DNA from: Minisyncoccia bacterium
Lineage (GTDB): Bacteria > Patescibacteriota > Minisyncoccia > Phycocordibacterales > UBA9973
DNA length: 64,000 nt
Reading direction: 5' to 3'
Assembly (NCBI GenBank): GCA_041737125.1
Contig: JBGSSJ010000013.1
Location: 6,236-70,235, forward strand
Part shown: piece by piece, positions 1 through 64,000 of the stretch
How the letters are laid out: every line of letters starts with the position of its first letter
How positions within the stretch are numbered: the stretch's first letter is position 1
Translations under genes and position numbers: made by a program
The notes under the pieces: generated by a model
Told to the model about the DNA's origin: nothing
The model's database searches: none
What the model saw: the letters and a program-made list of their open reading frames with translations, nothing else

Positions 1-895
1 CTGGTGTGCCTACCGGTGCTCTAAAGTCCGTCCCATAGTGGAACCTGCCCCACCTAGGACCAAAAGGTGATGTCATAAAAGGAGTTTTTACTGGAAAAGA
101 AAGTACACCAGAGCCTGCTTTGGGTAAGCTATTTGGATCTAGTATAAATTGAAGTTTTGCTTCGTAATCGTCTAGCTCTTTCTCGAAAGTATCCTTAAGT
201 TTTTGGCGTTCAGCTAGAAGCTTCTTATACTCGGATTCTTTATTCTTGGTTTGTGATAGTAATGTATCCTTCTCTTTTTTAGTTACATCGATTACAACTT
301 TCTTACCAGTTAGTGTTTGCTTTAATTCTGATAAATTCTTATACTCAACTTCCTTCTTATCTTTTGTAATATCTAATTCAACTTTCTGTTTATTTATCTC
401 TCTTATATTCACACGCACTTGTTCATTCAAAGCAATGATATTATTATACTCCCTCGTCATTTCACTTATGTCTTCTTCTGCGAGTATGCGCTCTAGTGGT
501 GTGATATTGTCATAAGTATCTAAAGTGCGGAACATTTTTCCTAACAGTAAACGTGATTGTTGTATAGTTCTTTCTTTATCTGTTATATCTTCATCTATAT
601 TTTTAATAACCAGATTTGTTGCTGTAATCTTCTTCTGTGTTTGTTCTAATTCTTTGGTCAGTTTAGTACGAGTAAGATTAAGTTCAGCTACAATCTTTGC
701 CAGGCTGTTTGCTTCGCCACTTGTAGTAGTTATCTTGTCTTGATACTGTTTTATTTCACGATCGAGGGCCTCTATCTGTGAATTTATGTCATTTATCTGC
801 CTCTTCACACTCTCTGCAGTATCAGCAAATAAACTATGTGAAGTAAATCCACATAATATAATAAAAATTACAATAATTATTTTCTTCGAATGCAT
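1..895 (-). CDS. M23-family peptidase with long N-terminal coiled coil (EnvC/LytM-like); partial, C-terminus lies off the left edge
   Basis: Read by hand from the minus strand. ATG at 893-895, signal-like N-terminus MHSKKIIIVIFIILCGFTSHSLFA, about 250 aa rich in K/E/L heptads, then an M23 signature ...FGPRWGRFHYGTDFRAPVGTP at the window edge. Absent from the ORF track because it is truncated. Confidence 0.6.
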   Translation of the reverse strand, partial: MHSKKIIIVIFIILCGFTSHSLFADTAESVKRQINDINSQIEALDREIKQYQDKITTTSGEANSLAKIVAELNLTRTKLTKELEQTQKKITATNLVIKNIDEDITDKERTIQQSRLLLGKMFRTLDTYDNITPLERILAEEDISEMTREYNNIIALNEQVRVNIREINKQKVELDITKDKKEVEYKNLSELKQTLTGKKVVIDVTKKEKDTLLSQTKNKESEYKKLLAERQKLKDTFEKELDDYEAKLQFILDPNSLPKAGSGVLSFPVKTPFMTSPFGPRWGRFHYGTDFRAPVGTP

Positions 896-913
896 TAGCT
901 CTAGTATACTACA

Positions 914-2395
914 TTATTTACCAAGTAACGAAATAGCATTACGAAGTCTATCTATACTTTCTTCCTTACCGAAAATTTCAAGCAAAGTAAATGGATCAGG
1001 TGATTTATCAAGCCCAGAGAGAGCGTATCTGATCGGCCAGAGTATGTCACCACGACCTACTTCCTCGGCATATGGCCAGAGCTTTTCTTTAATTTTATCT
1101 TTCATAAAGTCGCTATCTGTTATATCTGTAAGTAAAGATACTGCATGCACAAGGTAGTTTGCCAATAATTCATATTTGTTGTCCTCCGGAATTTTTGAAT
1201 TTTTGAAAAATAATGCATCCTTATCATAAACAGGCTTACCAAAGAAGTATGTAAGCTCACCATCTTCTGCCATCTTCACTATGTCGCTACCTTTCGCAAT
1301 TCTTTCCATTATTACAGGAGTAATATTATGAATTATTGTATTCGTATAGGTCGGCAATTTCTTCAAACTATCAGGTATAAATTTACTTATGTACTCCTCT
1401 TGTTCCTCATAAGAAAGCTTCTTTAAATGCTCACGATTTATCCAATCAAGCTTCTCTACATTAAATCCGCCGCCTGAGTGATGTATGCGTGATATATCGA
1501 AACTTTGGATAAATTCTTCTGATGTAAATATTTCTCGTTCGTCACCTGGATTCCATCCTATAAATACAAGAAAGTTAAGCATAGCTTCTGGGAGGTATCC
1601 TTCGGCTTTATAATCGAGTATGTCTTTTGCCCCATCACGCTTACCGAGCTTCTTCTTACCATCCGGAGCCATAATTGGTGGAAGTGTTACGAATACTGGA
1701 GGAGTGATTTCTAGAGCTTCGTATAAAGCAAGAAATTTCGGTGTAGAAGCGATGAATTCATCTGCTCGCATTATATGAGTCACCCCCATTTCTAAGTCAT
1801 CAATCATATGAGATAGATTATAGGTAGGATATCCATCGCTCTTTATAAGTATAAAGTCATCAAGTGCTTCAGTACCTGCAGAAAGTGATCCATAAACAAC
1901 ATCATTCCATTGATATGATTTAATATTAGTTACTTTAAATCGCAGTGGTTGTGTCCCATCCCACTTCGGAGGATTTTCTGGTCTATGATCTCTGAATAGG
2001 AACGGTCGCTTTTCCTCTTGTGCTTTTTGCCTAAATGCTTCGACTTCTTCTGTGGTATATGGATCAGCATAAGCCAAACCTTTATCTACTAAAATCTGAG
2101 CGTATTTTCTGTATGAAGCAAGCCTTTTAGACTGTAGATAAGGTCCATTTGGCCCGCCGATATCGACTCCTTCATTCCAAGTCACACCCACCCATTTTAA
2201 TGATTCAATGATATGGTCAATTGAGCCCTCTACTTCACGAGCTTTATCTGTATCTTCTATACGTAAAATAAAAGTACCATTATGTTTACGTGCATATGCC
2301 CAAGCATAAAGAGCAGTACGAACACCACCAATATGTAGGTACCCTGTGGGGCTCGGAGCGAAACGTGTTACAATTTTTTTATTTTCTGTATTCAT
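914..2395 (-). CDS. gltX: glutamyl-tRNA synthetase
   Basis: 493 aa. Class I HIGH motif (PSPTGYLHIGG) and a KMSKS-like KLGKRDG. N-terminus is typical of GluRS. Confidence 0.9.
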   Translation of the reverse strand: MNTENKKIVTRFAPSPTGYLHIGGVRTALYAWAYARKHNGTFILRIEDTDKAREVEGSIDHIIESLKWVGVTWNEGVDIGGPNGPYLQSKRLASYRKYAQILVDKGLAYADPYTTEEVEAFRQKAQEEKRPFLFRDHRPENPPKWDGTQPLRFKVTNIKSYQWNDVVYGSLSAGTEALDDFILIKSDGYPTYNLSHMIDDLEMGVTHIMRADEFIASTPKFLALYEALEITPPVFVTLPPIMAPDGKKKLGKRDGAKDILDYKAEGYLPEAMLNFLVFIGWNPGDEREIFTSEEFIQSFDISRIHHSGGGFNVEKLDWINREHLKKLSYEEQEEYISKFIPDSLKKLPTYTNTIIHNITPVIMERIAKGSDIVKMAEDGELTYFFGKPVYDKDALFFKNSKIPEDNKYELLANYLVHAVSLLTDITDSDFMKDKIKEKLWPYAEEVGRGDILWPIRYALSGLDKSPDPFTLLEIFGKEESIDRLRNAISLLGK

Positions 2396-2400
2396 ATATA

Positions 2401-3528
2401 TTATGATTCATGAGAAAGTACTATATCCATAGCAGCCCTTGCAATCTTATAGCTTGCATCAGGTGAAGAGAAGGCGATAGCATTATTCTTCATCTTGGCT
2501 AATCGTTCTTTGTCATTAATTAATTTATCAATTTCTGCTATAAGTACATGATCTGTTAGATTATTCTCTTCTATTACTTCTGCGGCACCAGCGCGAGCGT
2601 AGGAGAAAGCATTCTTCATCTGATGATTACCATTGGAATTCGTAATAGGAATAATAATAGAAGGCACACCCCAGGATGCGATTTCAAATATCGATGATCC
2701 TGCACGACCAATAATAATAGTTGCTATACCCGAAGCCATACGGATGTTTATATTATTAAGGTACGGCATAGGTTTATATCTAGAAATATTTTTATTATTC
2801 TCGAGGATTAATTTTGATCGAGATACGACATCTTCATATTGTTTAGGGCCAGTCTGATGTATTATCTGATACTTTGAGAGTAGATTAGGAAGAGTGTTTA
2901 TAATTGCATCATTAATAATTTCTGCTCCTTGTGAGCCACAATAAATAAAAATTACCGGTAAACTCGGAATAAATTGAAATGCTTCATAAGCTCCGTTTGG
3001 ATCACCGTGCATTATCGCCTTCCTTATTGGCTGACCTGTCACTGCGACTTTATCTTGTGGTAATAATTCCCCTGCTTCTGGCCAAGACACTGCAACTTTT
3101 TTTGCGAACTTAGCTGTCCATGCATTCAGTCTACCTGGGAATGAATCTGACTCATGAACAATCACAGGTATGCGTAGCAACTTTGCCGCAAATACTGCTG
3201 GGAATGCGGCATATCCACCCTTTGATACAACAACATCAGGATAAATGAAGAACATGGTTAGTAATCCAAAGAATGCTCCAGTAGCTGTTTTAAATAAATC
3301 AAAAAAGTTTCTTATAGAGAAGTATAGGCGCATTTTCCCTGTCGGTATCTGTACAAAGTTTATCCTATTCTCAAAAAGCATCCTTTTATCATAGGGATCA
3401 TCTGACATATAGTAAAGTTTAAAATCAACGATCTTCTCTTTGTGAGCGATTTCATTCAACTCCTCTGCTATAGCAATTATGGGGTAGAAATGTCCACCTG
3501 TTCCTCCTCCTGTAAGTAATACTTTCAT
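2401..3528 (-). CDS. murG: UDP-GlcNAc:lipid I N-acetylglucosaminyltransferase MurG
   Basis: MKVLLTGGGTGGHFYPIIAIAEEL G-loop and GT28 C-terminal domain. Adjacent to ftsW and mraY. Confidence 0.9.
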   Translation of the reverse strand: MKVLLTGGGTGGHFYPIIAIAEELNEIAHKEKIVDFKLYYMSDDPYDKRMLFENRINFVQIPTGKMRLYFSIRNFFDLFKTATGAFFGLLTMFFIYPDVVVSKGGYAAFPAVFAAKLLRIPVIVHESDSFPGRLNAWTAKFAKKVAVSWPEAGELLPQDKVAVTGQPIRKAIMHGDPNGAYEAFQFIPSLPVIFIYCGSQGAEIINDAIINTLPNLLSKYQIIHQTGPKQYEDVVSRSKLILENNKNISRYKPMPYLNNINIRMASGIATIIIGRAGSSIFEIASWGVPSIIIPITNSNGNHQMKNAFSYARAGAAEVIEENNLTDHVLIAEIDKLINDKERLAKMKNNAIAFSSPDASYKIARAAMDIVLSHES

Positions 3529-3566
3529 ATTTTATATTGTAGCTTATTTTTTATTACTTTTCTAGT

Positions 3567-4682
3567 TTACTTTTTGGAATCCTCTATCTTCTTCGTAGAA
3601 CTAGAGATATTAAGAATAATACCAATAATCCCAAGTGACAATAGTAATGCTGTTCCTCCATGGCTTATAAAGACAAGCGGTACACCCGTCAACGGAAAAA
3701 CTCCTATGATGGATGCGATATTCATAAAGGATTGCAAAGTTACCATAGTGATAAACCCGATAACAAGTAATTTAGAGAACGAATCTGGTGCAAAATATGC
3801 AATCTTGTAGCCTCTAAGTGCAAAAGCAACATAGAATAATATAATAATCATAGCTCCGACAAACCCAAGCTCCTCGCCTATAACTGCGAATATTGAGTCA
3901 CCTTGTGGTTCGGGCAAATAATTAAATTTCTGAATACTTTGCCCCAAGCCTCGGCCGAATACTCCACCAGAACCTATAGCAATTAATGATTGCTGAAGTT
4001 GGTATGAAGTAGTACTCCCATTTTGGCTAGGATTTATGAAAGTATTTATTCTATCCATCAGGTATGGCTTAAACGAAACTAATATAGCGAAACCTATGAC
4101 ACCAACTACAAGTATGCCGAATATATATCTATATGGAAGTCCTGAAACGAAAAGCATAGTCACCCCGGTGAGCAATATAAGTATAATACTCTTTGTATCA
4201 GGTTGATTTACTAATACTACAGTAATGATGCCGAGGAGTATCAATAGCGGTATAATACTAAATCTAATATCCGCAATTCTGTTCTTTGCCCACGATAACC
4301 ACGCAGCAAAATATATAATGAATCCAATTTTCAGGAATTCAACAGGCTGGAATGATACACCAAGTACGTTAATCCATCTACGAGCACCTCCGTGCATAGA
4401 ACCAAGTCCAGGCACAAATACTAGGCAAGTAAGTATTATAGAAATTATAAAAAGAGGCAAAGAATAATCTCTCCAGAATTTATATGGAATCTTCATACCG
4501 AAATATAATGCCACGAGCCCTCCTCCCAAGCCTAGGATGAATTGAGCAAATATTACGCTGTAGAACTTGGCTTCATTCTTGGCCAAGATACCGAGAGATG
4601 CCGACGTAAACATAACCGCACCTGTAACTACAAGTGCGATAACAATACCAAAAAATACTTTATCTATGCTTTTCTTTTTCAT
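3567..4682 (-). CDS. ftsW: SEDS-family peptidoglycan polymerase / lipid II flippase (FtsW/RodA)
   Basis: 371 aa polytopic membrane protein with SEDS-like conserved blocks. Sits in the mraY-ftsW-murG order. Confidence 0.8.
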   Translation of the reverse strand: MKKKSIDKVFFGIVIALVVTGAVMFTSASLGILAKNEAKFYSVIFAQFILGLGGGLVALYFGMKIPYKFWRDYSLPLFIISIILTCLVFVPGLGSMHGGARRWINVLGVSFQPVEFLKIGFIIYFAAWLSWAKNRIADIRFSIIPLLILLGIITVVLVNQPDTKSIILILLTGVTMLFVSGLPYRYIFGILVVGVIGFAILVSFKPYLMDRINTFINPSQNGSTTSYQLQQSLIAIGSGGVFGRGLGQSIQKFNYLPEPQGDSIFAVIGEELGFVGAMIIILFYVAFALRGYKIAYFAPDSFSKLLVIGFITMVTLQSFMNIASIIGVFPLTGVPLVFISHGGTALLLSLGIIGIILNISSSTKKIEDSKK

Positions 4683-5731
4683 TAACTAATTATAGATAAG
4701 ATAACTCCCATCATTGAAGTAATAACTCCGACAATCCAGTATCGCATAGTCACTTTATATTTCGGCCAACCTAGTGCTTCAAAGTGGTGGTGAAGCGGAG
4801 CAAAAAGGAAAACTTTCTTCCCATTACGGAATCTTCTTGATGCCATTTGTATAATATCTGAAACTGCAGTTATAAATAGTGGGAATGCGATTATAGGTAG
4901 GAGTAGAACTGTATCAGTAAGGAATGCAATTACTGCAAGTGTCACAGTGAGTCCGATCATACCAGTCTCACCCATGTAGAAGCGTGCAGGTGGAATATTA
5001 AACCAAAGGAATGCGAGTATACCTCCAGTGATAACAGCACAAAATGCGGCGATATTTATCTGATTGCCGAATAATGCAATAAGAGTATAGCTCCCGAATA
5101 TAGGTGCCAATACTCCACCCGCTAATCCATCTAGGCCGTCGATGACACTAGTAGACCATACACCGAACATGATTAGAATAAAAAAAGGAATAAATAAAAG
5201 TCCCAAGTGCACAAATCCAAGCCAAGGTATATATATCTCAGCTATGCCTAGTTTAAAGTAGAACCATAAAGCAATAACGAGCCCGAGTAGTAAAATAATT
5301 CCTACTTTAATATAGCGAAGTAGTATCGGATCTGATGTCCACTTACCTGTACCGAATATCTGCAAGAAATCATCCCATAGTCCCACAAGTGAAGCGAGTA
5401 TTAAAGTAAACAAAGGTAGAACTGTCTGACTGCGACTAATGAAGTAAAGTTTATTTGTTAAGCTATTATTAAATAGAAAATCAATAACACCTAGTAAGAA
5501 AATAGTTATAATAACCGAAATCCATATAATCATCCCACCTGTGCGTGGAGTGGAAGTCTCGGCAACGCCATCATTTATCTCACCGAATTTACCGACGGCT
5601 ACATTGCTGACTCGAGAAACTTTGCGCCACATTTTATATTTATAGAAATAGTGTGTAGCAATAGGTGTCAGGACAATACCCACAATGAAGCTAATAGTTG
5701 CCGGAAGTAATATTTTTACAGCATTAATCAT
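4682..5731 (-). CDS. mraY: phospho-N-acetylmuramoyl-pentapeptide transferase MraY
   Basis: Polytopic protein. C-terminal FAPLHHHFEALGWPKYKV block is characteristic of MraY. Confidence 0.9.
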   Translation of the reverse strand: MINAVKILLPATISFIVGIVLTPIATHYFYKYKMWRKVSRVSNVAVGKFGEINDGVAETSTPRTGGMIIWISVIITIFLLGVIDFLFNNSLTNKLYFISRSQTVLPLFTLILASLVGLWDDFLQIFGTGKWTSDPILLRYIKVGIILLLGLVIALWFYFKLGIAEIYIPWLGFVHLGLLFIPFFILIMFGVWSTSVIDGLDGLAGGVLAPIFGSYTLIALFGNQINIAAFCAVITGGILAFLWFNIPPARFYMGETGMIGLTVTLAVIAFLTDTVLLLPIIAFPLFITAVSDIIQMASRRFRNGKKVFLFAPLHHHFEALGWPKYKVTMRYWIVGVITSMMGVILSIIS

Positions 5732-6269
5732 GGTTTTCTTCGTTTTGATTTATAACTTTTTCTAATTCTGTTATGGTCACTTCATAATTCGGAAGTTCAG
5801 AGATGTGTGCTACACCCATAAATGACAAAGTCTCAAAAGTAGGTCTGTATAGTATTTTCCTACTATCTTTTGTATCTGTTACTTTCTCTACAAGTCCGCG
5901 GACAAGTAAGTTCCTGAGTATAAAACTAGAGTTTACTCCACGGATATAATCTATCTCACTTCGGGATACTCCATTCTTGTATAAAACAATAGACAAAGTT
6001 TCAAGTGAAGCTTTCGATAGCTCACGAGTGACTTCATCTTTCCTTATGGACTCTATAATAGGACTAAGCTCTCTTGATATACCGAGCACTACGGAATCAT
6101 CCTTCTCTACGAGGACGAGTCCTCTGCCGGCGAGAGACAATTTAAGCTTATCTATACCCTCTTTGATTTCCACTTCGCTTACTTTCAAAAGTTCTGCAAG
6201 TTTCCCCACAGTTACATCCTCACCTTTATAAAAAAGTAGTCCTTCAATTTTGGATTCTAGTGGCATCAT
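5724..6269 (-). CDS. scpB: segregation and condensation protein B
   Basis: 181 aa. N-terminus IEGLLFYKGEDVTVGKLAELLKVSEVEI and tandem winged helices. Lies downstream of scpA. Confidence 0.85.
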   Translation of the reverse strand: MMPLESKIEGLLFYKGEDVTVGKLAELLKVSEVEIKEGIDKLKLSLAGRGLVLVEKDDSVVLGISRELSPIIESIRKDEVTRELSKASLETLSIVLYKNGVSRSEIDYIRGVNSSFILRNLLVRGLVEKVTDTKDSRKILYRPTFETLSFMGVAHISELPNYEVTITELEKVINQNEENHD

Positions 6270-6272
6270 AAT

Positions 6273-7052
6273 TTATATTGCTAAATCTTGGTTAGTAGTA
6301 TCCGGCTTAGTAATTTTAATATCCTCAAATCGTGCTTCTTGCATCACATCTATAATACCCTCACGTACCAATTCTAGCATAGCTAAAAATGAAACGATAA
6401 TATGCACTCGTGCTTCGGTGACATTCGTCGCATTATGACTCTTTGCAAAATCACGGAATGATATATTGATTGCACTCTGTATTCTATCAGTTAAGCTATT
6501 TATAACTTCATCTATGCTTATTATTTTCTTCACTTCTATCTCTGTTAGCTTCTCTTCTTTCTTTGGTAAATTTGAAAGCACACTTGCAATAGACAGACCC
6601 ATTGATTCACTAGTAATAAGTGGATCTGGCGAAAATATGGGCTCACTCCATACACGCTCAAGTGGAGAAAAGATAATTTGTGCACCGAAATTAGTTTTAA
6701 TATCTACACTCGCATTCTTTATAATCTGGTAAAGCTTGAGCCTCTTCTCGAGGTCTGTAATCTTCTCCGTCTCATCTTCAGTCAAAGTTAGATTCGGTAA
6801 GAGAGATTTAGATTTGATAAGTATCAAAGTTGCAGCAACAAGTATGAAATAAGATACATCGGCAATACGCTTCTCTGTCGGAATATCTGAAAGAGATTTA
6901 ATATAGGCTATATAGTCATCGGTCACTTGAGCAAGCGATATCTCATTCACAAAAAGCTTCCTACTCTCTATGAGTGAAAGTAAAAGCTCGAGTGGACCTT
7001 CGAAGCTCCCGGTGCGAACCTTATATACAGATGTAGTATTTTCATCTTGCAT
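6273..7052 (-). CDS. scpA: segregation and condensation protein A
   Basis: 259 aa. The FEGPLELLLSLIESRKL motif is typical of ScpA kleisin. Confidence 0.85.
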   Translation of the reverse strand: MQDENTTSVYKVRTGSFEGPLELLLSLIESRKLFVNEISLAQVTDDYIAYIKSLSDIPTEKRIADVSYFILVAATLILIKSKSLLPNLTLTEDETEKITDLEKRLKLYQIIKNASVDIKTNFGAQIIFSPLERVWSEPIFSPDPLITSESMGLSIASVLSNLPKKEEKLTEIEVKKIISIDEVINSLTDRIQSAINISFRDFAKSHNATNVTEARVHIIVSFLAMLELVREGIIDVMQEARFEDIKITKPDTTNQDLAI

Positions 7053-7053
7053 A

Positions 7054-7506
7054 TTATTCTTTAATTTTATCTGCTATTTTTTTAAGCCCTTCATCATCTG
7101 CTCGCTCATAATCATGACTAGATATATATCCTTCATATTCATTAAAGAATTTAATTGGTTTACCAATTCTCTGTCTCCATTCTTCACCTTTTGTCCCATG
7201 CATTGGGAAAAGCTTCGCATGAATATGATTTACTCCGAAACCTTCAAAAATCATTCCTGTACGCCCCACATCGTCCAACTTATCATCTAATAATTTACCC
7301 ACTTTTTTTGTGGCTAAAACCAATTCACTTAATACATTGTCTGGTAAATCAAATGCGTAGCTATCGTAATGTTCTTTTGTAACAACGACAGAAAAACCTT
7401 CAGTATTAGGGAAAATAGAGAGGAATGCTAAATGCTTCTCATCTTCCCAAATTTTGTAACTTGGCGCCTCACCTTTTACGATTTTACAAAAAATACAGTC
7501 ATCCAT
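7054..7506 (-). CDS. HIT-family hydrolase
   Basis: 150 aa. Histidine triad motif VNHIHAKLFP and an N-terminal CIFCKI zinc-binding start. Confidence 0.8.
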   Translation of the reverse strand: MDDCIFCKIVKGEAPSYKIWEDEKHLAFLSIFPNTEGFSVVVTKEHYDSYAFDLPDNVLSELVLATKKVGKLLDDKLDDVGRTGMIFEGFGVNHIHAKLFPMHGTKGEEWRQRIGKPIKFFNEYEGYISSHDYERADDEGLKKIADKIKE

Positions 7507-7509
7507 AAA

Positions 7510-8877
7510 TTAATATCCTTCGTCTGTTAATCTTTCATCAATTCTATTCATGTCTCTTGGGAACATACATGCTTCGCGGATGTTCTTTAGTCCCAATATT
7601 TGCATTGTTATGCGTTCAGCACCGAAAGCAAATCCACCTTCAGGAGGAACTCCATACTTGAAAGCTTCCAAGAACATTTTAATTTTATTTGGATCCATAT
7701 TCCATATCTTTACATGCTCCATAAGCTGATCATATTCATTAATTCTGCGTCCACCAGAGAGCCACTCTACTCCGCGGCATATGAGGTCCATGCCTTCATT
7801 AACATCTGGATTTTCTTTATTTGGATATATATAGAAAGGTTTCTGACGAGTAGGATAGCCATAGATGAATACGAAATCAGAACCAGTTTCTTCTTTAATG
7901 ATTTCACATATTTCTCTCTCATCTTGGGGATTAGTATCTTTGTCTCCTCGTACATCACGACCAGTTTTCTCGAAAATTTTCTGTTGGACTTCCGCAAGCG
8001 TGAGTGTGGGAGTCTTCTCTATCATCACAGGGAGAGTTGCCCCGAGCAATTTTAGGTGCTCAGCATTCTTTGTTTCAATTTGTTTTAGAATATACTTCAC
8101 TGTATTCTCTGCCATATCTCGGACATCTGTCCATGAATCTATGAATGCCATCTCAGCGTCGAGTGACACTATCTCTGTCAGGTGCCTTGTAGTAGATGAA
8201 GGTTCAGCACGGAAAACTTTATTCACAGAGAAGCATCTCTCAAATGCAGACATTACAATTTGTTTGTATAGTTGTGGAGATTGAGTAAGGAATGCTTTCT
8301 TGTCGAAATAATTTACTTGGAAAACTTCAGCTCCTCCTTCAGCTGTAGCTGGAGTAATAGAAGGTGCTTGGAATTCATAGAAGTTATTCTGCTTCATGAA
8401 CTCACGGAATGAGTCAATGACTGTCTCTTGAACTTTGAATACTGCTTGAACTTTCGGCTGTCTTAAGACAAGTGCTCTATTATCAAGTTCTGTTGTAAGC
8501 TCTAGGTTGTATCCATCAAGTGACATGTCGAAAGGAAGTGGTGCTGCTTGTGCTAGTATTTCTATATTTGTTATCTCAAGCTCTATGTCACCGTTTAGTA
8601 CTCCTTCTTTTATATTCTTCTCTGGTCTTTTATTGACCATACCTGTCACTTTCAGTACCCACTCTGTGCGGACTTCTTTCACTTGCTCCATTGCTTCCGT
8701 ATGACTAGGAAGTACTACGCCTTGAACCTTGCCTGTCATATCACGCATATCCATGAATACAAGCTTACCTTGATCACGACGCACATCTACCCAGCCAGCA
8801 ATAACAACTTCTTGCCCAACATAACTACTCAATTCTTTTATATAAATACGTTTTGTCATATTAAAATACTGTATCAC
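7510..8877 (-). CDS. class IIb aminoacyl-tRNA synthetase, archaeal/eukaryal-type Asp- or Asn-tRNA ligase
   Basis: 455 aa. N-terminal OB fold, motif 2 FRAEPSSTTRHLTEIVSLDAEM, motif 3 GGFAFGAERITMQILGLKNIREACMFPRD. AspRS and AsnRS cannot be separated by eye. Confidence 0.8.
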   Translation of the reverse strand: MIQYFNMTKRIYIKELSSYVGQEVVIAGWVDVRRDQGKLVFMDMRDMTGKVQGVVLPSHTEAMEQVKEVRTEWVLKVTGMVNKRPEKNIKEGVLNGDIELEITNIEILAQAAPLPFDMSLDGYNLELTTELDNRALVLRQPKVQAVFKVQETVIDSFREFMKQNNFYEFQAPSITPATAEGGAEVFQVNYFDKKAFLTQSPQLYKQIVMSAFERCFSVNKVFRAEPSSTTRHLTEIVSLDAEMAFIDSWTDVRDMAENTVKYILKQIETKNAEHLKLLGATLPVMIEKTPTLTLAEVQQKIFEKTGRDVRGDKDTNPQDEREICEIIKEETGSDFVFIYGYPTRQKPFYIYPNKENPDVNEGMDLICRGVEWLSGGRRINEYDQLMEHVKIWNMDPNKIKMFLEAFKYGVPPEGGFAFGAERITMQILGLKNIREACMFPRDMNRIDERLTDEGY

Positions 8878-8896
8878 AAAAGTGACAATTTAATTA

Positions 8897-9169
8897 TTAA
8901 TGTATATCCATTGCTATTAAGAACTCATAAGGAACAGACACAATGAAAGTAATAAACACAAGTATCCAGTAGAATGGAGTAAAAAGATAGAATACTACCT
9001 TATCCTCTTTCTTTATCCTAAAATACCATTTCTGCACAGCTGTATTGAAATTATTAAGTGGCATATAAATAACCCCTACAACAAGCGTAAGAATAATGCG
9101 AACAATCTTCACTGTCTTAATTACAATATAGATTCCTATTATTATAAGTATTGTTGTAATTATATTCAT
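8897..9169 (-). CDS. small hydrophobic membrane protein (hypothetical)
   Basis: 90 aa with two predicted TM helices. Lies between trpS and aspS in the same orientation. Confidence 0.3.
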   Translation of the reverse strand: MNIITTILIIIGIYIVIKTVKIVRIILTLVVGVIYMPLNNFNTAVQKWYFRIKKEDKVVFYLFTPFYWILVFITFIVSVPYEFLIAMDIH

Positions 9170-9172
9170 AAA

Positions 9173-10162
9173 TTAAAAGTCTACACCCACACGCATGCGT
9201 ACAAATTTCATTTTAGCTTCTGCTATTTCTTTTGCTTTCAAACCACCATTTTTCAATATTTCTTTTACTTTATACAAATCTTGTTCGAGTTCTCGTCTCT
9301 TTTCTCGCATAGGACTTATAAAATTTATTATTTCTTCATATAGCATATCTTTCGATTCTTTATATCCTAGTCCACCTTTTTTATATCTATTACTGAGTTC
9401 CTCAAGTGGTGCACCTTGCAGGAATAATTTATGAAGAGCGAATATGTTACAGGCATTGGGATCTTTCGGCTCGTCTGGGGCTTTCGAATCGGTGACTATA
9501 CTCATGATTGCTTTCCTAATCTCTTCATCTGTGCCAAATAGTGGAATCGTATTACCGTAACTTTTACTCATCTTGCGTCCATCAGTGCCTGGAACAACAG
9601 CGACATTATCTAAAATCATTGGTTCAGGTAATTTGAAAGTCTCACCAAATGTGTTGTTGAACTTCTGAGCTGTGTCGCGAGCGTATTCTACGTGCTGTTT
9701 CTGATCCGCTCCTACTGGTACTACATCTGCATCTTGTATTAAAATATCCGCAGACATAAGCATTGGATAATCAAATAATCCCACTGTCACTTCTTTAGCT
9801 TTCTGATTCGCATCTTTATATGCTGTCGCTCTTTCAAGATATGCCATGGTAGTAATACAATTAAAATACCAAGCAAGCTCTGTAACTTCTGGAGCATCAG
9901 ACTGTTTGAATATAATAACTTTTTCTGGATCAAGACCTACTGCAAGATAATCCATGGCTATATTCAATATACCTGAGGACAATTTCGCTTTGTCTTGAAC
10001 AGTGGTCATTGCGTGTAAATCCACTATTATGACACGAGTTTCGTATTCATCCTGCATTTCAACAAACTGCTTAAGAGCACCGAAATAGTTCCCAATATGC
10101 ATAGTGCCTGAAGGTTGGATACCTGAAAGTAATATCTTTTTCATATAAGCCCATAATACCAA
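9173..10162 (-). CDS. trpS: tryptophanyl-tRNA synthetase
   Basis: Carries IQPSGTMHIGNYFGA (HIGH) and KMSKSYGN motifs. Size is right for TrpRS. The true start is probably the internal MKKILL. Confidence 0.9.
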   Translation of the reverse strand: MVLWAYMKKILLSGIQPSGTMHIGNYFGALKQFVEMQDEYETRVIIVDLHAMTTVQDKAKLSSGILNIAMDYLAVGLDPEKVIIFKQSDAPEVTELAWYFNCITTMAYLERATAYKDANQKAKEVTVGLFDYPMLMSADILIQDADVVPVGADQKQHVEYARDTAQKFNNTFGETFKLPEPMILDNVAVVPGTDGRKMSKSYGNTIPLFGTDEEIRKAIMSIVTDSKAPDEPKDPNACNIFALHKLFLQGAPLEELSNRYKKGGLGYKESKDMLYEEIINFISPMREKRRELEQDLYKVKEILKNGGLKAKEIAEAKMKFVRMRVGVDF

Positions 10163-10289
10163 AAAACGACGAGTTTTGCACCCGCCTATGCCAAAGCTCC
10201 GGACGGGCAGGCATTTATCCAGATTTTCTCCACATAGTTATGCAAAATGTACAGTTTTTTAAAATTGACACTGTGATACAATACTTCCT

Positions 10290-11672
10290 ATGGCAGACAA
10301 AAATAAATCAAATTTAAGAGTTCCTCCTCAGAGTACGGATTCAGAGCGTGCAGTCCTCGGTTCTATAATGCTTCGCCAAGGAGCTATACATGAAGTAAGT
10401 GATATCATTGGCATTGATTCCTTCTATGTGTCGAAGCATGGCGATATCTACAAGATAATGCTAGAGCTTTCCAGCAAAGGTGAACCTATCGATATCATAT
10501 CCTTATCTCATAGATTAGAAGAAAAAGGAATACTAGATAAAGTTGGCGGCAGTAGCTACATCAGTGACCTTGCGAATTCTGTTCCCTCTTCTACGAATAT
10601 TAAACATTATGCTGAAATAGTATCAAAGAAGCATATCCTAAGAAAGATAATAGACGCAGGATCCGATATATCTGAACTTGGCTTCAAAGAAGAAGTTGAG
10701 AACGTGTATGAAATACTTGATCAAGCCGAGAAGCGCATGATGGGTATCGATAATAATACTAGTGGACACGCTTTCTCATCTTTGAAGGAAAGTTTACCTG
10801 AAGCGTGGAATCGTCTAGAGAAGTTGCACGAGAATAAAGGTGAGATTCGTGGAGTGCCTACTGGCTTTCATGATCTTGATCAGTATCTATCTGGGCTTCA
10901 GAAGTCCGACCTTATCATACTTGCTGCTCGTCCTTCTATGGGTAAGACTACTCTCGCACTCGACATCGCTCGCCAAGCAGCCACAAAAAGTAGCATACCT
11001 ACTGTTATATTCTCCCTCGAAATGAGTACACAGCAACTAGTAGACAGATTACTTGCCGCAGAGTCTCGTGTAAATGCATGGAATCTCCGTACTGGTAACT
11101 TATCTGCAGAAAGTGAATTCTCCAAGATTCGTGATTCACTAGACTTACTTTCCAAAGCTCCTATATTCATTGACGATATGGCTGGTAACTCTATCGTGCG
11201 TATGCGCTCAGTCTGCCGTCGTATTCGTGCAGAGAATGGCATAGGGCTTATTATTGTCGATTACTTACAGCTAATGTCTGCTTCGAAGAATTATGACAAT
11301 ATGGTGAACCAAGTTACTGAAATATCTCGCTCACTAAAAGCTCTCGCAAAAGAGTTTGATGTACCAGTACTCGCACTCTCACAGCTTTCTCGTGCGGTGG
11401 AAAGCCGTGGTGGACGACCTCGCCTATCTGACCTCCGTGACTCTGGATCTATCGAGCAGGATGCCGATGTGGTCATGTTCATACACCGTGATGATAAAGG
11501 AAAAGACGAATCTGAGAAGACAAACATAGCAGAGATACTTATAGAGAAGCACAGAAATGGTCCTGTCGGTAAAGTCGACCTATACTTCGATGAGAAGTCT
11601 ACAACATTCATGAGTATGGAGAAGAGTAATCTCAATAGCTTCGCAACTTCTAGTAACTTGAACGATTTCTAA
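10290..11672 (+). CDS. dnaB: replicative DNA helicase DnaB
   Basis: 460 aa. N-terminal DnaB domain (ERAVLGSIM), Walker A ARPSMGKTTLAL, RecA-like C-terminal domain. Confidence 0.9.
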   Translation: MADKNKSNLRVPPQSTDSERAVLGSIMLRQGAIHEVSDIIGIDSFYVSKHGDIYKIMLELSSKGEPIDIISLSHRLEEKGILDKVGGSSYISDLANSVPSSTNIKHYAEIVSKKHILRKIIDAGSDISELGFKEEVENVYEILDQAEKRMMGIDNNTSGHAFSSLKESLPEAWNRLEKLHENKGEIRGVPTGFHDLDQYLSGLQKSDLIILAARPSMGKTTLALDIARQAATKSSIPTVIFSLEMSTQQLVDRLLAAESRVNAWNLRTGNLSAESEFSKIRDSLDLLSKAPIFIDDMAGNSIVRMRSVCRRIRAENGIGLIIVDYLQLMSASKNYDNMVNQVTEISRSLKALAKEFDVPVLALSQLSRAVESRGGRPRLSDLRDSGSIEQDADVVMFIHRDDKGKDESEKTNIAEILIEKHRNGPVGKVDLYFDEKSTTFMSMEKSNLNSFATSSNLNDF

Positions 11673-11680
11673 AAAATAAA

Positions 11681-12295
11681 ATGAATCCGATAGAAAATTT
11701 AGCACAATACTTCAAAGAATTCCCTGGTATCGGTGAGCGCCAAGCAAAGCGCTTTGTATACTTCCTATTACACAAGCATCCGAACTATGCAGAAGACTTG
11801 GGTAAAGCTATTCAAGGTATTAAAAAGCTTATTCACCAGTGTCCTTCATGCTTCCTATTCTTCCAATCAGAGAGGAATACACTTTGCGAGAATTGTAGTA
11901 ATCCGAAAGTTGATCGTACCTCCCTACTGATAATTGAGAAAGATGCTGATTATGAGAGCATCAAGAGAAGTAGAAATTATAGTGGTATGTACTTCATACT
12001 CGGTGGACTTGTGCCTATAGTCACGAAAGACACACCTAACTTCGTCCGCACAAAGGAATTACTGAAAACTATAGAAGAACGTGCAAAGAATGATGACTTG
12101 AAAGAAGTAATCATAGCACTGTCACTTAATCCTCAAGGTGAGCACACCGATAGCTACCTGCGTGAAATACTGGTAAACTTGAAGGATAAATATAACTTCA
12201 ACATAGTATCCCTCGGTCGTGGACTCTCCACCGGCACCGAGCTTGAATACTCTGATAGTGAGACTATAAAAAACGCACTAAAGAATAGAGCATAA
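11681..12295 (+). CDS. recR: recombination protein RecR
   Basis: 204 aa. HhH start (FPGIGERQAKRF), C4 zinc finger CPSCF...CENC, Toprim C-terminus. Confidence 0.9.
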   Translation: MNPIENLAQYFKEFPGIGERQAKRFVYFLLHKHPNYAEDLGKAIQGIKKLIHQCPSCFLFFQSERNTLCENCSNPKVDRTSLLIIEKDADYESIKRSRNYSGMYFILGGLVPIVTKDTPNFVRTKELLKTIEERAKNDDLKEVIIALSLNPQGEHTDSYLREILVNLKDKYNFNIVSLGRGLSTGTELEYSDSETIKNALKNRA

Positions 12296-12302
12296 AAAAA
12301 AT

Positions 12303-12326
12303 AAAACTCCTCAATTGAGGAGTTTT
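12303..12326. terminator. bidirectional rho-independent terminator between recR and rplU
   Basis: aaaactcctc-aatt-gaggagtttt flanked by A and T runs. Confidence 0.8.
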
Positions 12327-12337
12327 ATTTTTTAATA

Positions 12338-12700
12338 TTATTTAATTGCTGAGATTTTTACTTCGATGAAAGGTTGGCGGTGGCCGTTGCGCTTGATGTA
12401 GCGAGACTTCTGTTTGTACTTTACCACTTTAACTGTTTTACCGCGGCCTGCCTTTTGGAATATTGATTCAACTTGCGCTTTAGCAATATAAGGTGATCCG
12501 ATAGTAGTATCTATGCCATTATCTACAAGTAATACCTTATCGAATACGATTTTGTCTCCGGCTGTGAATTCGCCGTCTAATTTCTCTATTTTGAGGACGT
12601 CACCTACAGCCACTTTGTACTGCTTGCCGCCTGTTTCTATTACAGCAAATTCTGTATTTTCTGCGTCTTGCTTTTTAGTTGTCTTTGTTGTATTTGCCAT
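12338..12700 (-). CDS. rplU: 50S ribosomal protein L21
   Basis: FAVIETGGKQYKV core plus a basic N-terminal extension. Confidence 0.85.
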   Translation of the reverse strand: MANTTKTTKKQDAENTEFAVIETGGKQYKVAVGDVLKIEKLDGEFTAGDKIVFDKVLLVDNGIDTTIGSPYIAKAQVESIFQKAGRGKTVKVVKYKQKSRYIKRNGHRQPFIEVKISAIK

Positions 12701-12793
12701 AAATTTGTTATTAGTAGATAAGCCTTATTTAATAAGATTTCTACAGGACATATAATACACAAAAGTTTCAAAAATTGCAAGCGGGGTGTTATA

Positions 12794-13243
12794 ATGCAAA
12801 ACATGATATCAAAGTACACTTATAAGGGCCTGACTTGGGTCGACCTCGAAGCCCCTACCCGGGAGGAACTATCGCATGTACTTGAAAGTAAGTCCGAGAA
12901 TGCGCTCCACTTCATAGTCGGCGATAACACACTTATAACAAGCCGTAAATACACCACTCCCGAAATCAAAAACTTCGCTAAAAATTTCGAAATGAATCTA
13001 GCCCTTGAGCGACCTGTTCAGATAGATAATATTGACTTACTATTTCTTGAAATTATTAACTTCTTCCGTACGCATGCTGAAAATAGCAAATATAGTGAGC
13101 AACTCGCGCAGAAGCATGATGAAGTGTCGTACTTACTAGAAGAGAATGATAGACTAGTGAGAAGGTACAATAAGAAAATATTTTATTTGAAGATTATTAT
13201 ACTTGTAGCTATTATTACAATAATTTATATACTATGGCGTTAA
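12794..13243 (+). CDS. hypothetical protein with one C-terminal TM helix; N-terminus faintly CorA-like
   Basis: 149 aa. GLTWVDLEAPTREELSHV resembles the CorA N-terminal start, but there is no GMN motif and no second TM. Confidence 0.35.
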   Translation: MQNMISKYTYKGLTWVDLEAPTREELSHVLESKSENALHFIVGDNTLITSRKYTTPEIKNFAKNFEMNLALERPVQIDNIDLLFLEIINFFRTHAENSKYSEQLAQKHDEVSYLLEENDRLVRRYNKKIFYLKIIILVAIITIIYILWR

Positions 13244-14613
13244 AACTTTACAACTCATTATCACGCGAATTAGAAGACTTCGAGCCTATAAACCCTGGTG
13301 AAGCGAGCTTATATACCTGTGGACCTACAGTTTATAACTATCCTCATATTGGGAACTACCGCGCTTATATTTTCGGCGATATTTTAAAGAGATATCTAAA
13401 ATACAGCGGATACGAGGTCAAACATATTATGAATATTACAGACATAGATGACAAAACTATTCGTGATTCTATAGCCCAAGGTAAAAATTTGAAAGAATTT
13501 ACAGAATTCTATACTGAAGAATTTTATAAGGATAGAGATGCTCTCCATATAATTCCCGCAGATAAGTACACAAAGGCTACAGATTATGTAAAAGAAATGC
13601 TTGAACTTACAGAGAAGTTAGTAGAGAAAGGCTATGCATATATGACAGATGATGGATCTGCTTATTTCTCTATAGAGAAAGATAAAGAATATGGTAAGCT
13701 TTCACATTTTACCCTCTCTGACCTGAAAGAAAACGCCAAAGGACGAATGAAGAAGGATGAGTACGATAAAGAAAGTGCTCAAGACTTCGCATTATGGAAA
13801 GCATGGGATGCCAACGATGGTGATGTGTTCTGGAATCCGAGTGAACTACTTGGCACAGAGACGGAGCTTGCAAAGGGTCGCCCAGGCTGGCACATAGAAT
13901 GCTCAGCCATGAGTATAGCCGAGCTTGGCGAAAGTTTTGATTTACATACTGGTGGAGTAGACAATATGTTCCCCCATCACGAGAACGAGATAGCTCAATC
14001 CGAATGTGCTACAGGTAAAGAGTTCGTAAAGTATTGGATGCACAACGAGCACCTCATGGTAGATGGCAAGAAGATGGCAAAGTCCGCAGGTAACTTCTAT
14101 ACACTTCGTGACCTTATAGATAAAAGCATTGAGCCACTAGCATTCCGTTTATGGCTCTATACTGCCCACTATCGAACGAAAACAAATTTCACACTGGATG
14201 CTGTCACTGGCAGTGGAAGTGCTCTTAGGCGTATATATGAATCATATAAAGCACTTGGTGATGCAGTAGGTAAAGTATCAACTGAATATAAAGAGAAACT
14301 GATAGAGATAATGGATAATGACTTAGATACTCCGAAGGCTCTTGCACTGCTTTTCGACTTAGTAAAAGATAGCTCTGTGTCAGATAATGACAAGAAGGCT
14401 ACGATGCTCGACTTCGATCAAGTATTCGGCTTCGGATTAATTGAACTCAAAGAAGATGTTATTCCTGAAGAAGTAATGGCTCTTGCGGATAATCGCGAGA
14501 ATGCTCGCCAAAATAAAGATTGGGCAAAGAGTGATGAACTCCGCATGCAAATCAAATCACTCGGCTATGAAATAAAAGACGAAGAAGGAGGGTATAAAAT
14601 TTCAAAGATGTAA
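13234..14613 (+). CDS. cysS: cysteinyl-tRNA synthetase
   Basis: YTCGPTVYNYPHIGNYR (HIGH), zinc ligands including HIECSAM, and KMAKSAGN. Confidence 0.92.
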   Translation: MALKLYNSLSRELEDFEPINPGEASLYTCGPTVYNYPHIGNYRAYIFGDILKRYLKYSGYEVKHIMNITDIDDKTIRDSIAQGKNLKEFTEFYTEEFYKDRDALHIIPADKYTKATDYVKEMLELTEKLVEKGYAYMTDDGSAYFSIEKDKEYGKLSHFTLSDLKENAKGRMKKDEYDKESAQDFALWKAWDANDGDVFWNPSELLGTETELAKGRPGWHIECSAMSIAELGESFDLHTGGVDNMFPHHENEIAQSECATGKEFVKYWMHNEHLMVDGKKMAKSAGNFYTLRDLIDKSIEPLAFRLWLYTAHYRTKTNFTLDAVTGSGSALRRIYESYKALGDAVGKVSTEYKEKLIEIMDNDLDTPKALALLFDLVKDSSVSDNDKKATMLDFDQVFGFGLIELKEDVIPEEVMALADNRENARQNKDWAKSDELRMQIKSLGYEIKDEEGGYKISKM

Positions 14614-14647
14614 TAAAAAACTGTAGGAGTGATTCCTACAGTTTTTT
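14614..14647. terminator. bidirectional terminator between cysS and the histidine kinase gene
   Basis: aaaaaa-ctgtagga-gtgat-tcctacag-tttttt. Confidence 0.8.
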
Positions 14648-14648
14648 A

Positions 14649-16334
14649 TTATTTCATTAATTTAAGTTCGAAGTAGAAAGTGGAGCCTTTGCCCATGCCT
14701 TCTGAGTCTACACCTATAGTACCTTTGTGGGCTTCTATAATTTCCTTTGCTAAGTAGAGTCCAAGTCCTGATCCGCCAGTATTCATACGAGCGCCATCAC
14801 CACGAGCGAATTTCTGGAATAGTGTTACCTTTGTTTCTGGAGTCATACCCATACCTGTATCCTTCACAGAAAATACGACTTTCGTTCCCTTCTTCTCTAC
14901 AGATACATGTATAGTACCTACCTTTGTATATTTTATAGAGTTATCAATGAGGTTCAACACAACTTGGCGAATCTTCTCTTTGTCACCATTTACCATATAC
15001 TCCTTATCTCCTGCTTCAAAAGTAAGTTCTACTCCTTTATCCTTTGCAGTTATAGATAGATCGTTTGCCATGCTTTCAGATATTTCTACAAGGTTGAATG
15101 GTTCCATCACGAACTTGAGTCCTCCTTGCTCAATCTTTGATACATTTAATAAATCTTCCACAATCTTTGTGAGATTTATACTAGATTGGAAAACTTTGCT
15201 CATGGCCTCCTTTGCTTCATCATTTATAGTCCCATAGTCCCCGTCTACAATCATAGAAATATAACCTTTAATAGCAGTTAGTGGACTACGAAGCTGATGA
15301 GATGCAAGGCCCAGGAACTCTGTTTTTAATTTATCCAAATCTTTAAGCTTGTCATTTGCATGCTCAAGTTTAATATTTGATTCTTCAAGCCTAGACTTTG
15401 AAGCTTCAAGTTGGACAGACAATTGTTCAATCTTTACACGCTGATCACTTTCTCTTTTTAAATTACGATATAGGATCACACTTAGTATAAGAGTGAATAA
15501 AACAGTAATAGATGTAAGTAGGACATCAACTCCTCCATCCACAAAGAATAATTGACCTCCCATCAGAATCACTAGTCCTCCCACAAGATAGTGAGTTCCC
15601 AATATGTGGAATTTAAATATATCTAATTCAAATACTGCATAAATAATGGCAACTAGGAATACCGGTAGAATAAAGAGACTATAAAGATTGTATTCGTAGA
15701 TACCAGTAACTGAAGCATAATATTCAGTTCCACCAAATATGGAAAAGAATAGTAAAATGGAGCCCAACACTATTAAATCCGCTTTTCTGTGGCCAGGAGC
15801 TTGTTTAATAAAAAACGTACGAATCATATAACCAAGTATGACCAAGCCAATAATGCTCTCAATTATTAGTTTATAATTATCCAAGAAGACATTATTATAT
15901 GCTTCACATACAGACTGATCAAATCCAACAACTGAACCTTGAGTTATAGTAATCAGAAAAGGTACAACTAAGACTAAAGAAAATATTATTTTTAAATACC
16001 ATTTTACATCTCTTTCGCGAACGAAAGCTAAAATAAAATATAAACCCAATATATAAAATGTTAATTCAATATAAACTAAAGATGACCATACAGCATATAC
16101 AAGATAATAATTGTTAGAACTCCAAATGATAACATCTCCTAGTAACCATAAACAGAACATTGCTACAAAGGATAAAAATATTTTAGAAAAAGTATTAAAC
16201 TTCGCTTTAAAAGATACAAACAAGGCAAGAGAAAGAGACAATATCATTGGAATAATATGGGAGTAATTGGCAATCACTCTTAGGTCGCTTGTAGTTGCGT
16301 AGCAAGTATTAATAATCGTAGCTAAATTTTCCAT
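14649..16334 (-). CDS. sensor histidine kinase with polytopic N-terminal sensor domain
   Basis: 561 aa. About 8 TM helices, coiled coil, HisKA H-box LGLASHQLRSPLTAIKGY, HATPase_c blocks (N, G1 DTGMGM, G2 GGSGLGL). No response regulator nearby. Confidence 0.85.
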   Translation of the reverse strand: MENLATIINTCYATTSDLRVIANYSHIIPMILSLSLALFVSFKAKFNTFSKIFLSFVAMFCLWLLGDVIIWSSNNYYLVYAVWSSLVYIELTFYILGLYFILAFVRERDVKWYLKIIFSLVLVVPFLITITQGSVVGFDQSVCEAYNNVFLDNYKLIIESIIGLVILGYMIRTFFIKQAPGHRKADLIVLGSILLFFSIFGGTEYYASVTGIYEYNLYSLFILPVFLVAIIYAVFELDIFKFHILGTHYLVGGLVILMGGQLFFVDGGVDVLLTSITVLFTLILSVILYRNLKRESDQRVKIEQLSVQLEASKSRLEESNIKLEHANDKLKDLDKLKTEFLGLASHQLRSPLTAIKGYISMIVDGDYGTINDEAKEAMSKVFQSSINLTKIVEDLLNVSKIEQGGLKFVMEPFNLVEISESMANDLSITAKDKGVELTFEAGDKEYMVNGDKEKIRQVVLNLIDNSIKYTKVGTIHVSVEKKGTKVVFSVKDTGMGMTPETKVTLFQKFARGDGARMNTGGSGLGLYLAKEIIEAHKGTIGVDSEGMGKGSTFYFELKLMK

Positions 16335-16335
16335 T

Positions 16336-17139
16336 TTATTTTTTGGGGATTAAATTTTTAACCAATTCATTATAGCAAATCCAATGCGAATCTGTCTCTA
16401 TCTCAAGTGGACCTATTGGTACTATCAATGGCTTATGCCCAGTAGTTTTCGTGACATAATCAATAGCTGGGAGCACCACCTCGCGACTAAACTCACCGTC
16501 CTCATCATCTAGTAAGAAATTCTCAAATAGTATTCCATGGCAAAGAAATAATAAAAAGAAATTTTTATAATATATTTTCGCTCCTCCTCCATTATTTTTA
16601 AACCAACTTGATGCTTCGTAGAAATTTAATTTTGAAATCTCATAATTATGAAAAAGTTTTCTATGGAAATCTTGAAGCGGCTCACCCCATAAAGTCTTTA
16701 CATCTTTCAATTTTTCTCCATCATATTCATTAAAATCAACAATAGTAAATTTTTCTATTGGATAAATATCATTTTTATTAGCATCCCCATGTACTCGGAG
16801 TTGACCAAGTGAGTGCTTAAATTCATTATTGGAAGTAAATTTATCATCTAAATATTCAAAAAATACAGTTTTTAAATTATGATCATTCGTAATAGATATG
16901 AAATGCCTTGCATCATGGTTAGGTGTCGCAATCTGGCGAAACTGTACTCCACATGGTCCATTCTGTTTAAGTACTTCTGGTATATCGCCTTTTAGCAATT
17001 CTTCAATTTTGATCATTAAAGATGGATCTTTTTTTCTATCCTCTAGGATTTTAAGTGCTGCTGATAAGGGAGTATAAACGAAATCGTTAAAAAGACTTCG
17101 ATTAGACATGATCTTGTTATAGTCAGTTTCTTGATCCAT
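16336..17139 (-). CDS. hypothetical protein
   Basis: 267 aa soluble protein with no motif I recognise. One nucleotide separates it from the histidine kinase gene, so co-transcription is likely. Confidence 0.4.
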   Translation of the reverse strand: MDQETDYNKIMSNRSLFNDFVYTPLSAALKILEDRKKDPSLMIKIEELLKGDIPEVLKQNGPCGVQFRQIATPNHDARHFISITNDHNLKTVFFEYLDDKFTSNNEFKHSLGQLRVHGDANKNDIYPIEKFTIVDFNEYDGEKLKDVKTLWGEPLQDFHRKLFHNYEISKLNFYEASSWFKNNGGGAKIYYKNFFLLFLCHGILFENFLLDDEDGEFSREVVLPAIDYVTKTTGHKPLIVPIGPLEIETDSHWICYNELVKNLIPKK

Positions 17140-17140
17140 A

Positions 17141-17566
17141 TTATTGATTTTCGTCTTCTCTTATAGTTTCTGAATCTACTATTGTAGACTCTTCTTCATT
17201 TAATACAGATTCAGGGAAAAGACATAGCTCACCTTCTATATCTTCTTCTGTACATTCAGTTTTCACACATGAATCGGCGTTTTCCTTACAGAAATTTGTA
17301 CAATCTTCATTTTCACACATAGCAAAGTCGTTTGCATTTATGGTGTATTTACTATAATAAGAAAGATTATTTGGAGGACATTCATCAGCAATACTACAGT
17401 CTCGATAAAAACAAGTCTCACTTGTACTATCACAATTAGTTTCCACAATGAAATAATAGTCCTTTTTCAAATAGAAATTATAAAAAGAAACAGCCACTAC
17501 AACAAAGCAACTAAATAGTAATATATAGATAAATGTATTGTGACTTTTAATATCTTCTTCTGGCAT
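17141..17566 (-). CDS. membrane-anchored Cys-rich acidic protein (hypothetical)
   Basis: 141 aa. N-terminal TM (FIYILLFSCFVVVAVSF), then a 12-Cys extracytoplasmic region with an acidic tail. Confidence 0.4.
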   Translation of the reverse strand: MPEEDIKSHNTFIYILLFSCFVVVAVSFYNFYLKKDYYFIVETNCDSTSETCFYRDCSIADECPPNNLSYYSKYTINANDFAMCENEDCTNFCKENADSCVKTECTEEDIEGELCLFPESVLNEEESTIVDSETIREDENQ

Positions 17567-17586
17567 ATATATATTTTACCACAGTA

Positions 17587-18525
17587 TTAGCTAAATAAGA
17601 ATATACTTCCGACAATCATAACTCCGATTGCAATTATTTTTGGTACCAGGACTTTCTTTGAAAGATTTTCCTTGACGATATGAGGAAGGAACTTTGTTCC
17701 GAGTACAGTGAGAATCAGTACTATCGCTGGCTGGAATGTGCCCACGAGGTAAACCATAGTTACTGGAGCAAGAAGTAAAGCAAAGTTCGTCAGTAGATTA
17801 CCAGAGACAGTAGCAAGCTCACTTATAGTATTGACTATGAATATTTTCACCCCGCCTTTATGGTTCATATTCATAAATTCACGCCTATACTTCGGCACGA
17901 ATAAGTATATGATTATCCCTGTAATACCAAGCCCAACATATTCCCAGAAAGAAGAAACCCAGAAATCCCCTTCTATGGTAACGTATTTAAATATTATTCC
18001 AGATAATGCTACAAGTATGCACGCAAGTAACATATAGAAAACGGGCTTCCTTTTTATCTGCCTCTTCTCTGCACTAAAATCAATAGAAAGTAATACTAAG
18101 CCCAAGAGCATAATAATAGTTCCTAGTATCTGATTGCTGGTCAAAACCTCGTCCAAGAATATATATCCAAATATATATCCAAACATTGGCACAGTTAGGA
18201 ACCACGGCACAATGTTTGAAACTTCTTCTACCTCAAGTGCATACAAATAAAGCACGACCCATATAATAGTAAGAAGTCCAGTGAAAAGTAATAGAAAGAT
18301 ATCGGAACTTGGTATATCAAATAATCCTCTTACAAATATTGCAATGAGTATGGCGATGACTATACCAATAAGACTAGAGAATAACACTAAACCACCAGAA
18401 CTATGTTCCTTTTCTTTATCTGAATATTTAGAGATAAGGTATTGATCAGCAATATTCACCAATGCCCACAAGAATGTGGCTCCAAGTGCAATGAAAAACC
18501 AGTTCATATTGCATAATAATAACAT
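17587..18525 (-). CDS. EamA/DMT-family transporter
   Basis: 312 aa, about 10 TM helices, with the duplicated EamA-domain pattern. Confidence 0.7.
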   Translation of the reverse strand: MLLLCNMNWFFIALGATFLWALVNIADQYLISKYSDKEKEHSSGGLVLFSSLIGIVIAILIAIFVRGLFDIPSSDIFLLLFTGLLTIIWVVLYLYALEVEEVSNIVPWFLTVPMFGYIFGYIFLDEVLTSNQILGTIIMLLGLVLLSIDFSAEKRQIKRKPVFYMLLACILVALSGIIFKYVTIEGDFWVSSFWEYVGLGITGIIIYLFVPKYRREFMNMNHKGGVKIFIVNTISELATVSGNLLTNFALLLAPVTMVYLVGTFQPAIVLILTVLGTKFLPHIVKENLSKKVLVPKIIAIGVMIVGSIFLFS

Positions 18526-18566
18526 TTTTTGTAGTATTAGACCATTAGTATAAATATAAAATTATT

Positions 18567-19457
18567 ATGGTAGATTCAATAATCAGTGCAAAGAAAGTAG
18601 ATGATGCAGATGTAGTAATACTATCAGCAGCATACGAGAAAACAGCATCAAGTCGGAAAGGCACAGCCAGTGGACCAAAGGCTGTTATTAAGATGCTTGA
18701 TAGTAAGCTTGAACTTTTCGATAGAACTTATAAGAAAAATGTTTGCGACTTTGTAAAAATAGCCCATAAAGATGTGGGTTCTATTAATAATATATCTCCA
18801 CAAAAAGCACTAGATAGAATAGTAAATGAATCAACTAAAATTCTAGATAAGAATAAGTTTGTATTTCTCCTCGGTGGTGAGCACTCTGTGTCATTAGGAT
18901 TACTTACAGCATTATCTAGAAAGTTTGATCCCAAAGATGTCACAGTATTACAGATAGATGCGCATTGTGATCTTCGTAATGATGATAGTGATTACAGTGA
19001 TAACCCTACGAACCTTGCTCACTCTTGTGTGCTTCGCAGAGTAAATGAACTAGGCTATCCTTTAGTTCAAGTAGGTATCCGTACATACTATAAAGGCGAA
19101 TATGAGTACTTTTCTAATCCCAAAAATAATATAACGACTTTTGAATGGGGTAATAAAAATAAAATACCAAGTATAGACGATGTATTAAAATCAATTAAAA
19201 CTAAATATGTATATATTACAATCGATGTCGATGGATTCGACCCTAGCGTGATGCCTGGTACTGGTACTGCAGTCCAAGGAGGACTCGAGTGGTTGTATGG
19301 AGTAGAATTACTAGAACAAATTATTAAGTCTAAAGAATTAATAGGAGCAGATATAGTAGAAGTATCCCCTATGAAAGATTCCATCCTCACAGAGTATGGA
19401 GCAGCTCAGTTATTATATGGAATGATTGCTCACAAATACAGAAATAAATTAATATAA
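18567..19457 (+). CDS. speB: agmatinase / arginase-family ureohydrolase
   Basis: GGEHSVSLG, QIDAHCDLR and ITIDVDGFDPSVMPGTGT are the Mn-binding motifs of the arginase/agmatinase family. Confidence 0.8.
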   Translation: MVDSIISAKKVDDADVVILSAAYEKTASSRKGTASGPKAVIKMLDSKLELFDRTYKKNVCDFVKIAHKDVGSINNISPQKALDRIVNESTKILDKNKFVFLLGGEHSVSLGLLTALSRKFDPKDVTVLQIDAHCDLRNDDSDYSDNPTNLAHSCVLRRVNELGYPLVQVGIRTYYKGEYEYFSNPKNNITTFEWGNKNKIPSIDDVLKSIKTKYVYITIDVDGFDPSVMPGTGTAVQGGLEWLYGVELLEQIIKSKELIGADIVEVSPMKDSILTEYGAAQLLYGMIAHKYRNKLI

Positions 19458-19460
19458 AAT

Positions 19461-19492
19461 AAAATCCCATTAAATTTACTTAATGGGATTTT
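19461..19492. terminator. bidirectional terminator between speB and the DUF62 gene
   Basis: aaaatcccattaa-atttac-ttaatgggatttt. Confidence 0.8.
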
Positions 19493-19495
19493 ATT

Positions 19496-20266
19496 TTATA
19501 TTTTCGTTCCTACTTCTAAGTTAAGAATTTTCGATGCAGGTTGCCTCTGGACTACGATCTCTACAAATCTCTTATCTTTATAACCGGAGCTCCCTTTCGT
19601 AAAGTAGCCTTTGCCATCTTTGGGCACATCCGTCAGTCTTTCTATAAATTCATAAGGCAATGTTGTATGATTTGTAAATTCTGAGCCTTCTTCGCATACG
19701 ATAGTAGTTTTACAATTACCAAAGCAATCCACATACCAGACATAGTTCTCATCACCGAAGTCATAAACTTCACCATTCTTCGCATTAATTTCTTTGCCTT
19801 GATAAATCCAATTCGTAAGGTGGGGCAAATATTCGAAGCTTCGGAATTGTGATAACGATATCCTCTTTGCTTCTGCTTCAGGCAAGAATTGTACACATAC
19901 AGTATAAACATCTGTTTCGGATATTTCGGATATAAGTCCTAGCTTCTTGGCTAGTGTAAAACAATTCGGTGTACCAATAACTGTAATTTTTCCAATTTTA
20001 CCAAAGCAAAATGGTATGCCATTGGGATATCTTTCCTTCGCACCCCTAGGTGCTACATTGACCACAATAATACCCTCTGTGTCATTATATGCATCTAGTG
20101 CATCAATAAAACAACCAGAAGCTTCAAGCTCCCCTTTAGCACCAAGATCATTGTTAATACCTATAAATGTTATATTTGTAGTATTACCCAAAAGAGCTTT
20201 GTATCTTATTTCTTGGCGACTACGAGCATTCGCATCCGCACAATCTGAAATGATAGTTATCTGCAT
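19496..20266 (-). CDS. DUF62 / SAM hydroxide adenosyltransferase-like protein (SalL/FlA fold)
   Basis: 256 aa. N-terminus ITIISDCAD (compare I-x-x-x-SDFG) and IIVVNVAPRG (compare VVDPGVG) resemble the SAM hydrolase family. Based on recalled family signatures only. Confidence 0.45.
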   Translation of the reverse strand: MQITIISDCADANARSRQEIRYKALLGNTTNITFIGINNDLGAKGELEASGCFIDALDAYNDTEGIIVVNVAPRGAKERYPNGIPFCFGKIGKITVIGTPNCFTLAKKLGLISEISETDVYTVCVQFLPEAEAKRISLSQFRSFEYLPHLTNWIYQGKEINAKNGEVYDFGDENYVWYVDCFGNCKTTIVCEEGSEFTNHTTLPYEFIERLTDVPKDGKGYFTKGSSGYKDKRFVEIVVQRQPASKILNLEVGTKI

Positions 20267-20269
20267 ATA

Positions 20270-21289
20270 TTACGCTGTATACTTTTCTATAAGTTTATTA
20301 GCTTCTTCAGGATTTGCTTTACATTCAAGTAGAGCTGTGAGCATAAGCGGAGCTACGATTGTGGCATCGGATTCTATGACATACATCGGTGTGTCTTTGG
20401 TAAGTTTGTCCCATGTAATCTTCTCATTTGGGGTAGCACCGGAGTATGAACCATATGAAGTCGTAGAGTCAGATATCTGGCAGAAGTAAGCCCAAGGCTT
20501 TGCCTCTTGCTCCATATCGTACTTGAGTGACGGTACTACGCATATTGGGAAGTCACCAGCAATACCTCCGCCTATTTGGAAGAAACCTATTCCCTCACCT
20601 TTTGATAGTTCTTGATACTGATCATAAAATGCACCCATGTACTCAATACCTGACTTTGCAATAGACGCACTTGCATCACCATGCTTCACATGTGAAGCAA
20701 ATATATTCCCAAAAGTAGAGTCTTCATATCCTGGCACAACTATCGGCAAGTTTTTCTCTGCAGCTGCAAGTAGCCAGCATTCATCAGCATTACCTTCATG
20801 CTTCTCTTTATCGAGCGCCTGTATCAAATCATAGAAGTATTCATGCCAGAATTTGCGTATACCTTCCTTCGTAGCATTCTCCCACATAGGCACAATGTGC
20901 TTCTCCACTGCGCGGAAAGCTTCGTCCTCGGGGATACTAGTGTCTGTAACTCGGCGCATTCTATTATCAAGTATTGCAGTGTCATCTTCTTTAGTGAAAT
21001 ACCTGTAATCAGGGAAATCTTTGTAGCTATTATGAGCAACTAGACGGAATAGTGATTCCTCAAGGTTCGCACCTGTAACAGACATACCGTGTATAAGTCC
21101 TGCACGAATAGCAGGAGCAAGCACGATACCAAGCTGAGCAGATGACATCGCACCAGCGACAGCCCAGAACATCTTTCCACCTTTCTCTGCATGACGCCAG
21201 TAAGCTATAAGTGCATCACGAGTAGCACGAGCATTAAAGTTCTTGTAATTCTTAAGCACGAATTCTAGTGTAGGGAGATTACTTTGCAT
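20270..21289 (-). CDS. deoxyhypusine synthase-like protein (DHS / homospermidine synthase family)
   Basis: 339 aa. GAMSSAQLGIVLAPAIRAGLIHGMSVTGANLEESL parallels the DHS block GFTSNLISSGIRE..VTTAGGVEEDL. C-terminus GATPNEKITWDKL...VAPLMLTALLE parallels GARPDEAVSWGKI...VFPLLVAETFA. Confidence 0.65.
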   Translation of the reverse strand: MQSNLPTLEFVLKNYKNFNARATRDALIAYWRHAEKGGKMFWAVAGAMSSAQLGIVLAPAIRAGLIHGMSVTGANLEESLFRLVAHNSYKDFPDYRYFTKEDDTAILDNRMRRVTDTSIPEDEAFRAVEKHIVPMWENATKEGIRKFWHEYFYDLIQALDKEKHEGNADECWLLAAAEKNLPIVVPGYEDSTFGNIFASHVKHGDASASIAKSGIEYMGAFYDQYQELSKGEGIGFFQIGGGIAGDFPICVVPSLKYDMEQEAKPWAYFCQISDSTTSYGSYSGATPNEKITWDKLTKDTPMYVIESDATIVAPLMLTALLECKANPEEANKLIEKYTA

Positions 21290-21426
21290 ATATAGAAAGC
21301 GAAGTAAATTATTTTATGAAAAAATGTCTGGCCGAGCTCATTCAATTAATAAATTATGTTGAGCGAGGAGAACAGAGGACTTTTTTCAGAATATAATTTA
21401 CGTAGTTTAATTAAAATTAATAATAA

Positions 21427-22806
21427 TTACCATCCGAAATTTTTACCAACATCATCTGGTGACTCTCTTTTGCGAGCGACCACGATATGACCATTCTCTA
21501 TTATAAGCTTTAATGGCGAAGAAAGCATGCAGTGGTGCGCAGCTAGTGGATCCTGATATGCACCAGTGTCGTGAACTACGACATACATAGCCTCACCACT
21601 AGAACTATCAAAGTCCGGAAGTGTGACTGTACCATGAACTCCTGTGTATATGTCATCAGAGTCACAGCTTGATCCTGCAAGCCATACTTCATTCAGATTA
21701 TTGTCACCCTTATTATTCGCTGGTGATATAGCCCACTTCTGACCAATAGCCCAAGTATCGAGCAAGTCATTCATAAAGCTTCCATCTATGACGTACCACT
21801 TCTTCGCAGGACTCTTCTTATTCGTAATAGCTTTCGTATCAATAATCTTAAACACAGTTATCTGTGCAGGAGCCACGATATAGCGACCCCATTCACAAAT
21901 CAGGTTCGGGTGTGGAAGTCCGCGCTTCTCTGATTCAGACTTCACAAGCTTGAACATCCTCTCCATCAGCTTTTCTATTGGATAACTTTTATTACGAGTG
22001 TACGGTATCGGCATACCACCTCCTATATCTATAGTATCGAGCATTGGATTCTTCTCTTTGAGTTGGAAGTACACATCTAGTGCATATTTGACTGGACCTA
22101 GTACGTCGGAGAGCTTCTCAATCTGTGAACCTATATGATAGTGTAGAATTTTCAAATTCTTAAATGATCCCATCTCAAGTATTTCTTTTGCAGAAAATCC
22201 GAAGCGATCTATCGGCTTATTCCAGTAGGAATTTGCTTTGATCGGCATGTCTAGGCGGATACCTACATCGTACTTCGAATACTGTAAGAATTTCAATTCA
22301 TTCGGTCCTTCAATAAGCGGGAAAATTTTCACCCCTTTATGCTGCATGTCATCGATAAGTGATATATATTTGTCCGTCTTCGGGCCAGAGCAAAGTATGC
22401 GGATATTCGGATTAAATGTCTCTTGCTCGAGCATCTTCTTGATAAGCCAGAGGTCGTTGTATGATGAAGTCTCAAGGTGAGCGCCTTCACCGACGAGTGC
22501 CATAACTACCTCTTTGTTCTGATTTACTTTCATCGGATAGTGGTAGAAGAATTTGCCTAAGTAGCCTGTCTTCTTCGACAAGTCTTTCACTAAGTCTAGG
22601 AAGTCCTCAAGCCTCTCTTCAATAACAAAAGGCATCAATATCTCAAGTGATGTTCCGAACTTCTCCGCCATATAGCGGACGTTATATATGTTGTGACCTT
22701 CTTTAACAATTAAATCTCCGTCTTTGTTGTAATCGAAATATTGAGTGTTAAATTCTTTCACACCAATCTTCCAAAGCTTCTTTGAAGCTATAGAGCGTTT
22801 AGTCAT
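21427..22806 (-). CDS. speA: PLP-dependent arginine decarboxylase, short SpeA-like (Orn/Lys/Arg decarboxylase family, alanine racemase fold)
   Basis: FFYHYPMKVNQN (PLP lysine; compare YPIKVNQ), ILHYHIGSQ (compare HFHLGSQ), DIGGGMPIPY, GSSCDSDD. Its N-terminal region follows SpeA. Confidence 0.7.
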   Translation of the reverse strand: MTKRSIASKKLWKIGVKEFNTQYFDYNKDGDLIVKEGHNIYNVRYMAEKFGTSLEILMPFVIEERLEDFLDLVKDLSKKTGYLGKFFYHYPMKVNQNKEVVMALVGEGAHLETSSYNDLWLIKKMLEQETFNPNIRILCSGPKTDKYISLIDDMQHKGVKIFPLIEGPNELKFLQYSKYDVGIRLDMPIKANSYWNKPIDRFGFSAKEILEMGSFKNLKILHYHIGSQIEKLSDVLGPVKYALDVYFQLKEKNPMLDTIDIGGGMPIPYTRNKSYPIEKLMERMFKLVKSESEKRGLPHPNLICEWGRYIVAPAQITVFKIIDTKAITNKKSPAKKWYVIDGSFMNDLLDTWAIGQKWAISPANNKGDNNLNEVWLAGSSCDSDDIYTGVHGTVTLPDFDSSSGEAMYVVVHDTGAYQDPLAAHHCMLSSPLKLIIENGHIVVARKRESPDDVGKNFGW

Positions 22807-22898
22807 TTCTTTTTACCAAGCAGTCTGCCTGCAATAAAATAATAATATGAATATCATAGCAGATTTGTGGTAGATGTAAATAGAGACAATTTATAATT

Positions 22899-22932
22899 AA
22901 AGGGCTTACCTGCATAATACAGATAAGCCCTT
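22899..22932 (-). terminator. hairpin downstream of the GNAT gene
   Basis: aagggcttacctg...cagataagccctt. Confidence 0.55.
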
Positions 22933-22940
22933 ATACAACC

Positions 22941-23513
22941 TTACGTCATCACCCAAATACTTTTTTTAAGTAAAGGACAAGTAGAACATCTACTGCCAAA
23001 AAATTCTTTGTTTTTCTGAGCATTTTCACACTCACAAAAGCGTATTTTTTCTTTGACTGTTTTGTATTCTGGCAACTTATCAATGTCCTGCCAACCCAAT
23101 TTTTCAAAGAATGAAATTATTGTGTCTTCCTTGGTTACGCTCGTACCAACAAAGCCATTGTCATCAACATATCCCATTCTTATTTTAAGAAACTCCATTC
23201 CAATCCCACTTTTTCTAAAATCAAGATCTACGCAGTTTGAACACAATTCAACTACAGACTTTTTTTTGAAAATAATGGGGGAATGTGTCCTTTCATCTTT
23301 GGACGCAATTATACCAGCAGCCCCTACTATTTTTTCTCCATAGAAGGCAAAAACTGCAAATAATAAATTGTTTCTAAAAAAGGCGGGTGTCCTAGTTAGA
23401 GTGAAGTCACTCTTGCGAGTTTCTTCTGACCACCATTCCAACCATTTTTCAATTTTATTGGTTTTAAAATTGGTAATGGTAACATAACTGACCGGATTGT
23501 TTTTTCTTTTCAT
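22941..23513 (-). CDS. GNAT-like acetyltransferase with C-terminal Cys cluster (putative)
   Basis: 190 aa. Acetyl-CoA-binding-like stretch ...DFRKSGIGMEFL... and a C-terminal CECEN...CSTCP. Confidence 0.35.
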   Translation of the reverse strand: MKRKNNPVSYVTITNFKTNKIEKWLEWWSEETRKSDFTLTRTPAFFRNNLLFAVFAFYGEKIVGAAGIIASKDERTHSPIIFKKKSVVELCSNCVDLDFRKSGIGMEFLKIRMGYVDDNGFVGTSVTKEDTIISFFEKLGWQDIDKLPEYKTVKEKIRFCECENAQKNKEFFGSRCSTCPLLKKSIWVMT

Positions 23514-23590
23514 ATACAGAAGTTAGTAAGTTTTACAAAAAAAATTTTAAACAAAGAATAACACATCTGGAAAATAATGCAATAGCTCAA

Positions 23591-23622
23591 GCAAAAAGCA
23601 CCCACATATGGGTACTTTTTGC
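23591..23622 (-). terminator. terminator downstream of dnaJ
   Basis: gcaaaaagcaccca-cata-tgggtactttttgc. Confidence 0.7.
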
Positions 23623-23627
23623 TTTGT

Positions 23628-24716
23628 TTAAATCCCCTCTTCTTTTAACTTTTCTATGATTTCTTTTGATTTGCGAGAGAGCTTCTTTGGCATATCTATC
23701 TTGATTCGGATTATTATGTCGCCTCGGCCACGGCTAGATGGCACACCTTTACCCTTCACTCGTAATAGCTCACCATGGTTTATCCCTTCTGGGATTGTCA
23801 CTTCTACTGTATTCCCTTCCAAAGTCTTCAAATCATATTCCATACCAAGCAGTGCATCGGAGAGTTTGATAGGTAGATCCATATGCAAGTTCAGTCCATC
23901 GCGCTTAAATGTTGAGTGGGAGCGGATATTCACCTTGATATACAAGTCCCCAGCAGTGCCTCCTTGGATAGCTTCGCCCATGCCTGTCATGCGCACCATC
24001 TCGCCAGGATTGATGCCAGCAGGAACTTTGAGTTCGATCTCCTCTTGCTTGTTACGGACTCCTTTGCCACTACACTCACTACACTTCTCGCTCGGAGTCT
24101 TGCCTTGGCCATGACACACGTCGCAAGTCTTCCTCGTCTCGAATGTTCCTAGTATAGAGCGCTTCATCTCGCGGACTTGGCCATTACCGTTACAAGTTTT
24201 ACAAGTATCCATCTTCGTCCCTGGCTTACCACCAGAGCCTTTACAGATGTCACAGACGGATTGCTTTGACAACAGAATCTTGCGAGTAACACCGAAGATA
24301 GATTCTTCGAAAGATAAATCTATCTCTGTAGAAATATCGCGCCCTCTCTTCGCTCGGCCACCTCCACGACCTCCTCCACCGAAAAAGTCTCCGAAGATAT
24401 CTCCCAAGTCTCCCATGTCGAATTCTACTCCATTACCATTCTGGAATCCTGAAAAGTCGAAACCACCGAATCCACCTTGGCCTCCTCCTCCCGGATTGAA
24501 GCCTTGAGGACCATCTGCACCAAAGCGATCATACTGAGCGCGCTTACTATCATCGGAGAGTGTCTGGTAAGCTTGGTTTACTTCCTTGAACTTCGAATCA
24601 TCTCCCTTATTCTTGTCTGGGTGATGCTTATGAGCAAGCTTATGGAAAGCCTTTTTAATCTCGTCCTTCGACGCACTTTTATTTACCCCCAATATTTCGT
24701 AATAATCCTTAGACAT
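23628..24716 (-). CDS. dnaJ: chaperone DnaJ
   Basis: J domain (DYYEILGV...HPDKN), G/F-rich linker, four CxxCxGxG zinc-finger repeats, C-terminal domain. Confidence 0.95.
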   Translation of the reverse strand: MSKDYYEILGVNKSASKDEIKKAFHKLAHKHHPDKNKGDDSKFKEVNQAYQTLSDDSKRAQYDRFGADGPQGFNPGGGGQGGFGGFDFSGFQNGNGVEFDMGDLGDIFGDFFGGGGRGGGRAKRGRDISTEIDLSFEESIFGVTRKILLSKQSVCDICKGSGGKPGTKMDTCKTCNGNGQVREMKRSILGTFETRKTCDVCHGQGKTPSEKCSECSGKGVRNKQEEIELKVPAGINPGEMVRMTGMGEAIQGGTAGDLYIKVNIRSHSTFKRDGLNLHMDLPIKLSDALLGMEYDLKTLEGNTVEVTIPEGINHGELLRVKGKGVPSSRGRGDIIIRIKIDMPKKLSRKSKEIIEKLKEEGI

Positions 24717-24720
24717 GAAT

Positions 24721-25146
24721 TTATTCTAATTCATTGCGTAATTCTTCTTCCGCTTCATTAATTTCAGTAAAAATTTTACTAGGATCATTATTTTTTGAAG
24801 CTTCTGAAATTTTTTCAATAATATTGTTTATTTTTGATAATTTTAAATTTAATTCCGTTTCTTTTTTTGACAACTCTAAAAATTCTTCATCAGACACATT
24901 TTCATTATCTAATGCATTATTAAATTTTTCCAAAATTTCATAATATTTTTTATTAACAATATCTTGTAATTCCCAAAATTTTTGAAATCTATTGTCCAAT
25001 TGTTTATCTCTAATTAATGCCTCATTTAGTTTTTTATAAAGCTCGTTATATTTTTTAGACCATTCATTAAATTCGCCTTGATGATTTTTATTTAGATTTC
25101 CACCACCATTTTCAATATCTGGAGCCCTATATATTTCATTTTTCAT
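24721..25146 (-). CDS. hypothetical K/E/N-rich coiled-coil protein inserted between dnaK and dnaJ
   Basis: 141 aa with no recognisable motif. Same strand as dnaK and dnaJ, separated from each by only a few bp. Confidence 0.4.
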   Translation of the reverse strand: MKNEIYRAPDIENGGGNLNKNHQGEFNEWSKKYNELYKKLNEALIRDKQLDNRFQKFWELQDIVNKKYYEILEKFNNALDNENVSDEEFLELSKKETELNLKLSKINNIIEKISEASKNNDPSKIFTEINEAEEELRNELE

Positions 25147-25196
25147 ATATTTTAAGCCACGAGGGCATTATTTTATAATGAGTTAATTATACTATA

Positions 25197-27086
25197 TTAT
25201 TTCCCTTCCGGCTCCTCTTTTACTTCTGCGTCTTTGATTTCTTCTGATTGAGGTTCGGCTGTAGTGCCACCTTCTGGAGCTGCGCCTGCTTTCGCCATAG
25301 CTTCACCAATCTTTGAGACTTCAGCCGTAAGTTCTTCTAGAGACTTCTTGATAGCTTCTATATCTGTGCCTTCTTTTGCAGTTTTTACATTTGCAATCTT
25401 CTCTTCGACTGAAGTCTTCAGAGTTGCATCCACTTTATCACCATATTCTTTCAAAGATTTCTCAGCAGAGAATATCATCATTTCTGCTGTATTCTTCTCA
25501 TCTACAAGTTCCTTCTTCTTCATATCTTCCTCGGCATGAGTTTCTGCTTCATCTTGCATGCGCTTGATATCGGCATCTGTAAGACCTGAGGATGCTTCGA
25601 TACGAATAGAAGATTCCTTGCCACTTGCTTTGTCTTTCGCTTTCACATTTAGTATACCGTTCGCATCTACATCGAAAGTCACTTCGATCTGTGGCATACC
25701 GCGTGGTGCTGGTGGTATATCACCTAGAATAAATCTTCCGAGAGATTTGTTATCACTTGCCATTGGGCGCTCGCCTTGAGTGATATGTATCTCTACAGAA
25801 GTCTGATTATCAGCTGCAGTAGAGAAGACTTGGCTCTTTGAGCTTGGAATAGTTGTATTACGCTCTACAAGCTTCGTAGCGACTCCTCCTAGAGTCTCTA
25901 TGCCGAGAGATAGTGGTATCACATCAAGGAGCAATACGTCCTTCACATCGCCTTGTAGCACTCCAGCTTGGACTGCAGCACCGAGGGCCACTACTTCATC
26001 TGGGTTGATAGAGCGATTTGGTTCCTTACCGAATAATGCCTTCACTGCTTCTACTATTGCTGGCATCCGTGTCTGACCTCCGACCATTATAATCTCGTTG
26101 ATTTCGGACATCTTGAATGGTGATGCTTCCATAGCACGCTTTGTAATCTCGATAGAGCGATCGATATACTCTTTAGAAAGTTCTATAAGCTTCGCTTGAT
26201 TCATCTTCAGTAGTAAGTGCTGAGGACCTGCATCTGTAGAAGTTATGAATGGGATATTTATTTCTGTTTCTGGAGTTGTAGAAAGTTCTATCTTTGCTTT
26301 CTCTGCGGCTTCATCGAGGCGCTGTAATGCAAGTGGATCTTTCGTAATATCTACACCTGAAGTTTTCTTAAATTCTTCTGCGATCCAACTTATAATCTTC
26401 TGATCTATATCACGGCCTCCCATGTGTGAGTCGCCATCTGTAGACTTCACTTCTATCACATCGTTTGAGACTTCAAGTACTGACACGTCGAATGTTCCTC
26501 CTCCGAAGTCGTAGACCACAATCTTCTCATCTTTCTTTGTATTGAATCCATATGCAAGAGCTGCAGCTGTCGGCTCGTTGATAATACGCTTCACATCAAG
26601 CCCTGCGATAGCACCTGCGTCCTTTGTAGCTTTTCTTTGTGCATCGTTGAAGTAAGCAGGGACTGTAATAATAGCCTCTGTTATCTTCTCGCCTAGCTTC
26701 GCTTCTACGTCTGCTTTAATTTTCGCAAGTATCATCGCAGATATTTCTTCTGGGCGATTCCACTTGTCACCAATGTTTACTTCTACTCCTCCATCTTTAC
26801 CTTTCTGAATTTTAAATGGAGCAGTCTTCTGTGACTTCTGGATTTCAGGATCTTCAAACATGTGGCCCATATACCTCTTGATACCGTATATTGTATTCTG
26901 TGGATTCGTCACTGCTTGGCGCTTCGCAAGAAGACCGACAAGCCTGTCACCAGTCTTACCGATCGCTACGATTGACGGTGTAGTTCTTGCTCCTTCAACG
27001 TTCTCGATAATCTTCGGCTGACCGCCTTCAATAATCGCTACTGCACTATTTGTTGTACCCAAATCTATTCCTATTATTTTTGACAT
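25197..27086 (-). CDS. dnaK: chaperone DnaK (Hsp70)
   Basis: [21 protein letters not shown], and a full-length Hsp70 substrate-binding domain and lid. Confidence 0.97.
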
Positions 27087-27214
27087 ATATATTTTTATAA
27101 TTAATTATTAATAATTTTAATTTTGTAATTTGATTATATACTTATCATTTATTTTTGACAAGTATTTAGCGACCACTGAAACTATGTTGATATTATATTT
27201 ATATGTGATAAAAT

Positions 27215-27288
27215 GTCAACAGAGTAGTAGAATTTGGCCATGCTCATAGAGCGTTGAAAACTTGGCCAAAACTCACTACTCTGTCAAA
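27215..27288. promoter_or_regulatory. long imperfect inverted repeat (candidate operator or RNA stem) in the dnaK / regulator divergent region
   Basis: Left arm gtcaACAGAGTAGTaGaaTTTGGCCA, 21-nt spacer, right arm TTGGCCAAAaCtCACTACTCTGTcaaa. Confidence 0.5.
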
Positions 27289-27291
27289 TAT

Positions 27292-27849
27292 ATGAAAGAT
27301 GAGTCCAAAAAACCAAAGAAATCAATACAAAAGGCTATTCTGAAGAATATCGCCCGTAAGAAGACAGCTTCCCTAGAAACAGTGAAGAAAGACCTAGAAG
27401 AGGCTATTCTATGCGAATACGAGCCACAGAAAGGCTCTTATGCTATCGCCCGCTCTATAAGGAACCTACTGTCTGACGGATTAATAGAAGCATTTAATTC
27501 AGAACACAAGCAATACTTCAGGCTGACAAGTGAAGGCAAACAAAAGCTCAACAATATCGCACTCGAATCCGAAGGTGGACTAGTCTCTACTCACTGGGAT
27601 GGGTATTGGCGGATCATACTTCTCGACTTACCAGAAGATCGTAAGAGTGAGCGCGAAGCACTGCGCTACCTACTGAAGAAAGCTTCTTTTGTATGCATCA
27701 AGAATTCAGTCTGGATATCTATGTACCCATACGAGCATCTATTCACAAATATAAAAAAGGATCTCGGTCTGACAACAGAGATGATGATAATAGTTACAGA
27801 TAAGATAGATGAAGAGACAGAGAATTCTTTCTTTAAATTAATTAAATAA
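27292..27849 (+). CDS. putative winged-helix transcriptional regulator, divergent from dnaK
   Basis: The track ORF starts at a TTG at 27262; an ATG at 27292 is more plausible. YFRLTSEGKQKL resembles the PadR-type recognition-wing motif. Confidence 0.35.
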   Translation: MKDESKKPKKSIQKAILKNIARKKTASLETVKKDLEEAILCEYEPQKGSYAIARSIRNLLSDGLIEAFNSEHKQYFRLTSEGKQKLNNIALESEGGLVSTHWDGYWRIILLDLPEDRKSEREALRYLLKKASFVCIKNSVWISMYPYEHLFTNIKKDLGLTTEMMIIVTDKIDEETENSFFKLIK

Positions 27850-27853
27850 AATA

Positions 27854-27895
27854 AATGGCTGCTAATTCCCGCATATGCGGGAATTAGCAGCCATT
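27854..27895. terminator. perfect 42-bp palindrome, bidirectional terminator between the regulator gene and grpE
   Basis: aatggctgctaattcccgcatatgcgggaattagcagccatt. Confidence 0.85.
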
Positions 27896-27931
27896 CTCTA
27901 ATGATTTATAATTCTAATAAATCAAAATAAA

Positions 27932-28543
27932 CTATTCCTTAAATTCGTAAATATTTACACGAGCGGGGCGGATAACACGGTCACCTATCTTGTACCCTGC
28001 TTGAGTGACTTTCTCTATCATGTGGTCTTTACTTTGATCGTCTGTCGGTACACTTTCTATGGATTCATGTAAAGTTGGATCAAATTTAATATTTACTTTA
28101 TCTATAATTTCTACTCCAGTGCTCGCAAGTCCACCAATAATTTGCTGGTATATATATTCTACCCCAGTGCGCCAGTTCTGATCTACTTTCTCCCATGCTT
28201 CTTTATTACTCATCGCCATATCAAAGCTATCGATAGCAGGAAGTAAGCTCTCTACAATTTTCTCTTTTGTAAGTAGTGAAGTATTCGCGCGAACTTGATC
28301 CATTTCTTTCTGGAGGTTCACATAGTCAGCTTTCGCCCTCTGCCAACCTGTTAAGTATTCTTCCTTATCAGCACGAGCCTGCTTCAAATCTGCACGCAAC
28401 TTCCCTACTACATCTTTGGCGGGTAATTCCTCTCCGTCTTCAGTACTAGGTAGGAATTCCACATCTTTAAAATCCGACTCAATAGAATCTTTTAGAACAT
28501 CATCTTGTGGTATATCTTTTATTTCTTTTTCATCATTATTCAT
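27932..28543 (-). CDS. grpE: nucleotide exchange factor GrpE
   Basis: 203 aa. Acidic N-terminus, coiled coil, GrpE C-terminal block ...IGDRVIRPARV... Confidence 0.9.
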   Translation of the reverse strand: MNNDEKEIKDIPQDDVLKDSIESDFKDVEFLPSTEDGEELPAKDVVGKLRADLKQARADKEEYLTGWQRAKADYVNLQKEMDQVRANTSLLTKEKIVESLLPAIDSFDMAMSNKEAWEKVDQNWRTGVEYIYQQIIGGLASTGVEIIDKVNIKFDPTLHESIESVPTDDQSKDHMIEKVTQAGYKIGDRVIRPARVNIYEFKE

Positions 28544-28605
28544 AGTATTTGGATTATAGCAATAAATTTACTTTTTTCAAGTTTTATAAAAAAAATATTT
28601 ATATA

Positions 28606-30249
28606 CTATATTTTCGCCATCACTTCTTCTGCTTTAGCTTTCGTCTTCGGTCCAAAGATACCATCGGGTACTAGATTACTCGCTTTCTGGAAAAGGATAA
28701 CTGCTTCTTTTGTTTTCAAGCCAAATATTCCATCAGCTGTAGGTAATTTGTAAGTTTGTTGATTTAGTGTAGGTATCAATTGATAACCTTCAACATTTAA
28801 GAATTCTTGAAGATACATTACATCAGCTCCGACTAGTCTTGGTGTCTGGAACTTAAGAGTTCTAGTGAATATATTAGGTTTCTTTATCAGGTAGCCATAT
28901 TGTCCTGTATATATATTTGGGTCGATTGTCGGTGTAGACATAAACACTGGTGGTTTGATGTATGACCCTGAAGATGAACGACAAGATTCTGTAGTGAATG
29001 TCATATCAGAGCCATAGCTTGTACCTATAGTGTTGGTAGCATAAGAACGATAATGGTATGTAGTATTGCAGTCTAAGTCTTCTATACTGCTACTGTATGC
29101 ACCTGTAGAGAATGATCCATTTTCAATAGTGTTTGTACCGTAGTTTGTATCAAGACCATAGTTGAATCCACGTATTGTAGGGTTCGCTCCTCCGGTTGAT
29201 GTGATATTACCATTTAGAGTGGTGGATGATCGTTCGGTATTAGTAGCAGGGGTCGTATTAAGTGATGGAGAGAAAGTGAGGGTGGTAGTATAAATATAGC
29301 CACTTGAAACTGTAGCTGCTAATTTCATACCATCTGCAGATGAAGTTATATCTGACCAACCAAATCCTCCAGTGTTTGATTGTTGAAGCCAAGTAACACC
29401 TGAATTTTCTGATGTATATATATATCCAGAATTTACTACTGCTGCGAGTTTTGTACCATCAGAAGATGAGGTAATAGACCTCCAATTTCTTTGACCTGAT
29501 GCTGTTTGTTCTGTCCAAGTATTTCCAGAATTCGAAGATGTATATATATATCCACCATAAACAGTAGCTGCTAATTGGACGCCATCCGAAGAGGAAGTTA
29601 TAGAATTCCATATTCTAGCACCTGAACCTGTCTTTTCAATCCATGTATCACCAGAATCTGTAGAAGTATAAATATAATCTTCTACTCCAAGTACTATTAC
29701 CGCGAGTTTCATACCATCCGAAGAAGAAGTTACAGAGCCCCAAGCTTTTTCACCTAAAGTTGTATATGGTGTCCAAATAACACCAGAATCTGTAGAAGTA
29801 TAAATATACTTAGATCCTCCTATATCCACAGTTGCTACCAAATTATTACCGTTAGAAGATGAAGCTATTGAATTCCACACTCTAACACCTGAATCTGCTT
29901 GTTCTACCCATGTAACACCAGAATCTGTAGAAGTATAAATATAACCTCCATATACCACCGCTGCGAGCTTCGTGCCATCTGAGGAAGAAGCGACTGAACG
30001 CCAGTCTCTTTGTCCTGAAAGTGTTTGTTCTGTCCAAGTATTTCCAGAATTTATTGAAGTATAAATATAACCTCCATCGACAACAGCTACGAGCTTAGTG
30101 CCATCAGAAGAGGAAGCTATAGAAGACCAGTTCCTTTGTCCTGAAAGTGTTTGTTCTGTAAAATCTGCATTTGTAAGATACGGAATAAATAAAGTCGTAA
30201 ATAAAGCAAATAAAAGGATAGTTGAATTTAATTTAAAATTTTTTAACAT
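28606..30249 (-). CDS. secreted BNR/Asp-box repeat beta-propeller protein with C-terminal peptidoglycan-binding (PG_binding_1-like) domain
   Basis: Signal peptide, then seven repeats of about 42 aa each carrying YIYTS-x-[DN]SG-x-TW (the SxDxGxTW Asp-box). C-terminal DGIFG.KT.EAV..FQ is PG-binding-like. Confidence 0.7.
   Translation of the reverse strand: MLKNFKLNSTILLFALFTTLFIPYLTNADFTEQTLSGQRNWSSIASSSDGTKLVAVVDGGYIYTSINSGNTWTEQTLSGQRDWRSVASSSDGTKLAAVVYGGYIYTSTDSGVTWVEQADSGVRVWNSIASSSNGNNLVATVDIGGSKYIYTSTDSGVIWTPYTTLGEKAWGSVTSSSDGMKLAVIVLGVEDYIYTSTDSGDTWIEKTGSGARIWNSITSSSDGVQLAATVYGGYIYTSSNSGNTWTEQTASGQRNWRSITSSSDGTKLAAVVNSGYIYTSENSGVTWLQQSNTGGFGWSDITSSADGMKLAATVSSGYIYTTTLTFSPSLNTTPATNTERSSTTLNGNITSTGGANPTIRGFNYGLDTNYGTNTIENGSFSTGAYSSSIEDLDCNTTYHYRSYATNTIGTSYGSDMTFTTESCRSSSGSYIKPPVFMSTPTIDPNIYTGQYGYLIKKPNIFTRTLKFQTPRLVGADVMYLQEFLNVEGYQLIPTLNQQTYKLPTADGIFGLKTKEAVILFQKASNLVPDGIFGPKTKAKAEEVMAKI
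29320..30135 (-). repeat. tandem, roughly 126-bp near-identical coding repeats encoding the BNR blades
   Basis: Recurring strings such as ccagaatctgtagaagtataaatata. Boundaries are approximate. Confidence 0.6.
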
Positions 30250-30275
30250 ATAACTATTATATCATATAAAACAAC

Positions 30276-30296
30276 AAAGCCCCGTTGAGGGGCTTT
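30276..30296 (-). terminator. terminator downstream of rpsI
   Basis: aaagcccc-gttga-ggggcttt, followed by a T run on the minus strand. Confidence 0.75.
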
Positions 30297-30298
30297 GT

Positions 30299-30709
30299 TT
30301 AACGTTTTGACCATTGTGGAGATTTGCGAGCTTTCTTGAGTCCGAATTTCTTTCTTTCTACTTGGCGAGGATCACGTTTGAGCATTTTTGCTTTCTTGAG
30401 AACTCCGCGTAGTTCAGCATCAAATAATACTAGTGCACGAGATATACCATGGCGTACTGCTTCTGCTTGAGCATGAGATCCACCACCCTTTGTTGTGACT
30501 ACTACCTCGAACTTCTCAGATGGAGTTGCTTGCTCGAATGCACCAGTAACTATCTTGTTGAGCTCAGGAGTCGGGAAATAAACCGCTAGTTCTTTACCGT
30601 TTATATCATAAGTTGTCTTGGAAGCTTTGAATAGCTTCACTACTGCTGTAGCAGTCTTCCTGCGGCCGATTGCTCTGTAGTATTCTTTTGTGTTTGTCTT
30701 TTTTTCCAT
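30299..30709 (-). CDS. rpsI: 30S ribosomal protein S9
   Basis: GGGSHAQAEAVRHGISRAL and a C-terminal KKAR...R tail. Confidence 0.92.
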   Translation of the reverse strand: MEKKTNTKEYYRAIGRRKTATAVVKLFKASKTTYDINGKELAVYFPTPELNKIVTGAFEQATPSEKFEVVVTTKGGGSHAQAEAVRHGISRALVLFDAELRGVLKKAKMLKRDPRQVERKKFGLKKARKSPQWSKR

Positions 30710-30716
30710 AAAAATT

Positions 30717-31067
30717 TTATTCGGTGATTGTTAAACGCTTCATCATAAGTGGGCGAAGCTTGTTTGCAGGTAGCATACCATAAACAGCAAGTTCATAAAG
30801 ACCCTTCCATCCTTTGTTCTTTATAATTTTGTCATTTGTAGCAGTTTTAAATCCACCTGGGTACCCTGAATATGTCTCGTGAAGAGTCTCTTTCATTCGG
30901 CGCTCTGACATTTTAGTCATCCCAGCGTTTGTAATATAAACCAGGACATCAGCTACCTTGTTCGATACATAGTCCGGTGAATTCTTACCCATAAGAGCCT
31001 TCGCAGCTACTGAAGCTACGCGTCCTAAAGTTTTGCCACTTGCATCAATTGTATGTGATTTAGCCAT
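30717..31067 (-). CDS. rplM: 50S ribosomal protein L13
   Basis: DASGKTLGRVAS...GMLP block; short form of L13. Confidence 0.85.
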   Translation of the reverse strand: MAKSHTIDASGKTLGRVASVAAKALMGKNSPDYVSNKVADVLVYITNAGMTKMSERRMKETLHETYSGYPGGFKTATNDKIIKNKGWKGLYELAVYGMLPANKLRPLMMKRLTITE

Positions 31068-31071
31068 ATAT

Positions 31072-31425
31072 TTATATAAATTCTATTACTGCCATCTTAC
31101 TTGCATCGCCTCCTCGACGAGGGAGCTTGGTAATGCGTGTATAACCACCTGCACGTCCTTTGTATTTTGGAGCTATAACATCTACTAGCTTCTTTGTCTC
31201 AGCGTTTAGATTATATAAACGAGACAGAACTATTCTTCGTGAAGCAAGTGTACCTAAATTTGCTTTTGTTACTAGCTTCTCCATTAATGGACGAAGTTCT
31301 TTGGCTTTGGCTTCTGTTGTCTCTATTCTCTCGTGAGATATCAATGACAAAACAAGACCTTTCAATAGTGCATGGCGTTGATTCTTGTTTCTTCCAAATT
31401 TTCTTACATTGCTGTGGTGTCTCAT
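31072..31425 (-). CDS. rplQ: 50S ribosomal protein L17
   Basis: MRHHSNVRKFGRNKNQRHALL... and GRAGGYTRI. Confidence 0.9.
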   Translation of the reverse strand: MRHHSNVRKFGRNKNQRHALLKGLVLSLISHERIETTEAKAKELRPLMEKLVTKANLGTLASRRIVLSRLYNLNAETKKLVDVIAPKYKGRAGGYTRITKLPRRGGDASKMAVIEFI

Positions 31426-31459
31426 AAATAATTACAAATTACTAATTACTAATTACGAT

Positions 31460-32491
31460 TTACTTTAGTGTTATACCATATCCGGAAAGTATTTTCTTGA
31501 TCTCCTGGATACCCTTATCACCTATTCCTTCGATTTCTAATAAATCCTCCTTCTTCTTACGAGCGATGCCTCCTACAGTGCGTATATTTGCACCTGTTAG
31601 AGCGTTCAGTGTACGAGTAGAAAGATCTAGGGTATCAATACGAGTCTTTAGGATATCTGTGAATTCACTGCCTTCACCTTCTTTCTTATCTTCTTTACCA
31701 TCCTTATCTGATTCATCTGTTTCATCTTTACTTACTGACTTAGATGAAATAGTGAAGCCGACGATTGCCTGTAATTGTTCTACCATAATAGTGATAGCAT
31801 GTTCAAGTGCTTCACGTGAAGAAAGTGTACCGTCAGTCTCGATAGTCATACGTAGGCGGTTGTGGTTTGTCTTGTCACCGACACGCATATTCTCAACTTC
31901 GTAAGAAACACGGCGGATAGGAGTGAATATCGCATCTACAGATATTGTACCTACTTCATTCTTTGTCTTCTGGTGAGAATCCTTTGGTACGAAACCAAGG
32001 CCTTTCTCTACTGTCATTTCTATAGAAAAGTTTACTTTACCTGTAACTTCTGCGATGTGAAGATCTTTATTTAGAACTTCAACTTGTCCAGATACATCGA
32101 TGTCACCGGCCGTAACAGTCTTTGGGCCTTTTACAGAAATCTTTACAGTTTGAGGTTCATCTGTTAATAGTCTGAAGCGAACTTGCTTCAAATGTAGAAG
32201 AATAGTTATAACATCTTCTTTGACACCTTCTAGAACTGAGAATTCATGGTCTGCACCTTCAATTTTGAGTGATGTAATAGCTGCACCTGTAAGAGAAGAT
32301 AGGATGATACGACGAAGAGAGTTACCAAGAGTATGTCCGTAACCAGGGTAAAGACCGTCAATTTCATAGACACCTTTAGTGCCTACTTCAGAAACGATAG
32401 ATAACTTTGATGGTAAGATAATATTTAAATCAGACATATAATATTTGATATTGGAAAGTATAAAACTTTCATTATTATTAAAAGCGAACAA
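31460..32491 (-). CDS. rpoA: DNA-directed RNA polymerase alpha subunit
   Basis: 343 aa. N-terminal dimerisation domain, alpha-CTD (LDLSTRTLNAL). Canonical position after rpsD. Confidence 0.92.
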   Translation of the reverse strand: MFAFNNNESFILSNIKYYMSDLNIILPSKLSIVSEVGTKGVYEIDGLYPGYGHTLGNSLRRIILSSLTGAAITSLKIEGADHEFSVLEGVKEDVITILLHLKQVRFRLLTDEPQTVKISVKGPKTVTAGDIDVSGQVEVLNKDLHIAEVTGKVNFSIEMTVEKGLGFVPKDSHQKTKNEVGTISVDAIFTPIRRVSYEVENMRVGDKTNHNRLRMTIETDGTLSSREALEHAITIMVEQLQAIVGFTISSKSVSKDETDESDKDGKEDKKEGEGSEFTDILKTRIDTLDLSTRTLNALTGANIRTVGGIARKKKEDLLEIEGIGDKGIQEIKKILSGYGITLK

Positions 32492-32502
32492 TGCGACCGC
32501 TA

Positions 32503-33111
32503 TTAACGACTATAAAATTCAAGCACAGTGTTAAGGTCTAAATAACCTTCCACATTTTTTGGTTTACCTTGCATACCACCTGAAAGTGATTCTGCATTAA
32601 AAGTAAGCCAGTTTGGTAAAGTATATTCTTTCATTTTCTTCGTCATATCAGCAAATAGTACACTCTTTGAGCTCCCTGCTCGGACAGCTATCACATCTCC
32701 AACTTTAACTTTGTGGGAAGCAACAGTTATCTTCTTACCATTTACTGTTATATGTCCGTGAGAAACCATCTGACGAGAAAGGCGGCGAGTATGAGCAAGC
32801 CCTAATCTGTAAGTGACATTATCAAGTCTAGTCTCGAGTAATTCGAAAAGGTATTCAGTAGCGGGTGCACCTTTGTGTGCAACTGCTTCGTTGATGTAGT
32901 TTGAAAATTGCTTTTCACTGATGCCGTACATGAAACGAACCTTCTGCTTCTCGATAAATTGAAGTCCGTAGTCAGAAAGTGCTTTCGGACGCTTGTTCTT
33001 CATATTCTTCGCATGACGAGCTTCAGATTGCACGAATTTAGCTGTTTGACATTTCTCAAACACACCTGGGCCTAGACGTCTACAAATTTTATATTTTTGG
33101 GCTGTTTTCAT
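32503..33111 (-). CDS. rpsD: 30S ribosomal protein S4
   Basis: 202 aa. CRRLG start and an S4 RNA-binding domain. Confidence 0.9.
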   Translation of the reverse strand: MKTAQKYKICRRLGPGVFEKCQTAKFVQSEARHAKNMKNKRPKALSDYGLQFIEKQKVRFMYGISEKQFSNYINEAVAHKGAPATEYLFELLETRLDNVTYRLGLAHTRRLSRQMVSHGHITVNGKKITVASHKVKVGDVIAVRAGSSKSVLFADMTKKMKEYTLPNWLTFNAESLSGGMQGKPKNVEGYLDLNTVLEFYSR

Positions 33112-33122
33112 ATTTATTTAAA

Positions 33123-33572
33123 TTATACTCTGCGAGGTTTCTTTGGTTTTGGACCATTGTGAGGGACTGGAGTTGTATCACGGACACCTGATATCTCTAT
33201 ATCATAAGCCATGAATGCACGGATAGTAGGCTCACGACCACTACCGACACCTTTCACTTTTACATCTACTTCCTTGATTCCTAGAGCTTTTGCTTTCTCT
33301 CCGATAACAGAACCTGCTTTTGAAGCTGCGAATGGTGTACCCTTCTTTGCACCTTTGAATCCTAGAGATCCAGCTGATGTCCAGAATAATGTATTACCTT
33401 CTTTGTCTGATAGTACTACCTTTGTATTATTGAAAGTGGCTTCTACATGCAAAGTACCAGAAACAATCTTCTTCTTTGGAACTTTAACAGATGATTTAGG
33501 CGCGTCTGCAACTGTAGTATCAACTACATCTTCTTTGCCCTCTTCTTTTTTTACAATTTTTACTTTTCCCAT
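33123..33572 (-). CDS. rpsK: 30S ribosomal protein S11
   Basis: HVEATFNNT...TSAGSLGFKG.KKGTPFAA core with a basic C-terminus. Confidence 0.92.
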   Translation of the reverse strand: MGKVKIVKKEEGKEDVVDTTVADAPKSSVKVPKKKIVSGTLHVEATFNNTKVVLSDKEGNTLFWTSAGSLGFKGAKKGTPFAASKAGSVIGEKAKALGIKEVDVKVKGVGSGREPTIRAFMAYDIEISGVRDTTPVPHNGPKPKKPRRV

Positions 33573-33584
33573 AATTTTTAGTTC

Positions 33585-33630
33585 TTAAAGTTTATAAAGG
33601 TTATAAAGTTGTAAAGTTTATAAAGTAAAA
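33585..33630. repeat. degenerate tandem TTATAAAG-like microrepeat in the rpsM–rpsK intergenic region
   Basis: aaagtttataaaggttataaagttgtaaagtttataaagtaaaaa. Confidence 0.4.
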
Positions 33631-33667
33631 ACCTTTAACCTTATAACTTTCTACTTGATTACTTGCC

Positions 33668-34048
33668 CTATGTCTTACTCTCCTTTCTGCGACCTGATGC
33701 CATTGTCTTTCTGACATTGCCACGGACTGTACGGGAATTTGTTTTTGTTCTTTGGCCATTTACTGGAAGCCTCTTCATGTGACGGACTCCTCTGTATGAC
33801 TTGATGTCTTTCAATCTTTTAATGTTTGCAGATATCTCACGCTTTAGAGCTCCTTCGATAGACATAGTCTCTATAACTTTACGGATGGAATTCTCTTGGT
33901 CTACTGTTAGAACGTCACCTTTAAGATTCTTATCTATACCTACTTCTTTGAGTATCATACGAGCGCGTGACAACCCAATACCATAGAGGGATGTAAGGCC
34001 TATGTCTAAATGCTTGTTGTTTGGAATGTTTATACCGAGTATTCTCAT
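33668..34048 (-). CDS. rpsM: 30S ribosomal protein S13
   Basis: MRILGINIPNNKHLDIGLTSLYGIG. Confidence 0.92.
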   Translation of the reverse strand: MRILGINIPNNKHLDIGLTSLYGIGLSRARMILKEVGIDKNLKGDVLTVDQENSIRKVIETMSIEGALKREISANIKRLKDIKSYRGVRHMKRLPVNGQRTKTNSRTVRGNVRKTMASGRRKESKT

Positions 34049-34053
34049 AAAAA

Positions 34054-34164
34054 TTATTGTTTTTGCTTATGTTTAGGATTATCACAAATAACGCGAAGGT
34101 GACCTTGGCGTTTTATCATTTTGCACTTCGCACAGATTTTCTTAACTGCTGATTTGATCTTCAT
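34054..34164 (-). CDS. rpmJ: 50S ribosomal protein L36
   Basis: Absent from the ORF track because it is under 60 aa. Hand translation gives [36 protein letters not shown], the canonical C-x2-C-x12-C-x4-H zinc ribbon. Confidence 0.9.
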
Positions 34165-34281
34165 ATTATATAAATTGTCTTTACGCGAAATAAAAATATA
34201 GGGCTTTTACCCTCTATTTTTAACCAAAGCGTATGTCAGAACATACTACACTATATCTTTTAAAAATGCAAGCGTTATCTC

Positions 34282-34497
34282 TTAACTTCTCTTTATAATA
34301 CGGCCTTTGCCTCCATACGGATCAAGCAGTACTTCTACCCTATCCCCGACTAGCACTTTTATGCGATGCATTCGCATCTTCCCAGCCAAATAAGAGATAA
34401 TGATTTTGTCATTACCTATATCTACTCGAAATAGTGTATTCGGGAGTGCCTCAGTCACAGTACCTATGACTGTATTTGTATCATCTTTTTGATTCAT
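34282..34497 (-). CDS. infA: translation initiation factor IF-1
   Basis: 71 aa. S1-like OB fold, ...GKMRMHRIKVLVGDRVEV... Confidence 0.9.
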   Translation of the reverse strand: MNQKDDTNTVIGTVTEALPNTLFRVDIGNDKIIISYLAGKMRMHRIKVLVGDRVEVLLDPYGGKGRIIKRS

Positions 34498-34541
34498 CGA
34501 TTAGACAATCATAACAATATCTAGATTTATAGTCAATAATT

Positions 34542-35987
34542 TTATTGAGTCATCATATTCACTTTGATTTTTGAAACATCTTCTGGTAGATATGAATACC
34601 AAGGTGGGAAGATTTTTGCAGTAGCAGAGACTATGCCCGGATCAGCTTTGAATATTTCTACTAAGTTATTCTTATGGGCGCCTTTAATCTGCTCTTTGAG
34701 TTGTGCGAGGTCTGGTGACCAGACAGCTTCAATACTACCAGTGAGTGTAAACCCTATCGAATTCATATCTTTAGTGATAAGCCTTCCCTCTTCAGTGAAA
34801 GCAAACTTCAGCTTCGATACGTCAGTGATACTTATCTCCTTTATTTCCTTCTCAGAAATCTTCGGTAGCAAGTTATTAATTAGAACTTTTGATAAATCTT
34901 CCTTGTGTAGGATTATAGAAGACATAGTTCCTTTTATCATAACTCTTGCATTTGGTTGGTTGAACATTTCCTCAGAGTTCGTATCATAAAGGAATTGTGA
35001 AGCCTCATTATATAGAACATATCCTGGTGGAACTTCAGCTTCTACTTTCTTCATAAGATTATTGCGGAAAATTGTCTCAGCATTAGTTTTTATTATTTCT
35101 TTTTCTCTATCTCCTAGTGTATAGACTACACCTTCTGCTCCGCCTGTTATAGGAGTTTTGAGCTTAGCATACATTTTCGTAGCTTTGGCTGTGCCCTTGT
35201 AAGCATTAATTTTATAATCAGTTTCAGTATTATTGTATTGAGATCCAGCCAGGAATGAAGTCACTGTGACAGCCATTTCTCCGGGGACTATCTTACCACC
35301 TACTGTTTTATACCCGGGTATGGTTATAGCTTTGTCTGTTAGATATACTTTACCCGCAGCGTCGGATATATAACTATTCTTCGCAATCGTTTGGGCTTTA
35401 GTGCTGAATTCGTTGAAGAATGTAACTTCACCTTTTGCTTTATAAGACACATCATCTGTCTCACTTAGAGTTATCTCTTTGTAATCTTCCATCGAGACTA
35501 TCATAAGCTCGAAATCTACTGATGCATCTGCCCCTTTGGCTGCTATAAATGCTTTCTTATCTAGGTCAAAAGTCTGTCTTTTGTTCACCATATCTATGCT
35601 TACATTATGGAGCATATCAGAAATATAGTATCCCCCACCGAAGATGACAGCAATTATGAAGAATACTAGGAATGACTTCCTCATACCACCTGACCTTCTA
35701 CGACTTTGTGGAGTAGAATATATCTTTTCACTTATTTCGCGTTCATAAGAGCTTTGGTAAGGACGCGCTTGTACAGTAGGCTCACTCTTCTTCTCTACTA
35801 TCTTTTCGATTTCTACTCTTTGTATAGGCTTCTCTATAATTTTAGGCTCTTGTGGTTTTACAAATTTCTCTTTCACCACCTCATCTACCTCTCTTGTTTG
35901 GGCTTCGGTCTCTTTTATATTATTTTTTGAAATCATAGTGATTCGCACTCCCTTTGATTTCATATCCTGCATTATTTTTTTGGGCAT
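34542..35987 (-). CDS. bitopic membrane protein: basic/low-complexity cytoplasmic N-terminus, one TM, large extracytoplasmic domain (hypothetical)
   Basis: 481 aa. TM at about residues 104-122. Co-oriented and adjacent to the actin-like ATPase gene. Confidence 0.5.
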   Translation of the reverse strand: MPKKIMQDMKSKGVRITMISKNNIKETEAQTREVDEVVKEKFVKPQEPKIIEKPIQRVEIEKIVEKKSEPTVQARPYQSSYEREISEKIYSTPQSRRRSGGMRKSFLVFFIIAVIFGGGYYISDMLHNVSIDMVNKRQTFDLDKKAFIAAKGADASVDFELMIVSMEDYKEITLSETDDVSYKAKGEVTFFNEFSTKAQTIAKNSYISDAAGKVYLTDKAITIPGYKTVGGKIVPGEMAVTVTSFLAGSQYNNTETDYKINAYKGTAKATKMYAKLKTPITGGAEGVVYTLGDREKEIIKTNAETIFRNNLMKKVEAEVPPGYVLYNEASQFLYDTNSEEMFNQPNARVMIKGTMSSIILHKEDLSKVLINNLLPKISEKEIKEISITDVSKLKFAFTEEGRLITKDMNSIGFTLTGSIEAVWSPDLAQLKEQIKGAHKNNLVEIFKADPGIVSATAKIFPPWYSYLPEDVSKIKVNMMTQ

Positions 35988-35991
35988 ATAA

Positions 35992-37179
35992 TTAATTTAA
36001 TTTTCTCATAAAAGCTATGGCTTCGATCATTAAGAATGGATCACATGTTCCATCTTTGACGCTACACATTGTTAAAAATTCTGGTCCTTCAAGTGTCACT
36101 ACTGTGGCTTTGTGGTTGGCAACCATAGACTGAATGAAGGGTTCGTTGCGAATCACATCGACAAACCAATCACGGACATCTAAGTTTGCGGTTAGGAATA
36201 TAGTACTAGGTAATGTCAGAGTATGAGGCAGAGTACTAATAGCTTTACGGAATTCGTCACCCCAAGAATTCTCGATAGATTTGAACAATGGCTCTACTTT
36301 CTCTCTTTTACTTTCACTTAGACTATTCGTACTGTAGAGCTTGAAGAGTTCTTCTGCGTCACGTAGCTCAATTTCGAGCTTTGTATACATATATTTAAAA
36401 AATGTCTTTCTGCCGAATGGGAAAGATATGGATGCTTTTAGCACTCCTTTCGTAATAATAGCCACATCAGTAATCTCGCCACCGATATCGAGAAGCAAAT
36501 ATGAATCAGGTACTACATACCTGTCTCTTACTGCTATATATGATGACAATACAAATGAAGAGAATGATACAGGTATATGGTGGAAAGTTTTTGAAAGAAT
36601 TTCTCTTATAGCATCAAGAGCACTTTTGGGTGACATGGATATCGCGATATTCATCTCAGCAGAGCGGCTGTGCATACCTATAGGCTCTTCGACAAGGTAT
36701 CCATTGAGTGACACTCCCATAACTTGCTGCTCTATAATCTCAGGCTCACTTTTTGTATTGCTGTACTTCTCTTTGTATAAATTTCTGACAGAAGAAAGCT
36801 CATTATCTAGCATTTCATCTGCTATTTTGCTTGTGAAAATAAATGGTTTATCTTTTGTCATTTTTATTGTTCTAGTTTCTGATAGATACCATGGCGAAGA
36901 AAGAACGCATAGTATCTCGTCTGGTGCTGATATCTTGCTACTGTATAGCTTGTCTGCTGTAGAGTGAAGAGCCTTTAACATATCCTTGAGGAAGATATCG
37001 AAATCAAGTTCTTCGTGATAAGTGACTTCGGTGCGGAAAGATTTCAGTATTGTGGGTACTTTGGTTTTATCTGTAGGTATTCGCGTAAGAGCCCCACCGA
37101 CGCTACCAGAACCAACGTCAAAAATAGCGATAACTTTTTCCTTTTTAGATGATGAAAATAAAAAACTCATAGTACTCAT
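35992..37179 (-). CDS. actin-like ATPase (ASKHA superfamily; PilM/FtsA-like), second copy distinct from ftsA
   Basis: Phosphate-1 VIAIFDVGSGSVGGAL and phosphate-2/adenosine LLLDIGGEITDVAII motifs. Confidence 0.5.
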   Translation of the reverse strand: MSTMSFLFSSSKKEKVIAIFDVGSGSVGGALTRIPTDKTKVPTILKSFRTEVTYHEELDFDIFLKDMLKALHSTADKLYSSKISAPDEILCVLSSPWYLSETRTIKMTKDKPFIFTSKIADEMLDNELSSVRNLYKEKYSNTKSEPEIIEQQVMGVSLNGYLVEEPIGMHSRSAEMNIAISMSPKSALDAIREILSKTFHHIPVSFSSFVLSSYIAVRDRYVVPDSYLLLDIGGEITDVAIITKGVLKASISFPFGRKTFFKYMYTKLEIELRDAEELFKLYSTNSLSESKREKVEPLFKSIENSWGDEFRKAISTLPHTLTLPSTIFLTANLDVRDWFVDVIRNEPFIQSMVANHKATVVTLEGPEFLTMCSVKDGTCDPFLMIEAIAFMRKLN

Positions 37180-37204
37180 ATTATACTACAATTTCGGAAA
37201 ATAT

Positions 37205-38944
37205 TTACATTAAGACTGCTTTTATACGGCGGACACCTTGGGCTGTGGCTTCCTCTTTCTGTATTTTGAATATTCCAAGCTCGGAAGTATTGCCGACATG
37301 TGGTCCTCCACAGAATTCTTTCGATATTGGATTCCCATCTTTGTCTTCTATGAAGTAGACAGATACAACTTCAGGGTACTTTGTACCGAATTCCATCTCA
37401 GCGCCTAATTTTTCCGCTTCAGTAAGTGGCATCTCACGACGAACTACATAGAGCCCTTCTGATATTTTCTCATTAACCCAAGCTTCTACCTTTTGCTTTT
37501 CTTCATCAGTCAACTTGTGGTCACAGAGGAAGTCCATACGTAAACGCTCTTCGGTAATGTTACTTCCCTTCTGCTTAATATTTTTACTTACTATTTCTTG
37601 TAGTCCGGCAAGTAGTAGATGATGTGCAGTATGGAGCTTGATAGTCTGTGGCTCATGATTCGCAAGCCCACCTTTGAACATTCCCGCAGATGCAGTTTGT
37701 GAGAGCATAACATGCGCTTTCATTTGCTCATTAAAACTATCTATATCTATGGCAATTCCTTTTTCCTTCGCAAGTTCAAGAGTTAGCTCAATCGGAAAGC
37801 CGTATGTAGTAGCAAGAACAAATGGGTCAACATTTTTCTCGAATTCCTTGAGACCTGTTTGTAAAGTGTTTAGAAACTTTTGCTCCTCTAATTTAAATAC
37901 CGATTCTATGTCTACACTCTTTAACTTTGGATATATAGAAGAATAAAAATCTATATAATATTTTATTATATTTGCAGGCAACACAGCATCGCTATTAATT
38001 TGTTTCATTTTCAGAACAGCTCTTCTTATTAACCTGCGGAGTATATATCCTTGGTCTTTATTCCCTGGTATTACTTCGTCTGAAATTAAGAAAGTTGCAC
38101 TTCTTAGGTGGTCAGCAATAATTCTTGCAGATTTTTCTTCATAATTAGACGAGCTATCTTTTATCATTTCTATGACTGAAGAAAAAATATCTGTCTCATA
38201 TATACTTTTCTTACCTTGAGCGACAGTTACAACTCTTTCGAGCCCCGAACCAGTGTCCACATTATTCTTCGGAAGTTTACCTACAACCTTACTATTCTCT
38301 TGTTTGTAAACCATAAAAACATCATTCCAGATTTCAACCACTTCCTGCTTATCTTCAGCTATTTCAAAACCTTCCTGATTCATATCTCCGAGAGTTCCAG
38401 TTAGATCATAGAACATCTCTGTAGAAGGCCCAGCAGGAGAATTCGGTCCGGCACTCCACCAGTTTGATTTAGAACTTTTGAAATATATTCGATGCTCAGG
38501 TATTCCCAATGATTTCCATATTTCTACTGCTTCCATATCTCTTTCAACTTCCTCACTACCTCCGAAAACAGTAAAGTATAGACGTGCCGGATCAAGACCC
38601 AACCCTTCTTCTTTAGAAGTCAGGAATTCATAACTCCATGTGATAGCTTCTTTTTTAAAATAGTCGCCGAGGGACCAGTTCCCGAGCATCTCAAAAAAAG
38701 TAAGGTGTGTATTATCACCTATTTCATCGAAATCAACAGTGCGTAGACACTTTTGATAATTTACAAGTCTAGTGCCCTCTGGATGTTCTTTGCCTAAAAG
38801 GTATGGCATTAGTGGTTGCATACCGGCTGTATTAAAAAGCACAGAAGGATCGTTCTCTGGTACAAGCGAAGCTGAAGGTATTATTTTGTGCCCACGTTTT
38901 ACAAAAAAAGCCAAAAATCTATCCCTTATCTCATTTGATTTCAT
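37205..38944 (-). CDS. alaS: alanyl-tRNA synthetase, short form lacking the C-Ala domain
   Basis: N-terminal class II catalytic core (FNTAGMQPL..., FFEMLGNWS.GDYFK), editing-site ligands HTAHHLL and CGGPHV. Only 579 aa. Confidence 0.85.
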   Translation of the reverse strand: MKSNEIRDRFLAFFVKRGHKIIPSASLVPENDPSVLFNTAGMQPLMPYLLGKEHPEGTRLVNYQKCLRTVDFDEIGDNTHLTFFEMLGNWSLGDYFKKEAITWSYEFLTSKEEGLGLDPARLYFTVFGGSEEVERDMEAVEIWKSLGIPEHRIYFKSSKSNWWSAGPNSPAGPSTEMFYDLTGTLGDMNQEGFEIAEDKQEVVEIWNDVFMVYKQENSKVVGKLPKNNVDTGSGLERVVTVAQGKKSIYETDIFSSVIEMIKDSSSNYEEKSARIIADHLRSATFLISDEVIPGNKDQGYILRRLIRRAVLKMKQINSDAVLPANIIKYYIDFYSSIYPKLKSVDIESVFKLEEQKFLNTLQTGLKEFEKNVDPFVLATTYGFPIELTLELAKEKGIAIDIDSFNEQMKAHVMLSQTASAGMFKGGLANHEPQTIKLHTAHHLLLAGLQEIVSKNIKQKGSNITEERLRMDFLCDHKLTDEEKQKVEAWVNEKISEGLYVVRREMPLTEAEKLGAEMEFGTKYPEVVSVYFIEDKDGNPISKEFCGGPHVGNTSELGIFKIQKEEATAQGVRRIKAVLM

Positions 38945-39061
38945 GTATACATATTATACCAAAACATCTTTTCCGCCAACTGGCGAGAAGTCTCACGTCT
39001 ATATAATATTGACATTCACCTTAATTTATGTTATTTTATAATTAATTCATGTACTCTACAT

Positions 39062-39119
39062 TTGTTAGTTGGTGACCGTAGAAGATTAACTTTAGTCTCA
39101 TGGGGTCAACAACTAACAA
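39062..39119. promoter_or_regulatory. 16-bp-arm inverted repeat overlapping the start of the small membrane protein gene
   Basis: ttgttagttggtgacc ...25 nt... ggtcaacaactaacaa, with one mismatch. Confidence 0.45.
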
Positions 39120-39339
39120 AAAAATGGAAGAAAAAACAATAGTACTAAGCTTGCTAGTAATAGCTGCTTGTGTTTTCTTTTATTTTATTTTTAAAACCAT
39201 CTATTATGGTTATAAAAATAGAACTAGAGACGGTTATGCGCGTGCATATGCCCGATACAAGAAAAAAAGCTTAGAGGTAACGATAGCTATAATCCCAATA
39301 TTTATATTAGGAATATGGTTATTATCCTTAATTAACTAG
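39100..39339 (+). CDS. small membrane protein (hypothetical)
   Basis: 79 aa with two TM helices. A second in-frame ATG lies 8 codons in. The start overlaps a 16-bp-arm inverted repeat. Confidence 0.35.
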   Translation: MGSTTNKKMEEKTIVLSLLVIAACVFFYFIFKTIYYGYKNRTRDGYARAYARYKKKSLEVTIAIIPIFILGIWLLSLIN

Positions 39340-39342
39340 AAC

Positions 39343-39374
39343 AAAAGGCCAGTGCTCTATAGCACCGGCCTTTT
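39343..39374. terminator. bidirectional terminator between the 39100 ORF and mgtC
   Basis: aaaaggccagtgc-tctata-gcaccggcctttt. Confidence 0.75.
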
Positions 39375-39385
39375 AATATTTTTAA

Positions 39386-39871
39386 TTAATGATCGTCAGG
39401 TTTGGATTCAGTAAAGAATTTAGACTTCTTTAATTGCTGTTCTATGAACCAGAGTACAGTGAAGATAAAGACTGTCATGATAGTCGCTATAGTTGCAAGC
39501 TTGTATAAGCCGAATCCACATGCCATACCTATACCAGCAGACACCCATAGCCCTGTAGCAGTAGTGAGGCCCATTAGCTTATTGTCTTTCGTAAATATAA
39601 GCCCAGTACCGATGAATCCGACACCTACGAGTATCTGTGCTGCTATACGAAGTGGATCGAGGTCTACTCCCGCAGATCCCTGATACATCCGGACTACAAT
39701 CTCCGAGGTCACAACGAAAAGCGCTGAACCCATAGACACTAGTGCATAAGTCCTCATCCCTGCAGTCTTGTGCGCCCACACTCTCTCCGCACCCATAATC
39801 ATACCCAAACCTAAAGCCACAAAAAGTCTTGTAATAATATCTATTGTCACCCCATCAAAAAAGTTTTCCAT
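39386..39871 (-). CDS. mgtC: MgtC/SapB-family membrane protein
   Basis: 161 aa. LGLGMIMGAERVWAHKTAGMRTYALVSMGSALF is the MgtC signature. Confidence 0.8.
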   Translation of the reverse strand: MENFFDGVTIDIITRLFVALGLGMIMGAERVWAHKTAGMRTYALVSMGSALFVVTSEIVVRMYQGSAGVDLDPLRIAAQILVGVGFIGTGLIFTKDNKLMGLTTATGLWVSAGIGMACGFGLYKLATIATIMTVFIFTVLWFIEQQLKKSKFFTESKPDDH

Positions 39872-39898
39872 ACAATTATTATATCAAATTTATTTTAT

Positions 39899-41605
39899 TT
39901 ATAATACTTCCTGTTGATAACATGACTCACAGTAGACTACTTCTTGCCTGCTTGCTTGGTATGGTGAGTTTATTTCTTTTTTACAAAAATCACATTTGCT
40001 AATATAAAGTTTCCTAGGTAGTAATTGACTTAATCTATCTGTATATCTAGTATTCGGTGCTCTCCTAGGTAGTGCAAGACCAGCTTGTCGATAGAAAGAT
40101 AGCTCCATAGGAATAATCTTATAAGCTTTACCAGTATCCTCACATTTAAGTATCTTCTCTAAGATATCATCTTCGACATCTTTTATATCATCAGGAATAA
40201 TATAATTTGAAAATTCGTAATGTATATCTGAAACATAGTCACTCCAAGTAAATCCTTGATCTAGAGCTTTTTCTTTCTTTAAAGGGAATATTTCAGGAGC
40301 TGTAGTTTCATTATAACCAAAAGGTGAAAATTCGCTCGGGAAAAATTCTCCATATTTATAAACTCTGCCTTTATTATCAACATAAGGTATATCATTCATA
40401 TGCGCTTTAATCTTTGGAAGTAATTCTTCGTATTCTTCTTTGGTATATTTTTTATTTAAAATAACATAATTCCCTCCACGTATACATACACATCCAAAGC
40501 AATTCGACGCGCTAGTAGTGAAAGCAGAGTATTCTACATCGTTTATGGTCATCTTTTTAAGTGGATCATTAGAAAGACAGAATAATAGAACTTTCGAATT
40601 ATAAGCTCCTCCGCTATGAGCACATTCATACACAAGCTCTGCCGCACCGAAACAAGAACAATCATATGAATCCCGAGTCCATCCTGCAATACTCATGTTT
40701 TTACAATTCTCAAGTTTTATACTCTCCCAACAATTATGAGCATTTTTACATTCGGAAAGATTGTTACCAGTTGAATTTACTGATTTAAATATTAGATTTT
40801 CTCTGTGGGGAGAATTATTCCAAATATTTTTTATTTTTTCTTTCCACCATAGAATACCTGAATGAGACGAAATGGGATGTAACTTTAAAAAATCTTCGTA
40901 CGATTCTTTACTATGTTGTTCATTAAAAATACAATATTGTTTATTACGAAGGCCAGCACAACCAATAACATTAATACAATTACGACAATCATAGGAGAAG
41001 CTTGTATGCAAAGAGTCATAACATTCGTATGAATAATGAGTAAAGTAACAACGCTCACAGTGAATGTTGTGGGCACAATTATCAGAATTTAAAATCCAGT
41101 AATTATCGAAACAATTCTTTCCGAATACTTCATAAGCATTATAAGCAGAATCTTCATTAGATAAACCTCCAACATTTAGATAACAATTTTTATCATCTGT
41201 TTCTTGATTCACCCAATCACTGTTTATACAATTTGAATTGAAAATAGAAATATGAGGAAGGTTAAAGAATAACTCTTTCCATTGTTCGAAAAAAGGCTTC
41301 GAGAAATCATAATCTTTACCATAAGAAGTCGGGTCCCATTTATCACTCCACCAGCACGTAGAACAATACATTTTATACTTCTTATCTGGAGATACACGAG
41401 AAACTACACTCTTACCACACATATTGCAATCATTTTTATATAACATTCTTTCATTACGAAAAGAAAGTCTTCTTTGTTCTCTACAATCTGGACAGAATGT
41501 CGGAGGAGGTACATTTATCTTCTCATAAAAATCAAAATCTTGTGACTCTATAACGAAGTTATTTTTGCAGTTCTGACATATTTTGTTTTCTATTTGATTT
41601 TCCAT
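39899..41605 (-). CDS. Cys-rich protein, paralog A: full-length 568 aa with zinc-ribbon-like modules at both ends and a central CxxC-repeat region
   Basis: The N-terminal module (CxxC plus FCPDCREQRRL..RN..LY..C..C.KSV) and C-terminal module (FYRQ...RYTDRL...LY..CDFCKKEIN...YCESCYQQE) are internal repeats. Centre carries NCYL, NCFD, HCERCYF, DCRNC, GCAGLRNKQYCIFN. No signal peptide. Confidence 0.6.
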   Translation of the reverse strand: MENQIENKICQNCKNNFVIESQDFDFYEKINVPPPTFCPDCREQRRLSFRNERMLYKNDCNMCGKSVVSRVSPDKKYKMYCSTCWWSDKWDPTSYGKDYDFSKPFFEQWKELFFNLPHISIFNSNCINSDWVNQETDDKNCYLNVGGLSNEDSAYNAYEVFGKNCFDNYWILNSDNCAHNIHCERCYFTHYSYECYDSLHTSFSYDCRNCINVIGCAGLRNKQYCIFNEQHSKESYEDFLKLHPISSHSGILWWKEKIKNIWNNSPHRENLIFKSVNSTGNNLSECKNAHNCWESIKLENCKNMSIAGWTRDSYDCSCFGAAELVYECAHSGGAYNSKVLLFCLSNDPLKKMTINDVEYSAFTTSASNCFGCVCIRGGNYVILNKKYTKEEYEELLPKIKAHMNDIPYVDNKGRVYKYGEFFPSEFSPFGYNETTAPEIFPLKKEKALDQGFTWSDYVSDIHYEFSNYIIPDDIKDVEDDILEKILKCEDTGKAYKIIPMELSFYRQAGLALPRRAPNTRYTDRLSQLLPRKLYISKCDFCKKEINSPYQASRQEVVYCESCYQQEVL

Positions 41606-41644
41606 TTTTTATCCTATTTTACTTAACTAAAGTATTTAGTAAAC

Positions 41645-42580
41645 CTAAACCATTTCTTGTTGATAACATGATTCGCAGTAGATACGATACAGTTGTTGCT
41701 TCTCTTTGTCGTACGATGTATTTATTGATTTCTTACAATTTGCGCAAGTTGCTTCATATAGCGTACGTGGTAGTCTGCTAAACATTCGCTTCTGGTGCCT
41801 ACAGTTGAAGCACTCACTTGGAATTACAATATTCATCCTCTTATAGAAAGCAATCTCACGGGAAATAAGCTTGTAATTCTTCGTACAGCTTGTACAAGTA
41901 AATATTTCTTTAGTTAAAGATTCATCATAATCACTCGGGCTTGCTGGTATAGAACTATACTCTATGGTTCCTTGTCCTTGAGTAAAAGGTAAGTCGTACT
42001 TCCATTTATATCCTTCTTCAAGCGCATCTTTCTCGTCTTTATTTATATATTCATTTATTATCGATTCGTTATAAGCAAATGGACTCATCCATATAGGGAA
42101 GAATGATCCATACTCCCCTTTCTCTTTTAACAAAGAAATTATTCTGTCTCGTAAAATAATATAATCTTCTTTTGTGTATTGTTTATTAAAAATACAGTAT
42201 GACTTATTCCTAAGTCCTAAGCATCCAAATAAATCGCTTGAGTTATAGCAGAACTCGCTATACATCACATCATGACTCTCGACAACATTATGTGAGAACA
42301 GAACATTCTTACCAATACAATTTAGAACTTCATAACAGCTTTCCAATACAGGAGAAAAAGATCCGTCATAAGTATCAATGGCACTTCTAACTGTATAGAC
42401 GTATTTCGAATTCTCTCCACTTTTTACATCGAAACCGTGGTGTATGTTATGGGAATTATAAATATGATTTCCTGATACATCGTTGTTATGAGAGCCGAAG
42501 AACGATATTTGTGGTAAGAACCTTTTTAATTCTTCTACTTTGTCTAGTATCATACTGAGCTTCTCTTGCGACATAGGCAT
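41645..42580 (-). CDS. Cys-rich protein, paralog B C-terminal half
   Basis: 311 aa. GCLGLRNKSYCIFNKQYTKEDY... and C-terminal YCESCYQQEMV align with the C-half of 39899..41605. Same frame as the upstream N-half, separated from it by one TAA. Confidence 0.55.
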   Translation of the reverse strand: MPMSQEKLSMILDKVEELKRFLPQISFFGSHNNDVSGNHIYNSHNIHHGFDVKSGENSKYVYTVRSAIDTYDGSFSPVLESCYEVLNCIGKNVLFSHNVVESHDVMYSEFCYNSSDLFGCLGLRNKSYCIFNKQYTKEDYIILRDRIISLLKEKGEYGSFFPIWMSPFAYNESIINEYINKDEKDALEEGYKWKYDLPFTQGQGTIEYSSIPASPSDYDESLTKEIFTCTSCTKNYKLISREIAFYKRMNIVIPSECFNCRHQKRMFSRLPRTLYEATCANCKKSINTSYDKEKQQLYRIYCESCYQQEMV

Positions 42581-42607
42581 GAGCTCGTTTTTAATCTGTT
42601 TATATTC

Positions 42608-43303
42608 TTATTTGGAAACTGGCTGATTAAAAACATAGTAAGATTTACCATTGAGACCTACACACCCTATGCAATCAGTGCATCCTCTGCAGTCAAAGAG
42701 CCCTATGCTATCGGCACAACTTTCGCACTCTTCTGAATAGAAAAGCTTGTTGCAATATAAGCAATCTACGCATTCATAACAAGATTCTGATTTAAAAATA
42801 TAAAGATTATCAATAGTATCTTTCGAACTCCAAACTATATGTCCATAATCACAATCTTCATTCTCAACACAACCAAAACACAAATAACAATTCTTACTGT
42901 TATGAGCCATATTTACGTACTCTGAATTTGTACAATTTGTTTGCCCTAGGGACGCTCTAGGGACTTTCTTAAAAAGAGAATCTAGTTGCTCAAAGAATGG
43001 CTTCTTGAAGTCAAAATCTACTCCATAAGACATTGGGTCCCATCCATCACCCCACCATTCACTTACTTCATAAACTGTATAAAGAGAATCCGGAGAATAC
43101 ATCGATATCATTGATTTCCCGGACAAATCGGAATTTCTTTTATACAAAGTTTTAAAATTACGATAAATTAACCTTCTATTATTTCTACAAGCTGAGCAGT
43201 AGTTTGGGATCGGTACATCCATTCTTTTATAGAAAGATAAATCATCTATATCTAAATAGAATAATTTTTGGCACTTTTCACAGGTTTTACTTTCTGTTTC
43301 CAT
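42608..43303 (-). CDS. Cys-rich protein, paralog B N-terminal half
   Basis: 231 aa. KTCEKCQKLF...SFYKRMDVPIPNYCSACRNNRRLIYRN...NCYL...CxxCxxCxxC...GCVGLNGKSYYVFNQ aligns with the N-half of 39899..41605. Ends at an in-frame TAA at 42608-42610. Confidence 0.55.
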   Translation of the reverse strand: METESKTCEKCQKLFYLDIDDLSFYKRMDVPIPNYCSACRNNRRLIYRNFKTLYKRNSDLSGKSMISMYSPDSLYTVYEVSEWWGDGWDPMSYGVDFDFKKPFFEQLDSLFKKVPRASLGQTNCTNSEYVNMAHNSKNCYLCFGCVENEDCDYGHIVWSSKDTIDNLYIFKSESCYECVDCLYCNKLFYSEECESCADSIGLFDCRGCTDCIGCVGLNGKSYYVFNQPVSK

Positions 43304-43312
43304 GTTTATTAA

Positions 43313-44506
43313 TTATACCACCACACCACCCCCGAGGCATATATCCTTGTCATAAACTACGATAGACTGCCCAGCTGATACTAATATGGGCTTATCAAAG
43401 ATGATTGTTGAGCCTTCTATCCTACATGCTAATTGCTCACCATGATAGCGAATCTGAGCTGTGTACTTCTTGTTGTTTTTTGGTATTTCTGAAATCCAAT
43501 TTACCTGCTTTAGAGCAAAACAAAATTCTTGGTGGGAAAGGCCTTGCGCAGCGCGACTGGCGCGAGCAGAGGAAATTCCGAGCACGGAATTATCCGTGCC
43601 TTTATCGACAAGAATTTTGTTTTGCGAGACTGTTATTGTATTTCTTTCTACATCTTTAGAAACTACATGGAGTGGTTTATTATTCTCGGAATTCTTTGTT
43701 ATTGTAAATCCATGTCGCTCACCTAGAGTGAAGAATACTGCCCCATCATGGTAGCCTATGACTTCACCGTTATCATCTAGTACATCTCCGTTTTTCTCTT
43801 TTATGTAATGCTTTAAGAAATCTTTCATATCAAGCGGTCCCAGGAAGCAGACACCTTGGCTATCCTTCTTCACTGCTGTCGGAAGTTTATATTTAAGAGC
43901 AAGCTTCCTGACTTCTTTCTTATTCAAATGCCCCACAGGGAAAAGTGTGTGAGCCAAATCATCTTGATTTAGTGTCCAAAGGAAATAACTTTGGTCTTTA
44001 CTTTTATCTGGACTTTGCTTCAACTCAAATAGCTTTTCATGAAGTTCCTTATTTTTTGATTTTTCTAATTCGTAATTATTAATTAGTAATTTGTAATTAT
44101 TTACAGCATAGTGCCCTGTAGCAATAAAGTCCGCACCATGCTTCTTTGCAAAATCCCAAAATATTCCGAACTTTACTTCGCGATTACACATAACATCAGG
44201 GTTCGGAGTATTACCTTTCTTGTATTCCTCTATCATGTAGTCTGCTACGCCATTTTTGTATGCCTCTTCCCCATCACATTCGAGGAATGGGATATTGAGG
44301 TGAGCGCATACTCGCATGGCATCACGACGCTCATCACGCCAAGTACACTCTATGAAGTCCGGTTGCCAAGTACGAATAAAAACCCCAACAACATTATATC
44401 CTTGGTCTTTCAGAAGTGCTGCTGAAACTGAGGAATCAACTCCACCCGAGACTCCTACAAATACGGTTTTATTTAGTTTCTTTCCCATCTCGCAAATATA
44501 CCACAA
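43313..44506 (-). CDS. mnmA: tRNA-specific 2-thiouridylase MnmA
   Basis: PP-loop VGVSGGVDSSV and catalytic Cys residues, 397 aa. True start is probably the internal MGKK. Confidence 0.85.
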   Translation of the reverse strand: MWYICEMGKKLNKTVFVGVSGGVDSSVSAALLKDQGYNVVGVFIRTWQPDFIECTWRDERRDAMRVCAHLNIPFLECDGEEAYKNGVADYMIEEYKKGNTPNPDVMCNREVKFGIFWDFAKKHGADFIATGHYAVNNYKLLINNYELEKSKNKELHEKLFELKQSPDKSKDQSYFLWTLNQDDLAHTLFPVGHLNKKEVRKLALKYKLPTAVKKDSQGVCFLGPLDMKDFLKHYIKEKNGDVLDDNGEVIGYHDGAVFFTLGERHGFTITKNSENNKPLHVVSKDVERNTITVSQNKILVDKGTDNSVLGISSARASRAAQGLSHQEFCFALKQVNWISEIPKNNKKYTAQIRYHGEQLACRIEGSTIIFDKPILVSAGQSIVVYDKDICLGGGVVV

Positions 44507-45336
44507 GGAAGCAATTTGTCAGCACCAGATTGCTCTATCACAAGCTCACCTATTTCTATCTTACCAGCGTGGTCCTTCATCACGTCTTTGAGATTATTTT
44601 CATAAGCTATTGGTGAATAGCCAGCCGTATAACCATTTATCAATACAAATAATGGATCATCAGAGAGTATTTGTTTACACAAATCCATAAGTTCTAGGAA
44701 ACTGTCTTCTATTTTCCAAAGCTCGTCTTTAGGCCCATGACCGAATGATGGTGGGTCCATGAGTATAGCATCGTACTTGCGACCTCTTTTTATCTCTCTT
44801 TTTAGGAACATCAACACGTCGTCTACTATCCAGCGGATAGGTGCATCAGAAAGGTTGGATAATTTCGCATTGTCACGTGCCCAAGCTACAGCAGACTTAG
44901 ATCCATCCACATGACAGACTTCTGCTCCCGCACGTGCGCATGCAAGTGTCGCTCCACCAGTGTAGGCGAATAAGTTCAGCACATTTACTTTCCTTTCACT
45001 ATTATTAATTTTCTCCTCCATCCATTGCCAGTTCGGTAATTGCTCAGGGAAAAGGCCCGTGTGCTTGAAAGACGAAGGACGGATAGAAAATGTAAGGTCA
45101 CCGAATACAATATTCCAGCTGCGTGGCACACCTTCTTTGATAATCCATTTGGTACGTGTTCCTGTGCGCACGAATACTAAATCCGTATTGTCCCATGCAT
45201 CAGCTCCAAGTGACTTCTGCCAAAGTGCTTCTGGGTCTGGGCGCACCATAGTATATGAGCCATATCTTTCTAGCTTAAAGCCTTGGCCGGCATCAAGTAA
45301 TTCATATTCTTTTTGTGGTGTTGTTCTTAGTATCAT
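44473..45336 (-). CDS. class I SAM-dependent methyltransferase (RlmI/YccW-like rRNA m5C MTase fold)
   Basis: FAYTGGATLACARAGA (SAM motif I), ILMDPPSFG (motif IV). Overlaps the 5' end of mnmA. Confidence 0.6.
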   Translation of the reverse strand: MILRTTPQKEYELLDAGQGFKLERYGSYTMVRPDPEALWQKSLGADAWDNTDLVFVRTGTRTKWIIKEGVPRSWNIVFGDLTFSIRPSSFKHTGLFPEQLPNWQWMEEKINNSERKVNVLNLFAYTGGATLACARAGAEVCHVDGSKSAVAWARDNAKLSNLSDAPIRWIVDDVLMFLKREIKRGRKYDAILMDPPSFGHGPKDELWKIEDSFLELMDLCKQILSDDPLFVLINGYTAGYSPIAYENNLKDVMKDHAGKIEIGELVIEQSGADKLLPCGIFARWERN

Positions 45337-45337
45337 A

Positions 45338-46270
45338 TTATTTTAAATATTTATTTATATTTCTCTTGTGTTCTTCATAAGTCTTGGCGAGGTATATACT
45401 ACCATCTTTGGCATGCAGATAGTACAGGTAGTCCGTCCTTTCTCCCTTGATTGCAGCTTTTATAGATACAAGTCCTGGATTTGCTATAGGACCACGAGGT
45501 AAACCAACTGTTTTATAAGTATCACGGTATGCATCTACTTGAAGTAACATCCCTCTATCTAATCTATTCCATAAGATACCTGCGATTATACTAGCATCCT
45601 TTTCACCTTTTGCCTCTTTTTCTATAAGTGATGCCATAATTATTATATCTGATAATTTACGATTACTTTTCTCTATATCATTTGCGAGTTTTTCGATCTT
45701 ATTTTCAAAATTGAAAGTAAGTTCAGCCAATATCTCATCAACGCTCGTTTGCGGGAAAAAGAAATATGTATCCGGGAAAAGATAGCCCTGCTTAGTGCGC
45801 GGGTCTGACATGAATAAATCTCTGCGGAAAGTCGGTAACTTTGTCGAAAGCAAATCTGCCATCTCATTATTGGTCATACCTTCTTTAAAGGTAACTTTTA
45901 CTTTATCTATATTATGATCACCTTGTGCAAGCATGAATGCCACTCTAAATACTGACATAGGTTTATCGAAAAGGTAATCACCTTTCTCTACTCCATGTGA
46001 TTCACCAAGAACTGTGACAAAAGCTTTCAATACAAATGCATGGCGGACGACACTTTTAGTTTCTAATTCTTCTGATATAGAGCTCAATGTCTGATTTGGT
46101 GCTACATGGATTGTAATGTTTTCTTTATTGAGATAACTTCTATTAATCGAAGGTGAGGAAAATGCATAGTAAGAAATTATAAATAGAAAACAAAATAAGA
46201 AAAATATATTTAGTATTTTTCTTATTGGAAAAGGTTTCCTGATTTCTACTATTGGCAACTCATTATCCAT
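45338..46270 (-). CDS. mltG: endolytic murein transglycosylase MltG (YceG-like)
   Basis: N-terminal TM, YceG motifs ...GYLFPDTYFF... and LASLIEKEA. Confidence 0.8.
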   Translation of the reverse strand: MDNELPIVEIRKPFPIRKILNIFFLFCFLFIISYYAFSSPSINRSYLNKENITIHVAPNQTLSSISEELETKSVVRHAFVLKAFVTVLGESHGVEKGDYLFDKPMSVFRVAFMLAQGDHNIDKVKVTFKEGMTNNEMADLLSTKLPTFRRDLFMSDPRTKQGYLFPDTYFFFPQTSVDEILAELTFNFENKIEKLANDIEKSNRKLSDIIIMASLIEKEAKGEKDASIIAGILWNRLDRGMLLQVDAYRDTYKTVGLPRGPIANPGLVSIKAAIKGERTDYLYYLHAKDGSIYLAKTYEEHKRNINKYLK

Positions 46271-46273
46271 AAA

Positions 46274-47569
46274 TTATAAAGGTAGGTTTGCAGGAGGTTT
46301 TGCAATTTTAGATTCAAGTCTCTTGAAGCTTGGAGTCTCAGACACCATACCTGGGAAGTGGAATATAGTCGCAAGCTCACGAGAAGACATGACGAATAAC
46401 TTAGGTGAACCTGATGGGAAAAAAGCACTTAATATCTTCGGATACTCAACTGAATACTGAAGTGGTGGATGGAACATTACTCTCATTCTATAAAAATCGA
46501 GGCATCGTTTCTTGAGCTTTGTAAGAGCAAGTCCTGTTGGGTCAGACCATGGTGCGTCGAACTGTGTAGAATTGATACGCCATAATTCATTTATATCTGG
46601 CTGAGCATACTGGCGCCATATCAAGCGTGAATTTCTACGAAGATTATTAAATTGCTCATCTGTGCAAAGTCTCTTATCTGATAGCGTGACTACTCTTATA
46701 CCACAATCAAAGTGAATTAAGCTCGCATTTTCAACCATTACTTTAACCTTACTTTTTAGTGGATCCGGCGTACGCATGTCCATACCGAATGGTTCACCTT
46801 TATCATTCTTCTGAATACGGGTATAAGGCATGAGCATCTTTTCAATAAATTCATACGTTGCTTCATAAAAGTTGATATGTTTACCTGTGTGATGACTATG
46901 ATACTCTTTTATATTTTGTCTAATAATTATTTGTATCCAGACCTGCTGACCACGAGGAAGTGAACCTAGGAATTCTATAACTGGTGTTATAGGGTCAATC
47001 TTATACTCTTCCTTCGTACCACTATCCATCTCCTCCATATCTCTATATGTACGAATAGGAAGGAAATCTTCTTTCTTTTTATTATAGTCACAACCCCATA
47101 CATTCCAATCCCCATTCTTCTTATACTGTGGTACGTGAAGAGTATAATCGTCCACTTCTACGACTTTGGCTTGTGGATACTGAGCATATATCTGAGTTTC
47201 TACAAGTTCGCGCATACGAGTGGGAGTACGGATGAAGAAATGCACTTTCCCATCAATTGATGCCATCTCAAGCGAGAACCAGAACCATGGTGCACCTTGT
47301 ATATACACTTCCCAGAAACCTTTAAGAGTTTTTTGATAAAGAGCATTTGAAAGTATGAGCTCCATAGCAGCCGGAGACTTGATAACATCACGTGGGACAT
47401 GGATTTCAAGCAGGGCCCACTTGATTCCTGCAATAAAGCGCTCTTGTCTGTAGTGATGCCACAAACGAAGTGCTGCAATTGATAGAGGAATAGGCATGAG
47501 GTAGCCAATAGCCACGAGTAGCATCTGTATTAAATTAAAATTATGAGTTGCAAAAAATTCTGAAAGCAT
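46274..47569 (-). CDS. hypothetical membrane-anchored protein (N-terminal TM + 390-aa domain of unknown function)
   Basis: 431 aa with no recognisable motif. Immediately upstream of mltG and co-oriented. Confidence 0.45.
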   Translation of the reverse strand: MLSEFFATHNFNLIQMLLVAIGYLMPIPLSIAALRLWHHYRQERFIAGIKWALLEIHVPRDVIKSPAAMELILSNALYQKTLKGFWEVYIQGAPWFWFSLEMASIDGKVHFFIRTPTRMRELVETQIYAQYPQAKVVEVDDYTLHVPQYKKNGDWNVWGCDYNKKKEDFLPIRTYRDMEEMDSGTKEEYKIDPITPVIEFLGSLPRGQQVWIQIIIRQNIKEYHSHHTGKHINFYEATYEFIEKMLMPYTRIQKNDKGEPFGMDMRTPDPLKSKVKVMVENASLIHFDCGIRVVTLSDKRLCTDEQFNNLRRNSRLIWRQYAQPDINELWRINSTQFDAPWSDPTGLALTKLKKRCLDFYRMRVMFHPPLQYSVEYPKILSAFFPSGSPKLFVMSSRELATIFHFPGMVSETPSFKRLESKIAKPPANLPL

Positions 47570-47583
47570 ACTATAAAATATAA

Positions 47584-47724
47584 TTATTCATAATAAGTGG
47601 TAGTGGTTGTTGTAGTGTTAGTGTTTTGTCTGGTATTAGAGAAAGTTAACATACCGATTACTATCGCTATGATCACAAGACCGACAATAATTAAAATTAT
47701 ATCTACAAATCCACGCTGATACAT
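47584..47724 (-). CDS. possible 46-aa single-TM peptide with poly-Thr tail
   Basis: Hand translation: MYQRGFVDIILIIVGLVIIAIVIGMLTFSNTRQNTNTTTTTTTYYE. Too short for the ORF track. Confidence 0.25.
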   Translation of the reverse strand: MYQRGFVDIILIIVGLVIIAIVIGMLTFSNTRQNTNTTTTTTTYYE

Positions 47725-47744
47725 AAAAATATTATATCATAATA

Positions 47745-47772
47745 AAAGAAATCCCCGTAGGGGGATTTCTTT
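47745..47772 (-). terminator. terminator downstream of the sigma-r4/HARE-HTH gene
   Basis: aaagaaatcccc-gta-gggggatttcttt, then a T-rich tract on the minus strand. Confidence 0.75.
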
Positions 47773-48802
47773 AGACTGCGCTATATAGACTGTTCTTGCC
47801 TTTCTTAAAATATTTTGAATTTTGGAGGTTTACTAAAATAGTATTTTTCTTCAAGTAGCGTTCCTTCATGACTTGCTCTACTATATCTTCCTTGCTCATA
47901 GGACCATTCTTCTTCAGTAATTCGCGGATAACATCTCGAACTACTCCAGACTTGTAACCCCATTCAGATAACGCGTATATTCCACGGCCGACAAGAACGA
48001 AACGATTATCTTTTATTAGTTCATTATGACAAGTCGCAGTGTGGCACTTCTTATCGAAAGTATTTACTATAGCTTTTGCTACTTCACGGAAATGCATAGG
48101 GGAACCATGCTTGCGCATCATAAGGAAAGCATAATCTTTTATCCCACGAGTTTTGATACTAGATGAAGTAGATTTACCCCACTCACCCAGCGGATTCCTA
48201 TTTATCTTCTTTGACATAGAGAGCCACCTCTTTGCTATCTCTTCATGTTTGTATTGTTCAGATAGAGCTTTGACTTCATCAAGGAAGCGAGCAATTAACT
48301 CACTCTCAGGCACTAACTCATCATCTGATAAATTCTCATACAAAGTCTTGAGTGACTTATGAACTTCTTCTGATATATCTCCATCTACACTCCATCGTGT
48401 TTTAAAGTGTTCATCTTCTTTGTGCTTGGTAAAATCGTCACCTAAAGTTAGATATAAGTGTATGTGGTTTTGAGTAAGCTTATCCTTAGATATATGGTTA
48501 AGTAATTCATGCTCAGAAACGACAGCTCCTAATGTATGCATTAACTTCTTGAGTTCTTCGAATACTGCCTTCTCATCTTTGAAAGTTTGTGATTTGCGTA
48601 TAAGACCAAGAGCTGCATTTTCAATCTGACGTACACGCTCACGTGTAATGCCATACTTTTTGCCGATAGCTTCTAGTGTTTTCATCTCTGCATCGTCTGT
48701 AAGACCGAAGCGATTTGTAACTACTTCGTAAGCTCTATCAGGTAGATGCGATAGCATGCGCTTTGTTACTTGTTTTGGTTTAAATGTTATAGGATTAGCC
48801 AT
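47771..48802 (-). CDS. protein with N-terminal sigma-70 region-4 HTH and C-terminal HARE-HTH-like domain (unknown function)
   Basis: LPDRAYEVVTNRFGLTDDAEMKTLEAIGKKYGITRERVRQIENAALGLIRK matches sigma70 region 4.2. C-terminal HFREVAKAI...RFVLVGRGIYALSEWGY resembles RNAP delta/HARE-HTH. Regions 2 and 3 are absent. Confidence 0.55.
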   Translation of the reverse strand: MANPITFKPKQVTKRMLSHLPDRAYEVVTNRFGLTDDAEMKTLEAIGKKYGITRERVRQIENAALGLIRKSQTFKDEKAVFEELKKLMHTLGAVVSEHELLNHISKDKLTQNHIHLYLTLGDDFTKHKEDEHFKTRWSVDGDISEEVHKSLKTLYENLSDDELVPESELIARFLDEVKALSEQYKHEEIAKRWLSMSKKINRNPLGEWGKSTSSSIKTRGIKDYAFLMMRKHGSPMHFREVAKAIVNTFDKKCHTATCHNELIKDNRFVLVGRGIYALSEWGYKSGVVRDVIRELLKKNGPMSKEDIVEQVMKERYLKKNTILVNLQNSKYFKKGKNSLYSAV

Positions 48803-48908
48803 TTGATTTGAAATTTCAATACTTTAATTATTTTAGTAATTTCATAATATCATTACTATCATATAAAGTCAACTATTTACTAATACCCTTACTTTATATA
48901 GATAAATA

Positions 48909-50726
48909 TTACTTATTCTTAGCACTTTTGTTCTTCGAACGCTCTTGCTCCGTGAGGAATTTCTTGCGTAAACGGACATTCTTTGGTGTAATTTCAAGGT
49001 ATTCATCGTCAGCCATTATCTCAAGTGCGCGCTCTATTGAAAGTTTATAAGAAGGCTTCACATTCACTGCTTCATCTGTACCAGATGAACGCATGTTGGA
49101 TAGCTGTTTCCCTTTTGTAGGATTCACTGACATCTCATCACCTTTGGTGACGTTACCCACAACCATACCCTCATATACTTCATCGCCGTGCTCTACATAT
49201 AGTATACCGCGCTCTTGAAGAGTCCAAAGAGAGAAGGCTACTACTTTACCAGCAACCATGGATGTCATAGATCCAACATCACGCTTCTTAATCTCTCCTG
49301 CATAATCTTTGAATCCTACGAAACGTGAAGCAAGTATTCCCTCGCCTTTCGTATCTACTACGAACTGTCCACGGTATCCTAGAAGTCCTCGAGTAGGAAG
49401 CTCTATCAATATGCGAGTAATTCCCTCTTTCTCATGCATAGAAGTTATAAGACCCCTACGAGCTGTAAGCTTTTCTATAACTACACCTGCGAACGCACTT
49501 GGTACATCAATAGTTGCTTCTTCGTATGGTTCGAGCTTTTGACCATTTTCTTCTTTAATAATTACGTGTGGTTGTGAGACTTGTAATTCATATCCTTCGC
49601 GACGCATGTTCTCAAGCAAGACTGCAATGTGTAATTCACCGCGTCCGTAAACCAAATACCCCTCTTGCATTTCTTCTTCATCGGTTCCATCAAAGTTTAT
49701 TTTAAGTCCTACGTTTATTTCTAGCTCCTTCTCTAGCCTTTCTCTTATCTGGCGAGATGTGACGTACTTACCTTCACGTCCAGCAAAAGGAGAATCGTTC
49801 ACCAAGAAGTTAAGTGATATAGTCGGCTCATCGATAGCGATAGATGGTAGTGCCTCTGTATCTGTCTGATCTACAATAGTCTCTCCTATAAATACATCTG
49901 GAATACCTGCGATAATTGCAATATCACCTGTGTGAAGTACAGAAACTTCTTTACGAGTAATACCTTCGAATGTGAACATCTTTGTGATTTTGGTATTACG
50001 AGAATTACCTTTGTCGTCTTTGACTATTATATTTGAGCCTGATTTTATAGATCCAGCATAAGCTCGAGCAATAGCGAGTCTACCTAGGAAGTTATCGTAA
50101 CCCAAGTTGAAAACTTGAGCTTGGAATGGATTCTCTTTATTTGTGGAAGCTTCTTTGACTTCTTGTAGTATTAGATCGAGTAATGGAGTCAGATCTTTTG
50201 ATTCATCTTCTAGGTGAAGCTTAGCTATACCTTGGCGGCCGATAGCATACATAGTCTTGAAATCAATTTGTTCATTCGTAGCACCGAGCTCAATAAATAA
50301 TTCCAGTATTTCATCGTGAACTCGAGCGGGATTAGCAGCCGGCTTGTCTATTTTATTTATTATAACTATTGGTTTAAGTCCAAGCTCAAGTGACTTCTTC
50401 AATACGAAGCGAGTCTGTGGCATCGGACCTTCTTGTGCATCTACAAGTAGAAGTACTGAGTCAATAGCACGAAGAACACGTTCAACTTCGGATCCGAAGT
50501 CAGCGTGGCCTGGTGTATCTACTATATTTATTTTAGTACCTTTGTAATTTACAGAAGTATTCTTGGAATATATAGTAATTCCGCGTTCAAGCTCAAGAGC
50601 ATTCGAATCCATAGTCGCCCCATCTTCGTTCATACCGCATTGCTTCATAAGCTCATCAGTAAGAGTAGTTTTACCATGGTCAACGTGAGCAATAATAGCG
50701 ATATTTCGTATTTCGGTTGGATTCAT
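48909..50726 (-). CDS. typA: translational GTPase TypA/BipA
   Basis: IRNIAIIAHVDHGKTTL, DTPGHADF and NKID motifs. 605 aa is the BipA size. Confidence 0.88.
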   Translation of the reverse strand: MNPTEIRNIAIIAHVDHGKTTLTDELMKQCGMNEDGATMDSNALELERGITIYSKNTSVNYKGTKINIVDTPGHADFGSEVERVLRAIDSVLLLVDAQEGPMPQTRFVLKKSLELGLKPIVIINKIDKPAANPARVHDEILELFIELGATNEQIDFKTMYAIGRQGIAKLHLEDESKDLTPLLDLILQEVKEASTNKENPFQAQVFNLGYDNFLGRLAIARAYAGSIKSGSNIIVKDDKGNSRNTKITKMFTFEGITRKEVSVLHTGDIAIIAGIPDVFIGETIVDQTDTEALPSIAIDEPTISLNFLVNDSPFAGREGKYVTSRQIRERLEKELEINVGLKINFDGTDEEEMQEGYLVYGRGELHIAVLLENMRREGYELQVSQPHVIIKEENGQKLEPYEEATIDVPSAFAGVVIEKLTARRGLITSMHEKEGITRILIELPTRGLLGYRGQFVVDTKGEGILASRFVGFKDYAGEIKKRDVGSMTSMVAGKVVAFSLWTLQERGILYVEHGDEVYEGMVVGNVTKGDEMSVNPTKGKQLSNMRSSGTDEAVNVKPSYKLSIERALEIMADDEYLEITPKNVRLRKKFLTEQERSKNKSAKNK

Positions 50727-50906
50727 AAAAAAAATATAAATGAGTTAAATTGAGTAAAAAATAAATCGCCTCCTGGCGAAATGTAATTAAAATATAGCAT
50801 ACATTTTATGAAATGTAAACTAAAACCTATATCCCCATATCCTACCTATTTACAATATAGTCTATATGTGTTAATTTTTAGTAAACAAAAAAACAAGGAG
50901 AAAATA

Positions 50907-51245
50907 ATGGAGAGTAATTTTTTTACCGAGGCAATAAAAAACGATTCTAACTCTGTGGTCCATGGATATGTTATTGATATTCTAAATAGCGATTTTTGTA
51001 AAAAAGAAATCGAATCTCTAACAATCTCTTATGATGAAACAAAAAGGTTTACAACCAAACTTAATGTTTATTCAGTAAAAAAGATCAAAGATGGAGTTTG
51101 CGTTGGATTAGTTAGTTTACCTAATGAAGATATTAGTGTAAAAATTTTTATTAGCACTAAAGATGGAAAAACTACTTTCGATGCCTACAGATTGGATGCC
51201 CCCATAGAAATCCAATCGAAAATAACTCAAGCTCATTCTCCTTAA
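50907..51245 (+). CDS. hypothetical protein
   Basis: The ATG at 50907 is preceded by AAGGAG. The ORF track's upstream start at 50808 lacks an RBS. Confidence 0.45.
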   Translation: MESNFFTEAIKNDSNSVVHGYVIDILNSDFCKKEIESLTISYDETKRFTTKLNVYSVKKIKDGVCVGLVSLPNEDISVKIFISTKDGKTTFDAYRLDAPIEIQSKITQAHSP

Positions 51246-51275
51246 GGAAACTTAGGGAAGAATGAGCTTTTTTAT

Positions 51276-52370
51276 TTACAACAGCTTTACTATATCGTTA
51301 TAAGTTATGACTACCATGAGAATCATAAGTAGAGAAAATCCTATGATGTTTGCAGTGTTAGCAACTTGAGGTTTGATGCGTGAGCCCTTTATCTTCTCTA
51401 TTAGTAGGAATAATAATCTTCCACCATCGAGTGCTGGGAATGGTATCAAATTTATCACAGCCAAATTTATAGATATAAGAGCAGTGAAGGAGAGAAGGTA
51501 TACGAATCCGAATTCTCGAGCATCACCTACTACGCCGACTATACCAATAGGTCCGGTTACTGCAGACATATCACCCTCTCCTCGAATACCCGAAGCTATG
51601 AGATTATAGAATCCTTCAACTGTTGCAACAACTAGATTCGAAGAGAGCTTCAATCCTTCCCATAGTGCTTTATGGATTGGCAACCTTAGTGTGCCTATTA
51701 TGTCCATACTTATACCAATCATCGGGCTGTTTGTTTCTTTATTTATTTCTGGCACTATTGTCACTTCTTGAGGCTCACTTTCACGAGTGAATGATACTTT
51801 TATCTCTTCTCCAGCATGCTGTCTGATGAAGTATTGAATACTCTCGGGTGATGGAGTCTCTGTAGTGTATGGACCTGTTTTTAATAATGAAATTCTATCC
51901 CCTGTCTTTAGGCCAGCACGCTCTGCGGGAGAATCCTTAACCACACTTGTGACTGTAAGAGCTTGGTTAGATAGAGTGGTGCCTTCTGGTACATTACCAG
52001 ATGAAGCAGGAAGTCCTGACATAAATCCCACAGAGAGTAGTACCCAAGCCACTAAGAAGTTCATAACAACACCAGCAACTAGTACTAGGGCCTGTATATA
52101 TTTCGGTTTGTTCACAAAGCTCCTCTTGCTATCAGGACCATTCATCGACTCTTCATCAGGATTCTCTCCGAAAATTTTCACATAACCACCAAAAGGAAGT
52201 AAATTGAAATTATAAGTAGTCTCCCCTACTTTCTTCCCGAAAAGTTTCGGTGGGAACCCGAAAGAAAATTCATCTACACGTATTCCACTCTTCTTGGCAA
52301 CAATAAAGTGCCCAAATTCATGGGACACGACAAGGACCAATAATATTATTATAAATATAATTATGTTCAT
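51276..52370 (-). CDS. rseP: site-2 protease RseP (M50 zinc metalloprotease with PDZ)
   Basis: HEFGHF zinc motif, PDZ domain, C-terminal LDGG motif. Confidence 0.88.
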   Translation of the reverse strand: MNIIIFIIILLVLVVSHEFGHFIVAKKSGIRVDEFSFGFPPKLFGKKVGETTYNFNLLPFGGYVKIFGENPDEESMNGPDSKRSFVNKPKYIQALVLVAGVVMNFLVAWVLLSVGFMSGLPASSGNVPEGTTLSNQALTVTSVVKDSPAERAGLKTGDRISLLKTGPYTTETPSPESIQYFIRQHAGEEIKVSFTRESEPQEVTIVPEINKETNSPMIGISMDIIGTLRLPIHKALWEGLKLSSNLVVATVEGFYNLIASGIRGEGDMSAVTGPIGIVGVVGDAREFGFVYLLSFTALISINLAVINLIPFPALDGGRLLFLLIEKIKGSRIKPQVANTANIIGFSLLMILMVVITYNDIVKLL

Positions 52371-52373
52371 ATA

Positions 52374-52928
52374 TTAATTCATCACCTCTATTTCTTTTTT
52401 AGCGAAAATAGCTTCTAGGTTACTGTTTGATTCATCGACAGCTTTCTGTATATCGTCTTTAGCTCTCTTCTCTTCATCTTCTGACATATCAGAGAGTATG
52501 TCCATTTCTTCTTGGCGAGCTTTACGGACACTTATACGTGCATCTTCGAGCTTCTCTTTCAAGATCTTAGCGAGCCTTGTTCTATTCTCTGTAGTAAGCA
52601 TTGGGAATATAACTCGAACACCATCACTATCAGATACTATAGAAAGCCCCAAGTTACTTGCCTGAATTGCGCTCTCTATATCCTTTATCTGATTTTTATC
52701 CCATGGAGCAATGCGAAGAGTCTTCGGATCTTCTATCGTAATACCTGCCACATTCTTGATAGGCATTCTACTACCGTAGCTCTCTACACTAATACTATCG
52801 AGCACCATCGGAGTCGCACGTCCAGTGTGGACTTGTGAGTACTCTTTAGATAACCAATCTTCTACTTTTTTTAATTCTTGTTTAAAATTATTTGTATTGT
52901 AACTCATATAAGTATAATTATAGCACAA
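52374..52928 (-). CDS. frr: ribosome recycling factor
   Basis: Alignable with RRF throughout (...HTGRATP..LD.I.VE.YG...). Confidence 0.88.
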   Translation of the reverse strand: MCYNYTYMSYNTNNFKQELKKVEDWLSKEYSQVHTGRATPMVLDSISVESYGSRMPIKNVAGITIEDPKTLRIAPWDKNQIKDIESAIQASNLGLSIVSDSDGVRVIFPMLTTENRTRLAKILKEKLEDARISVRKARQEEMDILSDMSEDEEKRAKDDIQKAVDESNSNLEAIFAKKEIEVMN

Positions 52929-53616
52929 GTGCTATATGTTCTAAAATCATTTTCACCGAAGCCCCCGGTAGCGACAGATAATCCCGGGCTTTCGCTATCT
53001 CCCCTAAAACAAATTTATTCTCCTCATTATTTACATCTTTTTTGAATTTATTATAAACCATACTTTCCAAACCGTTTACCAGATTTATGGCTTCATAACG
53101 TAGTCCTCCACTGCCTTCTGCATCTTTGTATTTCTCTATCATTTTTGCTACGAGCTCAATTCTGTCTTTAGCTTTATTCTTATAGAAAGTTTCTATATCT
53201 TTTTTTGATATTAAAGTACTTTCACTATCAAGCTTGACCACATGGGAACGCGAGACAATAGTGTCGAGCAAGAATTGAGAATTTGGTACAACTATAAAGA
53301 AGTGTGTATTCTCTTGAGGTTCCTCTAATATCTTGAGCAGAGTTTGCTCAGCATCATGATTAATAAACTTCGCTCCAATGATGCAAATATTTTTATACTC
53401 AGTATTATTCTTCCTACTGTGCCATTCTTTTATCATTCGGCCATCTTCAATATTGAAGCCGTCATAAATCTGACATAGTACTCCACTGTTTACAGATTCA
53501 ATGTCACCTCGCTCTATTAGAAAGTCCCGAATAAGGAAGACAGTATCGCTCGGATCAGCTTCTACTATATAACTATGATATAAATCTTTTGGGAATAAAT
53601 TAGCGAGTATGCTCAT
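52918..53616 (-). CDS. holB: DNA polymerase III delta' subunit-like (HolB), short
   Basis: AEQTLLKILEEPQENTHFF corresponds to the A.NALLKTLEEP box. No intact Walker A. Confidence 0.55.
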   Translation of the reverse strand: MSILANLFPKDLYHSYIVEADPSDTVFLIRDFLIERGDIESVNSGVLCQIYDGFNIEDGRMIKEWHSRKNNTEYKNICIIGAKFINHDAEQTLLKILEEPQENTHFFIVVPNSQFLLDTIVSRSHVVKLDSESTLISKKDIETFYKNKAKDRIELVAKMIEKYKDAEGSGGLRYEAINLVNGLESMVYNKFKKDVNNEENKFVLGEIAKARDYLSLPGASVKMILEHIALVL

Positions 53617-53620
53617 ATAC

Positions 53621-54694
53621 TTATTCTACTACGATTGGGAAAATATCTGAAAGTTCCCCAGAGTAATAGAATTCATAAGCAATATCACCGAACACATAGT
53701 CGACACCGTTTATAGTAATAGTCGAGCCTCCAGACTTTGGTTCATCTTTAGGTATTGAATAATAGAAGCCTAAGTTATAAAGAGTAGCGAGTACATCAGG
53801 TCGATTACCTATATGATATCCTGCTTTTTGCCATTGCTCTTGTACTTGCCTCATGAACAAACCCACATATAGATATGAATAATAAGGATTTTTTGTATCA
53901 GTAATGCGAGAGAGTCGCGCTTCGTCTGTCCCTACACCACCTACATAGTCAGCTACGTGCTCCATATCAGGCCCGAGATAGAAAGGTGAATTAGGATCTT
54001 TCAAATTATTCTCAATAGTTTGTACTGTTTTAGGCTTGAGTCCAGCAATACCGAAAGATGTATTCGAAAGTGAAGCGAGTATTTTTAGCGGCTCGAAGTA
54101 TCCTTTGAAAGACTCTCTCCTATTACTGAAGAATCTGAACTGCTCACCTATCACACCACCTAGAATTATGCGAGGCGGTATGCCAGCATCCTCTGCTGCC
54201 TTTTTTATAATTTCTTGGTCTCGACTAAAAACTTCCCTCATTAATCTCCATTCATCTGTATCCGCCCAGTGATATGCGGACATAGGTAAATCAATCATTT
54301 CTCCAGTCTTCGTATAACAACCATCAATCTCTTTCATATAATTCTTATCATCTTTGAATCGCACGGATGCAACCTTGATCATGTGTACTAGTACATCCTT
54401 GTTCGTACCGTTTGAAATAGACTTATATATATTAATAGCAGTAAGTGGCGCATATTTACCAAGGACGTTTACCTGGCAGTTTATAGTCAGGTCATTCGTA
54501 GCATTTGCTCTATTAGAAAGGAAGCCTTTTTTGGAATTAAAGAAATACGAATTACGCTCTGAAGCTGAGCCTTTCACATTGAGTAATCCCCACTTCATCG
54601 CAAAGTAAACACCAATGAAGATAACTCCAACGATAGCGAATAAGTAAAGAGCAATATTGTATATCTTTTTAAAATGCAACTTTGTTTTGAACAT
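53621..54694 (-). CDS. hypothetical membrane-anchored protein downstream of mreB
   Basis: 357 aa. N-terminal TM, no MreC-like features. Confidence 0.45.
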   Translation of the reverse strand: MFKTKLHFKKIYNIALYLFAIVGVIFIGVYFAMKWGLLNVKGSASERNSYFFNSKKGFLSNRANATNDLTINCQVNVLGKYAPLTAINIYKSISNGTNKDVLVHMIKVASVRFKDDKNYMKEIDGCYTKTGEMIDLPMSAYHWADTDEWRLMREVFSRDQEIIKKAAEDAGIPPRIILGGVIGEQFRFFSNRRESFKGYFEPLKILASLSNTSFGIAGLKPKTVQTIENNLKDPNSPFYLGPDMEHVADYVGGVGTDEARLSRITDTKNPYYSYLYVGLFMRQVQEQWQKAGYHIGNRPDVLATLYNLGFYYSIPKDEPKSGGSTITINGVDYVFGDIAYEFYYSGELSDIFPIVVE

Positions 54695-54696
54695 TT

Positions 54697-55734
54697 TTAT
54701 CTTTTAGTAAGAATAGTTTTCTTGTAAGTATCTAGGTGATGCAGTGCCTCGCCTGTGCCTTTGGCAACACATAATAGTGACTCATCTGCGACACGAGCTT
54801 TCACTCCTGTCTTCCGGTAAACTAAATCTGCTAAATTTCTTAGCTGACTTGAACCTCCTGTCATTATTATACCATCATCTATGATATCTGACGCAAGTTC
54901 TGGTGGAGTAAGAGAGAGTACATCTTTGATGGCACTTATCATTGTGCGCAATTCCTTGTCGATCGCGCGTACAACTTCATTCGTAGATATCTGTGCAGTG
55001 CGTGGGAGACCTTGGATAAAGTCGCGACCCTTTATAGTAATAGTAAGTTCTTCTTCAAGTGGTACAGCGGCGCCTATCTTTATCTTTATTGCTTCGGCTG
55101 TTTTGTCCCCGATAGCTAAGTTAAAAGTTTTCTTTATGTAGTCAGCTATAGCTTGGTCGATCTTATCACCGGCGCATTTCACTGAAGTTGAAGCGACTAT
55201 CCCACCAAGTGATATAACTGCTATGTCAGTCGTACCTCCACCTATGTCCATAATCATATGACCTTTCGATTCGTGTATAGGAATACCTGCGCCTATAGCT
55301 GCTAGTATTGGTTCCTTCACAACATAAGCATTCTTCGCTCCAGCGCGTACCGCTGCCTCTACTACTGCACGACGCTCAGTAGATGTAATACCTGCAGGCA
55401 CTGACACCATGACGTCGGGCTTGAATAAGTTGTATTTACCGAGAGCTTTACTTATGAAGTAGCGTAGCATAGCCTCAGTCACACGGTAGTCAGCTATAAC
55501 TCCGTCTTTCATCGGGCGATAGACAATAATACTCTCTGGAGTCTTTCCTATCATTTCTTTGGCTTCTATACCTATAGCCAGTATCGTATTGTCCTGCTCA
55601 GAAACAGCGACAACAGAAGGCTCGTTTAACACGATACCCTTACCTGGTAAGTATACAAGGGTATTTGCTGTCCCTAAATCTATGCCTAATTTTTTAGAAA
55701 ATAATCCCATATATGTATAAAATAGTATGGTCAT
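54697..55734 (-). CDS. mreB: rod-shape-determining protein MreB
   Basis: LGIDLGTANTLVY, DIGGGTTD, the actin fold, 345 aa. Confidence 0.92.
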   Translation of the reverse strand: MTILFYTYMGLFSKKLGIDLGTANTLVYLPGKGIVLNEPSVVAVSEQDNTILAIGIEAKEMIGKTPESIIVYRPMKDGVIADYRVTEAMLRYFISKALGKYNLFKPDVMVSVPAGITSTERRAVVEAAVRAGAKNAYVVKEPILAAIGAGIPIHESKGHMIMDIGGGTTDIAVISLGGIVASTSVKCAGDKIDQAIADYIKKTFNLAIGDKTAEAIKIKIGAAVPLEEELTITIKGRDFIQGLPRTAQISTNEVVRAIDKELRTMISAIKDVLSLTPPELASDIIDDGIIMTGGSSQLRNLADLVYRKTGVKARVADESLLCVAKGTGEALHHLDTYKKTILTKR

Positions 55735-55742
55735 TCTAACAT

Positions 55743-55773
55743 AAAACCATCAATTACTAAAATTGATGGTTTT
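55743..55773 (-). terminator. terminator between the coiled-coil gene and mreB
   Basis: aaaaccatcaatt-actaa-aattgatggtttt, a 13-bp perfect stem. Confidence 0.75.
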
Positions 55774-55798
55774 ATGTTTTGTAATGTTTAAAATATAA

Positions 55799-56788
55799 CT
55801 AACTACTTATTTTCTTACTTCTTTCATTATATTCTTCATTTATTCTTGTAACACTAATTTCAGAAGCATTCGTAATTTCATTAACTTTCCATTGAAGATT
55901 TTTCTCAAGATTTGTTTTCTCACTTGGTGCTTTATTTATAAGCTCTTGGTAAGTTAAGGTTAAGTCATGTATTTTAACATTTTGTTCTTTTCTTATATCT
56001 TCTATCATCTTATCTTTTGCACCTTGAAGTATTCTAAAAAGTTGCTGTTCAGACACATCGTACATCTCTTGGAATTTCTTAGGATCGAAATTCGGAGTGG
56101 TCATTGTGCTATACATTTTTGCATTCTCTACAGAAGTAGGAAACATTTGTGAATAATTTTCCATATCTTGTGCAAATTTTGCTTTTACTTCAGGAACACT
56201 CGAATTAAGCATGGCGTTTTTAATTTCTTGGCCCACTACACCTTCTTCCATTTTAGCTTTGTCCTCTGGTGCAAGTTGAGAGAATATATCCTTGTATTTT
56301 TCTAAATCTTCTTTATTAGTTAGAGAACTTGCGTACATATTCAAAGCACTATCATACCCGCGTCCATACCGCTCCAATTTATCTGAACCACCAGTCATTT
56401 CCCTTATCATTTCTGTTGAATTAAAAACTTCCGCACTAGATGGTGTTTCTACTTCTTTAACTTCTTCTGTTTTAGGATTTTCAGCATTCGTCGTTTCAAC
56501 TTCTTTTATTTCTTCTTCTGCTTTTTTCTCTATTTCTTCTGCTCTTACTTCCACGGATTTAGTTCGGATTTCTGCTTCTTCTTGAGTTCCCCCTTGATTT
56601 CCAATCATACTTTTTTCACTTTCACTTACTTCTTCTGCTTGCTTAGTAGCATTTTCTATTTCTAAAATTGCTGCATTCGCAAATTCTTCTATGTCATCTT
56701 TACCAGCCTTGAAAGCTTCTACTGCGATTTCCTTAAGTTTGTTTACATTTCCTTCTTGCTTTGCTTGATTTATTATTTCTTCAGTCAT
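55799..56788 (-). CDS. acidic E/K-rich coiled-coil protein (hypothetical)
   Basis: 329 aa, low complexity with no catalytic motif. Followed by a 13-bp-stem terminator. Confidence 0.45.
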   Translation of the reverse strand: MTEEIINQAKQEGNVNKLKEIAVEAFKAGKDDIEEFANAAILEIENATKQAEEVSESEKSMIGNQGGTQEEAEIRTKSVEVRAEEIEKKAEEEIKEVETTNAENPKTEEVKEVETPSSAEVFNSTEMIREMTGGSDKLERYGRGYDSALNMYASSLTNKEDLEKYKDIFSQLAPEDKAKMEEGVVGQEIKNAMLNSSVPEVKAKFAQDMENYSQMFPTSVENAKMYSTMTTPNFDPKKFQEMYDVSEQQLFRILQGAKDKMIEDIRKEQNVKIHDLTLTYQELINKAPSEKTNLEKNLQWKVNEITNASEISVTRINEEYNERSKKISS

Positions 56789-56798
56789 AAAATTATAA

Positions 56799-57002
56799 TT
56801 AACTTTCTAATATATGCGCACGAATTGCCTCTATCTTCTTTGCTTCTAATTCTTTTACATAATCAAGAATAATCTGATGACGCTCTTCGCCTAGAACACG
56901 GAGCTCTGCTAGAGCTCTGTCAGTTATCTCTTTTATCTTTTGCGCTTGTTCTTGTGGTGTCATAATATACGCTAATAATACTACATACATAATTAGTGTC
57001 AA
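56799..57002 (-). CDS. small hypothetical protein (likely 54 aa from internal MTPQEQ...)
   Basis: The ORF-track N-terminus looks like read-through. An alpha-helical charged peptide. Confidence 0.3.
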   Translation of the reverse strand: MTLIMYVVLLAYIMTPQEQAQKIKEITDRALAELRVLGEERHQIILDYVKELEAKKIEAIRAHILES

Positions 57003-57007
57003 TAAAT

Positions 57008-57039
57008 TAGCATAAAGAATTATGTAATTCTTTATGCTA
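57008..57039. promoter_or_regulatory. 14-bp-arm perfect palindrome in the divergent promoter region upstream of priA
   Basis: tagcataaagaatt-atgt-aattctttatgcta, ending 11 bp before the priA ATG. Confidence 0.45.
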
Positions 57040-57049
57040 GGATATATGT

Positions 57050-59011
57050 ATGTATATCGCTACCGTAATACCCATCAAGAAAGGAATAGAGAAAGAGTAT
57101 CTTTCTTACTTTTCATCTACGGACATACCACTCGGTAGTATCGTCAGCATTCCTGTCCGACTTAAGACTATCGATGGCATAGTAGTGGGCATTGAGGATG
57201 CGCATTCACTGAAGAGTGACATCAAGAACAGGGACTACCAACTGAAGAAAATAATCGAAGTCAAAAGTAGCTCCCCTTTCACGCATGAATTCTTCACCAC
57301 ATGTGCGCGTATGAAAGACTACACACTCAGTCAGACAGGTAGTATTATCCAAGCCATGATGCCTAGTGTATTCCTCGACAACATCGCCTTACTTAAAAAT
57401 AAAACAAATAACAAAGAAGAGTTACCAAGTGAGAACATCAAGCACGAGAAGCTCATCTTCCAAGCATTGAAGCCTGATCGTATTTCCTTCTATCGCACTC
57501 TTATCCGCGAAGCATTTGCGAAGAAGGAATCTATTTATATATGTGTCCCTACCAGATACGATGCGCTAGAGTGGGAGGCTGCACTGACGAAAGGTATAGA
57601 GCAGTACGTCTTCACATTCTATGGCGACAAAGGTAAGAAAGCGCTCATCAATAACTATAATGAAGTTGTAAGTACCGAGCACCCTGTACTTATCATCGGT
57701 ACTGGTATGTTCCTCTCTATACCAAGAGGAGATATTAAGACTGTAATACTTGAACACGAAAGCTCTGACTCATACAAGCATATAGGCAAACCATACCTCG
57801 ATGTGCGTAGCTTCGTCGAAGTACTCTCTTCACTACAGAGGTCCAAGCTCATCATTGCAGACACACTCATCCGCCCAGACACTCTCTACCGACACGATGA
57901 AGGTGAGCTTGGCGAAGTCCACCACCCACATTTCCGGCTCCCTACAACTGAGCGACAAATTATCATAGACATGAAGGAAGAGATGGATGAGAAAGGTTCA
58001 AAGAAGTTCAAAGTATTGTCAGATAAAACGGTAGCGATGATAAACCATGCGATACAGCATAATGAATCCGTCTTCTTATTCTCTGTACGGAAAGGTTTGG
58101 CTGGAGTGACAGTCTGTCATGATTGCGGACATACACTCCTCTGCCCAAACTGTTCATCACCTGTTGTGCTCTATGGTAGTAAGCAAAGAAATGCGACCAA
58201 GGTTCCTGGCAAGGAAGCTACACGTATATTCATGTGTAATAAATGTGGCCACAAGGAGGATACCGAAGTCCGCTGTACAGAGTGCACTAGCTGGAACCTG
58301 ACTCCACTAGGTATAGGTACTGACCGAGTCTACGCCGAAGTAAAAGAATTATTTAAAAATGTAGACATTATCCAGATAGACAAGGAAGCCACACCCACAG
58401 ACAAAGAAGCAAAAATTGCAATAAATACTTTTTATAAAAAGAGTGGGTCCATACTTATCGGTACTGAAATGGCATTCTCGTATATTCATACTTCTATCGC
58501 TCATAGTGCTATCATATCGCTTGATGGTTTACTTTCTATTCCTTCATTCAACATCACGCAGAAGATTCTACACATCATCGAGAAGTTGCACAGTATGACA
58601 GAAAAGAATCTAATCATACAGACAAGGTTACCAGACAACCAAATACTAAGTCATATACTAAGTGGCAATGTATTGCCTCTATATCGTGAAGATTTAAATG
58701 AACGCAAAGCTTTCGGCTACCCACCATTCAAGAGGCTAATCAAGATCACATTCACAGGTACAGCAAGTGAGACGGAGAAAGCACGAAGCTACCTCGACCA
58801 AGCATTATCCAAATACGAACCACAGATATTCTCGGCTTTCGTAGGTAAAGTAAAAGGCCAGTATATAACGAACACCATAATCAAAATCGATCCGAAAGAA
58901 TGGCAACTGCCCACAAGAGATAGAACAGCTACCCCATCTCACCTCTCCGAAGTCCTATATACTCTGCCTCCATCATTCTCGATAAACGTAGACCCAGAAG
59001 ATTTGTTGTAA
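57050..59011 (+). CDS. priA: primosomal protein N' (PriA)-like with degenerate helicase motifs
   Basis: PriA Cys-rich region CHDCGHTLLCPNCSSP...CNKCGH...CTEC. The expected Walker A (GVTGSGKT) position reads ALKPDRIS, and DEEH reads LEHE. Confidence 0.75.
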   Translation: MYIATVIPIKKGIEKEYLSYFSSTDIPLGSIVSIPVRLKTIDGIVVGIEDAHSLKSDIKNRDYQLKKIIEVKSSSPFTHEFFTTCARMKDYTLSQTGSIIQAMMPSVFLDNIALLKNKTNNKEELPSENIKHEKLIFQALKPDRISFYRTLIREAFAKKESIYICVPTRYDALEWEAALTKGIEQYVFTFYGDKGKKALINNYNEVVSTEHPVLIIGTGMFLSIPRGDIKTVILEHESSDSYKHIGKPYLDVRSFVEVLSSLQRSKLIIADTLIRPDTLYRHDEGELGEVHHPHFRLPTTERQIIIDMKEEMDEKGSKKFKVLSDKTVAMINHAIQHNESVFLFSVRKGLAGVTVCHDCGHTLLCPNCSSPVVLYGSKQRNATKVPGKEATRIFMCNKCGHKEDTEVRCTECTSWNLTPLGIGTDRVYAEVKELFKNVDIIQIDKEATPTDKEAKIAINTFYKKSGSILIGTEMAFSYIHTSIAHSAIISLDGLLSIPSFNITQKILHIIEKLHSMTEKNLIIQTRLPDNQILSHILSGNVLPLYREDLNERKAFGYPPFKRLIKITFTGTASETEKARSYLDQALSKYEPQIFSAFVGKVKGQYITNTIIKIDPKEWQLPTRDRTATPSHLSEVLYTLPPSFSINVDPEDLL

Positions 59012-59028
59012 AATCTTATAAATAAAAT

Positions 59029-59062
59029 GCATAAAATACTTGACAAGTCAAGTATTTTATGC
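59029..59062 (+). terminator. 34-bp palindrome / terminator downstream of priA
   Basis: gcataaaatacttgac-aa-gtcaagtattttatgc. Contains TTGACA and may double as a promoter for the 59094 gene. Confidence 0.65.
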
Positions 59063-59093
59063 TATTCTTTAGTCAAATTAGTGCGCTAAACCG

Positions 59094-60407
59094 ATGGCAC
59101 TTAAAAGCTGTTTTTTGACAGATAAGACCCTATTCCAAGGGTTGAAAGAATCGGATTTTATATTTATTAAATTTTTCAAAATGAAAAATCAAACAAATGA
59201 ATGGTTGAAAAAAATTACCAACCTTTCGAAAAATGTTGCAAATGAGTTAACTTTCTGGTTCCTCGCACCCATTGCGATGGTGCTGGCAGTAGTTATCCCA
59301 AAAACATTGGGGCTGGGTACGTCAGTATCAATAACTACTCTAATCGCCGTAATGGTGCTATATATGATCCTAAGAACGGATTATGTAAGAACCAAAAGAT
59401 TTGACGAATACGAAGAAAATTTTCGTCACACACTCACACTCTCAGTATTTTTCTTTTTTATTTTTTCTTATTTAGAACAAGTAGCACCTCGCAATCCATG
59501 GGGGGCTATGGGTTGGATTATTGCATTAACTACTTACTCAATTGTGGTGATTCTGCTACTGTTAAAAAACAAAAAAGGGTTAAAAAGATTCTCTGTTTAC
59601 AATTGGGGGTTAGTTGCAGTTGCACCAATATTTGTAATTGGTTGTATCGCGGAAATATACCTCCATTGGGCTATGTGGTGGGTATGGGTTCCAATAGGGG
59701 CTATATTTTTCTTTGCTTTTACTTCAATCTATTCTAATTTAGATGAATTCTGCAAAGAAGATTTAAAACCTATTCTGATACTTCTTGGAATCGGAGTTGT
59801 CAGTATAATCTGGCAATTTTGGACCCTTGAAACATTTTGGAGCCTGAAGCTTTGGGAACTTCTTTGCTGGGTTGTGGGTGTAATCGTTGTAATTTTATTT
59901 TTAATTTTTCTTTATGCTACCCTAGAAAAACAAAATGAAGAGAGAAGAGAAAGAGAACTGTATGAAAAAAATAAAACTGAAAACGAGAAACAGGCCATGG
60001 AGAATCTAAATAAAGCGATGCAAATGAAGGAAGACCTGCAAAATTCACCTAAAAGTGGAATGATAATGTCTCAAGAAATTATTGAATTTCTTAAGTTTGT
60101 ATATAAATTCCATCTTTCGAACCGTGTTTGTCTTAAGCCCCAAGTATTGGTTGAACTAAAAATAATTGATTTAATTGAGGTTTCTGAAGTAAAAAAACAG
60201 ATTCGATTTGAGAACGATGCTGTTCTGGTTGCCTTTTATCATTTCAATAGTTTAGTCAAAGATTGCTTTGACGACGAAATCCTTAATAGTTTGAGAGAGC
60301 AGTTGCTCAAACTGGAAATTTTAGAGGATTATAAAGGTTATGATGTCCTCGTTAATTTAAGGGATAAGAACAACTTCCAACATATATTAAAACTGCTTCA
60401 GGGCTAA
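59094..60407 (+). CDS. hypothetical polytopic membrane protein with C-terminal cytoplasmic domain
   Basis: 437 aa, about 7 TM helices, then a 160-aa soluble tail. An alternative ATG lies at 59181. Confidence 0.5.
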   Translation: MALKSCFLTDKTLFQGLKESDFIFIKFFKMKNQTNEWLKKITNLSKNVANELTFWFLAPIAMVLAVVIPKTLGLGTSVSITTLIAVMVLYMILRTDYVRTKRFDEYEENFRHTLTLSVFFFFIFSYLEQVAPRNPWGAMGWIIALTTYSIVVILLLLKNKKGLKRFSVYNWGLVAVAPIFVIGCIAEIYLHWAMWWVWVPIGAIFFFAFTSIYSNLDEFCKEDLKPILILLGIGVVSIIWQFWTLETFWSLKLWELLCWVVGVIVVILFLIFLYATLEKQNEERRERELYEKNKTENEKQAMENLNKAMQMKEDLQNSPKSGMIMSQEIIEFLKFVYKFHLSNRVCLKPQVLVELKIIDLIEVSEVKKQIRFENDAVLVAFYHFNSLVKDCFDDEILNSLREQLLKLEILEDYKGYDVLVNLRDKNNFQHILKLLQG

Positions 60408-60432
60408 AAAGCTTTGAATCCGAAATAAACTC

Positions 60433-60462
60433 AATGCCAGTCGTTACCAAACGACTGGCATT
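60433..60462 (+). terminator. terminator downstream of the 59094..60407 gene
   Basis: aatgccagtcgtt-acca-aacgactggcatt, then a T-rich tract. Confidence 0.75.
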
Positions 60463-60542
60463 TACTATTTTATTTGACAAGTGAACTATTCTATACTATC
60501 GTTGAGGGTAATTATAGAACTTTGAAATAGTTTTTAATTATT

Positions 60543-60592
60543 GAAGTTACAACTTTGTGCTTATTGTTATATGAACATAAAGTTGTAACTTC
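60543..60592. promoter_or_regulatory. 17-bp-arm inverted repeat upstream of the 60616 gene
   Basis: gaagttacaactttgtg ...16 nt... cataaagttgtaacttc, with one mismatch. Confidence 0.45.
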
Positions 60593-60615
60593 ACTTAATA
60601 TTTAAAACTTACAAA

Positions 60616-61020
60616 ATGGAAAACAGAAAAACATTCGCACAGCTCGTTTCAGAGAACTCAAATGGTTTGTTCGAGTTAGCCCCTCCTGTCCCCAAATCTG
60701 AATATAAAGGCAGAGACTGGGAAAAAGAACTCAAGACAACCACCATTTTGATTCATAAATCACAAGGAGATTGGATTGCCTTTCCCGGAGTTAAGATTCC
60801 AGTACTTGTACACACAAGAATAGGTCGGGATGGCGACCCAGAAGTTCTATTCTTACTAGAGATACTTAAGAGTGATGAACTCGTTCATTTTTATCTATTA
60901 TTGATAGATGAAGTTCTTCTACCTTTATTAAAAGACGAGACACAGCACATTCTTAGTATCCACCAACTATATTGCAATAGCTGGGAACAAACCTTTAAAC
61001 TCACACAAATGAAGATTTAA
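60616..61020 (+). CDS. hypothetical protein
   Basis: 134 aa with no recognisable motif. Confidence 0.4.
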   Translation: MENRKTFAQLVSENSNGLFELAPPVPKSEYKGRDWEKELKTTTILIHKSQGDWIAFPGVKIPVLVHTRIGRDGDPEVLFLLEILKSDELVHFYLLLIDEVLLPLLKDETQHILSIHQLYCNSWEQTFKLTQMKI

Positions 61021-61147
61021 AACTTTTTCATTATTAAACAAAAAACGACCTGTTATACCCAGCAAGGCTTAACCGGTTGTTTTCTTTTTATATTAAGATA
61101 TTTCACCTTGCTTCGAAGTAAACTATATGTTAATATAATTTTTACAT

Positions 61148-61399
61148 ATGATAACAGTTATAGAAGTGAAGAAGAATACAAATGAGAGCAACATGAACCT
61201 AGTTCGTCGTTTTTCTCGTAAGGTTCAAGAATCTGGCATTATCCAGAAAGTGAAGAGTAAGCGCTACAATGAGCGTGATTTATCAAAACTAAAGACAAAG
61301 CAAGCAACTCTCAAGCGCCTTGCTCGTCGCAAGAACCACGAGAAGCTACTAAAGCTTGGTAAGGTGCAAGCAGTAGTGAAGAGAGGTGGTAGACGTTAA
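61148..61399 (+). CDS. rpsU: 30S ribosomal protein S21
   Basis: ...VKKNTNESNMNLVRRFSRKVQESGIIQ... and a basic tail match the bS21 pattern. Confidence 0.6.
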   Translation: MITVIEVKKNTNESNMNLVRRFSRKVQESGIIQKVKSKRYNERDLSKLKTKQATLKRLARRKNHEKLLKLGKVQAVVKRGGRR

Positions 61400-61403
61400 T
61401 CAC

Positions 61404-61793
61404 ATGAAGTCTGACTTACTAAATATAAGCAACCAAACAAAAGGCATTCCGACACCAAAAGGAGTGCCTTTTGTCTCTATCAAGGACAAGATGCTAGGCA
61501 AGAAGTATGATCTCTCGGTCAGCTTCCTCTCCCCTGCCAATCAAAGGAAGATAAACAGACAGTACAGAGGCAAAGATAAGACGACAAATATTCTATCATT
61601 CACCTTGGGTGAGAATTCTGGGGAAATTACTTTTGACCTCGCACAAGTGAAGCGTGATGCACCGAAGTTTTATATGAATTACACCAAATTCTTGAAGTTC
61701 CTGTTTATCCACGGATGCCTGCATTTGAAAGGTTGGCAACATAGTAGTACAATGGAGAAAGAGGAACAGAAGTATCTCAAAATTTTTGAGTAA
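61404..61793 (+). CDS. ybeY: endoribonuclease YbeY (rRNA maturation factor)
   Basis: HGCLHLKGWQH equals the H-x3-H-x5-H zinc motif. ATG at 61404; the track's GTG start at 61386 overlaps rpsU. Confidence 0.8.
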   Translation: MKSDLLNISNQTKGIPTPKGVPFVSIKDKMLGKKYDLSVSFLSPANQRKINRQYRGKDKTTNILSFTLGENSGEITFDLAQVKRDAPKFYMNYTKFLKFLFIHGCLHLKGWQHSSTMEKEEQKYLKIFE

Positions 61794-61821
61794 TATTTTC
61801 ATAAACTCTTCATAAATTTTA

Positions 61822-63012
61822 ATGTCAAGAAATAATTATACTTGTGGTATTGATGTCGGTACGCACACAACGAAAGTTGTGGTTATTGGCCATGAGAAAA
61901 ATAGCGACAGGAATGACAAATCCCCTATCACACTAGCTACAGGTAAAGCCGATACTGAAGGAGTGCGCCTAGGTTATATTACGAATACTGACCAAGTAGC
62001 AAAGAGTATCAAGGAAGCAGCCACTCAAGCAGAGAAAGTTCTCGGTTTTAAAATCAAACATGCATATGTATCTATCGGTGGAGTAAACTTATCTTCGATT
62101 ATATCTACGGGCTCAGTTATCATCTCTCGTGCTGATCAAGAAGTTACGCAACTAGACATAACGAAAGCCATTGCAGATAGCGAAGAAAATCTAGAAATTT
62201 TAAATAAGAAAATAATTCATGTCATCCCAGTGTCCTACAAACTAGATGGCAAAGATTTGCATGGCAGGCCTGAAGGTATGCGTGGGGTGAAGCTTGAAGT
62301 TCGTACATTATTTGTGACATGTTCGAAGCAGAACATAGAGGACCTAGTCACTGCAGTAGGTCTTGCTGGTATAGACATTGAGGAAATAATAGCATCACCT
62401 CTTGCTACTTCAAACATACTACTCAATACGAAGCAAAAAAGGGCCGGCTGTGCCCTACTCGACATAGGCGCAGAGACAGTGTCCATGTCAATATTCGAGA
62501 ATAACACCCTTATGTCACTCCAATCATTCTCTATAGGTAGTATGGACATAACGAAAGATGTAGCTCTGGGCTTACGTATATCACTCGAAGAAGCAGAGAG
62601 TATTAAGCTCGGCAGTGTGATAGGTGGCGACTATCCGAAGAAGAAAGTAGACGAGATTATAGAAGCAAGATTAGGCGACATATTCGAGCTAGCAGGAAAC
62701 CATCTGAAGCGCCAGCGTCGTAGCGAATTACTTCCAGCAGGAATAATTATAACTGGTGGTGGTGCACATATAAGTAAAATCGAGGAGCTCGCGAAGAATC
62801 AACTAAAGCTACCATGTCGAGTCGGCCCGTCTGATATCGGAATAAATAATAAATTAAAAGTAAAAGATCTCTCTTGGTATACAGCTTACGGACTTGCACT
62901 ATCCTCTGGTGAGAATAATTCAGAGAGTGGTAGTATGGATGGAGCATTCGGTGACAACATAAAACAAGTAAAGGGATTTTTCAAATCTATTCTTTCTCAA
63001 CTTTTACCCTAA
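61822..63012 (+). CDS. ftsA: cell division protein FtsA
   Basis: CGIDVGTHTTKVVV, DIGAETV..., ITGGGA. Immediately upstream of ftsZ. Confidence 0.88.
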   Translation: MSRNNYTCGIDVGTHTTKVVVIGHEKNSDRNDKSPITLATGKADTEGVRLGYITNTDQVAKSIKEAATQAEKVLGFKIKHAYVSIGGVNLSSIISTGSVIISRADQEVTQLDITKAIADSEENLEILNKKIIHVIPVSYKLDGKDLHGRPEGMRGVKLEVRTLFVTCSKQNIEDLVTAVGLAGIDIEEIIASPLATSNILLNTKQKRAGCALLDIGAETVSMSIFENNTLMSLQSFSIGSMDITKDVALGLRISLEEAESIKLGSVIGGDYPKKKVDEIIEARLGDIFELAGNHLKRQRRSELLPAGIIITGGGAHISKIEELAKNQLKLPCRVGPSDIGINNKLKVKDLSWYTAYGLALSSGENNSESGSMDGAFGDNIKQVKGFFKSILSQLLP

Positions 63013-63062
63013 ATCGAAATTATATTTCGATCGGGCGTCCCGATGTTATCGGGATTAGCCCA
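63013..63062 (+). promoter_or_regulatory. cluster of short GC-rich hairpins in the ftsA–ftsZ intergenic region
   Basis: atcgaaat-tat-atttcgat, then tcggg-cgt-cccga and cccgat-gtt-atcggg. Unusually GC-rich for this genome. Confidence 0.35.
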
Positions 63063-63172
63063 TAATTAAGACATAATATCATCTTCTGTCAAATATTTGC
63101 TTTTTACAAATATCTGCTATTATGTACATACGTAATTTATTATTAATAAGGATGCTTTTATCTACATAACAT

Positions 63173-64000
63173 ATGCCTAAAATAAACCCAGACATCGAAT
63201 CATTCGCCCGCATTAAAGTAATCGGTATTGGTGGTTCCGGAAAGAACGCTCTTAATCACATGATCAACTCCAAAGTCAAAGGAGTTGAGTTTATCGTAAT
63301 GAATACAGATACTCAAGATCTGCATAATTCTCTAGCGGAGAAGAAAGTCCACCTCGGTAAGAACCTTACGAAAGGTCTAGGTGCCGGAATGAACCCTGAG
63401 ATCGGTAGACGCGCAGCCGAAGAAACAAAAGCCGAAATACAAGATGTCATAAAGGGTGCAGATATGGTATTCATCGCTTGTGGTATGGGTGGAGGTACAG
63501 GCACAGGAGCAGCCCCTATTGTTGCTCAAGCAGCAAAGGAACAAGGCATACTTACAGTTGCTGTAGTTACAAAGCCGTTCTCATTCGAAGGCAACCAGCG
63601 CATGAAGCTCGCCGATGAAGGCCTCTCTCTACTTGAGCAGGAAGTTGATGCGATACTAGTTATACCGAATGACCGTTTAATAATTATATCTGGTAAGGAA
63701 GTAGGATTCAGACAAGCTTTCGAAATGTGTGATGAAGTCCTCAAGCAAGCAGTAGAGGGTATTTCTGAACTTATCACTACGCCAGGAATGGTGAACGTGG
63801 ACTTCGCAGATATACGTGCAGTCATGCATGATGCAGGAAGTGCTCTTATGGGTGTAGGTATAGCTGCCGGTGAAGGACGCGCGGAGAAAGCAGCTCTATC
63901 TGCTATTAATTCCCCTCTTCTTGATCTATCTATATCTGGTGCTAAAGGAGTACTCTTCGCTATATCAGGCGGAGACGACCTCACAATACACGAGATAAGC
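63173..64000 (+). CDS. ftsZ: cell division protein FtsZ (N-terminal 276 aa; continues off the right edge)
   Basis: IKVIGIGGSGKNALN, GGGTGTGAAP, NTD..L. Absent from the track because the reading frame has no stop within the window. Confidence 0.92.
   Translation, partial: MPKINPDIESFARIKVIGIGGSGKNALNHMINSKVKGVEFIVMNTDTQDLHNSLAEKKVHLGKNLTKGLGAGMNPEIGRRAAEETKAEIQDVIKGADMVFIACGMGGGTGTGAAPIVAQAAKEQGILTVAVVTKPFSFEGNQRMKLADEGLSLLEQEVDAILVIPNDRLIIISGKEVGFRQAFEMCDEVLKQAVEGISELITTPGMVNVDFADIRAVMHDAGSALMGVGIAAGEGRAEKAALSAINSPLLDLSISGAKGVLFAISGGDDLTIHEIS

What the first reader, a model, noticed from the sequence alone, without database searches (positions are those of the whole stretch)
18567..23513. 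Polyamine / deoxyhypusine-type gene cluster: agmatinase, DUF62 SAM hydrolase-like, DHS-like, short SpeA-like decarboxylase, GNAT
Five adjacent genes encode an arginase-family agmatinase, a SAM hydroxide adenosyltransferase-like protein, a deoxyhypusine synthase homolog and a GNAT. The cluster also holds a 459-aa SpeA-like PLP decarboxylase, whereas canonical SpeA is about 630 aa. The DHS homolog has strong N- and C-terminal similarity to eukaryotic and archaeal DHS. ADC followed by agmatinase gives putrescine. The DHS-like enzyme could then make homospermidine or modify a translation factor. Linking a SAM-cleaving DUF62 enzyme to this pathway is not a textbook arrangement.
Basis: partly seen in the sequence, partly recalled or inferred. 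Interest (0 to 1): 0.55.

Follow-up and report, generated by a model that had tools for sequence, protein, structure and literature searches.

The report
Agmatine-route homospermidine operon plus two passengers
Three of the five genes form an already described bacterial pathway that makes the polyamine homospermidine from arginine, found here in a tiny-genome Patescibacteria bacterium, while the odd SAM-hydrolase-like gene and the acetyltransferase are local insertions and not conserved parts of the pathway.

Summary
All five ORFs exist at the stated coordinates and the family calls hold, with caveats. The 256-aa protein is DUF62-like only by fold and by its C-terminal domain.

The conserved unit is three genes. 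One is a short AR-fold arginine decarboxylase lacking the four-helix bundle. One is a deoxyhypusine-synthase homolog of SpeY/CdmS type. One is a convergent agmatinase-family gene. This matches the published agmatine pathway: SpeY joins two agmatines into N1,N9-bis(guanidino)homospermidine (G44G), which a ureohydrolase turns into homospermidine.

In relatives the backbone is DnaK-DnaJ-ADC-SpeY followed by SpeB or AguB+AguA, without the DUF62-like gene or the GNAT. The DUF62-like gene lies beside speY in only one of 80 speY loci, and in four of 80 species-level loci of its own family. Those cases form one lineage plus one syntenic relative. The GNAT has no detectable homolog.

Verdict: a new member of a known pathway; the "non-textbook" link is lineage-specific.

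Two side observations:
- This SpeY clade stays about 80% identical across Patescibacteria, Myxococcota and Acidobacteriota.
- The DUF62-like family is a widespread Patescibacteria branch that lacks the known catalytic triad.

The parts
21427..22806 (-). Short ('ancestral') alanine-racemase-fold arginine decarboxylase; first gene of the operon; makes agmatine
   Evidence: PF02784 at 75.9 bits plus PF00278; best NCBIfam models are SpeA NF003763 at 173.6 bits and TIGR01273 at 157.8 bits, over the N-terminal two thirds only. Against E. coli SpeA (3NZQ), window residues up to about 330 align with 33 to about 385 and window 334-428 with 482-579. About 95-100 SpeA residues therefore have no counterpart. 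The PLP-lysine motif YPMKVNQ matches YPIKVNQ. Found directly upstream of speY, or within about 3 kb downstream of it, in about 32 of 43 low-GC loci.
20270..21289 (-). SpeY/CdmS-type deoxyhypusine synthase homolog; predicted agmatine homocoupling enzyme (diagmatine / G44G synthase)
   Evidence: PF01916 at 126.8 bits. HHalign to human DHS, probability 93%: K329=K295, E323=E289 and W327=W293 are kept, while D243=N195 and D316=Y282 are non-acidic, as in CdmS (PMC10981699). Relatives are flanked by ADC and by either an agmatinase-family gene or AguB+AguA.
18567..19457 (+). Agmatinase-family ureohydrolase, convergent with the operon; predicted G44G (diagmatine) ureohydrolase that gives homospermidine
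   Evidence: TIGR01230 at 211.6 bits, above the 174.3 cut-off; PF00491 at 1.5e-58. The metal-ligand motifs GGEHS, DAHCD and DVDGFDP are visible in the translation. An arginase-family gene or AguA/AguB lies downstream of speY in about 40 of 43 low-GC loci.
19496..20266 (-). Divergent DUF62-fold protein, co-transcribed with speY in this lineage only; a passenger or accessory gene of unknown activity
   Evidence: Fold match to SAM hydrolases and halogenases. Only the C-domain is detectable by sequence. The start codon is 3 nt after the speY stop. It is absent beside speY in 79 of 80 speY loci. Its family has no conserved neighbour.
19453..19500 (.). Bidirectional terminator-like hairpin between the convergent speB and the DUF62-like gene
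   Evidence: A 20-pair stem found on both strands; sequence read directly.
22853..22880 (-). Best promoter-like site, upstream of the ADC gene; a candidate only
   Evidence: TTTACA-16-TATGAT, 10 of 12 matches with TG before the -10. The scan as a whole is not enriched over shuffles, so this is weak evidence.
22941..23513 (-). Orphan GNAT-like gene inserted between dnaJ and the ADC gene; not a conserved member of the pathway
   Evidence: Weak GNAT Pfam matches. No NCBIfam match, no PDB relative, and no homolog other than itself. Relatives have DnaJ directly followed by ADC.
17587..18525 (-). EamA/DMT-family transporter, a recurrent neighbour of speB and speY; possible arginine, agmatine or polyamine carrier (inference)
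   Evidence: PF00892 at 64 bits. Homologs lie within a few kb of speY in L087, L093, L095, L105, L114, L117 and L138, in L006-L008, and in L166 and L167.

Best explanation
The functional unit is a three-gene homospermidine pathway that runs through agmatine.

1. The 459-aa PLP enzyme decarboxylates arginine to agmatine.
2. The 339-aa SpeY/CdmS-type DHS homolog uses NAD+ and its catalytic lysine (K295) to transfer the 4-guanidinobutyl part of one agmatine onto a second agmatine. This gives N1,N9-bis(guanidino)homospermidine (G44G, also called diagmatine or caldomycin).
3. The convergent agmatinase-family enzyme removes both urea groups to give homospermidine.

Putrescine and S-adenosylmethionine are not needed.

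In this genome the ADC gene, speY and the 256-aa DUF62-fold gene are probably one transcript that ends at a bidirectional hairpin shared with speB. The DUF62-fold gene and the GNAT are lineage-specific insertions into a conserved DnaK-DnaJ-ADC-SpeY-SpeB backbone and are not required for the pathway.

Shown here: family and fold assignments, the active-site pattern, the operon layout, and the conservation or lack of conservation of each adjacency. Inferred: substrates, products and co-transcription.
For: Family assignments.

SpeY-type pocket, with all residues invariant in 71 clade members: catalytic Lys, Glu and Trp kept; human DHS D243 and D316 replaced by N195 and Y282. The CdmS paper names K299 and E293, and F204/L286 in place of D243/D316 (PMC10981699).

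ADC: lacks about 95-100 residues where E. coli SpeA has its inserted domain, and keeps the PLP lysine. This matches the ancestral AR-fold ADC reported in the Winogradskyella speY cluster (PMC13625781).

Context in 80 metagenome loci whose SpeY is at least 80% identical. Among 43 low-GC loci, about 32 have this ADC. About 40 have an agmatinase-family gene (TIGR01230 at 197 bits for the second type) or AguB-like (242 bits) plus AguA-like (280-287 bits) downstream. The other 3 have under 0.9 kb of downstream sequence. These are the two module types, speY+DUH and speY+DIH+amidohydrolase, shown experimentally by Li et al. 2026 (PMC13625781).

Operon layout.
Against: - No enzyme of this clade has been assayed.
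- The protein falls far below the curated SpeY equivalog cut-offs: NF001980 at 98 bits against 450, and NF002699 at 68 bits against 500. Its nearest full-length relatives outside the clade are only 39-48% identical and are equally unassigned.
- I could not place any experimentally tested SpeY relative to this clade, because no sequences were available.
- In about 37 high-GC loci (Myxococcota, Acidobacteriota) the same clade has no ADC or agmatinase within 7 kb.
- In the closest relatives that keep the DUF62-like gene (L007, L008, L166) there is no ADC gene upstream.
- Whether the agmatinase homolog prefers G44G or agmatine cannot be read from the sequence.
Confidence: 0.75

Rival explanations
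1. ADC plus a true agmatinase make putrescine, and the DHS-like enzyme then makes homospermidine from putrescine, with or without spermidine, as plant HSS and eukaryotic DHS do.
For: The 296-aa protein passes the agmatinase equivalog model TIGR01230. This SpeY clade is distant from the curated SpeY models, so its substrate is untested.
Against: All eight tested bacterial SpeY proteins make G44G from agmatine. They give homospermidine only when an agmatinase homolog is present. A canonical agmatinase would compete for the SpeY substrate (PMC13625781). The acidic residues that distinguish human DHS (D243, D316) are N195 and Y282 here. No spermidine-synthesis gene was noticed among the window's 64 ORFs, though most of them were not scanned against family models.
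Confidence: 0.1
2. The DUF62-fold protein is a working part of the pathway in this lineage. For example, it could use or cleave SAM to modify, regulate or feed the polyamine route.
For: It is probably co-transcribed with speY, with a 3-nt gap. The position between speY and speB is kept over considerable divergence. In L166 and L167 the DUF62-like protein is 66% and 59% identical. In L012 it is 55% identical (SpeY 64%, SpeB 45%) and on the opposite strand. The C-domain residues that align with fluorinase D210, N215 and S269 are invariant.
Against: Of 80 speY loci, 79 lack it. Of 80 species-level loci of the family, 75 have no polyamine gene nearby. No neighbour is conserved, and at 61% identity the gene sits in the str operon. 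L012 shares the DnaJ-ADC-SpeY flank with the window, so it reflects shared ancestry and not an independent event. The pathway chemistry needs only PLP and NAD+ (PMC10407285).
Confidence: 0.1
3. The DHS-like enzyme modifies a protein such as EF-P with an agmatine-derived group, and the agmatinase homolog trims it. This would resemble the agmatine-based aIF5A route proposed for haloarchaea.
For: The clade is unusually conserved: 164 of 339 positions are invariant across three phyla. In high-GC genomes it is not linked to polyamine genes. A haloarchaeal agmatine, DHS and agmatinase scheme has been proposed (PMC5178350; title and abstract only, as listed; I did not read the paper).
Against: Tested SpeY proteins make free G44G (PMC13625781). 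The pocket pattern matches CdmS. Linkage to AguA+AguB, which act on small molecules, occurs in several relatives. No EF-P gene is in the window, so no supporting link could be found.
Confidence: 0.04

Closest known systems
SpeY / CdmS agmatine-dependent homospermidine pathway (Thermus thermophilus TTHA1570; Anabaena; Winogradskyella algicola ADC-SpeB-SpeY cluster)
   Same: The same three enzyme families. The same short AR-fold ADC type as in Winogradskyella. The catalytic Lys and guanidino-binding Glu are kept, and the DHS acidic residues are replaced. Relatives show both published module types: speY with a ureohydrolase, and speY with an iminohydrolase and an amidohydrolase.
   Different: The host is a Patescibacteria (CPR) genome, a group not covered in those papers. 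The SpeY belongs to a clade that no curated equivalog model captures. Two extra genes, DUF62-fold and GNAT, are inserted in this lineage.
Eukaryotic/archaeal deoxyhypusine synthase (PF01916; human DHS, PDB 1RLZ)
   Same: Same domain family; lysine-dependent mechanism implied; GGG and DA(S/T) motifs aligned.
   Different: Only about 23% identity over 223 aligned columns. D243 and D316 are not acidic. No DHS equivalog model is passed. As far as I know, bacteria lack the eIF5A/aIF5A substrate.
DUF62 SAM hydroxide adenosyltransferase / (R)-SAM hydrolase / chlorinase SalL / fluorinase FlA
   Same: The two-domain fold (TM 0.6-0.69). The C-terminal D-x-FGN and GS-G motifs align with fluorinase D210, F213-N215 and S269.
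   Different: The N-domain has no detectable sequence similarity: 0 of 35 members match PF01887, and HHalign probability is at most 0.07%. The motifs TDFG, VDPGVGT-R, PDNG and FHGRD are replaced by SDC, NVAPRG, NG-PF and SQFRS. The family has no invariant histidine, so the Asp-Arg-His triad is not conserved.
E. coli biosynthetic arginine decarboxylase SpeA (PDB 3NZQ)
   Same: The PLP barrel and the C-terminal beta domain; the PLP lysine motif.
   Different: Lacks about 95-100 residues of inserted domain and has shorter termini (459 aa against about 630-660 aa).

Membership tests
SpeY / CdmS (agmatine homocoupling DHS homolog) | Deoxyhypusine synthase domain (PF01916) | tested here: met
   126.8 bits against a cut-off of 27, covering residues 17-318.
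SpeY / CdmS (agmatine homocoupling DHS homolog) | Catalytic lysine (human K329, CdmS K299) and guanidino-binding Glu (CdmS E293, human E323) | tested here: met
   K295 and E289 align with K329 and E323 (HHalign probability 93%). Both are invariant in 71 clade sequences.
SpeY / CdmS (agmatine homocoupling DHS homolog) | Non-acidic residues at human DHS D243 and D316 (F204 and L286 in CdmS) | tested here: met
   N195 and Y282, both invariant. The criterion is taken from PMC10981699.
SpeY / CdmS (agmatine homocoupling DHS homolog) | Genomic association with an ADC and with an agmatinase homolog or AguA+AguB | tested here: met
   About 32 and about 40 of 43 low-GC loci respectively.
SpeY / CdmS (agmatine homocoupling DHS homolog) | Passes a curated SpeY equivalog model (NF001980 or NF002699) | tested here: not met
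   98.3 bits against 450 and 67.9 bits against 500. The same holds for clade members and their nearest relatives. This lowers the claim of orthology to the curated seed sequences. It does not lower the working model.
SpeY / CdmS (agmatine homocoupling DHS homolog) | Forms G44G from two agmatines with NAD+ | not testable with these tools
   Needs expression in E. coli lacking speB, or a purified-enzyme assay with LC-MS.
True deoxyhypusine synthase (hypusination of e/aIF5A) | Passes a DHS equivalog model and keeps the acidic spermidine-binding residues | tested here: not met
   TIGR00321 scores 73.6 bits against 304, and the other DHS models score 53-90 bits against 350-434. D243 and D316 are N and Y here.
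Ancestral AR-fold arginine decarboxylase | AR-fold PLP decarboxylase domains with the PLP lysine; closest to SpeA | tested here: met
   PF02784 plus PF00278. SpeA models score best. The YPMKVNQ motif aligns with SpeA.
Ancestral AR-fold arginine decarboxylase | Lacks the roughly 100-aa four-helix bundle insert of E. coli-type SpeA | tested here: met
   Two-piece alignment to 3NZQ leaves SpeA residues from about 385 to 481 unmatched. The feature is as described in PMC13625781.
Ancestral AR-fold arginine decarboxylase | Specific for L-arginine | not testable with these tools
   The LysA model also scores 132 bits, so specificity needs an assay.
Agmatinase / G44G ureohydrolase (DUH) | Arginase-fold ureohydrolase that passes the agmatinase equivalog model, with metal-ligand motifs | tested here: met
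   TIGR01230 at 211.6 bits against 174.3. GGEHS, DAHCD and DVDGFDP are present in the translation.
Agmatinase / G44G ureohydrolase (DUH) | Active on G44G and inactive on agmatine | not testable with these tools
   No sequence signature for this is known to me. The kinetics of tested examples are in PMC13625781.
DUF62 SAM hydroxide adenosyltransferase / halogenase family | Two-domain DUF62 fold | tested here: met
   Foldseek probability 1.00, E 3e-10 to 2e-6, against MJ1651, TM, PH0463, SalL and FlA. Model pLDDT is 93.6.
DUF62 SAM hydroxide adenosyltransferase / halogenase family | C-terminal domain PF20257 with the D-x-FGN and GS-G motifs | tested here: met
   The window protein scores 19 bits, below 25.5. 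All 35 family members match, best E 5.3e-12. D180, F182-N184 and S226 align with FlA D210, F213-N215 and S269.
DUF62 SAM hydroxide adenosyltransferase / halogenase family | N-terminal domain PF01887 with the Asp-Arg-His triad (PH0463 D68, R75, H127) | tested here: not met
   0 of 35 members match PF01887. HHalign against real DUF62 N-domains gives probability of at most 0.07%. The family has no invariant His.
DUF62 SAM hydroxide adenosyltransferase / halogenase family | Cleaves SAM at C5' to give adenosine or a 5'-halo-adenosine plus methionine | not testable with these tools
   Needs an enzyme assay.
GNAT acetyltransferase (SpeG/PaiA-type polyamine acetyltransferase considered) | GNAT domain | tested here: met
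   PF13673 at 25.7 bits against 23.6 and PF00583 at 22.8 bits against 20.7; marginal.
GNAT acetyltransferase (SpeG/PaiA-type polyamine acetyltransferase considered) | Recognisable relationship to a polyamine acetyltransferase, or conserved linkage to polyamine genes | tested here: not met
   No NCBIfam match. No PDB relative at E <= 1. No homolog but itself. Absent from the equivalent position in relatives.

The most novel reading that the evidence does not exclude
The 256-aa protein founds an unrecognised, Patescibacteria-wide branch of the SAM hydrolase / halogenase fold. Its nucleophile-activating site is rebuilt: an invariant Asp-Cys pair, NVAPR and QFRS motifs, and no histidine. On this reading it performs a different displacement on SAM or a related adenosyl compound. 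In this lineage it would have been drawn into the speY operon because its reaction touches polyamine metabolism. It might, for example, act on an agmatine- or homospermidine-derived substrate, or balance SAM, methionine and adenosine salvage against a SAM-independent polyamine route.
Probability: 0.08. Interest if true: 0.65.

Novelty: new member of a known kind. Interest (0 to 1): 0.3.

Why it matters
It extends the recently established agmatine-to-G44G-to-homospermidine route to Patescibacteria. These are ultra-small, largely host-dependent bacteria with very few biosynthetic pathways, so keeping a complete polyamine pathway says something about what they cannot obtain from partners.

It also corrects a tempting over-reading. 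The SAM-hydrolase-like gene and the GNAT are not part of a conserved five-gene system.

Two leads could repay work. One is a DHS-family clade with no curated model that stays about 80% identical across three phyla. The other is a widespread DUF62-fold family whose catalytic residues differ from every characterised member.

Tried and rejected
1. **Placing the window SpeY next to experimentally tested SpeY proteins.** The paper's supplement is not held. The phage and plasmid collections gave no match. Cluster names for the nearest relatives were uninformative, giving Gemmatimonadota and unnamed MAGs. The relationship to tested enzymes therefore rests on residue pattern and gene context only.

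2. **Residue-level alignment of the DUF62-like N-domain to real DUF62 sequences.** The global run gave probability 0.05% and the local runs 0.07%. I rejected any claim of specific N-domain equivalences. This includes my own motif-order guesses (D8 with the ribose-binding Asp, N70 or A72 with D68, Q140 or R142 with H127).

3. **L033 (Kaiserbacteria) as a possible third, independent DUF62-polyamine association.** Rejected: three unrelated genes intervene and there is no speY or ADC.

4. **L012 as an independent origin of the adjacency.** Rejected: it shares the DnaJ-ADC-SpeY flank with the window.

5. **EF-P in the window, to test the protein-modification idea.** None found.

6. **Exceptional SpeY conservation as evidence for a macromolecular substrate.** Weakened: within Patescibacteria it tracks DnaK, and one Patescibacteria SpeY (L012) is only 64% identical. 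Inter-phylum transfer with strong purifying selection is sufficient.

7. **Other negative searches.** The Rfam and tRNA scans were empty. Burrell et al. 2010, on the ancestral ADC, is not held.

Full report
**Observation**

Pfam and NCBIfam give the following:
- an agmatinase-family protein (TIGR01230 at 211.6 bits, above its cut-off);
- a deoxyhypusine synthase (DHS) domain protein (PF01916 at 126.8 bits);
- an alanine-racemase-fold PLP decarboxylase closest to SpeA;
- a marginal GNAT.

The 256-aa protein alone only grazes the C-terminal SAM hydroxide adenosyltransferase domain, at 19 bits against a 25.5 cut-off. Its family resolves this. All 35 aligned relatives match that domain (best E 5.3e-12) and none matches the N-terminal DUF62 domain. 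A confident AF2 model (pLDDT 93.6) matches the whole two-domain fold of the DUF62 SAM hydrolases, chlorinase SalL and fluorinase, with probability 1.00, TM 0.6-0.69 and 12-17% identity.

One claim is overstated. Similarity of the 339-aa protein to archaeal and eukaryotic DHS is modest: 39.9 bits to the best PDB chain, and human DHS is not retrieved.

**What the core is**

Recent work shows that the bacterial DHS homolog SpeY (CdmS in Thermus) does not use putrescine. It couples two agmatines to N1,N9-bis(guanidino)homospermidine (G44G). An agmatinase homolog then converts G44G to homospermidine. The SpeY-associated ureohydrolases that were assayed act on G44G and not on agmatine. A short 'ancestral' AR-fold ADC that lacks the roughly 100-aa four-helix bundle occurs in such clusters (PMC13625781, PMC10981699).

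The window fits this on every point I could test.
- **ADC.** It aligns to E. coli SpeA in two pieces, which leaves about 95-100 SpeA residues unmatched, and it keeps the PLP lysine.
- **SpeY-like protein.** I aligned it to a verified human DHS sequence with HHalign, probability 93%. It keeps the catalytic Lys (K295 = K329), Glu (E289 = E323) and Trp (W293). It has Asn and Tyr (N195, Y282) where true DHS has Asp243 and Asp316. The CdmS paper names these as positions where CdmS has non-acidic residues. All of these residues are invariant in 71 distinct clade sequences.

**Gene context**

Starting from speY, I fetched 80 metagenome loci whose SpeY is 80-91% identical. There are 43 low-GC loci, taken as Patescibacteria on composition and synteny.
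- About 32 carry this ADC.
- About 40 carry, downstream, one of three things: the same agmatinase type, a second agmatinase type (TIGR01230 at 197 bits), or an AguB-like plus AguA-like pair (242 and 280-287 bits).
- The remaining three have no room downstream.

These are the two published module types. Where flanks are long enough the backbone reads DnaK-DnaJ-ADC-SpeY-partner, which is the arrangement in the window apart from two extra genes. Several of these loci are near-duplicates from different samples, so the number of independent cases is lower than the counts.

**The two extra genes**

*DUF62-fold gene.* It lies beside speY in one of those 80 loci, and that locus is the same contig as L008. 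Starting from the DUF62-fold family instead, a scan of one genome per species found 194 relatives. By record title most are candidate-phyla (Patescibacteria-type) MAGs, though many TPA bins carry Gammaproteobacteria or Pseudomonadales labels that I did not check.

Of the 80 loci kept, only L006-L008 (about 76% identical) and L012 (55%) have speY alongside. L166 and L167 (66% and 59%) extend the window's own synteny: SpeB, EamA, two hypothetical genes, a histidine kinase and CysRS. L012 shares the DnaJ-ADC-SpeY flank, so it is inherited, although the gene is inverted there. Equally diverged homologs sit elsewhere, one of them between the S7 and EF-G genes. The family has no conserved neighbour at all; the commonest occurs in 10 of 78 loci.

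*GNAT.* It has no homolog other than itself among 5.8 billion proteins, and no PDB relative.

Both genes are therefore lineage-specific insertions. In this genome the DUF62-fold gene is nevertheless probably co-transcribed with speY. Its start codon is 3 nt after the speY stop. A 20-pair bidirectional hairpin follows it, and the best promoter-like site precedes the ADC gene.

**What the DUF62-fold protein may do**

Its C-domain keeps residues that align with fluorinase D210, F213-N215 and S269 (fluorinase sequence verified). From my knowledge of the fluorinase complexes, these contact the methionine and adenine parts of SAM. An adenosyl-amino-acid ligand is therefore plausible, but this is inference.

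The N-domain is another matter. Real DUF62 N-domains recovered from the PDB show the TDFG, VDPGVGT-R, PDNG and FHGRD motifs. PH0463 D68, R75 and H127 sit where I recalled the proposed water-activating triad. The Patescibacteria family has SDC, NVAPRG, NG-PF and SQFRS instead, has no invariant histidine, and shows no significant profile similarity. It is a member of the fold, but it fails the catalytic-motif test for the SAM hydrolase family. Its activity is unknown. Homospermidine synthesis needs PLP and NAD+ and no AdoMet (PMC10407285), so the pathway chemistry does not call for such an enzyme.

**An unexpected property of the SpeY clade**

The best 120 database relatives are all at least 83% identical. 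About half of the metagenome loci are 60-71% GC, and the gene's own third-position GC there is 0.73-0.99. Their sources name them as Polyangiaceae and Acidobacteriota. Even so the protein is 80-83% identical to the one in this 37.6% GC genome.

In an exhaustive search the clade collapses to a single 50%-identity representative. The next full-length relatives are at 39-48% identity, and none of those tested, at 35-48% identity, passes a curated SpeY or DHS model.

A benchmark tempers this.
- Within Patescibacteria, SpeY identity (81-91%) tracks DnaK (77-91%).
- Against the 70% GC loci, the best Hsp70-family match is 37-43%. That match may be a paralog.
- The Patescibacteria locus L012 has a SpeY only 64% identical.

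Inter-phylum transfer plus strong purifying selection is enough to explain the pattern. It also agrees with the patchy, transfer-driven distribution that the SpeY authors describe. In the high-GC genomes the gene is not linked to ADC or agmatinase genes.

**Verdict**

The finding is real. Its core is an instance of a known pathway in a phylum where I found no description of it. The searchable literature mentions only hss with speDC in CPR Kaiserbacteria (PMC10407285).

The feature that made it look unusual, a SAM-cleaving-fold gene tied to polyamine synthesis, is confined to one lineage.

Novelty: new member of a known kind. Interest: modest. The divergent DUF62-fold family and the highly conserved, unmodelled SpeY clade are leads, not results.

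Noticed in passing
window 20270-21289; loci L086-L165: This SpeY-like clade is about 80% identical between a 37.6% GC Patescibacteria genome and 60-71% GC contigs named by their sources as Polyangiaceae and Acidobacteriota. In the high-GC contigs the gene's third-position GC is 0.73-0.99. Of 339 positions, 164 are invariant in 71 sequences. No curated NCBIfam model captures the clade.
   Followed up: partly
window 19496-20266; loci L002-L085, L166-L168: The DUF62-fold family has at least 194 species-level relatives, mostly candidate-phyla (Patescibacteria-type) MAGs by record title. It has 28 invariant residues, including an Asp-Cys pair, and no invariant His. Tandem paralogs occur in 8 of 78 loci. 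In L168 the gene sits between the ribosomal protein S7 gene and the EF-G gene.
   Followed up: partly
window 17587-18525: An EamA/DMT transporter gene recurs next to speB or speY in many relatives (L006-L008, L087, L093, L095, L105, L114, L117, L138, L166, L167). It is a more faithful neighbour than the DUF62-like gene or the GNAT, and a possible arginine, agmatine or polyamine carrier.
   Followed up: partly
loci L091, L096, L097, L108, L115, L118, L121; and L090, L099-L101, L105, L107, L113, L117, L127, L137, L138: Close relatives swap the downstream partner of speY. Some have an AguB-like plus AguA-like pair. Others have a second, co-directional agmatinase type that is only 26-33% identical to the window's SpeB.
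   Followed up: partly
window 22941-23513: The GNAT-like ORF has no homolog other than itself in the 5.8-billion-protein collection. It ends in a Cys-rich tail (CECE...CSTCP).
   Followed up: yes
window 16336-17566: A 141-aa Cys-rich protein and a 267-aa protein, neither with a Pfam match, follow the EamA gene as a conserved pair in the same lineage (L007, L008, L095, L166, L167).
   Followed up: no
window 1-64000: No tRNA gene (ARAGORN) and no Rfam family at gathering threshold in the whole 64 kb.
   Followed up: no
loci L020, L023, L025, L026 and others: Many TPA metagenome bins that carry the DUF62-like gene are labelled 'uncultured Gammaproteobacteria' or 'Pseudomonadales'. Their proteins nevertheless cluster with Patescibacteria ones. 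The labels may be wrong; I did not check.
   Followed up: no
window 27262-27849: A 195-aa protein with a PaaX central Cas2-like domain (66.5 bits) lies between the DnaK gene and an upstream 203-aa gene that I did not scan.
   Followed up: no

Follow-up and report, generated by a model that had tools for sequence, protein, structure and literature searches.

Tandem cysteine-rich proteins of Patescibacteria with duplicated zinc-finger modules and a predicted beta-solenoid core

Two paralogous genes and their neighborhood in the window

The stretch of DNA that we analyzed (the window, 64,000 nucleotides in all) carries on one strand two neighboring paralogous genes, referred to here as copy A and copy B, and the gene for a membrane protein. 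The features discussed below are as follows; fingers, helices and solenoid are predicted structures.

39899..41605, minus strand: copy A, whole gene, 568 aa, 34 Cys, soluble
41456..41584, minus strand: N-module finger 1, residues 8-50, candidate ligands C10, C13, C38 and C41
41345..41440, minus strand: N-module finger 2, residues 56-87, candidate ligands C60, C63, C81 and C84, exact CxxC-x17-CxxC spacing
41231..41344, minus strand: connector, residues 88-125, with a helix at 105-115
40910..41230, minus strand: solenoid half 1, residues 126-232, ending in the cap motif GCxGLRNKxYCIFN
40814..40909, minus strand: two helices between the halves, residues 233-264, with SKEEYxxFL and a long helix at 248-264
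40442..40813, minus strand: solenoid half 2, residues 265-388, homologous to half 1 and ending in CFGCxxxRxxxYxILNKxY
40151..40441, minus strand: acidic helix-and-loop domain, residues 389-485
39902..40150, minus strand: C-module, residues 486-568, homologous to the N-module
41645..43303, minus strand: copy B, paralogue with 552 codons in a single frame and 36% identity to copy A over its full length
42608..42610, minus strand: in-frame TAA in copy B, at the boundary of solenoid half 1 and the following helix
46274..47569, minus strand: membrane protein, 431 aa, no Pfam match, homologous to ORFs of the family's neighbor cluster elsewhere

A preliminary description of this DNA singled out copy A as a cysteine-rich protein, and indeed Cys makes up 6.0% of its residues versus ~1.1% in the long ORFs of the window, whereas the figure of about 40 Cys given there is too high, 34 being counted. 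The N- and C-terminal strings quoted in that description both lie in the 568-aa ORF at 39899-41605 (-), and the N-C dipeptides remarked upon are in excess (nine versus 3.0 expected, a number reached in 13 of 5000 shuffles). Copy A contains no hydrophobic segment (maximum Kyte-Doolittle value of 0.93 over 19 residues) and no signal peptide, the N-terminus being a zinc finger, and because it lacks both it is most likely cytoplasmic. The protein as a whole is acidic (pI 5.7), the two terminal modules have pI values of 8.1 and 9.0, and core 1 together with the linker lies at ~4.6-5.0. From N- to C-terminus its sequence features are ordered as a double treble-clef module, solenoid half 1, two helices, solenoid half 2, an acidic linker domain and a second double treble-clef module, the folds in this layout being those predicted by modelling. 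Connector residues D88, W90, D100, F105, Q108, L112 and P117 are conserved across the family, and the acidic helix-and-loop domain carries a near-invariant YGEFFP..SPFGYNE motif (G419, P423, Y431, N432).

Copy B is one frame interrupted by a single TAA, at a position where all eight aligned orthologues have Glu in the protein alignment, and a one-base change from GAA to TAA would explain the stop. Programmed recoding at this codon is unsupported, given the Glu in those eight orthologues. Other loci of the family contain sporadic in-frame TAA, TGA and TAG codons at differing positions, a pattern consistent with ordinary nonsense mutations or with errors of assembly. Copy B falls in another old subfamily than copy A, and its orthologues are uninterrupted at ~553 aa. 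The CxxCxxCxxC runs ascribed to it are present, at residues 175-184 and 205-214. In PHROGs its N-terminal half has one weak match, to a functionally unannotated family (E 2e-4); copy A has no match in PADLOC or PHROGs.

Terminal zinc-finger modules and the solenoid core

The two ends of copy A had been proposed to be duplicates of one module, and we find that the N- and C-modules are homologous (hhalign 98.3%, E 1.7e-14), with BLASTP aligning them at E 1e-10 within copy A and at E 1e-13 within copy B. Each module appears, from profile matches and structural models, to consist of two treble-clef fingers, one of the zf_Tbcl and one of the zf_Tbcl_2 type. Finger 1 of the N-module has the spacing CxxC-x24-CxxC, an FY..VPxPT linker and a basic helix (CRxQRRxxFRN), and all four of its Cys are kept in 95-98% of 569 relatives. 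In two AlphaFold models, DSSP assigns hairpins at residues 6-9/16-19, 56-59/66-69 and 534-537/544-547 and helices that start at 39, 82 and 560, so that the CxxC knuckles are modelled within hairpins and the second CxxC pairs at helix N-termini, as in treble clefs. Not every finger is intact. In the C-module of copy A finger 1 is degenerate, with C488 as the sole remaining ligand and the basic helix R520/H521/R524 kept, and finger 2 is intact (C538, C541, C559 and C562, with exact CxxC-x17-CxxC spacing); in copy B it is N-module finger 2 that is degenerate. The consensus first drawn up for both ends, FY...CxxCR..RRL..RN..LY..CxxC.K, therefore fits the C-module of copy A only in part, since CxxCR there reads APNTRY. 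The prediction for copy A is three structural Zn(Cys)4 sites (C10/13/38/41, C60/63/81/84 and C538/541/559/562) plus one degenerate, Zn-free finger.

It had been suggested that the module be sought as a domain in its own right, and it does correspond to a known type, through matches below threshold to zf_Tbcl, zf_Tbcl_2 and the NCBIfam 'CxxC-x17-CxxC' model TIGR04272. Residues 9-46 of copy A match Pfam zf_Tbcl (PF13451) at 18.7 bits versus a curated cut-off of 24 bits, and zf_Tbcl matches occur in 6 of 49 homologues (best 8.6e-6), reaching 25.1 bits in the copy-B orthologue P0374. Residues 531-566 match zf_Tbcl_2 (PF23477) at 17.5 bits versus 27 and TIGR04272 at 17.2 versus 36, and 27 of the 49 homologues match zf_Tbcl_2 at E <= 0.01 (best 1.7e-7). 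As copy A lies below the cut-offs, yet belongs to a family with such matches, it is by sequence probably a divergent relative of zf_Tbcl_2/TIGR04272 rather than a curated member. The likeness extends to the spacing of the Cys, first CxxC-x24-CxxC and then CxxC-x17-CxxC, with HMM matches exactly at the fingers of copy A and its relatives. What differs is that both finger types are fused here in an 80-residue module, which occurs twice per protein with one finger ligand-less, and that the Pfam entries describe short 'probable treble clef' domains, which account for only ~160 of the 568 residues of copy A. The fingers also give short structural matches to phage proteins annotated as 'putative zinc-ribbon domain' (rmsd 0.7-1.5 A over ~40 residues).

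Between the modules lies a core that is itself internally duplicated (residues ~106-242 versus 255-398, hhalign 99.5%, E 9.6e-23). The preliminary description placed a Cys about every 14 residues, a spacing that does not hold: the gaps in core 1 are 15, 24, 12, 6, 3, 9, 12, 3, 6 and 9, all multiples of 3. Every one of the 11 Cys of copy A core 1 stands at 0 mod 3 (chance ~2e-5) and every one of the 15 in copy B core 1 at 1 mod 3, and this strict register spans 100 residues in both copies. Across the family the autocorrelation of Cys propensity peaks whenever the lag is a multiple of 3 (lag 3, 0.57; lag 12, 0.50), whereas its value at lag 14 is -0.21. The solenoid that the same description suggested is in line with modelling, since two AlphaFold models predict beta-strands with a 12-residue period ('EEEE--E--E--'), clearest at residues 186-226. 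The model of copy A has a pLDDT of 87 and a pTM of 0.89 and is less sure at residues 120-190 (pLDDT 58-75), which include the most conserved stretch, 129-156, and at 270-350 (~70). We infer that the every-third-residue positions of the core face the interior of a narrow beta-solenoid built of 12-residue coils; in half 1 these putative inward positions are filled by C, S, N, G, V, I and L, and in half 2 the register is looser because of indels.

For the modelled fold no significant PDB match and no solved homologue was found, and searches of the PDB by sequence with the family profile and with copy B core 1 gave nothing meaningful. With Foldseek the neighbors of both models were beta-helix proteins only, none significant, and the only recurring ones were left-handed beta-helix enzymes (gamma-carbonic anhydrase, LpxA/LpxD, GlmU, PglD). 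These share with the models short strands stacked as a solenoid and small inward residues. However, the matches are poor (E 0.05-2, TM 0.07-0.25, rmsd above 10 A), copy A has a register of 3 and 12-residue coils where hexapeptide proteins use 18-residue triangular coils, and it is without the catalytic His motif of the trimer interface. We therefore rejected membership of the hexapeptide group on the grounds of the wrong period (3/12), the lack of a Hexapep Pfam match and the poor TM. The antifreeze protein of Tenebrio-type insects is a 12-residue, Cys-rich beta-helix, and it resembles the core in having 12-residue coils, small inward residues at each third position and many Cys; the period of 12 at 186-226 in DSSP and the autocorrelation at lag 12 match this repeat. 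Unlike the antifreeze protein, the family lacks both a TxT ice-binding face and a signal peptide, its Cys vary instead of keeping to fixed i/i+6 disulfide pairs, and it bears Zn fingers of a cytoplasmic type. Three copy-B orthologues bear faint precomputed marks for the antifreeze family AFP (PF02420), but hmmscan of the window proteins and of these flagged orthologues found no match to it at E <= 1, Foldseek returned no antifreeze structure among its matches, and we rejected membership of this family as well.

Core cysteines as ligands or packing residues

The cysteine-rich core had also been read as a possible multinuclear metal or Fe-S site, which the variation within the family speaks against. 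We examined co-occurrence of Cys among 569 family members, in copy A numbering, with the finger Cys as internal positive controls. The finger Cys come and go together, a complete set at a time: phi reaches 0.99-1.0 for positions 63, 81 and 84 (C60 is looser, at 0.66) and 0.90-0.98 for 491, 516 and 519, and complete sets occur at frequencies of 0.48 observed versus 0.076 expected and 0.67 versus 0.32. The core Cys, in contrast, vary independently, with CxxC pairs and quartets at the frequencies expected of independence (0.355 versus 0.347, 0.568 versus 0.544, 0.606 versus 0.609) and a highest phi among core Cys columns of 0.54. The number of core-1 Cys per protein ranges from 3 to 19, and the residue that most often replaces them is Ser, with Val, Ile, Leu, Asn, Gly, Thr and Ala found there as well. 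Conserved, co-varying sets of three or four Cys ligands per cluster, as would mark an Fe-S protein, were not found in the core. From this variation, the ~20 core cysteines appear to be packing residues that form no ligand sets. Nevertheless, there may be a small metal site among Cys 141, 207, 210, 216 and 372, the best-conserved core Cys, which vary too little for the co-occurrence test to bear on them.

It is in this light that we consider a solenoid threaded with metal, in which the stacked CxxC pairs of successive coils would bind metal ions or Fe-S clusters lined up along its interior. The core Cys share one 3-residue register, which, if taken as inward-facing, would bring them close in space; those of the last coils are fairly well conserved (207, 210, 213 and 216 at 89%, 92%, 82% and 90%), and copy B has four-Cys coils (CYECVDCLYC and CRGCTDCIGC). 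Nonetheless, we regard such a structure as very unlikely, since true Zn sites are strongly co-conserved whereas the core pairs and quartets are not, the Cys count of core 1 varies so widely, even close relatives differ in having Cys or another residue, most often Ser but also Val, Ile or Leu, at these positions, copy A has broken CxxC pairs (S198, V213) and lacks complete sets, and it has no ferredoxin-type CxxCxxCxxxCP motif and no Fe-S family match in Pfam or NCBIfam.

Family, gene neighborhood and possible function

Copy A has more than 5263 matches and copy B 1806, and the core is matched by 2241 clusters at 50% identity. The named records belong to Patescibacteria groups save two, labelled Gammaproteobacteria and Burkholderiales, and many others are called only 'bacterium' or 'uncultured bacterium'. 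This is an old multigene family with thousands of members, found here only in Patescibacteria (Paceibacteria/Parcubacteria). Its genes form tandem arrays in which one locus can have as many as 8-11 full copies; up to 11 fit within 22 kb, and two overlapping loci on one contig together carry more. The median best identity is 44% within a genome versus 59% between genomes, the between-genome value being the higher for 95% of 203 copies; 18-29 subgroups recur, and the family splits into at least 18 old, conserved subfamilies. Viral contigs in IMG/VR contain no relatives, and the family is therefore not phage-borne. Literature searches for zf_Tbcl, zf-trcl, IPR025306, TIGR04272, PF23477, DUF8128 and PF26449 found no papers, and the family is unmentioned in a paper on CPR protein families (PMC6744442) and in one on Patescibacteria type IV secretion (PMC12102498).

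The neighbors of copies A and B in the window include translation genes (AlaRS, MnmA and a methyltransferase); we rejected a link to these because they do not recur in 82 related loci. What does recur is an ATPase like VirD4/TraG/HerA, present near family genes in 33 of the 82 family-anchored loci, with 47 of 48 ATPase copies sharing their strand with the closest family gene. The ATPase matches the TrwB_AAD_bind, T4SS-DNA_transf, TraG-D_C and DUF87/HerA models, and it is soluble. Among six examined, five carry a zf_Tbcl_2 finger (46-50 bits) and a long disordered tail, and the ATPase with this finger has a conserved C-terminal 'KEVPEDVLKKILE' tail. A separate membrane protein is paired with it in some loci (a membrane partner lies beside the ATPase in 9 of the 82), and the membrane members of the neighbor cluster, to which the 431-aa protein of the window is related, match a gene called DUF8128 at locus L003. 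In a search anchored on the ATPase, a family gene was found in 11 of 80 metagenomic loci (8 of 40 if only those of at least 10 kb are counted), at a median of 47 bp from the ATPase where present. The 64,000 nt of the window contain no such ATPase, and the association could in part reflect a gene order that related small genomes have kept. Most T4CP genes of Patescibacteria lie away from virB4 and may be exapted (PMC12102498), and the neighboring ATPase belongs to this large set; the comparison concerns the neighbor and not copy A, and that paper makes no mention of zinc fingers.

On balance we lean towards the view that copy A is a finger-capped double solenoid with packing Cys, a scaffold that would serve in a set of ATPase adaptors or clients. 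The core Cys and Ser would be small packing residues that form a Cys/Ser/Asn ladder inside the solenoid, and the rigid double solenoid might act as a binding scaffold, with a conserved acidic and aromatic patch in the first coils (residues 129-170) as candidate ligand site. The finger modules are mildly basic and share the conserved helix C-x2-C-R-x2-R-R-x3-R-N; nucleic acid or a partner protein could dock there, a role suggested by their charge and fold type only, and family members may thus be adaptors or clients of the VirD4/TraG/HerA-like ATPase.

Several other functions deserve consideration. The fingers could make the protein a nucleic-acid binder, its basic treble-clef modules bridging or clamping DNA or RNA together with the FtsK/VirD4-like motor, which would give it a part in taking up or handling DNA in nucleotide-scavenging organisms. 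The basic helix after the second CxxC is conserved in both modules and retained where Zn ligands are lost (R42, R46, R50; R520, H521, R524), the pI of the modules is above 8, and the same finger is found on a VirD4/TrwB-type ATPase that matches a Pfam model of a DNA-binding domain. We think this unlikely, however, as the modules are only mildly basic within an acidic protein, no DNA- or RNA-binding family was detected, and zf_Tbcl and zf_Tbcl_2 are themselves of unknown function, with no paper found. The polar patch, on the other hand, is very strongly conserved and might be the active site of an enzyme (D88, D100, Q108, Y142, D167 and the A-type NSDWVNQETDDKNCYLNVGG..NED segment), which, by analogy with the hexapeptide-repeat transferases, could carry out acyl- or glycosyl-transfer or act as a hydrolase on a beta-helix scaffold. 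All the Foldseek neighbors are left-handed beta-helix enzymes, and the many old subfamilies could mirror different substrates. Catalysis of this kind seems distinctly unlikely to us, given the E values of 0.05-2 and TM below 0.25 of those matches, the period of 3/12 and not 6/18, the lack of a match to Hexapep or another enzyme family, and the finding of no family-wide conserved His, Ser or Cys nucleophile outside the fingers and the solenoid positions.

If the Cys formed disulfides, family members might instead be exported solenoids, stabilized as in antifreeze proteins, that serve as effectors or surface proteins and are passed by the ATPase to a type IV-like translocase. In favor of such an analogy are the 12-residue coils with inward Cys, the faint PF02420 marks, the nearby VirD4/TraG-like ATPase with its membrane partner in some loci, the possible exaptation of T4CPs in these bacteria, and paralogues as numerous as in effector or variant-surface families. 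Against it, a signal peptide or membrane segment is lacking, the three to four Zn fingers per chain suggest that the protein resides in a reducing compartment and is folded in a way poorly compatible with T4SS export, the PF02420 marks were not reproduced and no antifreeze structure emerged from Foldseek, orthologues are strongly conserved (at the 59% median between genomes), unlike arms-race effectors, and Cys that are variable and uncorrelated form no fixed disulfide pairs. Export is accordingly quite improbable. About equally doubtful is a more elaborate form of the adaptor model, in which the family would supply the clients or adaptors of a machine for translocation or DNA handling that only Paceibacteria possess. 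The machine would be split between the membrane partner and an exapted, soluble VirD4/HerA-like ATPase with its zf_Tbcl_2 finger, the shared finger would act as docking module, the solenoid, with its 12-residue coil and strict 3-residue Cys/Ser ladder, would form a new fold class, and a few of its best-conserved Cys (141, 207, 210, 216, 372) may hold metal.

Several features of the family bear on wider questions. A strict every-third-residue ladder of Cys and Ser is an unusual solenoid design, and the co-occurrence test with fingers as controls offers a simple means to tell ligand from packing cysteines. The linkage to the ATPase, partial but tight, provides a concrete candidate partner for 'orphan' VirD4-like ATPases. 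Patescibacteria have very small genomes, and despite this some of them spend long tandem arrays on this one family. The age and good conservation of its subfamilies speak for separate roles maintained by selection. The 400-residue core is covered by none of Pfam, NCBIfam, PHROGs, PADLOC and the PDB, and no paper on it was found; the family therefore represents a sizeable piece of unannotated biology in Patescibacteria.

Copies A and B and their terminal modules

The N- and C-terminal strings quoted in the preliminary description both lie in one ORF (copy A), and its neighbour is a paralogue in a single frame (copy B), interrupted by one stop codon:

39899-41605, minus strand: copy A, ORF of 568 aa
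41645-43303, minus strand: copy B, single frame, listed earlier as two ORFs (42608-43303 and 41645-42580)
42608-42610, minus strand: in-frame TAA in copy B, at the domain boundary just past the first solenoid half

The two share 36% identity over their full length, and a family HMM search finds no further copy in the window. They contain 34 (6.0%) and 32 (5.8%) Cys, respectively, against a mean of ~1.1% for long ORFs of the window. The NCBI annotation gives the downstream part of copy B as a separate 309-aa protein (P0322). Glu occupies the position of the TAA in 8 of 8 aligned orthologues, so the stop likely arose by a one-base change from GAA, and orthologues of copy B are unbroken (for example P0271, 554 aa, 73% identity). 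Single in-frame stops (TAA, TGA, TAG) are scattered at other positions in family copies of other loci, from unrelated genomes:

1254-1256 of locus L079
417-419 of locus L001
20640-20642 of locus L069

Given the unbroken orthologues with Glu and the scattered stops elsewhere, the copy B stop is either an ordinary nonsense mutation or an assembly artefact; the scattered stops suggest either frequent decay of single paralogues or assembly errors.

That copy A carries duplicated terminal modules, as first proposed, is borne out by BLASTP of the N- against the C-terminal module (E 1e-10 inside copy A, 1e-13 inside copy B) and by profile-profile comparison of their sub-alignments (98.3% probability, E 1.7e-14). 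Each module has the finger order CxxC-x24-CxxC, then CxxC-x17-CxxC:

residues 8-87 of copy A: N-terminal module, two fingers
residues 486-565 of copy A: C-terminal module, homologous to the N-terminal one
39902-40150 and 41345-41440 of the window: C-terminal module and second N-terminal finger of copy A, the regions (with their copy B equivalents) in which finger loss is complementary

Copy A matches Pfam zf_Tbcl at residues 9-46 (18.7 bits, cut-off 24), zf_Tbcl_2 at residues 531-566 (17.5 bits, cut-off 27) and NCBIfam TIGR04272 'CxxC-x17-CxxC', all below threshold; among 49 homologues, 27 match zf_Tbcl_2 (best 1.7e-7) and 6 match zf_Tbcl (best 8.6e-6). Both AlphaFold models place one Cys pair of each finger, the first, within a hairpin and the other at the N-terminus of a helix; this predicted geometry is the treble-clef arrangement. 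Copy A has lost its first C-terminal finger, of which C488 alone is left, and copy B its second N-terminal finger (S58, S61, E79, E82), so that three complete Cys4 sites are kept in each. The losses are complementary, and across the family each of these two fingers is an all-or-none unit.

The duplicated core and its cysteines

Between the modules lies a core whose two halves (residues ~106-242 and 255-398) align as profiles with 99.5% probability (E 9.6e-23) and are both closed by the motif GCxGLRNKxYCIFN..SKEEY. The resulting domain order, Zn-core-core-linker-Zn, is not expected from simple tandem duplication. Successive Cys in the first core half of copy A are always multiples of 3 apart; in this half the register is 0 mod 3 for 11 of 11 Cys in copy A and 1 mod 3 for 15 of 15 in copy B. 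In 569 relatives, autocorrelation of Cys propensity has a peak at every lag divisible by 3 (0.57 for lag 3, 0.50 for lag 12) and falls below zero at other lags; the initially reported spacing of about 14 residues does not hold, since lag 14 gives -0.21. The every-third positions hold C, S, N, G, V, I, L and T.

AlphaFold gave pLDDT 82.4 and pTM 0.84 with 49 sequences, and 87.0 and 0.89 with 122, with weaker confidence at residues 120-190 (58-75) and 270-350 (~70). In our reading, the core forms a narrow beta-solenoid whose coils are 12 residues long and whose inward positions recur every 3 residues. The solenoid put forward earlier survives in the model, where DSSP gives 'EEEE--E--E--' with a 12-residue repeat over residues 186-226; Foldseek of the model against PDB returns no significant match. 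Both the coils and the treble-clef geometry come from the model only. We note that conservation within the A-type subfamily is highest in NSDWVNQETDDKNCYLNVGG..NEDSAYN (residues 129-156, ~41138-41221), a stretch that is also the least confident region of the model (pLDDT 42-48 in the first, 58-60 in the second), which could be explained by an absent ligand or partner. The core resembles the beetle antifreeze helix; membership in that family was rejected because the core fails that family's tests.

It had also been suggested that the core is a multinuclear metal or Fe-S site. We scored Cys presence per column in 569 non-identical members aligned to the family HMM, with the fingers as positive control. 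Finger Cys co-occur tightly (phi 0.99-1.0 among C63/C81/C84, 0.90-0.98 among C491/C516/C519), and complete finger sets are far more frequent than independence predicts (0.48 versus 0.076; 0.666 versus 0.318). Core CxxC pairs and quartets, unlike the fingers, occur at independence (0.355 versus 0.347; 0.568 versus 0.544; 0.831 versus 0.822; 0.606 versus 0.609), with a maximum phi of 0.54 for any core column pair, although the test is powerless for the least variable core Cys (141, 207, 210, 216, 372). The first core half holds 3 to 19 Cys per protein across the 569 members. The independence of core Cys, and their replacement mainly by Ser, argues that they are probably packing residues, and a solenoid filled with metal is of low probability. 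So is an enzyme. The Foldseek neighbours in PDB are, almost without exception, left-handed beta-helix enzymes (E 0.05-2, TM < 0.25). PDB sequence searches gave no match, and a BFVD structural search gave short zinc-ribbon matches alone.

The family and its neighbours

Relatives number more than 5263 for copy A and 1806 for copy B, and nearly all have 550-600 aa; source names, where given, read 'hypothetical protein' and, for a few, 'zinc-ribbon domain containing protein'. The core alone matched 2241 clusters at 50% identity, and its position is identical in all full-length members of the top 150; 560 stretches in species-representative genomes encode relatives. Named records are from Patescibacteria (Nomura-, Giovannoni-, Wolfe-, Lipton-, Staskawicz-, Jorgensenbacteria and others) with two exceptions, one labelled Gammaproteobacteria and one Burkholderiales, both of them possibly misassigned bins. 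IMG/VR viral contigs held no relatives. At least two full copies occur in 50 of 82 loci, with tandem arrays of 8 (L003) and of 11 plus one partial copy (L032, on one contig with the overlapping L030). Best identity has a median of 44% within and 59% between genomes, the latter being higher for 95% of 203 copies, and average-linkage clustering gives 18-29 recurrent subgroups; judged by these comparisons, the paralogues are old.

Outside the family, the most frequent neighbour cluster (36 of 84 loci), near family genes and nearly always on the same strand, comprises a membrane protein, which in L003 bears the Pfam DUF8128 mark, and a soluble ATPase matching TrwB_AAD_bind, T4SS-DNA_transf, TraG-D_C and DUF87/HerA. 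Of the 82 loci, 33 contain the ATPase, and of its 48 copies 47 are on the same strand as the family gene closest to them. The link is weaker in the reverse direction: family genes are found in 11 of 80 ATPase-anchored metagenomic loci (8 of 40 loci of at least 10 kb), lying, where present, at a median distance of 47 bp. A zf_Tbcl_2 finger scores above threshold (46-50 bits) in five of six ATPases examined. With 58-79% identity between genomes, the ATPase is very well conserved, and it lacks a membrane segment; its finger reads CxxC..VPF.P..GRPVYCxxC, those copies whose sequences were read have a long low-complexity tail, and a conserved 'KEVPEDVLKKILE'-like motif forms the C-terminal end of most copies. 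ATPase copies and other window genes are:

5765-7996 of L001, 8141-9988 of L029, 7976-10006 of L064 and 8576-11584 of L066: ATPase
46274-47569 of the window, minus strand: membrane protein, 431 aa, 70% identical to an L063 ORF, without a Pfam match
47771-48802, minus strand: protein with Sigma70 region 4 and HARE-HTH domains
37205-38944, minus strand: alanyl-tRNA synthetase of 579 aa, catalytic domain plus tRNA_SAD (a typical bacterial AlaRS is much longer)

One 824-position PHROG profile aligns through its C-terminal half to the ATPase (E 2.5e-59) and weakly through its N-terminal part to the window membrane protein (E 2e-4), which suggests that the two proteins together are a membrane-anchored ATPase that has been split. 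The window membrane protein is homologous to neighbour-cluster ORFs of other genomes; in that cluster the membrane protein usually comes ahead of the VirD4/HerA-like ATPase. The window has no such ATPase gene, and YceG, a methyltransferase and MnmA separate the membrane gene from copies A and B. A gene similar to 47771-48802 also lies close to family genes in 9 related loci, making that stretch syntenic with other Paceibacteria. ARAGORN finds no tRNA gene in window 1-64000. A survey of 2,918 Patescibacteria genomes counted 5,713 VirD4-like genes, 148 alone near virB4, and raised their possible exaptation; it does not mention the family (PMC12102498).

A putative binding scaffold

From sequence we show copy A to be a soluble protein with two homologous double-finger modules, whose Cys spacing is of the treble-clef type, and with a duplicated core in 3-residue register; an exported protein with disulfide bonds is improbable. 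We also consider a nucleic-acid binder unlikely. Neither the libraries searched (including Pfam, NCBIfam, PADLOC and PHROGs) nor a literature search holds a description of the core, and we rate copy A as a combination of known kinds, zinc fingers and beta-solenoid. More tentatively, copy A may be a scaffold that would bind a partner through the conserved acidic/aromatic patch at residues 129-170 and the mildly basic fingers (pI 8.1 and 9.0), and the family may act together with the finger-bearing ATPase.

Follow-up and report, generated by a model that had tools for sequence, protein, structure and literature searches.

A Patescibacteria-wide protein family with an N-terminal sigma-70 region 4 followed by four predicted tandem winged helices

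Patescibacteria (CPR) account for much of bacterial diversity and have tiny genomes with very few regulators. The two recognizable domains of the protein described here are best known from other settings. In sigma70, R584, E585, R588 and Q589 have an established part in -35 recognition, as reported by Campbell et al. in 2002 and Siegele/Gardella in 1989. HARE-HTH was reportedly described by Aravind and Iyer in 2012 as fused to restriction and DNA-modification-sensing enzymes, with a proposed role in DNA binding. The abstract of that paper is said to mention bacterial proteins that combine HARE-HTH with features of RNA polymerase (RNAP) alpha and sigma, which may be the first sighting of the sigma-4/HARE-HTH architecture or a related one; our literature search found no paper describing this combination in CPR. 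Other DNA-reading winged helices belong to DNA motors: FtsK gamma reads KOPS, and Streptomyces TraB reads clt repeats. Patescibacteria also encode 5,713 VirD4-like T4CPs that lie mostly far from virB4 and are possibly exapted (PMC12102498).

Here, we describe a Patescibacteria-specific, complete and probably abundant protein of 343 aa, encoded from an ATG start in a 64-kb window, the whole stretch of Minisyncoccia DNA that was analysed (Table 1). An earlier note, made from the letters of the window, described the gene as an unusual fusion of an N-terminal sigma-70 region 4 and a C-terminal HARE-HTH-like domain. The peptides that it quoted are present, LPDRAYEVVTNRFGLTDDAEMKTLEAIGKKYGITRERVRQIENAALGLIRK at residues 19-70 and HFREVAKAI...RFVLVGRGIYALSEWGY from residue 237, and the HMM search that it proposed places both domains above the Pfam cutoffs: PF04545 (Sigma70_r4) at residues 17-70 (46.3 bits versus a cutoff of 24.1, E 2.9e-12) and PF05066 (HARE-HTH) at residues 221-281 (38.5 bits versus 25.9, E 1.5e-9). 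No Pfam family for sigma region 2 or 3 matches even at E<=1, including PF04542 for region 2, and residues 77-343 are modelled as four winged helices. Among the matches listed at E <=1e-7, NCBIfam sigma models reach 28-57 bits where 241-800 are required, and they align over the last ~60 profile positions only. With regions 2 and 3 missing, the note was right that this is not a standard sigma factor. Its two domain calls likewise stand, whereas the two-domain make-up gives way to a sigma-4 domain plus four related winged helices in tandem. The fusion is unusual in kind, but it is not rare, as it defines a large Patescibacteria-wide family that was already labelled by domain content.

Table 1. 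Features of the locus, in coordinates of the window
Feature	Coordinates	Strand	Basis
Partner gene, 431 aa	46274..47569	(-)	synteny, PF26449, AF2, Foldseek
Small single-TM ORF, ~46 aa, MYQRGFVDIILIIVGLVIIAIVIGML..., between target and partner	47584..47724	(-)	sequence, tblastn
Terminator-like hairpin AAAGAAATCCCC-ctac-GGGGATTTCTTT, overlaps stop codon	47745..47772	(-)	sequence reading
Complete CDS (target), sigma-4 + four winged helices	47771..48802	(-)	ORF listing, Pfam, AF2
WH4, residues 285-343, basic, conserved, HARE-HTH-related	47774..47950	(-)	AF2, hhalign
WH3 = HARE-HTH, residues 216-284, basic, most conserved module	47951..48157	(-)	PF05066
WH2, residues 141-215, acidic, poorly conserved, winged-helix-like	48158..48382	(-)	AF2, hhalign
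WH1, residues 77-140, acidic, poorly conserved	48383..48574	(-)	AF2, hhalign
Sigma-70 region 4 domain, residues ~9-76	48575..48778	(-)	PF04545, Foldseek, RpoD alignment
Predicted promoter TTGACT - 17 nt - (TG)TATTAT	48844..48872	(-)	consensus scan

In the AF2 model of the whole protein (pLDDT 96.3, pTM 0.85), the pLDDT nowhere drops below 50 for three or more residues in a row, and there is therefore no disordered tail. The modelled anatomy consists of the N-terminal sigma-4 domain and then four tandem winged helices, the third of which is the HARE-HTH. The predicted elements are H78-90, E94-96, H97-104, H108-120, E125-127 and E136-138 in WH1, and H288-299, H304-314, H319-326, E332-334 and E339-342 in WH4. 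By hhalign the winged helices are related to one another (WH1-WH2, probability 84%, E 7e-6; WH2-WH4, 88%, E 3.5e-6; WH3-WH4, 83%, E 8.7e-6) and the sigma-4 domain, used as a negative control, is unrelated; the four derive from a HARE-HTH-like unit. Sequence matches to solved structures cover sigma region 4 only (for example, Staphylococcus aureus sigmaA region 4, 4g6d, E 1.6e-9), and a C-terminal profile finds its best solved relative in S. aureus RNAP delta (8x6g_E, E 0.0087). Conservation is highest in WH3, with 17 positions conserved at >=90%, followed by WH4, in which T321 and F332 are invariant, then by sigma-4 and, at a distance, by WH1 and WH2. The protein as a whole is basic (pI 9.4, net +13), and its charge is unevenly distributed over sigma-4 (+6), WH1 (-3), WH2 (-4), WH3 (+7) and WH4 (+7).

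The occurrence of a region 4 could in itself indicate part of a sigma gene, whether truncated, pseudogenised or mis-called, or a chance domain match, and nothing else favours such an origin. The earlier note had named a fragment of a longer sigma gene as what would overturn its reading. The 35 codons 5' of the ATG contain four in-frame stops, so the ORF is not a gene fragment, and the gene upstream is TypA/BipA. Region 4 is N-terminal in the ORF rather than C-terminal, hundreds of homologues share the ~343-aa length and the start and thousands the length and the architecture, the Pfam E-values of 1e-9 to 1e-12 come with scores above curated cutoffs, and the model has a pLDDT of 96. We regard this explanation as refuted, with a probability close to nil. 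A phmmer search against all ORFs of the window found no second sigma or HARE-HTH gene.

The family comprises at least 585 clusters at 50% identity (E<1e-30, full-length coverage), which answers the earlier note's question about the architecture in related genomes. The protein matches P0001 at 100% identity and more than 100 clusters at 81-91%, and the HARE-HTH tag is present in all homologues listed. Full-length genomic matches are all in Patescibacteria; in the scan of genome contigs, RpoD matches to TRERVRQIE dominate, and only 13 of the 80 loci returned were full-length. NCBI names the family "sigma factor-like helix-turn-helix DNA-binding protein", and both the NCBI and JGI pipelines label it by domain content. 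The protein is neither a sigma factor nor an RNAP delta subunit, and records that call family members "RNA polymerase sigma factor" or "delta subunit" are wrongly annotated. It diverges at about the slow pace of TypA, and its neighbours change much faster; for example, identities in four loci (L001-L004) are 76, 68, 60 and 51% for this protein compared to 69, 38, 33 and 31% for the product of the adjacent partner gene. Two apparent fusions, P0159 (SecF plus target) and P0268 (target plus DnaA_C), look like gene-call read-throughs and were set aside as uninformative. P0159 mirrors the SecDF-target synteny. A phage origin was rejected, with one weak IMG/VR match and no match to the whole architecture in BFVD, as was a defence system, since PADLOC matches only the sigma-4 part, to MzaA (26.5 bits), and the neighbours are housekeeping genes. 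The genomic context is cellular and housekeeping, not viral and not defence.

The sigma-4 domain has four helices, with "ITRERVRQIE" as the 4.2 HTH, and superimposes on sigmaA region 4 chains in Foldseek with an rmsd of 1-2 Å (TMt 0.65-0.92). It aligns with Escherichia coli RpoD 542-600, and by this alignment T53, R54, E55, R56, R58 and Q59 correspond to sigma70 T583, R584, E585, R586, R588 and Q589. Among 59 diverse members (32-53% identity), R31, T42, L43, G47, R54, E55, R56, R58 and Q59 do not vary, and conservation of T53 is >=90%. A CPR RpoD (L059) has the same recognition helix, which reads VTRERIRQIE there. Because all of the residues with which primary sigma factors read the -35 element are kept, the domain would be expected to bind TTGAC-type hexamers in double-stranded DNA, although these residues could be retained for a reason other than hexamer reading. 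Because regions 2 and 3 are absent, the protein would neither bind core as sigma does nor melt the -10 element, which would leave it to act in trans at -35-like sites. Our tentatively preferred reading of the sequence, which falls a little short of an even chance, is a DNA-binding factor, present in abundance, whose sigma-4 reads -35-like hexamers in trans. Such a factor might occupy or bookmark -35-like sites and compete or cooperate with the sigmaA holoenzyme. WH3 and WH4 would touch neighbouring DNA or some conserved protein surface, which might be the RNAP beta' shelf/jaw, as for the delta N-terminal domain, and the acidic, fast-evolving WH1-WH2 could serve as a spacer or partner-binding arm.

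Alternatively, the protein may be an RNAP-bound accessory subunit or a sigma competitor (a sigma mimic, anti-sigma-like factor or delta analogue) that lacks specific DNA binding. It would dock its sigma-4 domain on the beta-flap tip helix and its HARE-HTH on the beta' shelf/jaw and modulate initiation or recycling. The earlier note had put forward such roles, namely a sigma mimic, an anti-sigma-type regulator or an RNAP accessory factor, as possibilities. Both recognizable domains stem from RNAP-associated proteins, the very high conservation over the full length is expected for contact with a conserved machine, the strong consensus promoter suggests abundance, and some JGI records read "DNA-directed RNA polymerase delta subunit". 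We nevertheless consider this explanation unlikely. Invariance in sigma-4 falls on the residues that read DNA and not on core residues alone, and none of the loci has an rpo gene adjacent to the target. The protein is strongly basic and has no acidic tail, the opposite of delta, and is therefore not delta-like in mechanism; its score against the delta model, TIGR04567, is below cutoff. In addition, the pTM of 0.85 implies a sigma-4 domain packed on the winged-helix array, which in the model may occlude the flap-binding groove.

Two features of the context are new, a consensus TTGAC promoter and the conserved adjacency of a partner gene. The predicted promoter lies ~40 nt before the ATG, matches the consensus at 10 of 12 positions, includes an extended -10 TG and is one of few consensus promoters in the region; no tRNA and no Rfam match were found in the 64-kb window, including near the consensus promoters. 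In 72 of 84 loci (86%) the orthologue is preceded by TTGAC, compared to 0-21% for families of neighbouring genes and ~11% for generic control upstream regions, and 9 of 86 upstream regions of the target contain TTGAC in tandem, versus 0 of 301 controls. For the DNA-binding factor that we prefer, autoregulation through its own unusually consensus promoter is probable. In favour of this factor, TTGAC(A/T)-17-TAnnAT promoters are in use in these organisms, for example before infA-rpmJ-rpsM. The promoter may also be a mere sign of high expression, as the infA/ribosomal protein operon has a consensus promoter too. With a promoter of its own and a terminator-like hairpin, the gene in the window need not share a transcript with the partner. 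The terminator scan flagged the hairpin in the opposite-strand view too.

In 82 of 94 loci, or 82 of ~86 informative ones, the partner is the next gene downstream, on the same strand, where the 94 loci are phylogenetically related and not independent samples; only three loci with enough sequence lack it. The median intergenic gap is 78 nt, and the pair stays together while the flanking genes vary (TypA, LeuRS, SecDF, TopA). The small TM ORF that lies between the two genes was found by tblastn at the same position in L001, L082-L084, L090, L096 and L162/L163. By sequence, the partner has no Pfam match at E<=10 and none in NCBIfam or among PDB sequences. Its homologues are tagged PF26449.1, a family that we take to be "DUF8128", a name of which our literature search found no mention. 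The partner has two N-terminal TM helices and, in its model (pLDDT 82), a fold like the N-terminal domain of VirB4. The top 10 PDB matches in Foldseek are all TrwK/VirB4 (E 1.8e-4 to 1.1e-2, seven at or below 1e-3, TMq about 0.35), and the partner lacks the C-terminal ATPase domain that follows this fold in VirB4. In five loci from other CPR classes (L006-L010), and only there, target and partner are followed by a separate TrwB_AAD_bind/DUF87/zinc-finger VirD4-like ATPase.

The constant pairing with a membrane protein of VirB4-N-terminal-like fold, joined in other CPR classes by a VirD4-like ATPase, suggests that DNA reading is functionally tied to a membrane ATPase module. One interpretation is that the protein is a component or adaptor of this module that hands or orients DNA to an exapted T4CP/FtsK-HerA motor, or else a local operon regulator. 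Parallels would be the winged helices of FtsK gamma or TraB, which read polar motifs, or a relaxosome accessory protein docked on a coupling protein. The adjacency, short gap and persistence of the pair, the VirB4/TrwK-like fold, the gene order in L006-L010 and the abundance of possibly exapted VirD4-like T4CPs in Patescibacteria (5,713; PMC12102498) point in this direction. The target, however, has diverged far less than the partner, an atypical pattern for a local regulator or adaptor, and in the window's own clade no ATPase was found within +/-8 kb or within the 64-kb window. Moreover, TTGAC shows no enrichment in front of the partner (4 of 75), the gene in the window has its own terminator-like hairpin, and in L011 (Peregrinibacteria) the target is present with no partner nearby. 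We view an adaptor or local regulator as possible but rather unlikely. A bolder version of sigma-4 in trans, which we consider quite improbable, is a lineage-wide, highly expressed protein that couples TTGAC physically to a membrane-anchored split VirB4/VirD4-like ATPase or, via HARE-HTH, to RNAP. If this coupling were true, promoter-like hexamers would be address labels for a machine, unique to these ultra-small bacteria, that handles DNA or couples transcription to the membrane.

The family merits listing among the uncharacterised core functions of CPR, as it is about as conserved as a translation GTPase, and all the more so because it joins the promoter-reading part of sigma to a delta-type winged helix and has one of the few consensus promoters in the region. 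If it binds -35 hexamers in trans, as we tentatively favour, it would represent a new way to regulate or compete with promoter recognition. If it acts with the VirB4-N-terminal-like protein and orphan VirD4-like ATPases, it would offer the first functional handle on thousands of "exapted" coupling proteins (PMC12102498).

Compared to known systems, the sigma-4 domain is most like region 4 of group 1/2 sigma-70 factors (RpoD, SigA, RpoS), with which it shares the four-helix fold, 40-47% identity and an identical T-R-E-R-x-R-Q-I-E recognition helix; its best NCBIfam and PDB matches are RpoD/SigA region 4. Unlike in sigma-70 factors, region 4 is N-terminal and followed by four winged helices, regions 1.1, 2 and 3 are absent, and the activator-contact patch of sigma70 (K593, R596, K597) is not conserved in the family. 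Firmicutes RNAP delta (RpoE) also contains a HARE-HTH winged helix and is the closest solved relative of the C-terminal profile, although the similarity between the HARE-HTH and delta is weak. Unlike delta, the protein is about twice as long, its HARE-HTH is internal rather than N-terminal, and it reaches only 30.4 bits against the TIGR04567 cutoff of 42 (residues 223-282). The C-terminal region of delta has a net charge of -47 (PMC7749165), whereas the C-terminus here is a folded basic winged helix (+7) with no polyanionic region. The HARE-HTH modules linked to restriction belong to the same winged-helix family, PF05066, but neither nuclease nor methylase nor any defence neighbourhood accompanies the target. 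Arrays of three or four winged helices also occur in the tandem scaffolds retrieved by whole-chain Foldseek (RPC62/RPC3 of Pol III, Dcc1-Ctf18, the SelB C-terminus and UFL1-DDRGK1), a fold-class resemblance only, with TM-scores of ~0.2, no sequence similarity and no sigma-4 in any of them. The likeness to the DNA-reading winged helices of the FtsK/HerA superfamily is an analogy of genomic context, an HTH reader beside a VirB4/VirD4 module. Unlike FtsK gamma and TraB, the reader here is a separate protein that carries a sigma-4 domain, and its link to the module is genetic rather than biochemical.

The target gene of the window is complete. A gene fragment, a case that the earlier note had named against its own reading, is excluded, and so is an artefact: four in-frame stops lie in the 35 codons 5' of the ATG, the upstream gene is TypA/BipA, and length and start are common to homologues. 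That note had proposed a fusion of sigma-70 region 4 with a HARE-HTH domain, and both peptides it quoted occur in the protein. Pfam placed Sigma70_r4 at residues 17-70 (E 2.9e-12, 46.3 bits versus a cutoff of 24.1) and HARE-HTH at residues 221-281 (E 1.5e-9, 38.5 bits versus a cutoff of 25.9), with no sigma region 2 or 3 family at E<=1, also as proposed. Every PDB sequence match to the target was sigma region 4 (for example 4g6d, E 1.6e-9), and residues 11-70 aligned with E. coli RpoD 542-600.

An AlphaFold2 model, for which the input alignment held 59 diverse family members, was very confident (pLDDT 96.3, pTM 0.85). Its N-terminus lay within 1-2 A rmsd of sigmaA region 4 chains (Foldseek, PDB), whereas the rest matched only the tandem winged-helix scaffolds UFL1/DDRGK1, Dcc1, RPC62 and SelB, at low TM-score. 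Profile-profile comparison related WH1 to WH2 (probability 84%, E 7e-6), WH2 to WH4 (88%, E 3.5e-6) and WH3 to WH4 (83%, E 8.7e-6); as a negative control, sigma-4 against every winged helix gave at most 1.2%. The target therefore consists of sigma-4 and a tandem array of four HARE-like winged helices. Regions 2 and 3 are absent, and so is an acidic tail. Both domains named earlier thus stand, and the two-domain plan does not. A 327-aa protein in the representative library, P0128, carries an AAA_14 ATPase N-terminus and a C-terminal half 65% identical to target residues 140-343, spanning WH2 to WH4 and including the HARE-HTH match; it may be either a true domain swap for sigma-4/WH1 or an assembly chimera.

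Membership in two known families failed. NCBIfam sigma models aligned only over their last ~60 profile positions, with scores far under cutoffs, and region 2 is missing; the target is no standard sigma factor, as had been suspected. For RNA polymerase delta, the NCBIfam model TIGR04567 scored 30.4 bits, below its cutoff of 42, and the target has no acidic region and is basic (pI 9.4, net +13). The basic modules are sigma-4 (+6), WH3 (+7) and WH4 (+7); the acidic ones are WH1 (-3) and WH2 (-4). Conservation falls in the order WH3, WH4, sigma-4 and, far behind, WH1 and WH2. Among 59 aligned sequences with 32-53% identity to the query, invariant residues include R31, T42, L43, G47, R54, E55, R56, R58 and Q59, and T53 is conserved in at least 90%. 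In the RpoD alignment T53, R54, E55, R56, R58 and Q59 equal sigma70 T583, R584, E585, R586, R588 and Q589, reportedly the helix by which the -35 hexamer is recognised (work attributed to Campbell et al. in 2002 and Gardella/Siegele in 1989). The recognition helix of the target recurs in a CPR (Patescibacteria) RpoD, at locus L059; the activator-contact basic patch of sigma70 (K593, R596, K597) is not conserved in the target. The protein would bind DNA, with sigma-4 reading TTGAC-type hexamers and WH3-WH4 offering either another surface for DNA or one for a protein. A flap- and jaw-bound RNA polymerase accessory factor or sigma competitor is one of the two main rival readings and seems unlikely.

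The target itself has a consensus promoter, TTGACT-17-(TG)TATTAT, ~40 nt 5' of its ATG; a hairpin with a 12-bp stem overlaps the stop codon. Across loci, TTGAC occurred in the 150 nt upstream of the target in 72/84 cases (86%), compared to 4/75 for the downstream partner gene, 1/20 for typA, 2/47 for mltG, 4/43 for mnmA, 5/24 for leuS and 34/301 (11%, about chance level) for generic upstream control regions where the gap was 60 nt or longer. Tandem TTGAC was found in 9/86 target upstream regions versus 0/301 controls (Fisher p 9e-7), spaced by 10, 11, 17 or 28 nt (9/10 at 10-17 nt). Only five intergenic sites in the 64-kb window matched TTGAC[AT]-N15-19-TAnn[AT]T, and most upstream regions of window genes had no TTGAC (present in 4/31). 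This scarcity suggests that -35-less or extended -10 promoters predominate in the organism. The consensus promoter may mean simply that the target is highly expressed; alternatively, the encoded protein may autoregulate by binding at the -35 region of its own gene. The best-supported model, which we hold tentatively, is an abundant, trans-acting factor that reads -35 hexamers.

Coordinates of the features discussed (window positions, target residues or locus positions)
Feature	Position	Strand	Remark
Target CDS	47771..48802	-	343 aa, ATG start (ORF listing)
Sigma-4	H9-17, H22-31, H43-50, H54-70		Four helices, AF2 model
WH1	~77-140		AF2 model
WH2	~141-215		AF2 model
WH3	216-284		Pfam HARE-HTH; AF2 model
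WH4	285-343		AF2 model
Full-consensus promoter sites	27219(-), 34536(-), 39009(+), 48872(-), 57002(-)		One before infA-rpmJ-rpsM, one before target
Micro-ORF	47584-47724	-	~46 aa, single TM, between target and partner; sequence MYQRGFVDIILIIVGLVIIAIVIGML...
Partner	46274-47569	-	431-aa membrane protein; near-constant downstream neighbour of target across CPR
TrwB/VirD4-like ATPases	L006:5550-7277, L007:8394-10154, L008:8896-10728, L009:8513-10408, L010:4643-6043		After partner
NUDIX-inserted LeuRS	L003:3503-5752, L147:3369-7286		Also many 'up800' ORFs in L101-L159
Pfam-negative ORFs	39899-41605, 41645-42580, 42608-43303, 34542-35987, 53621-54694, 55799-56788, 59094-60407		231-568 aa

The target is CPR-wide and slowly evolving. 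A word-indexed search matched at least 8000 proteins, the best 120 of which are 81-100% identical, ~343 aa long and all tagged with both Pfam families; an exhaustive search of 50%-identity representatives gave at least 585 clusters (E<1e-30), of which almost every one is full-length (330-390 aa). The same architecture does recur in related genomes: full-length matches in species-representative genomes (L001-L013) were all Patescibacteria/CPR, including Paceibacterota, Kaiserbacteria, the Parcubacteria group, Doudnabacteria and Peregrinibacteria, and non-CPR matches there covered RpoD region 4 only. The gene is cellular. An 81%-identical orthologue lies on an 800-kb scaffold with its synteny unchanged and occurs in 81 assembly-collection blocks; the protein cluster to which it belongs contains a sequence listed by NCBI as Candidatus Nomurabacteria. 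Viral contigs gave one weak match, no viral fold matched the whole architecture, and no defence-system membership was found. In the window (GC 37.6%) ARAGORN found no tRNA genes, and no Rfam family reached its gathering score. Its Pfam-negative ORFs are interspersed among MreB and FtsA/PilM-like genes, and the one at 55799-56788 has a consensus TTGAC promoter in front; two of three scanned against NCBIfam had noise-level matches only (E > 0.1).

The minus-strand order in the window is RseP-like protease, TypA, target, micro-ORF, partner, MltG/YceG, SAM methyltransferase and MnmA. Among 94 phylogenetically related target-bearing loci (13 from species genomes, 80 from metagenomes, 1 from viral contigs), 82 have a partner orthologue directly downstream on the same strand (median gap 78 nt). 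Of the 12 without it, eight run out of contig in under 400 nt and one after 907 nt, which leaves L011, L125 and L133, where downstream sequence is ample, as the only true exceptions. The target of L011 (Peregrinibacteria) is followed by DnaE and AspRS. The upstream gene varies (TypA, LeuRS, SecD-SecF, TopA). Many Paceibacteria LeuRS genes in this position have NUDIX domains inserted within the synthetase, an unusual architecture; the 1305-aa L147 enzyme has three such stretches. The micro-ORF, preceded by a TATAAT-like box and without a gene call in public records, is kept in place in the closest relatives (L001, L082-L084, L090, L096, L162/L163). Across L001-L004 the target is 76/68/60/51% identical and the partner 69/38/33/31%, so target conservation is on a par with that of TypA and far above the partner's.

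No match to the partner sequence was found in NCBIfam, among PDB sequences or in the scanned Pfam copy; homologues of the partner bear a precomputed PF26449 tag. Its AF2 model (pLDDT 82, pTM 0.81) combines two TM helices at the N-terminus with an alpha/beta domain, and the top ten PDB fold matches were all R388 type IV secretion TrwK/VirB4 (E 1.8e-4 to 1.1e-2; next E>=0.1); the predicted fold matches the VirB4/TrwK N-terminal domain. In the more distant loci L006-L010, a 575-631-aa ATPase without a TM segment of its own directly follows the partner, with TrwB_AAD_bind, DUF87, TraG P-loop and treble-clef zinc finger signatures (PADLOC mad8/HerA-like). Partner and ATPase together therefore look like a split VirB3/VirB4-like or coupling-protein-like unit. 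The window's own clade has no ATPase of this kind within +/-8 kb, nor does the 64-kb window contain one. The target is constantly paired with the partner, and a DNA adaptor or local regulator for a VirB4/VirD4-like module, the other main rival reading, is a rather unlikely role for it. A 2025 survey counted 5,713 VirD4-like coupling proteins in Patescibacteria, most of them encoded at a distance from virB4 and perhaps exapted, reported TrsD proteins (VirB4 N-terminus-like) as abundant there, and mentions no sigma or HTH partner (PMC12102498).

In the literature searched, we found no paper on the sigma-4 plus HARE-HTH architecture and no description of the four-winged-helix anatomy, the phylum-wide conservation, a -35-reading helix kept invariant in a protein other than a sigma factor, the conserved pairing with a VirB4-N-terminal-like gene or the singular consensus promoter. 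Names that databases give the family include 'sigma factor-like helix-turn-helix DNA-binding protein' (NCBI), 'Sigma-70, region 4/HB1, ASXL, restriction endonuclease HTH domain' (JGI), 'RNA polymerase sigma factor' (Giovannonibacteria records) and 'DNA-directed RNA polymerase delta subunit' (some JGI records). The last two are mis-annotations. The domains are known and, since sources name the family by domain content, their combination is already catalogued; a 2012 HARE-HTH paper is said to allude to bacterial proteins that mix HARE-HTH with sigma and alpha features.
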